UHGV virus genome: UHGV-0110762
Reading direction: 5' to 3' (one strand)
Length of the DNA: 37,161 bases
DNA from: a virus
Part shown: positions 1-37,161 of the stretch, one piece after another
Numbering within the stretch: the stretch's first letter is position 1
Layout: each line of letters starts with the position of its first letter
Program-made: the position numbers and the translations under genes
The notes under the pieces: model-generated
The model's input: the letters and a program-made list of their open reading frames with translations, nothing else
Told to the model about the DNA's origin: nothing
Databases searched by the model: none

Positions 1-49
1 TATTCGGGTAGATGGCGGTATTCTCTTTTTCTTGGCCTGGCTGCCATGG

Positions 50-259
50 TTAACCCTCACTGATAAGCTGGCGAACCGTATGATTAACCATTGAGTCGAC
101 CCCCCATTTTTCAGACTCGCAGACCCAAACAGATCCGTCTACGATTTTGCCTGTGAGAAGTCCGTTTTCAACCCAACGTTTAATGGTTCGATTATCCGGG
201 ATCGAGTCTTTGGTAAATTCGCGTTTACCCCACTGACTCGCCTTCATTAGTTTTGCCAT
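50..259 (-). CDS. Phage excisionase (Xis/AlpA-like small DNA-binding protein); ORF track gives 50..340 but internal ATG at 259 with GGAGAA RBS is preferred
   Basis: Translation MAKLMKASQWGKREF...IKRWVENGLL...GKIVDGSVWV resembles the excisionase/AlpA winged-helix family; position at the prophage left edge next to where an integrase is expected. Confidence 0.6.
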   Translation of the reverse strand: MAKLMKASQWGKREFTKDSIPDNRTIKRWVENGLLTGKIVDGSVWVCESEKWGVDSMVNHTVRQLISEG

Positions 260-309
260 GACAGATTCTCCATACAGCCCGGCTGCACCCGGGCTTTCAT
301 ATTTATAAA

Positions 310-873
310 TTATTGCTGGTGGGGCAGTAGACGTTGCCAAATTGCTGAAACGTATTTGGCCTGGTGGCGGGCATCGGCCAGTGCGTTATGTGCAACCCCA
401 TCGAATGGCATATCTCGCTTAGGATCGAAACCCACAACTCTGCCTAATGTGACGATGGTTCTGACGTCGTGATCGTTCCAAAATTGCCACGGGCAAACCT
501 GGCCGGCGCGCTCATATGCGCCGCGCAATATAACGTTGTCGAAAGTAGCTCCATTGCCCCAAACTTTTAAATATTTCGGGTTATCAGAATGTCGGTTAAT
601 GAAATGGCTCAGTTCAGATAGGGCAGACGATATCGGCATCGCATCATCAACACAGATTGCTGATCGTGCTTCTGAGCTTTGTCTTAACCACCACAGAATA
701 GTGTCACCATCTGGCACCGCTCCCTGCTCCATAGCGCTTTCAAGGTTAACGGCGGTGTAAAACTCCTGACCCAGTTCACCGCTTTGCGGATCGAAGAACA
801 CGGCACCAATGGAGACAATAGGGGCATTCGACTTTTTGCCCATAGTTTCAAGGTCGATCATTAAGTTGTTCAC
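310..873 (-). CDS. 3'-5' exonuclease, DnaQ-like DEDDh family
   Basis: N-terminal MIDLETMG (Exo I motif) and C-terminal H-NALADA (Exo III motif with His); 187 aa, typical of small phage exonucleases. Confidence 0.7.
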   Translation of the reverse strand: MNNLMIDLETMGKKSNAPIVSIGAVFFDPQSGELGQEFYTAVNLESAMEQGAVPDGDTILWWLRQSSEARSAICVDDAMPISSALSELSHFINRHSDNPKYLKVWGNGATFDNVILRGAYERAGQVCPWQFWNDHDVRTIVTLGRVVGFDPKRDMPFDGVAHNALADARHQAKYVSAIWQRLLPHQQ

Positions 874-894
874 GTTAAATATTCTCCTGTTTGG

Positions 895-1149
895 CTATTC
901 AGTAATCTTGCCGCGACGCATCGCACGTAGGTTTTTCAGGTTTGTTTCCTGCTCTATTTCGGCACATATTTTGCGATACTCATCATGTTCCACTCGTTCA
1001 AAATCTTCGTTAAAGCGTTTGATGCTAATCGTTCTCAGCCCGCCATCATTGCGTTTGATTCGGACCGAGTGATCGCTACAGCTATGGATAATTACGGGCC
1101 AGTTGCTACTGTCCGTGTAGATTTGACCGCGCCGAATCAGGCTAAACAT
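895..1149 (-). CDS. Hypothetical phage protein (84 aa)
   Basis: Intact ORF tightly packed in the leftward operon; no recognisable motif. Confidence 0.45.
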   Translation of the reverse strand: MFSLIRRGQIYTDSSNWPVIIHSCSDHSVRIKRNDGGLRTISIKRFNEDFERVEHDEYRKICAEIEQETNLKNLRAMRRGKITE

Positions 1150-1151
1150 TC

Positions 1152-1856
1152 TTATTTTTTCTCCTGCTCTGACTGTTCTTTGATATGCAATCGAGGTTCC
1201 CCGTCTTTCGGCTCAGGCCACTGGCGCGCCATGTTCACTTTCAGCTTTTCTTCCATCGCAGCTGTGATTTCACCGTCACTGATACCGGCGCGCCGCTGGG
1301 CGTCCCATAACAGGAACTGCATGTCAGCCCACTCGCTGAGGTCGTCAGGTTCTGCGGCAGCTTCCAGCGCCTCTTTCGACAGGTGTTTAAACGGGCCAAC
1401 GGGACCAACATCGCCGAAAGTCTTATCTGACCATTCAGCGTGTTCACGGCGAACCTGTTCGCGCTTACTTACAGGTTGGCTACCCTGAAGCATGGCGGCG
1501 CGGCAACGATTCCAGCCCTCTGCCATCCATTTTCTATGCGTGTCGAGTGCAGGGTCATTAACGTCAATTTCATCCGGTACCGCTGGATGCGGTAACTGTG
1601 GTGCTGCGTAGAGTGGCGTCAGATCATAGCAACTAATGCTGTAGCGATCTGCGTCAACCCGATTGGTTATTGCCGTGCGTTCATCATCGCAAAATTCCTT
1701 CTGCATAGTCACCCAAGCCATAGGCTCCTGCTCCATGCTGGCGAGTAGTTGGCGGGCCATTGATTTCAGCATTGCAATATCAGCATGCCCCAGGGTGTAA
1801 CCAACCTTTAAATCGTAAACTGCTTGCACCTGTTGCTCTTTCGTAAATTTATCCAT
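1152..1856 (-). CDS. Hypothetical phage protein (234 aa); C-terminal region weakly reminiscent of MazG-like all-alpha NTP pyrophosphohydrolases
   Basis: Long ORF with 1-nt spacing to neighbours; C-terminal segment EWADMQFLLWDAQRRAGISDGEI resembles the E..aD.l..l..la...gi pattern of MazG-like proteins (tentative, from memory only). Confidence 0.5.
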   Translation of the reverse strand: MDKFTKEQQVQAVYDLKVGYTLGHADIAMLKSMARQLLASMEQEPMAWVTMQKEFCDDERTAITNRVDADRYSISCYDLTPLYAAPQLPHPAVPDEIDVNDPALDTHRKWMAEGWNRCRAAMLQGSQPVSKREQVRREHAEWSDKTFGDVGPVGPFKHLSKEALEAAAEPDDLSEWADMQFLLWDAQRRAGISDGEITAAMEEKLKVNMARQWPEPKDGEPRLHIKEQSEQEKK

Positions 1857-1857
1857 C

Positions 1858-2334
1858 TCATTCCCCCTTTACGCCAATGCCAGCGGCGGCACGTTCGGCC
1901 TCACTTTGTTCCCAAAACCACTTGTGAAGCGCCATAAGCTCTTCGTCAATCGGTGCATATTTGCGGTCAAAGTAGGCCTGAGCATCTTTCTCAGATTCGT
2001 CAGGCAATTCGCCAGGTCCAAACAGCGTGTTATAAATCCATGCCAGCCCATTCTTAGCGTCGCCAGTTGCCTGCCATTCGATAATTGCAGCCTGCATGAC
2101 CAGAATGTTTTTCCCAATTAACAGGTCCAGTTCTTTGTTCCGGTTGCGGATGTATGCATTCTCACTTTGTAATTCAGCGTTTCGCTTCTCTGCGGTTTCC
2201 AACTCATCCAGCAGCGCCAGCACAGCTTCCGGGCTTGCTTCATCCTGCCAGGCGTCAGAGGTATCACTGACAGAGCGGAGCATTATTTCTTCCTGCGCCG
2301 CTTCACGCAGCGCCTGTTTGTTGAGTGCTGTCAT
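1858..2334 (-). CDS. Hypothetical coiled-coil protein (Ead/Ea22-like, tentative)
   Basis: 158-aa ORF with predicted coiled-coil N-terminus (ELETAEKRNAELQSENAYIRNRNKELD); start overlaps the upstream gene stop (ATGA-type overlap with 2331..2585). Confidence 0.5.
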   Translation of the reverse strand: MTALNKQALREAAQEEIMLRSVSDTSDAWQDEASPEAVLALLDELETAEKRNAELQSENAYIRNRNKELDLLIGKNILVMQAAIIEWQATGDAKNGLAWIYNTLFGPGELPDESEKDAQAYFDRKYAPIDEELMALHKWFWEQSEAERAAAGIGVKGE

Positions 2335-2585
2335 TGGGCTGCTCCCTGTCTGGCCCTATTCAATAGCTGGTTAAACATCATGGTTAGGCTGTTACTGCAA
2401 CCAAACGGCATATCGTTAATGCGGTATGTTGGAATGCCCTTGCGAACACCAGACTTCACGATCCGGCCGGTGCCATAGAGCTGAGATAATGCTCCGGCGA
2501 CCGCGGGTGTCTTTTTGTTCATACCTTTGGCGATTTCACCGCTGGTGGTATTCGGATGAGCCTGGAGATATTCAAATACGGTCAT
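2331..2585 (-). CDS. Hypothetical small protein, possible winged-helix DNA-binding fold
   Basis: 84-aa ORF; translationally coupled to neighbours on both sides. Confidence 0.45.
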   Translation of the reverse strand: MTVFEYLQAHPNTTSGEIAKGMNKKTPAVAGALSQLYGTGRIVKSGVRKGIPTYRINDMPFGCSNSLTMMFNQLLNRARQGAAQ

Positions 2586-2749
2586 GGCGTTTTACCTTTA
2601 CGTTCCTGTTCCAGTTGCACCAGAGACTCTTTTAATGCTGCGAACGTAGCGTCCAGTCTGGTGGCGACTTCGCGCATAAGCGGCGCATGTTTTGGTGGCA
2701 ATTCAGCAACGGAGGCAAACGCCTCCGCTACGAGTTCTTTTACCTTCAT
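2582..2749 (-). CDS. Small hypothetical protein (55 aa), absent from the ORF track (below length cutoff)
   Basis: ATG at 2749 overlaps the stop of the upstream HD-domain gene (tcat at 2746-2749 = ATGA on minus strand) and its TGA overlaps the ATG of the downstream gene (tcat at 2582-2585); translation MKVKELVAEAFASVAELPPKHAPLMREVATRLDATFAALKESL... Confidence 0.35.
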   Translation of the reverse strand: MKVKELVAEAFASVAELPPKHAPLMREVATRLDATFAALKESLVQLEQERKGKTP

Positions 2750-3312
2750 GCGGCGCATTGGCGCTGCTCCATCAACTCGTTAAAGCGATTGATGAACATG
2801 CCGTATGACTGGCCAGGACGAACTGGGTTGATAATGAATAAATCCGTTGGGACAACTCCCTCGAGGCATGGCCAAATGGAACCTTCGTCAATCTCAAAAT
2901 CTCGGCGTTCGCTGGCAAGCATCACCAGGTCGGCATATTTCACAGTTGGGTGTTGTTCCGTCGGTAGGCCAAATTTCTGGCGAATAGCAGCGTCTACGCG
3001 AGCTTCGATCGCCTGGTAATCCGGTAGCAGGCGCTTAAGAGGCGAGGGGATATCCTGCAGGTAGGCTTCGGCGGCATCATGAAGCAGTGCTTCTAATGCA
3101 AACTCCTGCGGAACGAGGTGGCTGGTTAAAACGCTATGCTGGCCGACGCTATAAAACTCAGGAAGATGCCCTGCAAAACGGCAGATATGAGACAAAGCGG
3201 TAGCAATATCCTCGATCACGATATCGTCCTGTTGGATATCGAGGTAATTAAAATGTTTGCCGGATAATGTCTGAATGTAGCTCATGGTTTTCCCCATATT
3301 GGCGCGCTGCAC
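2746..3312 (-). CDS. HD-domain metal-dependent phosphohydrolase, YfdR-like (5'-deoxynucleotidase family); start may be at 3285 (MSYIQ)
   Basis: H..LTSHLV and LLHDAAEAY motifs (HD signature); size about 180 aa as in E. coli CPS-53 YfdR. Confidence 0.7.
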   Translation of the reverse strand: MQRANMGKTMSYIQTLSGKHFNYLDIQQDDIVIEDIATALSHICRFAGHLPEFYSVGQHSVLTSHLVPQEFALEALLHDAAEAYLQDIPSPLKRLLPDYQAIEARVDAAIRQKFGLPTEQHPTVKYADLVMLASERRDFEIDEGSIWPCLEGVVPTDLFIINPVRPGQSYGMFINRFNELMEQRQCAA

Positions 3313-3377
3313 CGCGCAGATTTTGGTTGTACGAATCCCTCGCCGGTTGGCGATAATTAATGGAATTACGCTTCAAT

Positions 3378-3401
3378 AAATCCCCGCGGCGCCGGGGATT
3401 T
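3378..3401 (-). terminator. Hairpin (AAATCCCCGCGGCGCCGGGGATTT) followed by T-rich tract on the minus strand, downstream of the YfdQ-like gene
   Basis: Near-perfect GC-rich inverted repeat flanked by A/T runs in the 100-bp gap between two minus-strand genes. Confidence 0.45.
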
Positions 3402-3413
3402 AATGCAGAGCAA

Positions 3414-4241
3414 TTAGGCTTTAAAGTTACCGATGAAAGTTTCCACTGATTCACCTTCGAACTTGCTGATCAGCAAATCGCGGAATTCGTTGGCGATCTC
3501 TTCTTCCTGGGCTTCAAGTTGGACGATGCGCAGAACAAAGCAGGGTTCATCGCTGGTCAGCAGGCTGTTACGCAAGCTAAAGCGGCGTTCACCCAGACCT
3601 TCATACGGCACACATTTGAACTCGAACGCCACAGGCATTACGTCTTTGCTGCTTGCTTCAACGCTTTGCATCAGAGATTTTTTACCAGCGAAATCACCAG
3701 TTTCATGGTCCTGCTGTGTTGCTTGCTGAATAGTGATACGACGCACAGCCTGAGCCGCCTGTGAAATCTGCATCGTATTGCCATCAGCATCAAACGCCAG
3801 CAGGTAATCGCTCCAGTCTTCCAGCCATTCCGCGATTTGCTTTTGCTTCAGGCGTTGACCATCGATCTGCAGTAACGCTCGGAACGGGGCGGTTTTCTTC
3901 AGGGTGATTGAAGCAACGTTATCGGCGTGACCTGGATTATCCAGGGTGCCGATGTTGAACACTGAACGGGCGGTCATGTTGTCAGCGTCAATGAAGCAAC
4001 GAGCTGGCTCGCTGGCGCTGGCATAACCTTTAGAATAACGGGCGAAGTCGTCAATACTGGTTGTGGTCATTGCGCCACGAAAGCGGAAACGCTCCAGAGA
4101 AAAACGCTCGAGGCTTTCAACGCCAGTACCCTCTGGCAGTAATGCGGTCGGGCAAGCCAGGTCCTGAATATCATCCAGGTGATAACCGGAAAGAACCAGG
4201 TCTTTGACCTGCTTGAAGGTGCCGCTGTCTAACTGAGACAT
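3414..4241 (-). CDS. YfdQ-like protein (DUF2303 family, function unknown)
   Basis: 275 aa, the size of E. coli CPS-53 YfdQ, and sits between YfdR-like and YfdP-like genes in the same order as in CPS-53 (recalled, not searched). Confidence 0.6.
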   Translation of the reverse strand: MSQLDSGTFKQVKDLVLSGYHLDDIQDLACPTALLPEGTGVESLERFSLERFRFRGAMTTTSIDDFARYSKGYASASEPARCFIDADNMTARSVFNIGTLDNPGHADNVASITLKKTAPFRALLQIDGQRLKQKQIAEWLEDWSDYLLAFDADGNTMQISQAAQAVRRITIQQATQQDHETGDFAGKKSLMQSVEASSKDVMPVAFEFKCVPYEGLGERRFSLRNSLLTSDEPCFVLRIVQLEAQEEEIANEFRDLLISKFEGESVETFIGNFKA

Positions 4242-4297
4242 AAAAATTCCTTAATTGCTGATGTTCGAAGTGGTATCAGTGAGTTTGTTGCTGCGGA

Positions 4298-4669
4298 TCA
4301 CTGAGCCGCTTTAAGCTTTCCATCCACCGCGCCGGTGATCCCGAATAGTTGCCCCTGATCTTCCTGCAGTATGGTGAGCTTCCCGCCTTTGTTGACCCAC
4401 ATAGGGGTTTCGGTTGTGTCCTCTTCGGAGGCTTTACCACGAGGTGTCGGGGTGCTGTAGTTCAGCTTGTGCTTGATCTTCACGCGCTTCTCTTCAACGG
4501 AATTACCCATGCGCTCAAAATCAAAGGTGAGGACTACTTTGCCTTTGTTGCCGTTGTTCAGAACGCCAAGCGCGGTGGTATTAAGTGCTGCCGCGATTTT
4601 GTTCATGAACACGCCGGCATCCAGTTCGCCAAGAAAATCTGGCACTACGGTCATGCGGTCATTACTCAT
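4298..4669 (-). CDS. YfdP-like hypothetical protein; ORF track extends to 4855 but the ATG at 4669 (MSNDRMTVV) with GAGGGT RBS is preferred
   Basis: C-terminal 124 aa look protein-like; the N-terminal extension in the ORF track is Cys/Trp/Gly-rich and lacks an RBS. Confidence 0.55.
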   Translation of the reverse strand: MSNDRMTVVPDFLGELDAGVFMNKIAAALNTTALGVLNNGNKGKVVLTFDFERMGNSVEEKRVKIKHKLNYSTPTPRGKASEEDTTETPMWVNKGGKLTILQEDQGQLFGITGAVDGKLKAAQ

Positions 4670-5280
4670 GGTTTTACCCTCGTTAAGGCGGCTGCCACCG
4701 CCGAACTTTCTCCATACACAACAGAGAAGGGCACCTGCATTGGTTGGCGGCTTGAGAGACCGCTTTCTTTTTGCCCGGGTGGATTGGGTTATGAGCCCGT
4801 CGCCCGGTGATGCCCTTGTCTGTTGTGTAAAAAGGGCGGTACCGAGGTAGAACATTATCTTCGTCCCCCTTGCATAAGGTTGAAGACCCTGGTACCGCCA
4901 AGACTACACACAGCATCTGGTACAGCTACTACGGGTTTACCACATCAAAAAGAGCACTACCGCGTTCTGCCGCCCCATCCTGGCTTTTGGTACTGCAACG
5001 GCTGCGAGATGTTTTTTGCATGCCAGCGCTCTTTTGGTTATGGACTCGTCTCTTCCGAGGTGTCACACCTGATCGCCACGCTGGTGAAACGTCTCTGGCT
5101 GCCGTACACGCCTGGCTTGCATATTCCGGCTACCCGCTGGATCTGGATATGTCTTGCAAGGAATCCCCGGACTGCTGCGGCACATGTGCCATATGCCGTA
5201 CTGCAACTGCTGCCTGTCTTTTCACCACATCAGGCTCAGTGGTATTCTTGGAGTTCTCACACAGCCAAGAAGATAAACCT

Positions 5281-5514
5281 ATGAATAACGATATTATTGA
5301 GTTAAGACTCACTGCTATTGAAGCTGCGATTAAGACCATTTCAGCTGCAATATGTGCTAATGAGGGCCCACTATCAGATGACCTGCATAACCAAATACAA
5401 TTATTGCGCGATCAACTGTCAAGCCCAGAAAACACTGTTAAACAGGAAGCCATCACCTATCAAACCATTAAGCTTCTTGATTCTCTTAATTGCGACCCGT
5501 GGGATCCGTTTTAA
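5281..5514 (+). CDS. Small hypothetical protein (77 aa) in AT-rich island of the immunity region
   Basis: ATG at 5281 begins a helical-looking peptide MNNDIIELRLTAIEAAIKTISAAICANEG...; sharp drop in GC content relative to flanks; weak RBS. Confidence 0.3.
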   Translation: MNNDIIELRLTAIEAAIKTISAAICANEGPLSDDLHNQIQLLRDQLSSPENTVKQEAITYQTIKLLDSLNCDPWDPF

Positions 5515-5689
5515 AAAACTTCTCATTGAAGGCCGCCATTTTAGATTTTGAACGAGCCCTTCGTTCGGAATGAAGGGTAAGTTGCATGTCCGATAGAGCG
5601 CTAAAAACGGCAGCATTGAATGCCAGAAACTCCGATTCATCACTGCACTCAGCAGTAATTTTCCCGTTAACAACCAACTCTATCTTCAT
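5486..5689 (-). CDS. Small hypothetical protein (67 aa) convergent with and overlapping the 3' end of the 5281..5514 ORF
   Basis: ATG at 5689 (MKIELVVNGKITAECSDESEF...); immediately downstream (leftward) of the OL-like operator repeats, so it would be the first gene of the leftward early transcript; RBS poor. Confidence 0.25.
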   Translation of the reverse strand: MKIELVVNGKITAECSDESEFLAFNAAVFSALSDMQLTLHSERRARSKSKMAAFNEKFFKTDPTGRN

Positions 5690-5728
5690 TCCTGATGCCC
5701 ACAATGTTCGTTGCTGATGGATTTAATA

Positions 5729-5774
5729 TTAGACATCTTACATTTACAGTCAAGTCTATTTTGTAAGTTTGCTT
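5729..5774. promoter_or_regulatory. OL-like operator pair: two inverted copies of the 15-bp motif also found at OR
   Basis: TTAGACATCTTACAT (5729-5743) and TTGTAAGTTTGCTTA (5760-5774) match the OR motif TTAGCAWTCTTACAT in 13/15 and about 10/15 positions. Confidence 0.45.
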
Positions 5775-5797
5775 ACTATATTTTCACAGGCATAAAA

Positions 5798-5819
5798 AAG
5801 CCCGCATGATCAGCGGGCT
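5798..5819 (-). terminator. Rho-independent terminator downstream of cI (minus strand)
   Basis: Stem AGCCCGC / loop ATGATCA / stem GCGGGCT followed on the minus strand by a TTTTTT run, 18 nt after the cI stop. Confidence 0.6.
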
Positions 5820-5836
5820 TGTAGGAACCAGAGGGG

Positions 5837-6469
5837 CTAAAGGTCAATGATAATTTGTTTAACTATCCCAATTAGATTGGTCTCTTGATTCACCTCAATG
5901 GGTTTAAACGCAGGATTCAGTGGGATTAGGTACGAAAACGGTGGGTCTATCGCCAGCTTTTTTAAAGTTGCCTCACCACCAGATACCGTTTGAGCAACGA
6001 CAATTTTACCGTTTGCCTCATCCACGAAGCCGAACTCTGGTTCAACAATAACAATAGAACCTTCAGGAATACTCAACTCCTGGCTAGAAGTCATTGAATC
6101 TCCCTTAACCCTCAAAGCAAAGGCGGAATCAGAAAGTTTTCGAGTGGTTTTCACTTGTTCATTATTAGGATTTCCAATTACTTCCGTCCAATTACCAGCT
6201 TGCACCCATGATATGAGAGGGACCTCTCTGGCAGACATCAAGTTGATGTTAATGCCATTTTCGATATCGCCTGAACCAAAAACCAACCATTCTGGCGAGC
6301 ACTGAAGGCATTTACACACCAATATCAAGTTCTCACCAGAAAGTTTTGTTAAATCACTTTCCCACTGGGTCACAGCAGACGCGCTTACTCCTGCCCACTC
6401 AGCCACATCGCGCTGGGTAAGTTTTTTCTGCTTTCTTCTAAATCTCAGTCTGCTGCCAACGGTATCCAT
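5837..6469 (-). CDS. cI: CI-like prophage repressor (N-terminal XRE HTH, C-terminal S24 LexA-like peptidase)
   Basis: N-terminal LTQRDVAEWAGVSASAVTQWE HTH; C-terminal ALRVKGDSM...KK Ser-Lys dyad typical of S24 autoproteolytic repressors; divergent from a Cro-like gene. Confidence 0.85.
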   Translation of the reverse strand: MDTVGSRLRFRRKQKKLTQRDVAEWAGVSASAVTQWESDLTKLSGENLILVCKCLQCSPEWLVFGSGDIENGININLMSAREVPLISWVQAGNWTEVIGNPNNEQVKTTRKLSDSAFALRVKGDSMTSSQELSIPEGSIVIVEPEFGFVDEANGKIVVAQTVSGGEATLKKLAIDPPFSYLIPLNPAFKPIEVNQETNLIGIVKQIIIDL

Positions 6470-6484
6470 AAAATCTCCTCGGAA

Positions 6485-6551
6485 TGTACGTTAGCAATCT
6501 TACATTTTATTGACGTAAGTATGCTGTCCATATACGATGTAAGAATGCTAA
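6485..6551. promoter_or_regulatory. OR-like operator/promoter region between cI and cro
   Basis: Inverted 15-bp repeats TTAGCAATCTTACAT (6491-6505) and ATGTAAGAATGCTAA (6537-6551; reverse complement TTAGCATTCTTACAT); TTGACG at 6510-6515 is a candidate -35 for the rightward promoter. Confidence 0.55.
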
Positions 6552-6569
6552 CTAAAGAGGATTCAAACC

Positions 6570-6773
6570 ATGCATAAAGGGACAGTCGTCGACTACTACG
6601 GCGGCATTTCTAAAACCGCAGTTGCCTTAGGGGTAACTCACAGTGCCGTATGTCAATGGGGTGAAGTAATCCCAGAAAAACAGGCTCTTTACATTGAAAG
6701 AATTACGAACGGGAAGTTGAAATACGACGCTTCTCTCTACAGCAAACTTAACAATTCTCAACACAAGCAGTAA
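6570..6773 (+). CDS. cro: Cro-like small HTH regulator
   Basis: 67 aa, AAGAGGA RBS, HTH-like ISKTAVALGVTHSAVCQW; divergent from cI across the operator region. Confidence 0.7.
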   Translation: MHKGTVVDYYGGISKTAVALGVTHSAVCQWGEVIPEKQALYIERITNGKLKYDASLYSKLNNSQHKQ

Positions 6774-6796
6774 CCACAGAGACAAGGGGGTTAGCC

Positions 6797-7348
6797 GTGG
6801 GTAATGAACCTAGTTGGAAAGTCGAACGTCAGCCAGCCTGGCTGGTGGTCGCAATAAAAAAAACCATTACCGACCTTCCTGGTGGGTATGCCGAGGCCGC
6901 GGAATGGTTAGGAACTTCAGAGAACGGGTTGTTCAACCGTCTCCGCACTGAGGGCGATCAGATATTCCCGTTGGGTTGGGCGATGGTTCTACAGCGTGCT
7001 GGTGGTTCGACTCATATTGCTGATGCCGTTGCGCGCCATTCTCAAGGCGTATTCGTACCGCTGGCAGATGTTGATGATTTGGATAACGCCGATATTAACC
7101 AGCGCCTGATGGAGTCCATTGAATGGATTGGTCGTCATTCTACCTTTGTGCGAAAGGCTACTGCTGATGGGGTGATTGACGCAGATGAGCGTGCTCAGAT
7201 AGAGGAGAACAGCTACCAGGTGATCGCGAAGTTTCAGGAGCACGTCACGCTGCTTTACCGAGTTTTTTGTGTCGCTGAAAAGAGTGACGCCCGCGAGTGT
7301 GCAGCTCCGGGCGCCTTGGCGAACAACTCTTCGAGTATGGAGAAATAA
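6797..7348 (+). CDS. CII-like / early regulatory protein (tentative functional call)
   Basis: GTG start with AAGGGGG RBS directly after cro; 183 aa; position equals lambda cII; functional assignment is by position and vague family recollection only. Confidence 0.45.
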   Translation: MGNEPSWKVERQPAWLVVAIKKTITDLPGGYAEAAEWLGTSENGLFNRLRTEGDQIFPLGWAMVLQRAGGSTHIADAVARHSQGVFVPLADVDDLDNADINQRLMESIEWIGRHSTFVRKATADGVIDADERAQIEENSYQVIAKFQEHVTLLYRVFCVAEKSDARECAAPGALANNSSSMEK

Positions 7349-7353
7349 TCCGC

Positions 7354-7680
7354 ATGAGCAATTTAATCGTAAATCCTCACTTACCGCAACTACGAATGAT
7401 CCCGGTGCCGGGTCTTCCGCTGTTTCGGTATGAATGCAAAGTATCAAATCGCTGGGTGTCATGTAACCACAGCCAGGCTGCCGTAATTGTGGGGGTCTAC
7501 TATCGGAGGGCAAAACGCCTGTGCGCGAACTTAACCGAAGGTTCAAAGATCACCGCGGAGTGCCAGTCCGTGTTATCCGCTGGGAGCCAGAAACACAGCG
7601 CGTTATCTACCTGCGAGATGGCTATCCACACGAATGCTTCAGCCCACTTGAGCATTTCAGGCAAAAGTTCAGGGAGATAA
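7354..7680 (+). CDS. Hypothetical ORF (109 aa); may be spurious, see alternative ORF 7521..7700
   Basis: ATG with GGAGAA RBS 9 nt upstream, but the translation is Ser/Cys/His-rich and not protein-like. Confidence 0.2.
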   Translation: MSNLIVNPHLPQLRMIPVPGLPLFRYECKVSNRWVSCNHSQAAVIVGVYYRRAKRLCANLTEGSKITAECQSVLSAGSQKHSALSTCEMAIHTNASAHLSISGKSSGR

Positions 7681-7700
7681 CGGACGATCATGAGCACTAA
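7521..7700 (+). CDS. Alternative small ORF (59 aa, GTG start) upstream of the replication initiator
   Basis: GGAGGG RBS 11 nt before GTG 7521; translation VRELNRRFKDHRGVPVRVIRWEPETQRVIYLRDGYPHECFSPLEHFRQKFREITDDHEH looks protein-like; overlaps the start of the O-like gene by 11 nt. Confidence 0.3.
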   Translation: MRELNRRFKDHRGVPVRVIRWEPETQRVIYLRDGYPHECFSPLEHFRQKFREITDDHEH

Positions 7701-8556
7701 ATTAACCGGCTACGTATGGGATGGTTGCGCAGCGTCGGGCATGAAGTTGTCCAGTGTTGCGATCATGGCTCGCCTTGCTGACTTCAGCAGCGATGAAGGT
7801 GTGTGCTGGCCGTCAATTGAAACTATTGCTCGCCAGCTTGGCGCAGGCCCGAGCACTATCAGAACGGCAATCGCAAAGCTTGAAAAAGATGGCTGGCTCA
7901 CACGTACACAGCGCCGTAATGGTAACCGTAATGCTTCGAACGTGTATCGGCTGAATGTGGCGAAACTTCAGACTGCCGCATTTTCTCAACTGTCAGATTC
8001 TGACACGTCAAAATCTGACGCATCAAAATTTGACGCCTCAAAAACTGACCCGTCGAAATCTGGCAAAAACGATGGTTTTGACCCGTCAGAATCTGGCGGG
8101 GATCCGTCAGTAAAATCAAAACAAGATCCACAAGTAACTTCAAAACCCTCTTGTCCGGTTGCGGCGCAACCCGACCCTGAGGTTGTGATTACTGATCAGG
8201 CCAGACAGGTCTTGTCTTACCTGAACCAGACAACTGGCTCACGCTACCAGGTATGCAGTACGTCGCTGGAGAATATTCGCGCCCGTCTTCGGGAACAATT
8301 CACGGTTGATGACCTGTGCCTGGTAGTGGATTACAAAAATGCCGATTGGCGTGATAGCGAGCAGGCGCAATACCTCCGCCCGGCAACTCTGTTCATTCCA
8401 AAAAACTTCCCTGGTTACCTGCAAAGCGCGACCAAATGGTCCAGTGCTGGCCGGCCTGAACGCGTTAACGGCAAATGGGAGACTAACTCAGCCAGCCGCG
8501 CAAACTTCCAGAGTGTTGATTACTCACTGCCAGAAAATTCGGGGTTCCGTTCATGA
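7690..8556 (+). CDS. Replication initiator, lambda O-like (N-terminal HTH origin-binding domain, low-complexity linker, conserved C-terminal domain)
   Basis: N-terminus SVAIMARLADFSSDEGVCWPSIETIARQLGAGPSTIRTAIAKLEKDGWL is a typical phage replication-protein HTH; contains tandem DNA iterons inside the coding region as lambda O does. Confidence 0.7.
   Translation: MSTKLTGYVWDGCAASGMKLSSVAIMARLADFSSDEGVCWPSIETIARQLGAGPSTIRTAIAKLEKDGWLTRTQRRNGNRNASNVYRLNVAKLQTAAFSQLSDSDTSKSDASKFDASKTDPSKSGKNDGFDPSESGGDPSVKSKQDPQVTSKPSCPVAAQPDPEVVITDQARQVLSYLNQTTGSRYQVCSTSLENIRARLREQFTVDDLCLVVDYKNADWRDSEQAQYLRPATLFIPKNFPGYLQSATKWSSAGRPERVNGKWETNSASRANFQSVDYSLPENSGFRS
7992..8118. repeat. Iteron array (candidate phage origin): five tandem 15-bp repeats of the GTCARAATCTGAC type (7992-8064) plus two degenerate copies (8084-8096, 8106-8118)
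   Basis: Direct repeats gtcagattctgac / gtcaaaatctgac / atcaaaatttgac / ctcaaaaactgac / gtcgaaatctggc at a 15-bp period; each unit has inverted ends (GTCAG...CTGAC); they encode the repetitive SDTSKSDASKFDASKTDPSKSG peptide. Confidence 0.55.
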
Positions 8557-9872
8557 TGACCAATAAATATTGCCAGGTGCTGGCGGCACTGCGTAGCAAA
8601 CCAGCTCACGAATTGAAAGAAGTTGGCGATCAGTGGCGGACACCGGATCTGCTTTTTTGGGGGATCAACGCGCTATTTGGTCCATTAGTTCTGGACTTGT
8701 TTGCTGACGACGACAACGCGAAGTGCCCAGCATGGTACACCGCCGAAGATAACGCGCTGACACAGCACTGGTCTGAACGTCTGGCAGAACTGGGCGGCGC
8801 TGGTTATGGCAACCCTCCGTATAGCCGTTCGCAGTACCACGAGAAGCAGGCGATCACCGGCATGACGCATATCATGAACTACGCAGCAGCCCAGCGCGAG
8901 AAGGGCGGTCGCTATGTATTCCTGATAAAAGCCGCGCCGAGTGAAACGTGGTGGCCAGAAGATGCCGATCACATTGTATTCATTCGTGGTCGTATTGGGT
9001 TCGATCTGCCTGTGTGGTTTGTACCTGCTGACGAAAAACAGAAACCCACCAGCGCGTTTTTTGCCGGTGCCATAGCTGTATTCGATAAGTCGTGGCGTGG
9101 TGAGCGGTTCAGCTATATCAACCGCACAGAACTGGAGGCAAAAGGGCGGGCGTTTATGACTTTGGCGCAATTTGCTGCCAGCAAGTCTCAACCTGCAACT
9201 GCCACACCTCCTGCAGCTGATAAGCCAGAAGCTGAGTTGCCACTCACTCAGAAAGATATTTTTGATGTCAGCGGCGTCGAGGCGTGGGCATGCGTTAGAG
9301 CTGCGTTTGGCGATAAAGAAGAATACACATTCAGTGAATCGAAGTTTGGGCATACCTGGGCGGCGGATTCTGTTGAAGCACCGGAATTCACTCAGGTATC
9401 ACCATTAACGATCGACAAAGCGAAGCTGCTTATTCGTGAGAGTATTTTGTTCGGTGTGGATGAGTGGTTGTTGTCGATTGAATTCGATGACGCTGCAGTG
9501 CGCCTGGATATGTCGGAACGTATTCGCACTGTTGCCCTTGAAGCATCCGGTGAATATGGCATGAACAGCACTGATTTCATTGCAGCCATGGGAAGCCTGG
9601 ATGTTTCCAGATGGTCCAATATTCGCCAGATCCGCATGCACATCCGTGAGAAAGCTAAACCAGTAGCGGATCCGCTTCCCGAGTCCCGTATCTGGCCACT
9701 GGAGGTTGGGATTGTGTTCAACCAGGTAGATGGCGCTGACATGTTGGATGAATCACAGCAGAACAAGCTGAAAGCCAACATCAATCAACTCTGGCTGGAA
9801 CGAACGGCCACCAGCGAAATCATTACTGCCGCTTCTGAACTTGTTCGCAATATGCGGGGAGAGGCCGCGTGA
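8553..9872 (+). CDS. Phage Dam-family N6-adenine DNA methyltransferase fused to a roughly 225-aa C-terminal domain of unknown function
   Basis: N-terminal about 215 aa carry the phage Dam family pattern (WRTPDLLF...LDLFADDDNAKC..YTAEDNAL...GNPPYS); ORF continues uninterrupted for a further 225 aa; ATGA overlap with the O-like gene. Confidence 0.65.
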   Translation: MMTNKYCQVLAALRSKPAHELKEVGDQWRTPDLLFWGINALFGPLVLDLFADDDNAKCPAWYTAEDNALTQHWSERLAELGGAGYGNPPYSRSQYHEKQAITGMTHIMNYAAAQREKGGRYVFLIKAAPSETWWPEDADHIVFIRGRIGFDLPVWFVPADEKQKPTSAFFAGAIAVFDKSWRGERFSYINRTELEAKGRAFMTLAQFAASKSQPATATPPAADKPEAELPLTQKDIFDVSGVEAWACVRAAFGDKEEYTFSESKFGHTWAADSVEAPEFTQVSPLTIDKAKLLIRESILFGVDEWLLSIEFDDAAVRLDMSERIRTVALEASGEYGMNSTDFIAAMGSLDVSRWSNIRQIRMHIREKAKPVADPLPESRIWPLEVGIVFNQVDGADMLDESQQNKLKANINQLWLERTATSEIITAASELVRNMRGEAA

Positions 9873-10255
9873 AACTGATCCTGCCTTTTCCTCCGAGCGT
9901 GAACACTTACTGGCGCGCCCCTAACAAGGGGCCGCTGGCCGGTCGTCACCTCATTAGCGCTGATGGCCGTAAATACCAGAGCGCTGCCTGCGTGGCGATC
10001 ATTGAGCAATTACGACGTCTCCCGAAGCCATCGACTGAACTGGCTGCGGTAGAAATCACTCTGTACCCGCCAGATGCGCGCCGCCGGGATATCGATAATT
10101 ACAACAAAGCCCTGTTTGACGCGCTGACGCATGCGGGTGTCTGGGAAGACGACAGCCAGATTAAGCGCATGCTGGTGGAATGGGGACCCGTAGTGCCGAA
10201 AGGTCGGGTAGAGATAACGATCAGCAGATATGAACCGGCGGGTGCAGCCGCCTGA
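9869..10255 (+). CDS. rusA: RusA-family Holliday junction resolvase
   Basis: MKLILPFPPSVNTYW N-terminus and overall 128-aa size are characteristic of RusA; GTGA-type overlap with the upstream gene. Confidence 0.85.
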   Translation: MKLILPFPPSVNTYWRAPNKGPLAGRHLISADGRKYQSAACVAIIEQLRRLPKPSTELAAVEITLYPPDARRRDIDNYNKALFDALTHAGVWEDDSQIKRMLVEWGPVVPKGRVEITISRYEPAGAAA

Positions 10256-10268
10256 TATGGAGAAAAGT

Positions 10269-10952
10269 ATGAGCCAATTAGCAACAACAGCATTAACCAT
10301 GTCCAGCAGCGATATTGCTGAGCTGGTGGAATCACGACATGACCATGTTAAACGGTCCATTGAACGCCTGGCAGAGCGCGGTGTTATTGAACTCCCCCCA
10401 ATGGGGGAAGTTAAAAATCACCTCAATCAGTCGGTATCGGTTTATCTGATAGGGAAGCGGGACAGTTATATCGTTGTCGCGCAGCTGTCGCCGGAGTTTA
10501 CCGCGCGTCTGGTTGATCGCTGGCAGGAGCTTGAGCAGGCACAGCAGCAGACGATTCCTCAATCATTCTCTGAAGCCCTACGTCTTGCAGCTGACCTTGC
10601 AGAACAAAAACAACAGTTGACTAACGAACTGGCTGCCGCTGCGCCGAAGGTAGCGTTTGTTGATCGGTACTGTACAGCCAGTGGGTCAATGTCATTCCGC
10701 CAGGTGGCAAAACTGCTTAAGGCCAAAGAGCCAGATCTGCGGTTATTCCTCCTTGAGAACGACATCATGTATCGCCTTGGCGGAACGATGACCCCACGGC
10801 ATCAGCATATTGATGCGGGCCGTTTTGAAATGAAAACCGGCACATCCGTAACCTCAAATCATGCATTCAGCCAGGCACGTTTCACGGCGAAAGGCGTGCG
10901 CTGGATTGGTGGACTGTGGGCAGAACACATTGCCAGGGGGCAGGTCGCGTGA
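10269..10952 (+). CDS. Antirepressor-like protein (Rha N-terminal domain plus KilA-C/ANT C-terminal domain)
   Basis: ATG 10269 preceded by GGAGAA; N-terminal SSDIAELVESRHDHVKRSIERL Rha-like; C-terminal FRQVAKLL...LENDIMYR.GG ANT-like. Confidence 0.65.
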   Translation: MSQLATTALTMSSSDIAELVESRHDHVKRSIERLAERGVIELPPMGEVKNHLNQSVSVYLIGKRDSYIVVAQLSPEFTARLVDRWQELEQAQQQTIPQSFSEALRLAADLAEQKQQLTNELAAAAPKVAFVDRYCTASGSMSFRQVAKLLKAKEPDLRLFLLENDIMYRLGGTMTPRHQHIDAGRFEMKTGTSVTSNHAFSQARFTAKGVRWIGGLWAEHIARGQVA

Positions 10953-11944
10953 GAGCTCTGCTTACCCCCGAGATCGCCCATCGTATGGGGATTGTGCTGT
11001 TCCGTCCCGGTACGGAACTGATGCACCTCTTCATGCGTGGTCGCGTTCTGCTCGAGCCTGAACCAGAAGAAATGGCGTCATTCAGTACCGGGGCTGTTCC
11101 GGCAGCCATTCAGCCGCTAGCTGATGATCCGGTAATGCGTCAGGTCTTCGAGAATGAGAGGGTTATTCAGCGTGCCGGTGGGCTTCCTTCCCTTGAGCAA
11201 TGGTTGAGTAATCGGTTTGAATGCCAGTGGCCACATTCAACGTGGCACGACAAGAACTTCACAACAATGCGGCACCCACCAGGAAGTATTCGCCTGTGCT
11301 GGCATTGCGATCACACTTTGTCGGGGCAGCATACCGAACAGCTTGCAGGTATAGCGGCCGGAAACCTGGTATCCTGGATTCTGGAAGTCATTCGGCGTGA
11401 TTCTGGTTTTCCCGAGTCGCATATCCTGACGCTTCCTGAACTGTGCTGGTGGATGGTCAGAAACGACCTGGCTGATGTTATTCCGGAAAGCGTTGCGCAC
11501 AAAGGGTTGCGCCTTCCGGATGAGAAGATCCGTTCTGTCATGAGGGAAAGCGACATAGTGCCTTCCTCGTCAGCAACCAGACTTGTGCAGGAGAAGGCGA
11601 AGAAGATCCTCACGCTCTCTGTTGATCCGGAGTCGCCAGAGTCTTTTATGCTCAGGCCAAAACGTCGCCGCTGGATAAATGAGACGTACACCCGCTGGGT
11701 TAAAACACAACCCTGTGAGTGTTGCCGACGGCCAGCAGATGATCCGCACCATATCGTAGGGCACGGTATGGGTGGTACAGCAACAAAAGCCCATGACCTC
11801 TTCGTGATCCCTCTGTGCAGAGAGTGCCACGACGAGTTACACGCCGATGTACCAGCATTCGAGCAGAAGCATGGTACGCAGCTTGAGCTGCTACTGCGTT
11901 TTATGGATCGGGCGCTGGCGATCGGCGTAATTGCGAAAGCTTAA
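10949..11944 (+). CDS. DUF968-like protein with C-terminal HNH-like zinc finger (YdfU-like)
   Basis: GTG 10949 overlaps the upstream stop (GTGA); C-terminus CECCRRPADDPHHIVGHGMGG...CRECHDELH. Confidence 0.55.
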   Translation: MRALLTPEIAHRMGIVLFRPGTELMHLFMRGRVLLEPEPEEMASFSTGAVPAAIQPLADDPVMRQVFENERVIQRAGGLPSLEQWLSNRFECQWPHSTWHDKNFTTMRHPPGSIRLCWHCDHTLSGQHTEQLAGIAAGNLVSWILEVIRRDSGFPESHILTLPELCWWMVRNDLADVIPESVAHKGLRLPDEKIRSVMRESDIVPSSSATRLVQEKAKKILTLSVDPESPESFMLRPKRRRWINETYTRWVKTQPCECCRRPADDPHHIVGHGMGGTATKAHDLFVIPLCRECHDELHADVPAFEQKHGTQLELLLRFMDRALAIGVIAKA

Positions 11945-11960
11945 GAAGTATGGAGACCGT

Positions 11961-12791
11961 ATGAATCTGGACAATGTTTTAAAGTTTTTTGCGCCTAAAG
12001 GCATGCACATATCAGATACCAGTAGAGCGACAGCCAGTGAACAACTGACGGTTACTGATGTAATGGCTGCATTGGGGATGACTCAGGCCGATGCGGGGAT
12101 CGGGCTGGCAATGTTTTTAGGTAAAGCTGGTATCAGCAGCCAGGACAGAGAGGCGTCAATAACCTGGCTAACTGAGTACGCGAAAGAGCATGCGCCCATG
12201 GCCATTCGCAAAGCATCAGGGAAAAAGTTTCCCCTCTGCATGCGTATCCTTGCCCGGTTTGCCTATAACGATTATTCCTCATCAGCAGCTGATTGTGTGG
12301 CATGCCCAAAATGTAGTGGTAAAGGGTTGCTTACAACCACTAAAACCGTGACTAAAAGCCATTACACAATGCGATTGCCACAATGGGCAAAAGACCTGAG
12401 ACAGTCACCATCTGACTTTGAGGTAAAGCGAGAAGTAACTGACTCCGAGCAAAGTTTATGTTCGCGATGCCATGGTACCGGAAAGTTAAGTAAGCGATGC
12501 CAGTGTGGCGGAACTGGCAAGACGGTTGACCGTAAAGCGACAGAACTGCAGGGCGTACCAGTTTACAAAGAATGTAAGCGCTGCGAAGGGCGGGGATACA
12601 GCAGGCCAAAATCATCGGTTGCCTATCGAGGTGTTTTTTCTGAGTTGCCGAGTCTGCCTGACCGAACGTGGCGTTATAGCTGGAAACCATTCTATGAAAG
12701 CCTGGTGACCAAATGTTTCCAGGAGGAGAGTTATTCAAGCTCTCAACTGAATCGGGTGACTAAAAGTGAAGATGTGATAAATATCGCGTAA
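11961..12791 (+). CDS. Putative late-gene antiterminator (Q-like by position) with four DnaJ-type CxxCxGxG zinc-finger repeats
   Basis: ATG 11961 with GGAGA RBS; CPKCSGKG, CSRCHGTGK, CQCGGTGK, CKRCEGRG repeats; lies directly upstream of a strong promoter plus short-transcript terminator and the lysis genes, the position of lambda Q. Confidence 0.45.
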   Translation: MNLDNVLKFFAPKGMHISDTSRATASEQLTVTDVMAALGMTQADAGIGLAMFLGKAGISSQDREASITWLTEYAKEHAPMAIRKASGKKFPLCMRILARFAYNDYSSSAADCVACPKCSGKGLLTTTKTVTKSHYTMRLPQWAKDLRQSPSDFEVKREVTDSEQSLCSRCHGTGKLSKRCQCGGTGKTVDRKATELQGVPVYKECKRCEGRGYSRPKSSVAYRGVFSELPSLPDRTWRYSWKPFYESLVTKCFQEESYSSSQLNRVTKSEDVINIA

Positions 12792-12834
12792 TTTAGCGTC
12801 ATGATGTTTGCAATGTTGCCGTATTTGTGTATAT

Positions 12835-12862
12835 TTGACATCAATGATGGGCTTTGTATAAC
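12835..12862 (+). promoter_or_regulatory. Strong sigma70-type promoter (TTGACA-16 bp-TATAAC), candidate late promoter pR'
   Basis: Perfect -35 TTGACA at 12835-12840, 16-bp spacer, TATAAC at 12857-12862, 44 bp after the Q-like gene stop. Confidence 0.55.
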
Positions 12863-12880
12863 TATCGATCACTATGATAA

Positions 12881-12903
12881 CCTCACCTCGGTGGGGTTTT
12901 TTT
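12881..12903 (+). terminator. Rho-independent terminator (candidate tR') about 20-35 nt downstream of the promoter
   Basis: Hairpin CCTCACC-TCG-GTGGGG followed by TTTTTTT; promoter plus immediate terminator is the arrangement Q acts on in lambdoid phages. Confidence 0.5.
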
Positions 12904-12914
12904 ATGGTGATAGT

Positions 12915-13451
12915 ATGGAACTGACTAAAGAAAATGTTGCATTAATTGCTGCTTTGGGGATTTTTGTGGGTACATTGATAACTTCTCTTACAAGTTACCT
13001 CCAGAACAGTAGTAGGCAGTCGCATGAGTGGCGCTCAGAAAGAAATAGAAGGAAAATTGAAAAGGGTGAACAGCTTTATGAGGCATTAATACTTTATAAA
13101 AAATTGCTTTTTGCCAATCATATGAGCTGGATAAATTGTATTGATGGGTGTTTTAAATCTGAGGACATTGGCGATAAATCAGACGAAATTCTCAGTAAAA
13201 ACCCTGAGTATAAAGGAGTTGGTGATAGAATTATTTTAATCTCTGGTGTTTATTTTCCTGAGATTAGCGTTATGTTTGATGAATCTAGAAAATTGCTGAA
13301 ACCAGCCAATTCTGTTTTCTTCAAAATACAGTCAGGTGAAGTTGACGATAAGAAATTGGCGAAGAATATAATTCTAAACGCTGGTCATAATTTTGATAAG
13401 GAGGCTAATAAAATGTTGGACTGTTTATCGAAAGAGATTAGATCGTTGTAA
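12915..13451 (+). CDS. Moron: membrane-anchored hypothetical protein (179 aa, one N-terminal TM helix)
   Basis: AT-rich codon usage distinct from surrounding phage genes; N-terminal hydrophobic segment VALIAALGIFVGTLITSLTSYL followed by a charged soluble domain; between tR'-like terminator and holin. Confidence 0.5.
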   Translation: MELTKENVALIAALGIFVGTLITSLTSYLQNSSRQSHEWRSERNRRKIEKGEQLYEALILYKKLLFANHMSWINCIDGCFKSEDIGDKSDEILSKNPEYKGVGDRIILISGVYFPEISVMFDESRKLLKPANSVFFKIQSGEVDDKKLAKNIILNAGHNFDKEANKMLDCLSKEIRSL

Positions 13452-13469
13452 CAACTCAAAATTAACGAA

Positions 13470-13493
13470 GGTCACCAGATGGTGGCCTTTTTT
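13470..13493 (+). terminator. Rho-independent terminator after the moron gene
   Basis: GGTCACCA-GA-TGGTGGCC hairpin followed by TTTTTT. Confidence 0.6.
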
Positions 13494-13539
13494 ATTCCCC
13501 TCGTTCTGAGAGGACTCACAGCAATAAAGAGGGGGCTAA

Positions 13540-13926
13540 ATGTCCGATCCGATTTCCGGTACTGGGCTGGCTGGTGGTGTCCTGACGGGAGCTAGCGTCT
13601 ATGGATTTCTGTCCGGAACCGATTACGGCGTGGTGTTTGGCGCATTTGCCGGAGCTGTATTTTACATTGCAACAGCTGCGGACCTTAGTGCAACGCGTCG
13701 GCTGGCGTATTTTGTCGTGTCCTACATCGCCGGGATCATCTGCTCAGGGCTGGTGGGTTCAAAGCTGGCTGACTGGACTGGTTACAGTGATAAGCCTCTG
13801 GATGCCATCGGTGCCGTAATCGTTTCGGCTTTAGCTGTCAAAATCCTGACGTTCCTGAACAACCAGGATGTCGGCTCGCTGGTGGCGCTGATAACGCGCC
13901 GGGGAGGTTCAGGTGGTACTAAATGA
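13540..13926 (+). CDS. Holin (multi-TM small membrane protein)
   Basis: AGAGGGGG RBS; 128 aa with several Gly/Ala-rich hydrophobic helices; first gene of the lysis cassette upstream of the endolysin. Confidence 0.6.
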   Translation: MSDPISGTGLAGGVLTGASVYGFLSGTDYGVVFGAFAGAVFYIATAADLSATRRLAYFVVSYIAGIICSGLVGSKLADWTGYSDKPLDAIGAVIVSALAVKILTFLNNQDVGSLVALITRRGGSGGTK

Positions 13927-14194
13927 CCCATCGGCAACAATCAATGCGCTTCTTTGCGCTGGGGTAGTGCTGACCCTGATGTTTTACCGTCGCGGTGACT
14001 CCAGACATCGACCGTGGATATCTCGCTTAGCCTGGCTGCTTACGGTCATTTATAGCGCCGTACCGCTGGCGTATCTGTGCGGTATCTACCCTTATTCATC
14101 GTGGGCCACTATCGGGGCCAACATTATTTTCCTGTCCGTGCTGGTCGCCGTCAGAGGCAACGTGGCACGCCTGGTTGATCATCTGAGGCAATAA
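13913..14194 (+). CDS. Second small membrane protein of the lysis cassette (holin or antiholin-like)
   Basis: 93 aa with 2-3 hydrophobic helices; overlaps the holin stop and the endolysin start (TAATG). Confidence 0.5.
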   Translation: MVLNDPSATINALLCAGVVLTLMFYRRGDSRHRPWISRLAWLLTVIYSAVPLAYLCGIYPYSSWATIGANIIFLSVLVAVRGNVARLVDHLRQ

Positions 14195-14808
14195 TGAACC
14201 AATCACAATTTCAGCAGGCGGCTGGTATCAGCGCCGGGCTTTCTGCACGCTGGTTTCCGCACATTGACGCGGCAATGAAAGAGTTTGGAATTACAGCGGT
14301 TAATGATCAGGCTATGTTCATTGCACAAGTCGGGCATGAGTCTGCTGGCTTTACTTCGTTGGCCGAGAGTTTTAACTACTCGGTTGAAGGGCTGAAGAAA
14401 ACCTTCGGTAATCGCCTGACATCGTATCAGTGTGAAATGCTGGGGCGTGTTGATGGTAAACAGGTCGCTCACCAGCCACAAATAGCCAATCTGGTTTACG
14501 GTGACCGCATGGGGAATAACAGCCAGGGTGACGGCTGGAAATATCGCGGTCGTGGCCTGCTGCAAATCACTGGTCGTGAGAACTACACCAAATGCGGTAC
14601 GGCGCTAAAGCTTGACCTTGTGAGCACTCCGGAACTATTGACGCAAGAGCGACACGCGGCCCGTTCGGCGGCATGGTACTTCACGTTACGCGGTTGTCTC
14701 CTCTATTCGGGGGATGTGGAACGCGTCACGCAGATTATTAACGGCGGGCAGAACGGCATTAAAGACCGCCGTGAACGTTACGCCAAAGCTAAAGCCGCAC
14801 TGGTGTGA
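14194..14808 (+). CDS. Endolysin, glycoside hydrolase family 19 (chitinase-like lysozyme)
   Basis: Motifs FIAQVGHESAGF, NYxxxxxxxxG, GRGLLQITGRENY typical of GH19 phage endolysins. Confidence 0.8.
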   Translation: MNQSQFQQAAGISAGLSARWFPHIDAAMKEFGITAVNDQAMFIAQVGHESAGFTSLAESFNYSVEGLKKTFGNRLTSYQCEMLGRVDGKQVAHQPQIANLVYGDRMGNNSQGDGWKYRGRGLLQITGRENYTKCGTALKLDLVSTPELLTQERHAARSAAWYFTLRGCLLYSGDVERVTQIINGGQNGIKDRRERYAKAKAALV

Positions 14809-14815
14809 GGTCACT

Positions 14816-15085
14816 ATGGGACTTGAAATGATTATCGGCCTGATTGTTGCCGCGCTGGCAGCAATTGCAGGTGCCTTTGGTCTGGGTAAATCTCGCGGTA
14901 CCAGTATCGCAGAAACAAAAGCGGACCAGCAACGCACTGAAGAGCGTGCAGCAGCTACAGAAGCGGTAGCCGAACGCCGGGTAGAAACAACAAAAGGAGC
15001 CAGGGATGTACAGCAGACTGTTAATCATCTTCCTGATGACGATGTTGACCGCGAGTTGCGCGAAAAATTTACCCGCAAAACCTGA
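14816..15085 (+). CDS. i-spanin (Rz-like), N-terminal TM helix plus charged periplasmic domain
   Basis: ATG 14816 after GAGG; MGLEMIIGLIVAALAAIAGAF TM segment followed by Glu/Arg-rich helical region; directly after the endolysin. Confidence 0.6.
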   Translation: MGLEMIIGLIVAALAAIAGAFGLGKSRGTSIAETKADQQRTEERAAATEAVAERRVETTKGARDVQQTVNHLPDDDVDRELREKFTRKT

Positions 15086-15248
15086 AGTAACGGACACGGC
15101 CTGTGACTGGGTGAGCATCATCTACCTCACTGAGCACGATATTGCCGTGCTGGATAAACAGACGAAGCGGGACATATTGGCGCACAACAAATCAGTGCAG
15201 GCTAACTGCATGAAGGAGCCAGGTCGTGAACGTAGAGAACCTAAGTGA
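15006..15248 (+). CDS. o-spanin (Rz1-like) lipoprotein candidate, overlapping the 3' end of Rz in another frame
   Basis: Signal-peptide-like N-terminus ending LTASC (lipobox-like Cys); overlapped Rz/Rz1 architecture. Confidence 0.45.
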   Translation: MYSRLLIIFLMTMLTASCAKNLPAKPEVTDTACDWVSIIYLTEHDIAVLDKQTKRDILAHNKSVQANCMKEPGRERREPK

Positions 15249-15456
15249 CGCGCATTACATCTATAACGAGATGAAAGAGCTACAGCGACAGAAAGGCATA
15301 CTGGAAAGCGGTGCCGGACTTGGGGTGACAATCCAGTCGACCTATCAGGATAATGCCTTTCTTGATGCCATACGCCCGCATGCAGTGGATGAACTTGATC
15401 GGCGTATAGAGGAGAAAAAAGATGTACTGGTTAATTTGGGCCTCTCCTTCTCTTAA
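15226..15456 (+). CDS. Hypothetical small protein (76 aa)
   Basis: GTG start 7 nt after a perfect AAGGAG RBS (15213-15218). Confidence 0.45.
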   Translation: MNVENLSDAHYIYNEMKELQRQKGILESGAGLGVTIQSTYQDNAFLDAIRPHAVDELDRRIEEKKDVLVNLGLSFS

Positions 15457-15472
15457 ACTATCATGCATTACA

Positions 15473-15495
15473 GCAGGCACGTATCAGGTGCCTGC
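15473..15495. terminator. Palindromic hairpin between convergent genes (possible bidirectional terminator, no clear U-tract)
   Basis: GCAGGCAC-GTATCAG-GTGCCTGC perfect 8-bp inverted repeat between the stops of 15226..15456 (+) and 15502..15942 (-). Confidence 0.35.
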
Positions 15496-15501
15496 CATCA
15501 G

Positions 15502-15942
15502 TTAATAGGATATTTTATCGGAAGACTTGAGCGCTTTTAATGTAGCTTCAAGTATATCGAGAAATAGATCAACATCTTCATAATCATAAGATGGATTAGG
15601 TTTGTACTCCCCAATGTAAACCAACCCATTTTTACCTAAAAAGAAGCTAATTACTTCCTTGTTATTTTCATCAGTTGAGTCAGTTGCAACGAACTTCAAA
15701 AGAGGGGCTTCATTGATGACTACCAGTTTCTCATTGAAAACGAGTTCTAACCCATATGTTGAAAGTTCTAGGGTTAGTCTGTTTTCTGCATCTTGATTGA
15801 AAATCAAGGTGTTAGAAGTTAAAGAACTTTCTTTGCATGAGTCAATAACGTTTTTCTTAAGTTTGATTGCTTTTTCATCTAAAGCCTTTTTGTGTTCTGC
15901 ACACTTAATAACCTTACGGACGTCTAAATAGTCGATGCTCAT
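15502..15942 (-). CDS. Moron: hypothetical acidic protein (146 aa), opposite strand to the late operon
   Basis: ATG 15942 with AGAGG RBS; strongly AT-rich; no TM segment; no recognisable motif. Confidence 0.5.
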   Translation of the reverse strand: MSIDYLDVRKVIKCAEHKKALDEKAIKLKKNVIDSCKESSLTSNTLIFNQDAENRLTLELSTYGLELVFNEKLVVINEAPLLKFVATDSTDENNKEVISFFLGKNGLVYIGEYKPNPSYDYEDVDLFLDILEATLKALKSSDKISY

Positions 15943-16033
15943 AATTAAACCTCTTATTGATGAGTTAATAAACATTGAGCCATTAAGGCCAATATCAATA
16001 CTAAAGAATGAGAAAGTTTAAGTTATTAGAGTT

Positions 16034-16321
16034 ATGTCTCAATTTGATGCCACTTCGAACACAAAAATGAACCTAACAAGAGGTCATATGCGTCTAACTG
16101 TATTAGATGACGATCCCGGCAGGAAGATTAATCTCGGTGTAGAGCGATACGCTGTTTTTCTCGATGGTATAGAGGTTAAGCATGTCTTCACTGCTGACGA
16201 TGAGAAGGGCGAAGTAATCGCAGCCGTTCCTGATGAGCGTGGTTATATGACGACAGAGAACGGTGAAGTGAAGCGGCATACGCTTCACGGCTCTGTGAGG
16301 ATTGAACCATGCCAGCGTTAA
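16034..16321 (+). CDS. Hypothetical small protein (95 aa, or 77 aa from ATG 16088 which has an AGAGG RBS)
   Basis: ORF divergent from the 15502..15942 gene across an AT-rich intergenic region. Confidence 0.4.
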   Translation: MSQFDATSNTKMNLTRGHMRLTVLDDDPGRKINLGVERYAVFLDGIEVKHVFTADDEKGEVIAAVPDERGYMTTENGEVKRHTLHGSVRIEPCQR

Positions 16322-16446
16322 TCCCTCGCGCATGTCGCAAGAGAGGTTGTCCCGGTACGACTACGGACCGTTCAGGCTACTGCGCTGATCACAAAGACTT
16401 TACCGCAGGCCATGTAGTCTTCGCGCTTCAGATGGCTCGGTGGTAG
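16309..16446 (+). pseudogene. Probable N-terminal remnant of a phage HNH endonuclease (45 codons)
   Basis: Translation MPALIPRACRKRGCPGTTTDRSGYCADHK matches the characteristic N-terminus (C...GC......YC..H) of HNH endonucleases found next to terminase genes, but the ORF stops after 45 codons and lacks the HNH core. Confidence 0.35.
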
Positions 16447-16478
16447 GATTATCCTCTTTTTAAATAAGGGATATATCA

Positions 16479-16778
16479 ATGAAAAAGACAATTCTGGGTG
16501 TCATTGCTTTGGGTCTGGTCGGTTGCGCGACGGTGGGTAAAGACTTTTCGGAAGCAGATGTCACCTCAATCCAAAAGGGGGTTACGACTGAGCAGGCTGT
16601 TTTGCAGAAGTTCGGTAAGCCAACCTCAGTAACTGCCGATTCCGAGGGCAATAAGATTTATGGTTGGACCTACGCTCATGCAACAGCGTTCAGCGTGGGG
16701 CAGGGCAAATCGCTCGTCGTCAAAGTAAATAAGGACGGCGTGGTGGATTCATACATCGTGAGCACTTCAAGACCGTAG
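16479..16778 (+). CDS. Lipoprotein with SmpA/OmlA (BamE-like) domain; moron in the bor-equivalent position
   Basis: Signal peptide MKKTILGVIALGLVGC with lipobox LVGC; mature domain pattern G.T..QV...G.P.......Y.W.Y.......L.V.F...G.V as in BamE/OmlA. Confidence 0.7.
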   Translation: MKKTILGVIALGLVGCATVGKDFSEADVTSIQKGVTTEQAVLQKFGKPTSVTADSEGNKIYGWTYAHATAFSVGQGKSLVVKVNKDGVVDSYIVSTSRP

Positions 16779-16931
16779 CATGCTATTTGCAGCCTCGCTC
16801 TCGCGGGGCTGATAGTTAACATCATCATGTGAAGACACATGCTCATGTCAATTACCCCTCAGCGCACCCGGCGCAACGAACGTAATACCTATTCTTTTAA
16901 CCTGCTTATCAGGCATAACCAGAGGCCCAAT

Positions 16932-17273
16932 ATGGCTAAAAACTACTACCAGGACGGCAATACAATGGACTGGCATAACGGGACCACAAAAGATGTGGTG
17001 TCAGGTCAACCGGTGATTGTTGGTGCGATCATCGGTATCGCTCAGCACGATATCGCCGCCAGCGGTGATGGTGTTCTGATGATGACCGGAGTATTCGTCT
17101 TGCCGAAGGTTGCAGCTGAGACCTAGCAGCGCGGGGTCCGACTCTGGCTGACGAAAGATGGCAAGTTGACCAGTAGCTCGAAGGATGGCACTGATGACAA
17201 CGCCGTTGCAGGCACTGCGTGGATTACCACCAATGCAAACGACCCTGAGGGTCGCGTTCGCCTCGGCTTCTAA
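16932..17273 (+). pseudogene. DUF2190 / phage cement (head decoration)-like paralog interrupted by an in-frame amber codon (TAG 17124-17126); uninterrupted product ends at 17126
   Basis: ATG 16932 with AGAGG RBS; translation aligns residue-for-residue with the decoration gene at 23859..24182 (LPKVAAET*QRGVRLWL vs LPKLAADDIAQGKTVYF) and the frame stays open after the TAG to a TAA at 17271-17273. Confidence 0.5.
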
Positions 17274-17380
17274 CCATCAGCCCCATCCAGCGCCCAGACT
17301 AGCCGGGCAACCCCGCCAGATCCCCACCTCAACTGATAACCATTCTCATATGGACGGGTCCTCCCGGAGGGGTGGCCTGC

Positions 17381-17410
17381 CACGAGGCGGCGGGCACGCG
17401 GAAAACGGCT
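17381..17410. other. Candidate cos (cosN-like) site upstream of the terminase small subunit
   Basis: AGGCGGCGGGCACGCGGAAAACGGC resembles the lambda cohesive end region GGGCGGCGACCTCGCGGGTTTTCGC (recalled); position immediately 5' of the Nu1-like gene. Confidence 0.3.
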
Positions 17411-17501
17411 AGTTTTCGTGATCCAGGGTCATCATCATCATGTGCATAACTGTATGATTTTTATCAGTGACGTTTTGCAATGATGTCGAATCGTTCAAAA
17501 A

Positions 17502-18002
17502 GTGTTCACCATCATGGACCAGGAGCTTTCCACCCTGAAGCTGAACATCAATCAGCTGGCAGGGATCACCGGCGTTCATCGCCAGACCGTTGCCGCCAGG
17601 CTTAAGCAACTCGAGCCTGCGCTGGGCAGCAACAACAAACTCAAACTCTACCTCATCACTGATGTGCTCACCGAACTGATGGCGCCCGTCGTCGCGTCCA
17701 GCGCCGAAGATATGACGCCCTCGGACAGGCTCGCCCACTGGAAAGCGGAAAACGAGCGGCTCAAATTTGAGCAGGATACCGGCCAGTTAATCCCGGCAGA
17801 TGAGGTGGCCCGTGAATTTTCTGTCATGGCAAAAGCTGTGGTGCAGGTGCTGGAAACGTTACCGGACATTCTGGAGCGTGACTGCGCGCTGAACCCCGCA
17901 GCTGTCAGCCGCGTGCAGAGTGTGATTGACGATCTTCGCGACCAGATTGCGCAGCGCGTGCTGGACGCAGAACCGGAGGAGGATGAGCCAGAGGAGGACT
18001 GA
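17502..18002 (+). CDS. Terminase small subunit, lambda Nu1-like (start may be ATG 17514)
   Basis: N-terminal HTH-like KLNINQLAGITGVHRQTVAARL as in Nu1; overlaps the start of the large subunit gene (TGATG). Confidence 0.7.
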   Translation: MFTIMDQELSTLKLNINQLAGITGVHRQTVAARLKQLEPALGSNNKLKLYLITDVLTELMAPVVASSAEDMTPSDRLAHWKAENERLKFEQDTGQLIPADEVAREFSVMAKAVVQVLETLPDILERDCALNPAAVSRVQSVIDDLRDQIAQRVLDAEPEEDEPEED

Positions 18003-20104
18003 TGGCGAAGCGGGCATCTGCCCGGGGGATCCGAAAGGATGTCCCTGGAATACTTCGTGCCCCACGCCGCATGCTGGTGGCCGATGCAGTCAGTAAATTT
18101 ATGCGCGTGCCAATGGGTGCCGGTAACTCCGTTCCCTGGGATCCGAACCTGGCTCCGTATGTACTCGAGCCAATGAACTGCCTGGCGTCGCGTGAGTATG
18201 ACGCGGTGGTGTTTGTCGGCCCGGCGCGAACGGGGAAGACAATCGGCCTGATTGACGGGTGGGTGGTTTATAACGTGGTCTGCGACCCGTCTGACATGCT
18301 GATTATTCAGATGACAGAGGAAAAGGCCCGCGAGCACTCGAAGAAACGACTGGATCGCACATTCCGTTGCAGTCCGGAAGTGGCAACCCGCCTGAGTCCC
18401 CGCAGGAACGATAACAACGTTTACGACAGGACATTCAGGGCGGGTAACTACCTCAAGATAGGCTGGCCGTCGGTCAATATCATGTCCTCGTCGGATTACA
18501 AGTGCGTCGCCCTGACAGATTATGACCGCTTCCCGGAGGATATCGACGGGGAAGGTGATGCATTTTCCCTGGCCTCCAAGCGTACCACCACGTTTATGTC
18601 GTCCGGCATGACGCTGGTTGAGAGTTCGCCAGGCCGGGACATTCGCGATACGAAGTGGCGCCGGAGCTCGGCGCACGAAGCCCCACCCACAACCGGCATT
18701 CTGTCACTGTACAACCGCGGCGACCGCCGCCGCTGGTACTGGCCATGTCCGCATTGTGGTGAGTTTTTCCAGCCAGAGATGACGGCGATGACCGGTTACC
18801 GGGAAATCAGCGATCCGGTAAAGGCCAGCGAAGCGGCCTGTATCCATTGCCCTTCCTGCTCCGGGGTGATCACCGCCGACCTGAAACGTTCCCTGAATAT
18901 GAAAGGTGTCTGGCTGCGTGAGGATCAGCAGATCGACAGCAGCGGAACAATAACGGGCACCGGACGGCGGTCGCGAATAGCGTCGTTCTGGATGGAAGGC
19001 CCGGCAGCTGCATATCAGACCTGGGCACAACTGGTTTACAAACTGCTGACCGCTGAACAGGAGTACGAGGCGACCGGCAGCGAAGAAACGCTGAAGACGG
19101 TCATTAACACCGACTGGGGACTCCCGTATCTCCCGCGCTCCAGCATTGAACAACGTAAAGGTGAGGAGCTGCAGCAGCGCGCCGAACCTGTTGAGCGCCG
19201 GCGCGTGCCTGCTGGCGTCAACTTCCTGGTGGCGACCGTCGATGTTCAGGGCGGTAAAAACCGGCGATTTGTGGTGCAGGTTGTTGGCTACGGCGCCCAC
19301 GGCGAGCGTTGGGTGGTTGACCGGTACAACATCATGCAGTCGATGCGCACCACGCCTGACGGCGAAAGCTACCACATCGATCCTGCCAGCTATCCGGAGG
19401 ACTGGGATCTGCTGCGCACCGATGTGCTGGAGAAAACCTGGGCGCTTGATGGCGAACCGGGCAAGCGAATGGGTCTGCTGGCCATGGCCGTCGACTCCGG
19501 TGGTGAAGATGGCGTTACCGACAATGCCTATGAGTTCTGGCGGCGCTGTCGCCGTGACGGTCTGCAGCGCAAAGTCTGGCTGTTCAAGGGTGACAGCCAG
19601 ACCAGGGCGAAGCTGATTACCAAAACCTACCCGGATAACACCGGGCGTTCTACCCGGCGCGCGAAGGCCGCCGGTGATGTCCCTCTCTACCTTCTCCAGA
19701 CCAACGCACTGAAAGACCGGATCAACAACGCGCTTTGGCGCGATGTGCCGGGGCCGAACTTCGTGCATTTCCCTGACTGGCTGGGAGGGTGGTTTTACGA
19801 CGAACTGACCTATGAGGAGCGATCAGCTGATGGGAAATGGACGAAGCCTGGTAAGGGGGCTAACGAAGCGTTTGACCTTATGGTTTACGCACATGCCCTG
19901 GTCATTCTTCATGGTTACGAAAAGATTAAGTGGCCTGATGCCCCTGAGTGGGCGCGCCGGGAGAGTTATCTGGTGGTTGAGCCATCGCCAGACGCGCCTG
20001 CAGTGGCACCGGAGCCGGTTGCAAAACCGTCAGTATCAGAGCCTAAGGCTAAGAAACCAGCCCGTGAATCGGCATGGTCATCATCATCAGGAGGCTGGGT
20101 GTGA
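18002..20104 (+). CDS. Terminase large subunit, lambda gpA family
   Basis: 700 aa; N-terminus and Walker A-like VFVGPARTGKT, size and gene order as lambda A. Confidence 0.9.
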   Translation: MAKRASARGIRKDVPGILRAPRRMLVADAVSKFMRVPMGAGNSVPWDPNLAPYVLEPMNCLASREYDAVVFVGPARTGKTIGLIDGWVVYNVVCDPSDMLIIQMTEEKAREHSKKRLDRTFRCSPEVATRLSPRRNDNNVYDRTFRAGNYLKIGWPSVNIMSSSDYKCVALTDYDRFPEDIDGEGDAFSLASKRTTTFMSSGMTLVESSPGRDIRDTKWRRSSAHEAPPTTGILSLYNRGDRRRWYWPCPHCGEFFQPEMTAMTGYREISDPVKASEAACIHCPSCSGVITADLKRSLNMKGVWLREDQQIDSSGTITGTGRRSRIASFWMEGPAAAYQTWAQLVYKLLTAEQEYEATGSEETLKTVINTDWGLPYLPRSSIEQRKGEELQQRAEPVERRRVPAGVNFLVATVDVQGGKNRRFVVQVVGYGAHGERWVVDRYNIMQSMRTTPDGESYHIDPASYPEDWDLLRTDVLEKTWALDGEPGKRMGLLAMAVDSGGEDGVTDNAYEFWRRCRRDGLQRKVWLFKGDSQTRAKLITKTYPDNTGRSTRRAKAAGDVPLYLLQTNALKDRINNALWRDVPGPNFVHFPDWLGGWFYDELTYEERSADGKWTKPGKGANEAFDLMVYAHALVILHGYEKIKWPDAPEWARRESYLVVEPSPDAPAVAPEPVAKPSVSEPKAKKPARESAWSSSSGGWV

Positions 20105-20322
20105 ATCTCAATGATATTCAGGACATGGTTCGCCGCTATACCGAAGCGGAAATGGCGATCCTGCAGGGTAAGTCCATTACGTTTAACGGTCAGCAGATGA
20201 CCATGGAGAACCTGAGCGAGATCCGGAAGGGCCGCCAGGAGTGGGAGCGAAAGCAGGCTGCTGCCGTGGCTGCCGCAGCGGGCAGGGGTGGCCCCTTTAA
20301 ACTGGCGAGGTTCCCGCGATGA
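20101..20322 (+). CDS. Head-tail joining protein, gpW-like
   Basis: GTG 20101 after AGGAGG RBS, GTGA overlap with the terminase gene; about 73 aa, position and size of lambda W. Confidence 0.55.
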   Translation: MNLNDIQDMVRRYTEAEMAILQGKSITFNGQQMTMENLSEIRKGRQEWERKQAAAVAAAAGRGGPFKLARFPR

Positions 20323-21821
20323 GCGCCCTGGATAATCTGATAGGCATGTTTTCCCCGGGCTGGAAAGCGGAGCGCCTGAAGTCGCGCCTGATGATCCAGG
20401 CATATGAGGCTGTCATTCCTACCCGGACGCACCGGGCAAAACGCGAAAACCGCTCCGCGAATCAGTTGACGCAATTCGGCGGGCGATCGCTGCGCGAACA
20501 AGCCCGGTGGCTTGACTGTAACCACGATCTGGTGATCGGCCTCCTTGATAAACTCGAAGAGCGCATTGTGGGGGCAAAAGGCATCATCGTGGAGCCGCAG
20601 CCCCTGATGAGTAACGGGGGCATCGCTACTGACCTTGCTACACAGATCCGCGCCAAATGGGCGGAGTGGTCCGTTTCTCCCGATGTTACCGGGCAGTTTA
20701 CCCGACCAGTGCTTGAGCGCCTGATGTGCCGGACCTGGTTACGTGACGGCGAGGTGTTCGCGCAGCTGGTCAGTGGCACCGGGAACGGTCTGTCGCCGGT
20801 GGCAGACATTCCTTTCTGGATTGAGGCTCTGGAACCGGATTTTGTGCCGATGGAGCGGACAGAGCCGGGTCAGAAGTTATGCCAGGGCATTTACCTGAAT
20901 GACTGGGGCCGCCCGACCCGATACATGGTCTACAAAAACCTTCCGGCGGAAGGCATGCGCCAGGGAGATACCAAGGATATTCAGGCGGAGAATATGCTTC
21001 ACCTGAAGTTCATGCGCCGCCTGCATCAAATCCGGGGTAACTCACTGCTTGCCGGGGTGCTGATGCGTCTTTCGGCGCTGAAGGAGTACGAGGACGCCGA
21101 ACTGACCGCTGCCCGCATTGCTGCGGCACTGGGCATGTTCATTAAAAAAGGTGATGGCCAGACTTATGACGAAGGCAGCAGCGGTCAAAGGGAGCTAAAC
21201 ATCGAGCCCGGCATGCTGTTTGACGATCTCCGCCCGGGTGAAGACATCGGCATGATCAAGTCAGACCGACCAAATCCCAACCTCGAAACTTTCCGTAATA
21301 GCCAGCTACGTGCTGTAGCCGCTGGTTCGCGCGGTAGCTTTTCAAGTATCGCCCGTAACTACGACGGAACATACAGCGCGCAGCGCCAGGAGCTGGTGGA
21401 GTCAACCGAAGGCTATTTCATTCTTCAGGACGCATTCATCGCGGCGATCACACGACCTATGTACCGGGCCTGGCTCAGGATGGCGATTGCTTCAGGCGAG
21501 ATCACGGTCCCGAAAAATGTCGATAAAGCCACGCTCTTTAGCGCCGTGTTCTCCGGGCCCGTTATGCCCTGGATTGACCCGGTCAAAGAGGCGAACGCCT
21601 GGAAAATTCTGCTGCGTGGCGGTGCTGCGACAGAGAGTGAATGGGTGCGCGCCCGCGGCGCAAATCCTGATGATGTTAAGCGCCGCCGTAAGGCGGAGGT
21701 TGACGAGAACCGTAAACAGGGGCTGGTGTTTGATACCGACCCGGCAAATGACAAAGGAGACACTCGTGTCCAGGAAGCAAAACCGGGTAAAGAACCGCCC
21801 GAAAGCCCAGGCAAAAAATAG
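20319..21821 (+). CDS. Portal protein, lambda gpB family
   Basis: 500 aa following the W-like gene with ATGA overlap; size and order as lambda B. Confidence 0.85.
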   Translation: MSALDNLIGMFSPGWKAERLKSRLMIQAYEAVIPTRTHRAKRENRSANQLTQFGGRSLREQARWLDCNHDLVIGLLDKLEERIVGAKGIIVEPQPLMSNGGIATDLATQIRAKWAEWSVSPDVTGQFTRPVLERLMCRTWLRDGEVFAQLVSGTGNGLSPVADIPFWIEALEPDFVPMERTEPGQKLCQGIYLNDWGRPTRYMVYKNLPAEGMRQGDTKDIQAENMLHLKFMRRLHQIRGNSLLAGVLMRLSALKEYEDAELTAARIAAALGMFIKKGDGQTYDEGSSGQRELNIEPGMLFDDLRPGEDIGMIKSDRPNPNLETFRNSQLRAVAAGSRGSFSSIARNYDGTYSAQRQELVESTEGYFILQDAFIAAITRPMYRAWLRMAIASGEITVPKNVDKATLFSAVFSGPVMPWIDPVKEANAWKILLRGGAATESEWVRARGANPDDVKRRRKAEVDENRKQGLVFDTDPANDKGDTRVQEAKPGKEPPESPGKK

Positions 21822-23778
21822 CTGGTTCCGTATGCAGGCCAGTTCGGAAAACGAAGCCGAAATCTACATCTACGACGAGATCGGCTACTGGGGGGTAACG
21901 GCGAAGCAGTTCGTCGCAAACCTTAAGGCGCTGGGCGATGTCACCCACATCAAACTGCATATCAACTCCCCTGGTGGCGATGTCTTTGACGGTATCGCCA
22001 TTTTTAATGCCCTGAAATTCCACGGCGCGGCGATCACCGTTTATATCGACGGTCTGGCTGCCTCAATGGCATCAGTCATCGCCATGGTAGGAAACCCGGT
22101 CATCATGCCGGAAAACACCATGATGATGATCCACAAGCCGTGGGGTTTTGCGGGTGGTGATGCTGATGACATGCGCGACTACGCCGACCTGCTCGACAAA
22201 GTGGAGTCGGTGTTGATCCCGGCATACGCGCAGAAGACGGGAAAAAGCACCGAAGAAATTGCGGCAATGCTGGAGGAAGAGACCTGGCTCTCCAGCACTG
22301 AATGTCTGGAGCTGGGCTTCGCTGACCAGGTCACACCATCCTTGCAGGCAATGGCCTGCATCCATTCGAAACGTATTGAGGAATTTGAAAAGATGCCAAA
22401 CAGCATTCGCAACATGGTCACCCCGCCGCGCAATACCGCTACGCGCGAAACACAGCAGCCAACTGTCACCCAGCCGGCTCCGGCGGCAGGTGCCAGCGAA
22501 ACTGATATCCGTGCGCAGGTTATTGCGGAGCAAAAGGCACGCGTGAACGGTATTCAGGATCTCTTCGCCATGTTCGGCGGAAAGCATCAGGAGCTGCAGG
22601 CTAAATGTATTGCCGATCCAGAGTGCTCGGTCAGCCAGGCGAAAGATGTTCTTCTGGCAGAGCTCGGTAAAAATGCCACGCCGTCCAACACCACTACGCA
22701 GGGGCAGGCCCATGTGTATGCCGGGAACGGTAACTTTGTTGGCGACGGGATCCGCCAGGCGCTGATGGCGCGTGCCGGTTATGAAAATGTTGAGCGTGAC
22801 AACGTCTATAACGGTATGACGCTGCGCGAATACGCCCGCATGTCCTTGACCGAGCGCGGCATCGGGGTCTCCAGTTACAACCCGATGCAGATGGTCGGTT
22901 TTGCGCTGACGCACAGCACCTCCGATTTTGGCAATATCCTGCTCGATGTCGCCAACAAAGCGCTGTTGCAGGGCTGGGATGAAGCGGCAGAGACCTTTGA
23001 ACTCTGGACCAAAAAAGGCCAGCTCTCTGACTTCAAAACGGCGCATCGCGTCGGCATGGGGGGCTTCCCGTCCCTGCGTCAGGTGCGAGAGGGCGCGGAG
23101 TATAAGTACATCACCACGCAGGATAAGGGTGAAACCATCGCGCTGGCTACTTACGGTGAGATCTTCTCCATCACCCGCCAGGCCATTATCAACGATGACC
23201 TGAACCAGCTGACTGACGTTCCGATGAAGATGGGCCGCGCTGCAAAAGCCACTATCGGTGACCTGGTCTACGCCGTGCTGACCGGTAACGGGAAACTTTC
23301 AGATGGCAAGGCGCTCTTCCATGCTGACCATGCCAACCTTTCAGCTGGCGCCATCAGCGTTGACAGCCTGGATAAGGCCCGCCAGAACATGCGCAAGCAG
23401 AAAGAGGGCGAGCGCGCCCTGAACATTCGTCCGGCCTACATGCTGGTTCCGGTGGGTCTGGAAACATTAGCCAGCCAGACCATTAAGTCAGCAAGCGTGA
23501 AAGGGGCTGATATCAATGCCGGCGTGGTGAACCCGCTGCAGAACTTTGCCGAAGTGATCGCAGAAGCGCGTCTGGATGACGCCGACCCGGCGGCCTGGTA
23601 TCTGGCTGCCGCACAGGGCACCGATACCATCGAAGTGGCGTACCTCAATGGCATTGATGCCCCGTACATCGACCAGCAGGAAGGTTTCACCACTGATGGT
23701 GTTGCGACGAAAGTCCGCATCGATGCTGGTGTGGCGCCGCTGGATTATCGCGGCCTGGCGAAATCATCCGGTAAGTAA
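21766..23778 (+). CDS. Prohead protease (ClpP/S14-like) - scaffold - major capsid protein fusion; start uncertain (GTG 21766 after AAGGAG, or ATG 21748)
   Basis: N-terminal WF..AEIYIYDEIGYWG...INSPGGDVFDGIAI ClpP-like protease signature; C-terminal about 300 aa capsid-like; ORF track start 21487 lies deep inside the portal gene and is rejected. Confidence 0.75.
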   Translation: MSRKQNRVKNRPKAQAKNSWFRMQASSENEAEIYIYDEIGYWGVTAKQFVANLKALGDVTHIKLHINSPGGDVFDGIAIFNALKFHGAAITVYIDGLAASMASVIAMVGNPVIMPENTMMMIHKPWGFAGGDADDMRDYADLLDKVESVLIPAYAQKTGKSTEEIAAMLEEETWLSSTECLELGFADQVTPSLQAMACIHSKRIEEFEKMPNSIRNMVTPPRNTATRETQQPTVTQPAPAAGASETDIRAQVIAEQKARVNGIQDLFAMFGGKHQELQAKCIADPECSVSQAKDVLLAELGKNATPSNTTTQGQAHVYAGNGNFVGDGIRQALMARAGYENVERDNVYNGMTLREYARMSLTERGIGVSSYNPMQMVGFALTHSTSDFGNILLDVANKALLQGWDEAAETFELWTKKGQLSDFKTAHRVGMGGFPSLRQVREGAEYKYITTQDKGETIALATYGEIFSITRQAIINDDLNQLTDVPMKMGRAAKATIGDLVYAVLTGNGKLSDGKALFHADHANLSAGAISVDSLDKARQNMRKQKEGERALNIRPAYMLVPVGLETLASQTIKSASVKGADINAGVVNPLQNFAEVIAEARLDDADPAAWYLAAAQGTDTIEVAYLNGIDAPYIDQQEGFTTDGVATKVRIDAGVAPLDYRGLAKSSGK

Positions 23779-23796
23779 TCACCCCGACATTGAACC

Positions 23797-23817
23797 GGCC
23801 CGTAAGGGCTTTTTTTA
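23797..23817 (+). terminator. Short hairpin plus T7 tract between capsid and decoration genes (probable partial terminator)
   Basis: GGCCCGTAAGGGC followed by TTTTTTT; a second perfect 8-bp inverted repeat ATGGCCCC-GGCA-GGGGCCAT at 23827-23846 abuts the decoration gene RBS. Confidence 0.45.
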
Positions 23818-23858
23818 TATCTGCAACATGGCCCCGGCAGGGGCCATACGGAGAGCTC

Positions 23859-24182
23859 ATGAAGAATTTCGTACAGGATGGTCACACTATCGATTTGACC
23901 AACTCGGGGTCGGCGGTGATTGCCAGTGGCACGCCGGTTGCCGTTGGGGATGTTCTGGCGATCGCTATCGCTGATATTGCCGTCGGCGAAACTGGTACGG
24001 GCCTCACCAGTGGCGTAGTCCAGTTGCCGAAGCTGGCGGCGGATGATATCGCCCAGGGCAAGACCGTTTACTTCAAAAGCGGGAAAGTGCAACTGGAGGC
24101 CACCGGCGCGACCCCCGCAGGGAAAGCCTGGCAGGCTGCCGGTGCGAACGCCGCCGCCGTACTGGTTAAGCTTAATGGCTAA
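23859..24182 (+). CDS. Head decoration / cement protein (DUF2190 family)
   Basis: ATG 23859; MKNFVQDGHTIDLTN...GVVQLPK...VYFKSGKV...VLVKLNG pattern of the family; located just after the capsid gene. Confidence 0.7.
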   Translation: MKNFVQDGHTIDLTNSGSAVIASGTPVAVGDVLAIAIADIAVGETGTGLTSGVVQLPKLAADDIAQGKTVYFKSGKVQLEATGATPAGKAWQAAGANAAAVLVKLNG

Positions 24183-24450
24183 TCCCTTCGACGCGATGGT
24201 GGCCCGTATGGACGCGGCCACCGTCAATCTGATGGCGGATAAAGTCACGATCAACGGGGTCATTTTTGATGCTGTAGAAAGCCAGTTTGTCGCAGAAATG
24301 GGGCCGCTGGTGGGGGATGGCCTGTCACTGGTGGTGTTCTCCCCGGCAGTGTCGCCACGCAAAGGCGATGTCATTCACTGGAAGGGCCAGGACTACACCG
24401 TTACCCGCAAACAGTTGTTCAACGGTAAGCCACAGATCTGGATTGAGTAA
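24178..24450 (+). CDS. Head-tail attachment protein, lambda FII-like
   Basis: 90 aa, position between decoration and Z-like genes. Confidence 0.55.
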   Translation, partial: ANPFDAMVARMDAATVNLMADKVTINGVIFDAVESQFVAEMGPLVGDGLSLVVFSPAVSPRKGDVIHWKGQDYTVTRKQLFNGKPQIWIE

Positions 24451-24460
24451 TGGAGGCTCT

Positions 24461-25015
24461 ATGTCCATTAAAGGGCTCGAACAGGCGATCGCTAACCTGG
24501 AAAGCATCAGCAAAACCGCTGTGCCACGTGCATCCTCTCAGGCGGTGAACCGTGTGGCCACCCGGGCCATCTCCCGCAGCACCCGTCAGGTTGCGAAGGA
24601 AACCCGGGTGCAGCGAAAACTCGTCAATCAGCGTGCACGCCTGAAGAAAGCCACGGTACGTAAACCGCAGGCCACTATTCGGGTCAACCGGGGCAACCTC
24701 CCGGCGATCAAGCTGGGCGTGGCCAGCGTGCGTCTTTCCCGGCGAAAACGTGACAAGGCCGGTGTCCGAAGCGTTCTGGTCATCGGGCGGTTTCGCTTCC
24801 CGGGCGGATTCATTCAGCAGCTCAAAAACGGGCGCTGGCATGTCCTACGGAGAACCACCAAAAGCCGCTACCCGCTCGAGGTGGTGAGCATTCCTCTGGC
24901 GGTACCGCTGACGGAGGCATTCAAGCAGGAAAGCACCCGCCTGACGGCAACGGATCTTCCGAAAGAGCTCTCAGCGGCCTTACGCAATCAACTGAGGATA
25001 ATCCTGACCAAATGA
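24461..25015 (+). CDS. Z: Minor tail protein Z (tail completion)
   Basis: MSIKGLEQAIANLESISKTAVP... closely resembles lambda gpZ as recalled (MAIKGLEQAVENLSRISKTAVP...), including the C-terminal FIQQLKNGRWHV...LPKEL. Confidence 0.8.
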   Translation: MSIKGLEQAIANLESISKTAVPRASSQAVNRVATRAISRSTRQVAKETRVQRKLVNQRARLKKATVRKPQATIRVNRGNLPAIKLGVASVRLSRRKRDKAGVRSVLVIGRFRFPGGFIQQLKNGRWHVLRRTTKSRYPLEVVSIPLAVPLTEAFKQESTRLTATDLPKELSAALRNQLRIILTK

Positions 25016-25410
25016 AACATCCACTGATCCGCCTGGCGGTTCTGGATGCGTTGAAAGCTGGCATTACCGATCCTGTAACGTGGTCTGATGGCCGTCCCGC
25101 TGTACTTGAGTCCGAAGATCTCCCTGCTGTCGCCGTCTATATCACTGACGCGCAGTCCACGGAGGAATCCATCGACGAAGATATCTGGCGCGCCACGCTT
25201 CATATCGAGGTGTTCCTGAAAGCGAGCGAAACGGATACAGCGCTGGATACCTGGATGGAAAGCAAAATCTATCCCCAGCTTAACGCACTCCCCGGCCTTT
25301 TCCCCTTAATCGAAACCATGTCAGCTCAGGGCTATGACTATCAGCGCGATGACGAAATGGCGACATGGGGATCGGCTGATCTCAAATACTCAATTTCATA
25401 CGTAATGTGA
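25012..25410 (+). CDS. U: Tail terminator protein U
   Basis: [17 protein letters not shown]...[22 protein letters not shown]...LHIEVFL closely resembles lambda gpU. Confidence 0.85.
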
Positions 25411-25417
25411 GGTAAAC

Positions 25418-26155
25418 ATGCCAACACCGAACCCGCTTGAGCCCGTAAAAGGGGCAGGCACAACGTTCTGGATTTACAACGGCTCAGGCGACCCTTATGC
25501 CAATCCGACCAGTGACACCGACTGGACCCGTACGGCCAAAATCAAAGACCTGACGCCAGGTGAACTGACCGCAGAGTCCTATGACGACACCTACCTTGAC
25601 GATCCGAATGCAGACTGGGCAAACACAGCGCAGGGGGAGAAGTCAGCCGGTGAAGCCAGTTTCACCCTGGCCTGGAAGCCGGGTGAATCAGGGCAGCAAT
25701 CTCTGGTGGACTGGTTCTATAGCGGCGCCGTGCGCGCCTACAAAATTAAATACCCGAACGGGACGATCGACGTCTTTAAGGGGTGGGTCAGCAGCCTCGG
25801 TAAAACCATCCCGGCGAAGGAAGTCATTACCCGCAGCGTGAAGATCAGCAACAACGGCAAGCCATCGCTGGCGGAAGAAACGCGCGCGCCTGTCGTGCCG
25901 GTTACCGGTGTGACGATTGATAAAGCAACCCTGACTGTTGCCGCCGGCGCGTCTGACACCGTTAACGTTACTGTCAACCCTGCTGGCGCTACAGACAAAT
26001 CTTTCCGTGTTGCCTCCTCTGATCCGGCGAAAGCGACAGTTACTGCTAACGGCGATGTCCTGACCATCACCGGCGTAGCCACAGGCGCTGCTGAAATTAT
26101 CGTGATGTCCAACGACGGGCTGAAAGTCGCGATCTGCAAAGTCACCGTTTCCTGA
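25418..26155 (+). CDS. V: Major tail protein V with C-terminal Ig-like (Big_2) domain
   Basis: [30 protein letters not shown]...[13 protein letters not shown] is near-identical in pattern to lambda gpV; C-terminal [16 protein letters not shown]...VTV is Big_2-like. Confidence 0.9.
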
Positions 26156-26195
26156 CAGGCGGGGCGCTGGCCCCGTCATTTTCCTGGAGTACTCC

Positions 26196-26606
26196 ATGAG
26201 CTTTCTGAAATCTGAGCCGTTCACCTATAACGGCAGCACCATCCAGTTGTTTGAGTTGTCTGGCCTGCAACGTATTGAATATCTGCAATACCTGGCGAAG
26301 GAAGAAAAAACATTGCCGAAAGACGAAGGTGATGAGGGATATCTCCCGTTACGGGTTAGCAGCAATCTCCGGAGCGGCGCGATGGTGATCGCGTTATCGC
26401 TATGGCAGGGGGACACCTCTAAAGAGATCGATTCTCTGCATTATGAAGTGCTGTCCGGCTGGCCGCCGGGAATGATTGGCGCTGGCGAACTTTTTGTGAA
26501 AACGCTTTCTGACATGATCCCTGTATCGGAACCGGTACCGGCGGACGAAGAGAAAAGTACAGACGTAGTGACGGAAGACGAGCCCATCAGCGCGGAAAAG
26601 CATTAG
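26196..26606 (+). CDS. G: Tail assembly chaperone G
   Basis: MSFLKSEPFTYNGSTIQLFELSGLQRIEYL resembles lambda gpG; followed by a -1 frame T ORF. Confidence 0.8.
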   Translation: MSFLKSEPFTYNGSTIQLFELSGLQRIEYLQYLAKEEKTLPKDEGDEGYLPLRVSSNLRSGAMVIALSLWQGDTSKEIDSLHYEVLSGWPPGMIGAGELFVKTLSDMIPVSEPVPADEEKSTDVVTEDEPISAEKH

Positions 26607-26935
26607 CCGGTGAGCTGAGCTTTGTAATGAAGCTGGCGCGCGAGTTTCGGCGCCCCGACTGGCGCGTCATGCTTGCCGGCATGTCATCGTCCGAGCTGGC
26701 TGAATGGGGGCGTTACTATCAGCAGCAGTATTTTGAAGGCGATCTTCTGGACACCCATTTCTCCCGTCTCAGCCATCTTATGGTTTCAATGCTGTGTTCA
26801 AAAGCCGAATTTACGCCCCGTGATTTTAGCCTGCTTAACCCACCTGAGCAGGATACCTTACCGATGGATGACGATGTGATGATGTCTGCGGCGGAAAGCC
26901 TGGGAGGAGTGCGCTATGGCCCAGTCAGTGGGTGA
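26598..26935 (+). CDS. T: T portion of the G-T tail assembly chaperone, expressed by -1 programmed frameshift from G
   Basis: ORF 26627..26935 is in the -1 frame relative to G and open back to the candidate slippery heptamer GGAAAAG at 26594-26600, just before the G stop. Confidence 0.55.
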
Positions 26936-29609
26936 CCTGATAGTAAATCTGGATGTTGATTCGACTAAATTCACGGAGCAGGTTAATCGTGTAAATAAGC
27001 AGCTCAAAGGCACTGGTCAGGCCGCAAATGACGCTGCCCTTCAGGTCCAAAAGTCCTTTACCCGCCATGAAGTAGCAGCAAAAAGAGCGGGCTTGTCCGT
27101 AGGGCAGTACAGCAATGCTATGCGCATGTTGCCTGCACAGTTTACGGATGTTGCCACACAGTTAGCAGGGGGGCAGAACCCCTGGCTGATTCTGCTCCAG
27201 CAGGGCGGGCAGGTAAAAGACATGTTTGGCGGGATTCGACCAATGCTGGTTGGTCTTGCCAGTTCAATCTCACCTGTAATGCTGGGCGTTGGTGCGTTAA
27301 CCGCTGGCACCGCGGCGCTGATGTACTCGTACTATCAGGGATCAAGTACATTATCCGAATTCAATAAAACGTTGGTGCTCACCGGGAACACTGCCGGGCT
27401 CACTGCAGTCCGTATGCAAACTATTGCAGCAGCCGGCGAAAAAGCGGGATTAACTTTCAATCAGACCAGTCAGGCATTGACGGCACTAGTTAACGCTGGC
27501 GTTCGCGCGGGTGCTAACTTTGAAGGGCTTGCGATCTCGGTTGCGAAATTCACAGATGCATCCGGTCTGCCGGTCGATAAGGTGGCCGAAGCATTTGGAC
27601 GCATGGTCAACGATCCGGCGTCAGGGCTGCTGGCGATGGCGCAGCAGTTTCACAATGTCACGGCTGAACAGGTTGAATATGTTGCCGCTCTGCAGCGCTC
27701 AGGAAATGAAGCAGGGGCTCTACAGGCGGCAAACGAAGCAGCAACCGCCGGGTTCAACAAGCAGACTGCCAGTATCCGCGACAACATGGGCTCGATTGAA
27801 TCCGCTGCGGACTCTCTGAAAAATGCCTTTAAATCCATGTGGGATGCGGCGCTGGATATCGGCAGGCCGGATACCTCTCAGGAAATGCTGAGCAAGGCAG
27901 AGGCGGCCTTCAGGCGGGCGGATGAAATCTGGGATTTGCGAAAGGGCGATCGTTATGTCAACGATGAAGCGCGCGCCCGCTTCTGGAATGACCGTGAGAC
28001 AGCCCGCCAGGCGCTGGATATGGCGCAGCAACAGGCACGCAATTCTCAACTCGCCCAGGAAAGCGCTACCCGTGAGGCAGGACTGGAAGCCGATCGCCTC
28101 AAGTACGCGCAACAGGCCCAGGCGAATTACAGCAAATCGCAGACGGCTCTGGAGAAGTACACCGATCGCCAGAACGAACTGAACAAAGCGTTGAAAGAAG
28201 GTAGGATCCTTCAGGCTGATTACAACATCAATCTGGCCGCGGCGAGAAAGGAATATGAGGACTCGCTGAAGAAACCGACGAAAGTCAGGACGCCGGGTGG
28301 AACGAAGCTTACCGACAGTACCAGTGCTCAGACTCTGGAATTGCAAACTCAACTGGAGGTTTTACGGCAGCATACTGGAATCAACGACAAGATCAGCCTG
28401 CAGCGGCAGCAGTTATGGAAAGAGCAGGCCAAATTCACTGTACTCGAGCAAGCTGCGAAAAATCGCGTACTCACTGATGATGAAAAATCAGTGCTCGCCA
28501 GCAAAGACAAGGTGCTCGCCCAGGCGGAGATCAATGCCGGATTGGGAGATCAGATCGTCATTCAGGAACGCCTCAACCGCCTGCAGGACTCATCTCAGAA
28601 ATATGTGACCCAGATGGGTGAGAAAACCCGCGCGCTGGCCGATAGTGCTGGCATGAGCAGTCGTCAGGCACAGCGCCGTCTTGAAGAGGCCCAACTCCTT
28701 CAGGGCTGGAAAAATTCGGGCGGCAATGAAAGCGATAAAGGCTATCAGAATGAGTTGACCGCGCTCAGGAATTACTACGGTCAGCAGGATGCGATCAGGC
28801 AGAACTGGCAGGCTGGTGCCTTAACATCCATGGCGAATTTCGCCGATGAAGCTTCTAACTATAACCTGACGGCTGCTAACGCAGCATCTTCGTTACTTAA
28901 TCAAACAACTAATTCAATGGCTAATGCTTTTAGCGGAATTATCACCCAAGCGAAATCTGTCGGTGATGCATTCGGGAATATGTTCTCCAGCATGGGCGAG
29001 ACGGTTATTCAGACCCTGTCGCAAATGGCTGCTCAATGGCTCGTTTACCAGGCTGTTCAGCTAATGGTTGGTAAAGGCACCCAAGCTTCAGCCGCAGCCG
29101 CAATGACCAGCAATGCCACAGCCAGTGCATTAATGGCCCAATTAAATGCCTACGCTTCTACTGCGGCGATCCCTATCGTGGGGCCAGCGCTCGCACCCGC
29201 TGCGATGGCTGCGGCTGCGGCAGTAACATCGCCAATGGTTGCGGCCATATCAGCCGCCTCTCTGATGGGTATGGCTCACGATGGTCTTGATAAGGTTCCA
29301 GCGACGGGGACTTGGTTGCTTCAACAAGGAGAGCGAGTCGTTAAGTCTAATACCTCAGCAAAATTGGATGCGACTCTCACCGATATTCAAAAACAACGTG
29401 AAAATAACGCAATGCAGGGTCAATTCAATTATTCACCAACCATTCAGGTTAATGGTGATCCTGATGCACGTACAATTGCGATGATGGAAGCGGCTGTGAA
29501 ACGCGGGGCGACCCAGGGCTTTGACATGGTCGTAAATAGCTTGTCGAAAGGGCAGGGGAAAGTTCATGACGCGGTTAATGTTATGTACGCAAAAAGGAAG
29601 GCTAGATAA
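26916..29609 (+). CDS. H: Tail tape measure protein H
   Basis: 897 aa; N-terminal MAQSVGDLIVNLDVDSTKFTEQ and long stretches (QYSNAMRMLPAQFTDVATQLAGGQNPWLILLQQGGQVKD) match lambda gpH as recalled. Confidence 0.9.
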   Translation: MAQSVGDLIVNLDVDSTKFTEQVNRVNKQLKGTGQAANDAALQVQKSFTRHEVAAKRAGLSVGQYSNAMRMLPAQFTDVATQLAGGQNPWLILLQQGGQVKDMFGGIRPMLVGLASSISPVMLGVGALTAGTAALMYSYYQGSSTLSEFNKTLVLTGNTAGLTAVRMQTIAAAGEKAGLTFNQTSQALTALVNAGVRAGANFEGLAISVAKFTDASGLPVDKVAEAFGRMVNDPASGLLAMAQQFHNVTAEQVEYVAALQRSGNEAGALQAANEAATAGFNKQTASIRDNMGSIESAADSLKNAFKSMWDAALDIGRPDTSQEMLSKAEAAFRRADEIWDLRKGDRYVNDEARARFWNDRETARQALDMAQQQARNSQLAQESATREAGLEADRLKYAQQAQANYSKSQTALEKYTDRQNELNKALKEGRILQADYNINLAAARKEYEDSLKKPTKVRTPGGTKLTDSTSAQTLELQTQLEVLRQHTGINDKISLQRQQLWKEQAKFTVLEQAAKNRVLTDDEKSVLASKDKVLAQAEINAGLGDQIVIQERLNRLQDSSQKYVTQMGEKTRALADSAGMSSRQAQRRLEEAQLLQGWKNSGGNESDKGYQNELTALRNYYGQQDAIRQNWQAGALTSMANFADEASNYNLTAANAASSLLNQTTNSMANAFSGIITQAKSVGDAFGNMFSSMGETVIQTLSQMAAQWLVYQAVQLMVGKGTQASAAAAMTSNATASALMAQLNAYASTAAIPIVGPALAPAAMAAAAAVTSPMVAAISAASLMGMAHDGLDKVPATGTWLLQQGERVVKSNTSAKLDATLTDIQKQRENNAMQGQFNYSPTIQVNGDPDARTIAMMEAAVKRGATQGFDMVVNSLSKGQGKVHDAVNVMYAKRKAR

Positions 29610-30070
29610 TGGCTGATATTTTCTACCCTAAAGAATTACCGATCCCATTAAAAGATGGTTTTGGGCTCGAGCCCATAAGTCCTTTTCTTCGTACCAAATT
29701 AACCTCAGGCCGTTCCAGGCAACGCCGAATTTATAGCTCGGTTCCTACGCAAGCGAGCGTGAAATGGTCATTTAAGAGAGATAATGAAGCCCAGTTATTT
29801 GAGGCATGGTTTCGGGACGCTCTTACAGATGGTGTTGCCTGGTTTTATATGCGCCTTAAAACTCCTTTGGGGATTCAACCTTATAAGTGTCGTTTTGTAG
29901 ATATTTATCAGGGCCCAATTTTGGCAAGCGGTAAATTCTGGCAATTTACCGCAACGCTGGAATTGTGGGAACGGCCACTATTGCCGCCAGGTTGGGGATT
30001 ATTTCCCGAGATGGTGGCTGGTTCTGACATTATCGATCTGGCGCTGAATAAGGAGTGGCCCGAAGCATGA
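29609..30070 (+). CDS. Minor tail (tail tip) protein, in the gpM position
   Basis: TAATG overlap with H; 153 aa; assignment by position, sequence not obviously lambda M-like. Confidence 0.55.
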   Translation: MADIFYPKELPIPLKDGFGLEPISPFLRTKLTSGRSRQRRIYSSVPTQASVKWSFKRDNEAQLFEAWFRDALTDGVAWFYMRLKTPLGIQPYKCRFVDIYQGPILASGKFWQFTATLELWERPLLPPGWGLFPEMVAGSDIIDLALNKEWPEA

Positions 30071-30555
30071 CCAGTGCGGTTCTCAACCGGCTTTACGCAT
30101 CCGGTGGTGATGAGGTCATCCTGGACACGCTACAAATCACCGTTGGTGGTCAGGATTACTGGCTGACCCGCGGATGGGATGACATAACTGTTACCCTGGA
30201 AACGGGCAGCGAGGCGACATTCACCGGTTCTGCCATTGATGTGGCGCTGCCAGCGCGCAACGCCGACGGCACGCAGGATCTAAAATTCGCCATCAGCAAT
30301 ATCGACGGCATTGTATCAACGGCGATCCGTAATGCGCTCGACAATTTGAGCAATGCATCACTGACCTTTCGACGGTACGTCTCCACCGATCTGTCAGCAC
30401 CCGCAGCTCCCCCGTTCACCCTCGCGATTAAAGAGGGTTCCTGGACAGCAACGGAGGTGCAGATCACCGCCGGCTACATGAACATTCTCGATACGTCATG
30501 GCCGCGCTACCGTTACACGCTGCCGGACTTCCCGGGACTTCGTTACCTGCAGTAG
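30067..30555 (+). CDS. Minor tail (tail tip) protein, in the gpL position
   Basis: ATG 30067 with AAGGAG RBS and ATGA overlap; assignment by position. Confidence 0.5.
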   Translation: MTSAVLNRLYASGGDEVILDTLQITVGGQDYWLTRGWDDITVTLETGSEATFTGSAIDVALPARNADGTQDLKFAISNIDGIVSTAIRNALDNLSNASLTFRRYVSTDLSAPAAPPFTLAIKEGSWTATEVQITAGYMNILDTSWPRYRYTLPDFPGLRYLQ

Positions 30556-30564
30556 GAAATCATT

Positions 30565-31119
30565 ATGGCTAAATACAATACCGGAAATCCGCTGCCGTCA
30601 GAGAATCCTCGTAATATCCACCATGAATGTCACGACCAGCCTGATCTCATCACACGAGCAGAGGAAGAAAAGAGATTAAGGAGCCGAATGGTGAGCTTAT
30701 CAAACGCCTCAAAAATGAATTCATCCTCCAGAGAAGGTCGGTTTAATCCTGAAAAATACCTCTCGGTTACATGGCAGATGGGCGGCCGCGATTACCCGGT
30801 TCTCGACTGTTATGGCGTAATTCATGAGGTGAGGCGCGATCTAGGTCTGCCGGACTGGCCTGTTTTTGAGGGTGTTATTAACGAAGGCTCTCAGATGAAT
30901 GACACCTGCAACGGCTTCCTCAGCAGTATCGAAAAATGCGAGCCAGAAGAGGGTGCGGTAGCGGCGTGTTATACCGCGGGACTAGTAACGCATCTGGGAA
31001 TCGCCGTCACCGTTAATGGCGCTTTGCACGTCCTCGAGGCTAACCCTAAACGCAACGTGACCATATTACCTCTGGCCCGATTTCTCCGGCAGTACGTCAA
31101 AGTGGAGTTCTATAAGTGA
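30565..31119 (+). CDS. Tail tip assembly protein with NlpC/P60-like Cys-His peptidase motifs (gpK-like)
   Basis: VLDCYGVIHEV ... HLGIAV ... GALHVLEAN pattern; position between tail tip proteins and the J-like gene. Confidence 0.55.
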   Translation: MAKYNTGNPLPSENPRNIHHECHDQPDLITRAEEEKRLRSRMVSLSNASKMNSSSREGRFNPEKYLSVTWQMGGRDYPVLDCYGVIHEVRRDLGLPDWPVFEGVINEGSQMNDTCNGFLSSIEKCEPEEGAVAACYTAGLVTHLGIAVTVNGALHVLEANPKRNVTILPLARFLRQYVKVEFYK

Positions 31120-34100
31120 CGATCCGAATTTATCCCTCCCGAATCGAAGGCGAACCGCTGGAGTCGCATCAGCACGCCAGCACCACCATTGCCGACTGGT
31201 TCACCAGAAACGTGCAGGGCTGGCAGCCTGACATGACCCACCCGGTGGCGCTGGAGTTGAATGGTGTGTCTATCCCTCCGAATGAGTGGAGTGCGCAGAT
31301 TATCGCACCGGATGATGATGTACGCCTGTATCCCGTTCCGTTTGGCCCGGCGGCGCCAGCCTGGCTGGTCTGGACGGCAGTGGCAATAGCCGTCGCCTCT
31401 GCCGCCTACTCCATCTACATGATGAGCACCATGCAGACCGGCGGCGCCAGCCAGCCCGGCAACGGGGATCAACTCGAGCTCAACCCTGCAAAGGCCAATA
31501 TGGCAAAACTGGGCGATCCCATCCGGGAGATATTTGGTCGCTATAAGGTGTGGCCGGATTACGTCGTCCAGCCGGTTTCGCGCTTCGATTCCGCCGATCC
31601 CAAAAAATACGTGACCAGCATGTTTTTATGCGTGGGGGTGGGCGACATGGCACTGCCCGCGTCGGCGATACGCATTGGCTCCACGCCAGCATCCGCGTTC
31701 GGCAGTGATGTCAGCGCCACCATCTATCCACCGGGTGCCAGCGTTGCGGCCGATAGTCGTTCCGAGAACTGGTTCAACAGCGGCGAGGTGGGGAATACCA
31801 CTTCGGGTACCGCAGGCCTCGACCTCGGCTCAACCGGCCCGCAGACGGTCAGTATCATCTCTGATGCCATTCTGGTGAGCGGTAACACTCTTTCCCTGAT
31901 TGCGGCCACGGCCAGCGACGGTGAAACGGAGATCCCGGCGGCCTGGGTTGTTGGCACAGTAATCACGGTAGTAGCACCAAACTCCTACCGGGTTGCCAAT
32001 GCCGGCGGGTACAGCGTGATTTATGGTGATGTTGCTGAGCTACGGCCAGCTGCAGGCATGCCTGTCTCGGTGACGTTTAATGAGTCGGCTTATGATCTGT
32101 ATATCGCCAGTTACGCAGCAGGCGTTCCGGCGGTGCCCGGGGTGGGTGGTTCGACAGCGAGCATTACCGCCAGCGCCGCGCCCACCACGTACGATTTCAC
32201 GGCAACGCCGGTTACGTTCACGATCGGCTGGAAAGGCACGACGTATGCTATCTCACTCATTACCAGTTACGTCACGATGTCCGGACTGGTTAATACCATA
32301 TCAAACCAGCTCACCGGTTCCGGCCTGATCGCGCGCGATACTGGTGGCCGGCTGCAGATTGCCGAGGAAAGCAGCCCGTTTGCCGGGGGGGCCATCAGTC
32401 ACAGCGCTCTTCCGGTCTCCGTATTCGGCAGCGCTACGGTAGATGTTACCGGGGTGGCCTCGACGGGCGGTACCGCGGCGGTTGAGGCAAATATCACGCT
32501 GGCGTATGACAGTGCGACAGGCAAGCCTTTCACCGGCATCCCTGATGGCGTACAGCGGATCGGTATCGGCTATGCCGACGGCCAGTTCCGCATTACCGAT
32601 ATTGATGATCAGACCATCACGGTTGAGCGGGTGGTCGTCACCCAGGACACCAGTGGTAATGATGTTGTCACCGTGGACCCGACCTGGCCGGGGTTCACCG
32701 AGCGTACGCTGCTCGATGCCCAGGTCACCGGCGTGAATGATGATTACGCCTGGCTGGGGCCCTTCCTTGCCTGTCCGGACGGAGAAACCACGACTGCCAT
32801 CGAGAATAACTTCATTTTCCCCAATGGCCACATCCAGTACAAAAAGAACGGAGATCCCCAGTCGCACACCGTGCGGGTTCTGGTTCAGTACCGCAATGCC
32901 GCCTCTGCGGGAGCCTGGTCGCAGGTGGTTTATAACTTCACCAACAAAACCGCAGATGGCCACGGTTATACCCGGCGCATCAGCGGGCTGGCGGCAGCAC
33001 AGTATGAAGTCCGCGTGCGGCGCACGACAAAAATTGGCGGCGCAAGGACGGTGAACAATCTTTACTGGCAGGCGATGCGCTCGCGGTTAAGCAGACGCCC
33101 GGGGAGCTATGCCGGTGTGACGACCCTTGCGATGACGGTACGGACCGGTAACCGCCTGGCGGCCCAGTCCGATCGCCGCGTTAACGTCACTCCCACACGG
33201 CTATATAACGGACACGCTTCGCGCAGTATCAGCGGGGCGCTGTATCACGTTCTGGAATCTCTGGGTTTCCGCCCTGAGCAAATTGACCGCGCAGCGATTG
33301 ACGCCCTCGAGCAGACCTGGTGGACCCCTCGCGGGGAAACGTTCGACTGGGCCACCGGTGACAGTAAGTCGGCACTCGAGGTGCTGAAAATTATTACCGG
33401 CGCAGGGATGGGGTATTTCCTGCTGTCAGATGGACTGGTATCCGCCGGGCGGGAGGGCGTGAAAAACTGGACCGGAATGATCACCCCTCAGGAGACTACT
33501 GAAGAGCTTCAGACCGCGTTCAAGGCACCGAGCCAGGACGATTATGACGGCGTGGATGTGACGTATATCAACGGCACGACCTGGGCAGAAGAAACCGTAC
33601 AGTGCCGTCAGCCCGGAAACTCCACGCCAGTGAAGGTGGAAGACTACAGGCTGGAAGGGGTTGTGGATCAGGATCGGGCGTACCGTATTGGCATGCGCCG
33701 CTTGCGCGGATACCAGCTCCAGCGCCTGCAGCATACGACCAGTACGGAGATGGACGCGCTCTGCTACCAGTTTATGGACCGCATCATCCTCACTGATGAT
33801 ATTCCCGGTAACCAGACACTGAGCTGCCTCATCACTGAAATGAGCTGGGACAGCACAGCGATCATCATGTCGGTCAGCGAGCCGCCGGACTGGAGTTTTC
33901 CAAATCCGCGGGTGGTGATCCGCCACCAGGACGGACGGGCGTCGCCGCTACAGGTTCCGACGCGCATCGATGATTACACCCTGCGTATTCCATACAGCGC
34001 CGCGCTGGCACCGGAAGAATGGGAGATGGACAGTCCGTACATTGAGCCGCCGCGCCTGCTGTTCTGTTCGTCATCCCGTGTCGGGTATGACGCGCTGGTT

Positions 34101-34208
34101 GGCGAGATTTCTCCCGGAGGTGATGGGACCAGCAGTATTTCAGCCATTCAGTACCATCCCGATAAATATAAGTACGATGACGCCAGCTACCCCGGCGATG
34201 TCTCCTGA
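31116..34208 (+). CDS. Central tail fibre / host specificity protein (J-like), with an N-terminal region resembling a fused gpI-like segment
   Basis: 1030 aa, GTGA overlap with upstream gene; N-terminal about 100 aa contain a hydrophobic stretch (AAPAWLVWTAVAIAVASAAYSIYMM) as in lambda gpI; no separate I-like gene present. Confidence 0.75.
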   Translation: MTIRIYPSRIEGEPLESHQHASTTIADWFTRNVQGWQPDMTHPVALELNGVSIPPNEWSAQIIAPDDDVRLYPVPFGPAAPAWLVWTAVAIAVASAAYSIYMMSTMQTGGASQPGNGDQLELNPAKANMAKLGDPIREIFGRYKVWPDYVVQPVSRFDSADPKKYVTSMFLCVGVGDMALPASAIRIGSTPASAFGSDVSATIYPPGASVAADSRSENWFNSGEVGNTTSGTAGLDLGSTGPQTVSIISDAILVSGNTLSLIAATASDGETEIPAAWVVGTVITVVAPNSYRVANAGGYSVIYGDVAELRPAAGMPVSVTFNESAYDLYIASYAAGVPAVPGVGGSTASITASAAPTTYDFTATPVTFTIGWKGTTYAISLITSYVTMSGLVNTISNQLTGSGLIARDTGGRLQIAEESSPFAGGAISHSALPVSVFGSATVDVTGVASTGGTAAVEANITLAYDSATGKPFTGIPDGVQRIGIGYADGQFRITDIDDQTITVERVVVTQDTSGNDVVTVDPTWPGFTERTLLDAQVTGVNDDYAWLGPFLACPDGETTTAIENNFIFPNGHIQYKKNGDPQSHTVRVLVQYRNAASAGAWSQVVYNFTNKTADGHGYTRRISGLAAAQYEVRVRRTTKIGGARTVNNLYWQAMRSRLSRRPGSYAGVTTLAMTVRTGNRLAAQSDRRVNVTPTRLYNGHASRSISGALYHVLESLGFRPEQIDRAAIDALEQTWWTPRGETFDWATGDSKSALEVLKIITGAGMGYFLLSDGLVSAGREGVKNWTGMITPQETTEELQTAFKAPSQDDYDGVDVTYINGTTWAEETVQCRQPGNSTPVKVEDYRLEGVVDQDRAYRIGMRRLRGYQLQRLQHTTSTEMDALCYQFMDRIILTDDIPGNQTLSCLITEMSWDSTAIIMSVSEPPDWSFPNPRVVIRHQDGRASPLQVPTRIDDYTLRIPYSAALAPEEWEMDSPYIEPPRLLFCSSSRVGYDALVGEISPGGDGTSSISAIQYHPDKYKYDDASYPGDVS

Positions 34209-34227
34209 AAACACCCTTAATTGCATA

Positions 34228-34249
34228 ACCCGCTCCGGCGGGTTTTTTT
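34228..34249 (+). terminator. Rho-independent terminator between J-like gene and tail spike gene
   Basis: ACCCGC-TCCG-GCGGGT hairpin followed by TTTTTTT. Confidence 0.6.
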
Positions 34250-34265
34250 ATGCTGGAGAAATACA

Positions 34266-36629
34266 ATGGCACCATGCAACACTCTTAACCCGCCGGGTTC
34301 AACTGACCCACGCGATTTACGTGATAACGCTCAGAACCTGGATCAGGCGGTAAATGGAATTACCAACAAAACATGGACCGACAGGCTGGGTCGGATACGT
34401 AAATCGTGGAGTGGAATGGAATATGACTTCAATAATCAGATAGCTGATCAGGAAACGCGATTTCGCACCTTTATTGAAAATGCGGGCTATGACGTAATTG
34501 GAGATTATGAAGACGGCATAATTACTGTCTCTGAATACAATGAGCTGATTCGTTATGACGGTGAATTCTATAAGCTGTCTGCTGGTACCAAACCACCTTA
34601 TAAAACAGCCGGGACAACAAAAACTTCGTGGGATACAACTGACTCTTCCCATTTTGTCTCCGTAGGCGATGCCTCTCTTCGGCAGTTAATTCTCAGTGCT
34701 GCGGCACCATTATTTCAGGGACATATTAAAACCCTGGATTACTGGGCAGCAAAAATGCATGCCGGAGAGACGGTTATTATTACCAGCATAGCCGATTCGA
34801 CCGGTGATGGTAATGGCTCCACGGGGTGGACGGCAAACCCCACCACGCCTGTAACTGGCTTCCCGTGGGCCACTGCACCTCTGGCCAACAGTGACCATAA
34901 CGCAGAAGCGCCCAATGCATGGTGTGCCAGACTGCAGACAATCCTTCGGCAGTACCATCGTAACAACAACATTAGCGTTTATAACGCTGGGTATTCCGGC
35001 CAGCAAATGCAGAACGGCTGGGTAAATTATTACTTTGATAAAATCGTCCTGCAAAACCCCTATATTCCTTCTAACCCGGATATCGTGATCATCAGCTTCG
35101 GGCTGAACGATATTACAGACGCAGGAAATAAAATCACCGAGCATATCGCGCAAACAATCGAGGTCATGAAGAAGGTTATCGCAGCCGGCGCCACACCCGT
35201 ACTAACGACCTGCGATGCAAACTGGCGCTCCTACAACGGCTGGAACTCTGGTACTTCCGGGCGTGACAATGAAGAAGCTGCAGCCCAGATCGATGCCGCG
35301 AAAAAATACATGGCGGAGGTGCTGGGGGTGTCCATTATCGATCAGGACTTCATGCAAAAAACATGGATGTCCAAAAACAGCGATTACTCCAACCAGTATG
35401 AACTCCAGCCTGACGGCCTGCACTGGGGGGACGTTGGCCATGCGATGAAAGCGTCCTTTGTCGCTCAGTCGTTTATGCCTGACATTCTTCGCTGCTACGG
35501 TACTGATATTGAGCGTATCTGCTGGATGGACAGCCGGATGCGATATTCGAAGGACTACAATTCCAGCTGGGTTCCTGATACGGGGTCGGAGGGATATAAA
35601 TACTCGCGGTTCCCGCGGATCTGGTACATCCAGGCCGCAGACTATGTGGCGAGCGAGGTTATCTTTGACTTCTTCGTGTGGAGCGAGGGTAATCAGGATT
35701 CCCTGATATACCGCAATTTTGGCAACAGCAATATTGGATCTACATATGCAGCCGACCAGCTGCCGCGCGTGAGGGTCTTTTCACTCGGTAACTCTTCCGC
35801 CTATTACGATAAAGAGCTTCCGGACACCGGAGAGAACGAAGCAGCCATCAACGCGACAGACCGTCCATTCTATCTTACCAAGTTGAAATACGGGCTTAAC
35901 CGTATCCAGGTGATCGCGCCATCGGCGACAGTTCTCGGGGCATTCTGGGGCGGCTGGTTTGAGTTCAATCCGTTCTGGAAGGCCAGGGACACCTTTGGCT
36001 ACGTGAACAACTACGGCGCGCCAAATTATATTCAGGTGAATGCGCTGGAGAAAACCGGGCCTCTCGATTTCCGCTTCGAGGCGGATGCCACAAATAACCG
36101 CGTGGCGTTCATGAATCCTGAGATGTTTGACGGCACAAACTGCGCTGATATTGGACAGGTAGGTGACAAAGTTGAAATCCTGGTTGAGGGCTTCTTCGAC
36201 ACGGATACGGGTTTTCTTTTCTTTGGCGGGAAGTCCCTCAACCGAAACTCGGGAGCTGCAGATAATTATCAGGAGGATAATTGCCTGCTTTTGTATGCCA
36301 CGTCGAAAACATTTAACCTGCTACAGCTGCGCTATCCATACCAGGGTTCCGCTCCCTATCCTCAGATCCAGGCCGGGATAGACGATGTTTATAGTCCCAC
36401 CGATAGGGCAAGAAAGTTCCTCATCCGCTGCGAAAAAACCTCGCCTACAACTCAGACCGTTAAGGTCTACGACGGGTGGGAGACTATCGACACCCCTGTC
36501 CTGAACTATACGGGAGACTGGACGCAGGGGAAGTTCTGCGGCGGTGGGATTATTGGCGGAGTTTACGCAACGAGAAACATTGCCAGGACGGTGCGGATCA
36601 CTCAGTTGTTGATTCGTAAATTCAAATAA
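34266..36629 (+). CDS. Tail spike / side tail fibre with SGNH (GDSL-like) hydrolase domain, probable receptor-modifying esterase
   Basis: ATG 34266 after GGAGA; conserved tail-fibre N-terminus (NTLNPPGSTDPRDLRDNAQNLDQAVNGI); central IADSTGDG (block I-like) and ISFGLNDITD (GxND block) consistent with SGNH esterases. Confidence 0.65.
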   Translation: MAPCNTLNPPGSTDPRDLRDNAQNLDQAVNGITNKTWTDRLGRIRKSWSGMEYDFNNQIADQETRFRTFIENAGYDVIGDYEDGIITVSEYNELIRYDGEFYKLSAGTKPPYKTAGTTKTSWDTTDSSHFVSVGDASLRQLILSAAAPLFQGHIKTLDYWAAKMHAGETVIITSIADSTGDGNGSTGWTANPTTPVTGFPWATAPLANSDHNAEAPNAWCARLQTILRQYHRNNNISVYNAGYSGQQMQNGWVNYYFDKIVLQNPYIPSNPDIVIISFGLNDITDAGNKITEHIAQTIEVMKKVIAAGATPVLTTCDANWRSYNGWNSGTSGRDNEEAAAQIDAAKKYMAEVLGVSIIDQDFMQKTWMSKNSDYSNQYELQPDGLHWGDVGHAMKASFVAQSFMPDILRCYGTDIERICWMDSRMRYSKDYNSSWVPDTGSEGYKYSRFPRIWYIQAADYVASEVIFDFFVWSEGNQDSLIYRNFGNSNIGSTYAADQLPRVRVFSLGNSSAYYDKELPDTGENEAAINATDRPFYLTKLKYGLNRIQVIAPSATVLGAFWGGWFEFNPFWKARDTFGYVNNYGAPNYIQVNALEKTGPLDFRFEADATNNRVAFMNPEMFDGTNCADIGQVGDKVEILVEGFFDTDTGFLFFGGKSLNRNSGAADNYQEDNCLLLYATSKTFNLLQLRYPYQGSAPYPQIQAGIDDVYSPTDRARKFLIRCEKTSPTTQTVKVYDGWETIDTPVLNYTGDWTQGKFCGGGIIGGVYATRNIARTVRITQLLIRKFK

Positions 36630-36685
36630 CCCCCGGTGGCGTAGATTGATAGGTGTCGCCTCATTGATCTGCAACCCCTTTAAAA

Positions 36686-36705
36686 CTACTGTATATAAAA
36701 ACAGT
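36686..36705 (+). promoter_or_regulatory. LexA (SOS) box TACTGTATATAAAAACAGTG
   Basis: Matches the LexA consensus CTGT-N8-ACAG; lies 16 nt upstream of the umuD-like start codon. Confidence 0.7.
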
Positions 36706-36721
36706 GAAAGGAGTGCAGATC

Positions 36722-37111
36722 ATGGGCTTTCCTTCACCTGCTGCAGATTATGTTGAAACACGAATCTCCCTCGATCAGCAGTTAATCAGCCAGCCCGCAG
36801 CGACTTATTTCATGCGTGCATCGCGTTCACATTTCAGGGAAGGGATAATTCAGGGGGCGCTGCTTGTTGTTGATGCCTCACTTTCAGCCTGTGATGGCTC
36901 GCTGCTGATATGTGCGATAGACGGGGAATTCAGGATCAAGCGATATCGGACTCATCCTCAACCCCACCTGGTTAATCTGGAGAACGGGAGAAGGGAGGCG
37001 TTGCCAGTAGATGATGACGGTTACAGTTCTGCACCCGCTATATTCGGGGTGATCACGTACATCATTAATGATGCCAGGAACGCGGAGTTTGATGACTGCC
37101 CGGTGATGTGA
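36722..37111 (+). CDS. umuD: UmuD-like protein (S24 family, error-prone polymerase V accessory subunit) beginning at the position of the UmuD' cleavage product
   Basis: ATG 36722 lies 8 nt after AAGGAG; MGFPSPAADYVE...ATYF...LLVVD...DGEF.IKR matches E. coli UmuD from Gly25 onward as recalled; no coding capacity for the N-terminal arm. Confidence 0.75.
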   Translation: MGFPSPAADYVETRISLDQQLISQPAATYFMRASRSHFREGIIQGALLVVDASLSACDGSLLICAIDGEFRIKRYRTHPQPHLVNLENGRREALPVDDDGYSSAPAIFGVITYIINDARNAEFDDCPVM

Positions 37112-37161
37112 ATAGTTGAAACTTTACGGTAAAGTCGATGTTTTGTGTCGGGGTTTTTCCC

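Follow-up and report, generated by a model that had tools for sequence, protein, structure and literature searches.

The last tail gene in the window, by which we mean the whole 37,161-nucleotide stretch of viral DNA analysed here, lies directly behind a TipJ-like tail-tip gene (Table 1). This raises the question of what its product does at the host surface, how it is held on the virion and how a gene that is preceded by a hairpin comes to be expressed. We propose, with a probability of roughly 0.8, that the product is a modular receptor-binding, esterase-bearing side tail spike of an Escherichia coli lambdoid siphovirus prophage, which deacetylates a surface glycan.

The mechanically delimited open reading frame opens at a TTG at position 34221 (+ frame), and the preliminary description let the gene begin at 34228. 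The gene itself is upheld; position 34228, on the other hand, belongs to the hairpin and is not a coding start. The true start is almost certainly the ATG at 34266, because a GGAG motif, the ribosome-binding site already attributed to this last tail gene, stands 7 nt upstream, the ATG is kept in seven related loci, and the TTG, which falls inside the hairpin and terminator region, lacks both a ribosome-binding site and conservation. Purine-rich GGAG or GAGG motifs occupy the equivalent place in related loci. Three minus-strand reading frames within the gene (111, 147 and 117 aa) have no support and were rejected, and Rfam and tRNA scans of the window found nothing.

Table 1. Coordinates of the spike gene, its predicted parts and associated features in the window.
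Feature	Position	Strand	Evidence or remark
Q-type late antiterminator of the same prophage	11931..12791	+	PF03589 Antiterm, E 3e-46
TipJ-like tail-tip / host-specificity gene, 1030 aa	31116..34208	+	PHROG 469 tail protein, E 1e-233
Intrinsic-terminator-like hairpin AACCCGC-TCCG-GCGGGTT with T7 tract	34227..34249	+	terminator scan, folding, conservation
Shine-Dalgarno GGAG	34255..34258	+	direct sequence reading; 7 nt before ATG
Tail spike / tail fibre gene	34266..36629	+	787 aa, stop codon 36627-36629 within coordinates
N-terminal adaptor module, aa 1-139, ends VSVGDASLRQ	34266..34682	+	PHROG families; GC 43-45%
SGNH/GDSL esterase domain, aa ~155-405	34728..35480	+	Pfam, invariant residues, Foldseek, hhalign, hmmsearch
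Predicted catalytic codons	S178 34797-34799; G242 34989-34991; N281 35106-35108; D383 35412-35414; H386 35421-35423	+	
C-terminal beta-sandwich region, aa 406-787, lectin/CBM-like	35481..36626	+	

The spike gene comes after those for the tape measure, the minor tail proteins and TipJ, and a gap of 57 nt separates it from the TGA stop codon of the TipJ-like gene (34206-34208). The FNIII-A_GpJ domain (PF24801) was matched on the identical TipJ-like product of locus L003, and E. coli relatives of the gene are annotated as 'host specificity factor TipJ family'. From its position after these genes we infer that the spike is attached to the tail tip, with the TipJ-like product as its presumed docking partner. 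The case for docking on TipJ is drawn from gene order and co-variation, because the predicted model of the N-terminal module is poor (pLDDT 36-62).

That the N-terminus is a conserved fibre-attachment module, as proposed in the preliminary description, agrees with its conservation and with its tail fibre PHROG families, while attachment itself is deduced from position. Residues 4-146 match several PHROG families, three of which are annotated as tail fibre or tail protein (best match phrog_17635, aa 4-135), and about 50 proteins have this module alone in common with the spike. It is 52% identical to that of E. coli protein P0044, the remainder of which is unrelated, 38-60% identical to its counterparts on the spikes behind TipJ in L005-L009, and 31-36% identical to the N-termini of tail fibres or spikes of Klebsiella phages of ~46-48 kb. 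The module is found downstream of TipJ genes on spikes with unrelated enzymes.

The rest of the protein, aa 140-787, is found with 77-91% identity behind P22-like, epsilon15-like and other N-termini. It is 91% identical to an 886-aa protein of the epsilon15 type (SPN1S-like) and 77% identical to a protein with a P22 head-binding domain, and the esterase module is carried by at least five unrelated virion adaptors. Related E. coli prophages have the same N-module at the spike position with other C-modules. Compared with the window, L018 has a J gene that is 73% identical and a spike that is 96-99% identical, whereas L005 has a J gene that is 89% identical and an unrelated spike C-module. Variation is greatest in the C-terminal lectin-like region, which is exchanged between otherwise identical loci. 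Breakpoints against related prophages fall at ~34100-34190 and ~36600-36650; nucleotide identity jumps at the terminator and ends shortly beyond the stop codon. The DNA between these two borders behaves as an exchangeable cassette, with more exchange points at aa ~140 and in the C-terminal region. These mosaic comparisons of the spike gene with those of related prophages speak for the earlier suggestion of a recombination cassette that determines host range. The locus is a clean natural case of modularity on three levels (adaptor, esterase, lectin-like domain), and its mapped exchange borders can help in engineering receptor-binding proteins and in host-range prediction from prophage sequences.

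The hairpin lies on the sense strand in the intergenic gap, 19 nt past the TGA of the TipJ-like gene. Its stem (34227-34233/34238-34244) has 7 bp, 5 of them GC, and is closed by a 4-nt TCCG loop; the T7 tract spans 34243-34249. It folds with -16 kcal/mol (z = -3.55), a value reached by 0 of 200 shuffles. In the 7-kb region as a whole, terminator-like sites are not above chance (10 observed against 5.6 ± 2.4 expected). A hairpin with a T tract is present at the same junction in the window, L004-L009, L018-L020, L022 and L024, with three different stem sequences (ACCCGC/GCGGGT, CCCGGC/GCCGGG and CCCGCC/GGCGGG).

In lambdoid phages, Q carries late transcription through terminators. We consider it most likely, from the sequence, that the spike is expressed when antiterminated late transcription reads through the hairpin, because the ATG follows the T tract at a distance of only 16 nt, a sigma-70 consensus scan of positions 30000-37161 found no promoter-like site near the spike start, and the same prophage encodes a Q-type antiterminator. 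The sole promoter-like site on the + strand in this range (36004-36032) lies within the spike gene. The gene had been described as separately terminated; the predicted terminator is conserved, whereas a separate transcription unit is disfavoured by the lack of room, the lack of a promoter signal and the presence of Q. If the spike were nevertheless such an independent unit, the late tail operon would stop at the hairpin, and the gene would be driven by a promoter of its own, perhaps a non-consensus one or one that overlaps the end of TipJ. The strength and conservation of the hairpin with its T tract, the cassette border that falls at it and a promoter scan that tests for the sigma-70 consensus only are in keeping with this arrangement; we think it improbable, as it is at odds with the 16-nt spacing, with the absence of a + strand promoter-like site upstream of the gene in the scanned range, with the Q gene and with the need to produce a part of the virion together with the other tail proteins. 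Under antiterminated read-through, expression of the spike would require Q-modified RNA polymerase to continue from the late promoter past the hairpin. The terminator may also serve as a fixed left border of the exchange cassette and as insulation in the lysogen.

The central part of the spike matches two Pfam families above their cut-offs, PF13472 (E 2.6e-11, 44.8 bits against 32.9) and PF00657 (E 1.5e-7, 32.3 bits against 23.6). The SGNH blocks can be assigned as A176-D177-S178 (block I), N240-A-G242-Y-S-G245 (block II), G279-L-N281-D282 (block III) and D383-G-L-H386 (block V). Ten positions, namely D177, S178, G242, S244, G245, G279, N281, D282, D383 and H386, show no variation across 30 homologues with identities of 21-96%. 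S178 is predicted to be the nucleophile, G242 and N281 to form the oxyanion hole, and D383 and H386 to act as the acid/base pair. Block I reads ADS rather than the usual GDS in the spike and its closest relatives, a substitution that is probably harmless. The AlphaFold2 model, with a pLDDT of 85-95 over most of aa 155-787, has the three-layer alpha/beta/alpha SGNH fold, and Foldseek matches its SGNH region to TesA, Axe2, a CEX esterase and others, with target-normalised TM scores of ~0.75-0.80. Pfam and Foldseek detected no glycosidase or lyase domain or fold in the spike.

The best PDB match of the whole model is gp63.1 of phage G7C (4QNL; Foldseek E 2.4e-21, 709 columns, TM 0.55/0.52), followed by B2 gp48/49 (9D84; E 1.1e-15) and then by generic SGNH esterases. 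An hhalign comparison of the family profile with gp63.1 gave a probability of 98.4% (E 8e-15; aa 170-555 against 268-653), and in an hmmsearch of the PDB with the profile, 4QNL ranked at the top (E 5.7e-7) in an alignment that matches the GDS, SG and GxND blocks. Both searches pair S178 with S276, the serine of the GDS motif of gp63.1. A single-sequence phmmer search of the PDB gave no match at E <= 10, and gp63.1 was reached only by family profile and structure searches. The homology is not confined to the SGNH core but includes the beta-sandwich domains of the C-terminal part. Taken together, these data suggest that the spike is an esterase. The SGNH domain named in the preliminary description is thus supported by Pfam scores, invariant catalytic residues and the fold of the model, and action on an acetylated surface polysaccharide by homology to a characterised deacetylase. 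Of the two activities offered there, deacetylation is favoured by gp63.1, and cleavage of the polysaccharide is less likely as no glycosidase or lyase fold is found.

Identity between the spike and gp63.1 is 13-15% in structural alignments and 24% over the columns aligned by hhalign; because it is so low, the substrate and regiochemistry of gp63.1 cannot be transferred to the spike. The setting differs as well. gp63.1, from an N4-like podovirus, is an O-antigen O-acetyl esterase that docks on gp66 by a different N-terminus, whereas the spike described here belongs to a temperate siphovirus, in which its gene lies behind TipJ. gp63.1 deacetylates the O-antigen of E. coli 4s and leaves the backbone intact, an activity that is essential for infection (Prokhorov 2017, as cited in PMC10743462). 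The tail spike of Pectobacterium phage PP99, which is a BFVD match of our spike (E 1.7e-23), deacetylates the O-polysaccharide (cited in PMC10743462). The spikes of Shigella phages Moo19 (gp82) and B2 (gp48/49) hydrolyse pNPA, and infection depends on O-antigen modifications (PMC11654681). Moo19, B2 and PP99 are, however, virulent podoviruses whose spikes are distant in sequence and have different attachment modules. A temperate setting with an SGNH domain in a fibre or spike, as we see here, has been described for receptor-binding proteins of Klebsiella pneumoniae prophages (e.g. 164_08-KL2 and 174_38-KL55), in which such proteins are frequent and modular, two are active esterases, and deacetylation is proposed instead of depolymerisation (PMC13123978); this likeness is one of description, and the phage analysed here has E. 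coli or Enterobacter as its host. In Salmonella phage epsilon15, the tail spike gp20 has a beta-helix endorhamnosidase and, at its C-terminus, an esterase petal, which is also an SGNH O-acetyl esterase (bioRxiv 10.64898/2026.07.31.742079). Our spike has no beta-helix, and the esterase is its only enzyme.

In the mechanism that we propose, the adaptor (aa 1-139) would dock the spike, likely a trimer, on a TipJ-type tail tip. The spike would bind an O-acetylated polysaccharide of the host surface, either O-antigen or capsule, as suggested by the homology to gp63.1. Here, the beta-sandwiches of aa 406-787, the probable glycan-binding and specificity part with folds of carbohydrate-binding types, would hold the polysaccharide while O-acetyl groups are stripped from it and the backbone stays uncut. 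Such reversible binding could let the virion move through the glycan layer to the outer membrane, where the TipJ tip would act. By binding and deacetylating a surface polysaccharide, the spike would set the host range, and it is the most likely determinant of the strains that the prophage can infect.

Alternatively, the same esterase could act on a conserved acetylated glycan instead of a serotype-specific O- or K-antigen. Enterobacterial common antigen and colanic acid, both of which are O-acetylated, would be the candidates, and the spike would then be a broad tool against a 'key polysaccharide' rather than a narrow determinant of host range. Such a target would explain why the 90% cluster spans genera (E. 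coli, Enterobacter roggenkampii and E. cloacae), why the module sits on at least five unrelated adaptors, and why it occurs in a lysogen of the O1 family that has no acetyltransferase in its rfb cluster. This lysogen, E. coli 980-2, carries a close esterase module and O1-family wzx/wzy genes; no acetyltransferase is annotated in its rfb cluster, and wcaF is present in its colanic-acid cluster. The rfb content of this one lysogen lends no support to its own O-antigen being the acetylated substrate, but genes for acetylation can be located elsewhere. Modules that are 66-73% identical are labelled Pseudomonas sp. However, O-antigen structures can be common to E. coli and Enterobacter, only a single lysogen was typed, and the variable and swapped C-terminal region is the pattern expected for serotype-specific recognition. 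The 'key polysaccharide' idea has been put forward for N4-like phages (PMC10743462), but the spikes of G7C, PP99 and Moo19/B2 and the Klebsiella proteins either target strain-specific O- or K-antigens or correlate with them (PMC10743462, PMC11654681, PMC13123978). We therefore regard a conserved glycan as an unlikely target and prefer a strain-specific O-antigen or capsule.

That the SGNH domain is no surface-polysaccharide deacetylase at all, being either a catalytically silent binder or an enzyme for peptidoglycan O-acetyl or lipid acyl esters, is very improbable: the superfamily includes lipases, thioesterases and peptidoglycan esterases, TesA and carboxylesterases are among the Foldseek matches, and block I departs from GDS, but the catalytic residues are invariant in homologues down to 21% identity, gp63.1 and not a lipase is the best match in sequence and structure across the esterase and beta-sandwich parts alike, the C-terminal folds are carbohydrate-binding, and other prophages carry pectate-lyase-like or endosialidase-chaperone spikes at this position.

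Spikes with an esterase are known as an alternative to depolymerases, but few of them have been characterised so far. The protein type is well known, and the spike represents neither a new mechanism nor a new class; in NCBI, close copies from its 90% cluster already bear the name SGNH/GDSL hydrolase family protein. An NCBIfam search of the protein gave no meaningful match. Among 50,697 phage records, megablast of the gene gave no match and tblastn gave distant partial matches only. A first scan of the GTDB species-representative genomes found no relatives of the spike, and a second, with alignment, found distant ones only (23-32% identity) in Rhizobium, Gilliamella, Paracoccus and others. The identical 787-aa protein is called on four public contigs, one of which, L003, is in an E. 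coli chromosomal context. The prophage of HNSQ2209 is located at the gal/mod region, far from rfb.

The last tail gene of the prophage encodes a gp63.1-type esterase tail spike on a siphovirus adaptor. The protein consists of an N-terminal module (aa 1-139), an esterase domain (aa ~155-405) and a lectin-like C-terminal region (aa 406-787). Two GDSL/SGNH profiles of Pfam, PF13472 and PF00657, match aa 177-394 with scores above their curated cut-offs. In an alignment of 30 SGNH-bearing homologues (21-96% identity), D177, S178, G242, S244, G245, G279, N281, D282, D383 and H386 are among the positions that never vary; they correspond to SGNH blocks I, II, III and V. Block I reads ADS, not GDS, in the spike and its nearest relatives. 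The AF2 model built on this alignment is confident (pLDDT mostly 85-95) for the majority of residues between 155 and 787 and poor over aa 1-151. Its best Foldseek match in the PDB is the phage G7C tail fibre gp63.1, an O-antigen O-acetyl esterase (4QNL; E 2.4e-21, 709 aligned columns, TM 0.55/0.52), followed by the Shigella phage B2 gp48/49 spike and then by many SGNH esterases, including CEX, TesA and Axe2. The relation to gp63.1 is one of sequence-level as well as structural homology. When the family profile is aligned with gp63.1 by hhalign, the probability is 98.4% (E 8e-15, aa 170-555), with S178 opposite the serine of the gp63.1 GDS motif and the SG, GxND and D..H blocks in register, and 4QNL is the top match in a profile hmmsearch of all PDB sequences (E 5.7e-7). 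The SGNH domain proposed in the preliminary description, which had named structure prediction as a check, is borne out by domain searches, invariant catalytic residues and modelled fold alike.

By analogy with characterised esterase spikes, the protein most likely binds and deacetylates an acetylated surface polysaccharide. According to a passage in PMC10743462 (citing Prokhorov et al. 2017), gp63.1 strips O-acetyl groups from the E. coli 4s O-antigen, leaving the chain intact, is essential for infection and is probably processive. SGNH is among the commonest enzymatic domains of Klebsiella prophage RBPs, two of which are confirmed esterases (PMC13123978), and the SGNH petal of the epsilon15 tail spike deacetylates galactose (bioRxiv 10.64898/2026.07.31.742079). 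Domain analysis found no beta-helix, glycosidase or lyase fold anywhere in the spike protein. Of the two activities initially suggested, deacetylation is the one expected from gp63.1, and cleavage is not the expected chemistry. The lectin-like domains would hold the polysaccharide while the S178/H386/D383 triad deacetylates it; the virion could thereby adsorb reversibly and get through to the membrane for the TipJ tip to engage there. A minority reading is that the target is a glycan other than O-antigen, for example capsule, enterobacterial common antigen (ECA) or colanic acid. The 90% cluster of the spike includes both E. coli and Enterobacter. E. coli 980-2, the one close-module lysogen whose O locus was read, has an esterase module of 88-90% identity on a P22-type spike, and its rfb cluster has O1-family wzx and wzy with no acetyltransferase annotated between galF and gnd. 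However, variation within the spike gene is greatest in the recognition region, which is why this stays a minority reading.

BLASTP revealed a sharp module boundary at aa ~139/140 (…VSVGDASLRQ / LILSAAAPLF…). The portion comprising aa 140-787 shows 91% identity to E. coli proteins of 886 aa, whose first 230 aa are 77-79% identical to the N-termini of epsilon15-type Salmonella phage tail spikes (SPN1S, PAT1), and 77% identity to one protein that bears a P22 head-binding domain; other family members have TSP1/gp66-type, T7-fibre-type or tail-collar N-termini. When this portion was searched exhaustively with HMMER against 1.84 billion cluster representatives, 265 clusters matched at E <= 1e-3, of which 95 reached E <= 1e-30. 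Among the matches listed, most proteins are 600-1000 aa long, with the module mostly at or towards the C-terminal end. Near-identical proteins are already called 'SGNH/GDSL hydrolase family protein' or 'tail fiber/spike domain-containing protein' (NCBI, UniRef), none of them characterised in the literature searched. Residues 1-149 share 52% identity with an E. coli 'tail fiber domain-containing protein' that has an unrelated remainder, and ~50 database proteins share the N-module alone, in combination with pectate-lyase-like, beta-helix or endosialidase-chaperone domains.

Across five complete E. coli genomes, TipJ (67-89% identity) and then the same hairpin precede a spike whose N-module is 38-60% identical and whose C-terminal part differs entirely, belonging in one case to an unrelated SGNH lineage. 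This second SGNH/GDSL spike, in E. coli PCP06021 (L006), lies behind the same TipJ type; its N-module is 52% identical over aa 1-139, and it has no tblastn similarity to the window's esterase module at E <= 1e-5. Since it is unrelated in sequence on the same adaptor, SGNH enzymes must have been recruited to the TipJ-linked N-module repeatedly. Its annotated start at 4473 overlaps TipJ, and the ATG near 4563 is probably correct.

Closer relatives delimit the exchanged segment. In L018 (IMG/VR contig), TipJ is just 73% identical and the spike 96-99%. Sliding nucleotide identity to L019, also an IMG/VR contig, is ~70% in TipJ, up to 96% at ~34190 (terminator) and lost at ~36640, just past the stop. 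The Logan contig L004 is ~100% identical over 33890-35315, including the end of TipJ through the esterase domain, 72-88% in the lectin-like region (window 35316-36440, L004 11051-12175) and again 97-99% over the last ~60 codons, an internal allele swap within the spike gene. GC content changes along with these modules and is 58-61% in TipJ, 43-45% in the N-module and ~50-53% in the rest of the spike. Taken together, the protein and nucleotide comparisons directly support a cassette bordered by the terminator on the left and by the stop codon on the right, within which further exchange points lie near aa ~140 and about the beta-sandwich part. Both the conserved N-terminus and the recombination cassette postulated at the outset hold up in this comparison of related prophages, with spike C-terminal parts exchanged behind similar TipJ genes. 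The locus is a well-delimited example of RBP cassette exchange that will not surprise a specialist.

Coordinates of features in the window and in compared loci
Feature	Locus	Position	Strand	Remarks
Early-region protein, 439 aa	window	8553-9872	+	N-terminal Dam-type N6-adenine methyltransferase domain (aa 19-199), long unassigned C-terminal remainder
DUF968/HNH-like protein	window	10916-11944	+	just upstream of Q
Q antiterminator	window	11931-12791		PF03589
TipJ/GpJ-type tail-tip protein gene, 1030 aa	window	31116-34208		PHROG 469, E 1e-233; PF24801
Terminator-like hairpin	window	34227-34244		AACCCGC-TCCG-GCGGGTT, then seven T's (34243-34249)
Spike gene	window	34266 (ATG) to stop 36627-36629	+	787-aa ORF
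LexA box, near-consensus	window	36687-36706		TACTGTATATAAAAACAGTG
UmuD'-like gene, 129 aa, with LexA box	window	36687-37111	+	PHROG 811 'UmuD-like', match from profile position 21 on
SGNH/GDSL spike, E. coli PCP06021	L006	4563-6680		
rfb cluster, E. coli 980-2	L027	18368-28419		
Acyltransferase or family-2 glycosyltransferase gene after spike	L005	7438-8049		
Same	L009	7003-7881		
Same	L007	6961-8523		
Same	L008	6551-7732		

The 57-nt gap between the TipJ and spike genes contains the hairpin, which folds at -16 kcal/mol (z = -3.55; 0 of 200 shuffles as stable). Terminator-like sites are not enriched as a class in the 7-kb region (10 observed, 5.6 +/- 2.4 expected), and the case for this hairpin therefore rests on position and conservation. 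Hairpin and T tract recur at the same junction in six related loci, namely five E. coli prophages in complete genomes (L005-L009) and L004. They also precede the spike gene in five IMG/VR contigs, at the TipJ-spike junction in four (L018-L020, L024) and with no TipJ match in L022. In all, there are three stem sequences (ACCCGC/GCGGGT, CCCGGC/GCCGGG and CCCGCC/GGCGGG); the structure is preserved while its sequence changes between loci. The hairpin marks the conserved left flank of the cassette.

The TTG at 34221 given as start in the ORF listing was rejected: it lies within the terminator region, related loci conserve the ATG at 34266 instead, and GGAG, the ribosome binding site previously ascribed to this gene, stands 7 nt before that ATG. 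The T tract ends 16 nt before this ATG. The single + strand promoter-like site that a sigma-70 scan of 30000-37161 returned is inside the spike gene, with none upstream of it. In lambdoid phages, late transcription from the Q-dependent promoter passes through intrinsic terminators. Given the short space, the promoter scan and the encoded Q antiterminator, read-through during lytic growth is the simplest explanation for how the spike is expressed. A Q-dependent late transcript would cross the hairpin, which in the lysogen would block stray, non-antiterminated transcription. The gene had been described as separately terminated; a conserved terminator-like hairpin does precede it, but these same features argue against an independent transcription unit.

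The window is a lambdoid prophage with a CI-like repressor, Dam methylase, Q antiterminator, holin and GH19 endolysin, lambda-like head and tail-shaft genes, and tape-measure and minor tail genes. Four public contigs carry a gene for exactly this spike protein. In one of them, L003, the prophage end adjoins a chromosomal run with Pfam sulfatase/DUF3413, DUF1414, NA37, ribosomal L25p and YejG, which we take to be the E. coli yejM-yejL-yejK-rplY region. A 95% identical copy resides in another prophage, which has different tail-shaft genes and adjoins genes matching dacD-sbmC.

The spike is the last virion gene, with the UmuD'-like gene alone after it. Its product starts MGFPSPAADY, precisely where E. 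coli UmuD continues after self-cleavage at Cys24/Gly25, and by eye has His where UmuD has its catalytic Ser60. It therefore appears to be made directly in the activated form, similar to phage P1 HumD. For the near-consensus LexA box, 0 matches are expected by chance, and the window contains no umuC. L004, which is integrated elsewhere, also has this gene behind its spike. In contrast, the related E. coli prophages L005, L007, L008 and L009 have acyltransferase or family-2 glycosyltransferase genes immediately behind the spike; these are probably conversion genes that modify the O-antigen.

Follow-up and report, generated by a model that had tools for sequence, protein, structure and literature searches.

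A lambdoid prophage next to proL carries a humD gene for a UmuD'-like protein at its right end

Close to the right end of the virus genome UHGV-0110762, which was analysed here as a single window of 37,161 nucleotides, lies a umuD-like gene whose product starts at the residue that RecA-stimulated self-cleavage of UmuD normally exposes. The locus raises the question of whether a phage gene can natively encode the activated UmuD' form under SOS control, and, if so, which UmuC that product would serve. The evidence set out below indicates that the gene, humD, is very probably a moron-type accessory gene carried at the right-hand end of an Escherichia coli lambdoid prophage integrated at proL, and that its product would be a LexA-controlled, pre-activated UmuD' working with the UmuC of the host.

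The open reading frame extends from an ATG at 36722 to a TGA at 37109-37111 and encodes 129 residues; the protein opens with MGFPSPAADYVETRISLDQQ and its full translation is MGFPSPAADYVETRISLDQQLISQPAATYFMRASRSHFREGIIQGALLVVDASLSACDGSLLICAIDGEFRIKRYRTHPQPHLVNLENGRREALPVDDDGYSSAPAIFGVITYIINDARNAEFDDCPVM. The features of the locus, from left to right, are as follows.

36664..36692, plus strand: putative promoter, with a -35-like TTGATC (36664-36669), a 17-nt spacer and a -10-like TACTGT (36687-36692) that lies in the operator
36687..36706, plus strand: LexA operator (SOS box) TACTGTATATAAAAACAGTG, predicted by sequence; 19 of its 20 bases equal those of the K-12 umuDC operator
36709..36713, plus strand: Shine-Dalgarno AGGAG, 8 nt before the ATG, read off the sequence
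36722..37111, plus strand: humD reading frame of 129 codons and a stop; its product, of UmuD'-like S24 fold, begins at the equivalent of UmuD Gly25
37112..37161, no strand: non-coding phage DNA between humD and attR; it does not resemble the proL region of K-12, which is free of the prophage, and no umuC starts in it

GFPSPAADY follows the ATG at 36722 directly, at the position of UmuD Gly25. An earlier note on this DNA had proposed that a Met stands exactly where cleavage generates UmuD' and that both the N-terminal arm and the cleavage site are missing from the DNA itself, and both proposals hold. UmuD aligns to the protein from residue 25, and an in-frame stop is found 18 codons 5' of the ATG, the upstream frame reading H, stop, SATPLKLLYIKTVKGVQI and then MGF. 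Alternative starts are limited to two GTG codons, at 36704 and 36713, which lie inside the operator and ribosome-binding site and add only MKGVQI. Neither the UmuD arm (MLFIKPADLREIVTFPLFSDLVQC) nor a Cys-Gly site could be read in frame upstream of the ATG. Given the stop and the short reach of the two GTG codons, the arm and the cleavage site are not encoded; an upstream start restoring the arm was considered and is ruled out by the same two observations. The same ATG was chosen by independent gene callers on identical or near-identical DNA. The canonical LexA box and the ribosome-binding site likewise proved to be where the note had put them, the operator at 36687-36706 and AGGAG at 36709-36713, while one coordinate had to be amended: the ATG is at 36722 and not at 36686, since 36686/7 marks the start of the LexA box and the span 36686-37111 comprises the operator plus the gene.

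Profile searches placed the protein in a described family. NCBIfam model NF051876 ("HumD family translesion DNA polymerase", an equivalog) scored 224.2 bits against a cutoff of 120, with residues 1-129 covering positions 1-129 of the 129-position profile, whereas NF007621 (PRK10276), which models autoproteolytic UmuD, reached 92.2 bits, under its cutoff of 110. Pfam PF00717 (Peptidase_S24) matched at 34.8 bits (gathering threshold 23.3; E=1.4e-08), and among the PHROGs the protein fell into phrog_811, "UmuD-like protein". The UmuD' structure PDB 1UMU was matched at E=3e-23, with query residue 2 aligned to chain residue 1; full-length UmuD in 8GMT aligned from residue 25, and solved LexA C-terminal domains were also matched by sequence. 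When K-12 UmuD was searched against the window by tblastn, UmuD residues 25-139 aligned to 36725-37078.

Megablast gave no match for the 562-bp region in the phage collection. The family is diverged at the DNA level, so that a protein-level search was needed to find phage relatives, and tblastn against the phage records returned 91 records with a humD-like match. The best of these were the HumD proteins of P1, P7, SJ46, D6 and RCS47 (71-72% identity), followed by the HK140 and HK639 proteins (69%), phiKO2 gp23 (68%) and N15 gp26 (67%). Every phage member of a seven-sequence alignment opens with (M/V)GFPSPA, and the relatives in P1, N15, phiKO2, HK140 and E. coli prophages start alike, are 127-129 aa long and keep the C-terminal tail. 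This tail, residues ~113-129 of HumD (37057-37108), is a C-terminal extension of the form INDARxxEFDDCPV(M/I/L) that reaches about 10 residues beyond UmuD; it is present in all aligned HumD members and absent from E. coli UmuD.

Judged by every sequence-level defining feature that can be tested, the window gene is a member of the HumD family. It fails the features of autoproteolytic UmuD, having no arm or cleavage site, no umuC operon and a sub-cutoff score. The idea that a gene behind an SOS box makes the UmuD' form from the outset thus matches the description of HumD, and for the same reason the novelty that the earlier note had seen in it falls away: the family has already been described, and the NCBI annotation pipeline names it automatically. 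The gene is an ordinary copy of humD, from a family known since 1999. A phage gene for a ready-made UmuD' under LexA control and without umuC has been known since P1 HumD, and its discovery value is little.

The equivalent of UmuD Lys97 is K73, which is invariant in all seven aligned sequences. In place of the GDSM motif around the Ser stands (S)RSHF. Between "AS" and "GI" the protein is one residue shorter, which leaves the Ser register ambiguous by one residue, with Ser36 and His37 as the residues at issue; the nucleophile column holds S for the window, S for P1 and then T, T and T in the MAFFT register, and H, H, H, C and H in the HMMER register, extended by eye to further sequences. GDSM is conserved in neither register, and the divergence of the Ser motif that had been remarked on beforehand (RSHF in place of GDSM) is real whichever is adopted. 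Such divergence is what one expects of a protein that has nothing to cleave.

The operator TACTGTATATAAAAACAGTG is the sole CTGT-N8-ACAG in the 37-kb window, for which the chance expectation of the core alone is 0.35, and a search with the 20-mer LexA consensus at up to three mismatches returned this single match in the window and none in 100 shuffles. The K-12 umuDC operator, TACTGTATATAAAAACAGTA as read from the K-12 genome, differs from it at one base. LexA sites are annotated at the equivalent place upstream of P1 humD and of phiKO2 gene 23. The block ATTGATCTGC, which holds the -35-like TTGATC, is common to the window and to the region upstream of K-12 umuD, and in both it is set 17 nt from the operator. 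A generic sigma-70 promoter and terminator scan reported neither feature at humD, the promoter being missed because its -10-like element matches at only 3 of 6 positions; because the consensus scan reported none, we infer the humD promoter at 36664..36692 from homology to umuDC only.

The likeness to the host control region goes beyond these elements and is unusual for this copy of humD. When 36645-36706 was set against positions 283-348 of the K-12 locus (L010), ATTGATAG, ATTGATCTGC and 19 of the 20 operator bases were found in common, with nearly equal spacing, whereas the upstream regions of P1, N15 and HK140 are far less like the umuDC control region than that of the window. The resemblance suggests descent from, or recombination with, the host umuDC. 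One may speculate further that prophages and host umuDC recombine and so regenerate or re-tune humD genes again and again, which would set their induction in exact lock-step with that of host umuC; with humD-like DNA in ~18% of complete E. coli genomes, pre-activated UmuD' from prophages would then possibly be an under-appreciated determinant of strain differences in SOS mutagenesis and resistance evolution. We rate this wider proposal as rather unlikely.

In UmuD the cleavage site, the signals recognised by proteases and a clamp-binding motif all lie in the N-terminal arm. A product that lacks the arm could act as follows. In an undamaged lysogen, host LexA would bind the promoter-overlapping operator seen here and keep humD off. 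Upon DNA damage RecA would be activated, LexA would cleave itself, and humD would be transcribed along with host umuDC. Its product would already be an S24 domain of UmuD' size, and RecA-mediated self-cleavage would be skipped. By analogy with P1 HumD, a HumD dimer together with host chromosomal UmuC and RecA would then form a Pol V-like translesion polymerase, and the step that delays SOS mutagenesis post-translationally would be bypassed.

That the window HumD would dimerise, bind UmuC and RecA and affect mutagenesis we infer from the P1 protein, which is 72% identical. P1 HumD reportedly forms dimers and binds both UmuC and RecA. Its complementation is said to be strong only from a high-copy plasmid and weak at low copy, and the protein to be kept at low levels, which means that its physiological contribution to mutagenesis may be small; as a counterpoint, the window HumD is 28% diverged from the protein that was tested. 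According to the title of the original study and to papers citing it, P1 HumD substitutes for UmuD' (McLenigan et al. 1999), and the P1 GenBank record carries the statement "functionally complements E. coli UmuD'".

The weak complementation reported for low-copy P1 HumD would also suit a second reading, which we think improbable, namely that HumD mainly modulates the SOS response of the host on behalf of the phage. To this end it would titrate UmuC, occupy RecA filaments or form a heterodimer with the full-length UmuD of the host, with an altered checkpoint or altered induction as the outcome and mutagenesis as a by-product. humD is often paired with a divergent, SOS-boxed dinI, which encodes a regulator of the RecA filament (in loci L001, L004, L006 and L008 and in HK140 and phiKO2), and the conserved NDARxxEFDDCPV extension, being missing in UmuD, hints at an additional interaction. 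Against this, complementation of UmuD' is positive in the sole experimental data on the family, as given by the title of the 1999 study and the P1 annotation, and the module with dinI is not obligatory, for tblastn found no DinI homologue in the window. The preferred reading is still that HumD supplies a pre-activated UmuD' to host UmuC.

Far less credible is the possibility that the gene is a decayed, 5'-truncated umuDC fragment, a pseudogene left behind by a deletion. The lack of an adjacent umuC and an upstream region that resembles the umuDC promoter-operator, as that of a deletion derivative would, speak in its favour. The substitution pattern does not: relative to a 93%-identical allele from an E. 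coli prophage (L001), humD has 20 synonymous and 3 non-synonymous differences (dN/dS 0.04), and relative to P1 humD dN/dS is ~0.09, with dS saturated. humD is thus under strong purifying selection and not decayed. The gene also has its own ribosome-binding site and ATG at the junction, its start, length and C-terminal tail recur in the phage and prophage relatives named above, the family is a curated equivalog, the exact protein occurs in 52 blocks of a public contig index, and the P1 orthologue is active. We regard this possibility as effectively refuted. The earlier note had tied the two matters together, holding that absence of a umuC partner would mark the gene as a decayed fragment; with dN/dS at 0.04-0.09, and with humD being defined by the lack of a cognate umuC, this was a false dichotomy.

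The DNA beyond the window could be read in a contig (L005) that was found by exact-protein lookup and matches the final 8440 bp of the window at 100% identity; the same arrangement of tail genes is seen in L002, L003, L005 and L007. In the L005 continuation, the frame from the ATG at 37138 ends after just 21 codons, MFCVGVFPRLFPVASPFRKQA being followed by a stop. The tRNA-Pro(GGG) gene proL comes after it on the opposite strand, ~80 bp past the end of the window and ~130 bp 3' of humD, and past proL the gene order is yejM (lapC), yejL, yejK, rplY, yejH, rsuA and bcr. This host flank is 99.8% identical to E. coli chromosomes, and identity with the prophage-free K-12 proL region starts at the 3' end of the tRNA. 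At 8391-8600 of L005, on the phage side, a stem-loop with a T-run resembles the native K-12 proL terminator without being identical to it. The window itself ends ~80 bp before the tRNA, and the integrase end lies outside it. humD is therefore the last gene of a lambdoid prophage and lies next to attR at proL.

No UmuC homologue or other Y-family polymerase was detected in the window by tblastn, and no umuC adjoins humD in P1, N15, phiKO2, HK140 or loci L001-L009; the gene order is lxr-humD-phd-doc in P1, tail fibre-humD-sopBA in N15 and phiKO2, and humD-attP-int in HK140. The expectation that a umuC begins just past the window, possibly at the ATG at 37138, is contradicted by this continuation, and a phage-borne, complete Pol V encoded by a humD-umuC operon across the window edge, for which the nearby ATG is the one point in favour, is refuted and has practically no chance of being correct. 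With no umuC linked to humD, the partner must be the UmuC of the host.

The remainder of the window is that of a lambdoid prophage. From left to right it begins with an exonuclease fragment and a cI-like S24 repressor, continues with cII-like and O-like proteins, a methyltransferase-like protein, an HNH protein, a Q-like antiterminator, a holin and an endolysin, and proceeds through the large terminase, portal, protease-capsid fusion, tape measure and J-like tail tip to a tailspike with an SGNH/GDSL esterase, with humD last. Carriage by a temperate phage is apparent from the cI-like repressor and the adjoining tRNA attachment site. An exact 50-mer scan of a collection holding one genome per species found the prophage absent from the representative genomes. 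What is particular to this copy is that humD comes straight after the esterase tailspike at the proL site, without the module of dinI and an 80-codon reading frame (orf80).

That module was observed elsewhere. An identical 129-aa HumD is found in unrelated prophage tails in the arrangement of dinI, one or more LexA boxes, and then, divergently, an 80-aa ORF followed by humD (L004, 7438-8390; see also L006, L008, L009, L001, HK140 (L012) and phiKO2 (L013)). The 80-aa ORF ends 2 nt before the humD ATG, and its product has no Pfam match. In L008 and L001, dinI alone lies upstream of humD and the 80-aa ORF is missing; the window has neither.

Several other genes of the prophage merit mention. Just 5' of humD, 34266-36629 (plus strand) encodes a tailspike or tail fibre of 787 aa that has an SGNH/GDSL esterase domain (PF13472, PF00657) in its middle part and may be a receptor-binding protein that deacetylates O-antigen or capsule; the gene shares only ~79% DNA identity with the nearest tailspikes in complete E. 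coli genomes. A second S24 protein, the cI-like repressor of 210 aa, is encoded at 5837-6469 (minus strand) and combines an N-terminal HTH with a C-terminal S24 domain (phrog_4, with a weak match to phrog_811); the cII-like gene, at 6797-7348, comes after it. The long ORF at 21487-23778 (plus strand) matches head maturation protease and major head protein as one product (phrog_133 over its full length, and phrog_4523), as in phages of the mEp043/mEp213 type. The listed 763-aa ORF for this fusion overlaps the portal gene, and its true start is probably further in. In the replication region, 8553-9872 (plus strand) encodes 439 aa that match the DNA methyltransferase family phrog_111 and the "PAPS reductase" family phrog_33262, a combination that may point to a DNA-modification moron. 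The products of 12801-13451 (plus strand, 216 aa) and 15502-15975 (minus strand, 157 aa) matched no PHROG family at E<=1e-5; the latter ORF is situated between the lysis genes and those for terminase, in the opposite orientation.

In E. coli at large humD is common. humD-like DNA was found in 970 of 5426 complete genomes (~18%, about one in six), at 694 places on plasmids, largely phage-plasmids of the P1 type, and at 394 on chromosomes, which means that both phage-plasmids and integrated prophages carry such genes in this species. The RefSeq label of these genes is often already "HumD family translesion DNA polymerase". A umuC is present in 5423 of the 5426 genomes. With umuC near-universal and humD in roughly a sixth of the genomes, prophage content could modulate damage-induced mutagenesis.

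HumD belongs beside other accessory subunits of the Pol V type that are SOS-regulated and borne on mobile elements, among them MucA, ImpA, RumA and SamA. These plasmid and ICE homologues of UmuD are described as full-length proteins that need cleavage and whose genes each share an operon with a UmuC homologue of their own (PMC7092418), and by these descriptions the window humD, with no need of cleavage and no umuC of its own, is set apart from them. With E. coli UmuD and UmuD' (1UMU, 1AY9, 1I4V and 8GMT) the window protein shares the S24 fold, 40-43% identity over UmuD residues 25-139 and the Lys97 equivalent K73, and the gene shares a nearly identical operator and the -35 block; it differs in lacking residues 1-24 with the Cys24-Gly25 site, the GDSM motif and the umuC operon, and in having 10 extra C-terminal residues.

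Closer relatives are N15 gp26, phiKO2 gp23, HK140 gp28 and the UmuD-like protein of HK639, which show 67-70% identity and are truncated in the same way. Their genes close the late operon, after those for the tail fibres, and in phiKO2 the LexA site is annotated. They have Thr at the nucleophile column (MAFFT register) where the window protein has Ser, and in HK140 and phiKO2 the gene is paired with a divergent dinI, accompanied in HK140 by the 80-aa upstream ORF; neither accompanies the window gene. The nearest characterised counterpart is P1 HumD. The window humD is the last gene between the tailspike and attR at proL, whereas that of P1 lies between lxr and phd-doc in a plasmid prophage; the window operator is nearer to the host umuDC operator than is that of P1, TACTGTATAAATGAACAGTA; and RSHF stands at the Ser-motif position where P1 has DSHH. 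The two agree in several features: both proteins are 129 aa long and they are 72% identical, the P1 protein likewise starts (MGFPSPAADYVE) at the equivalent of UmuD Gly25 and ends in the NDARxxEFDDCPV tail, and each gene is closely preceded by a LexA box, lacks a umuC beside it and is carried by a temperate phage.
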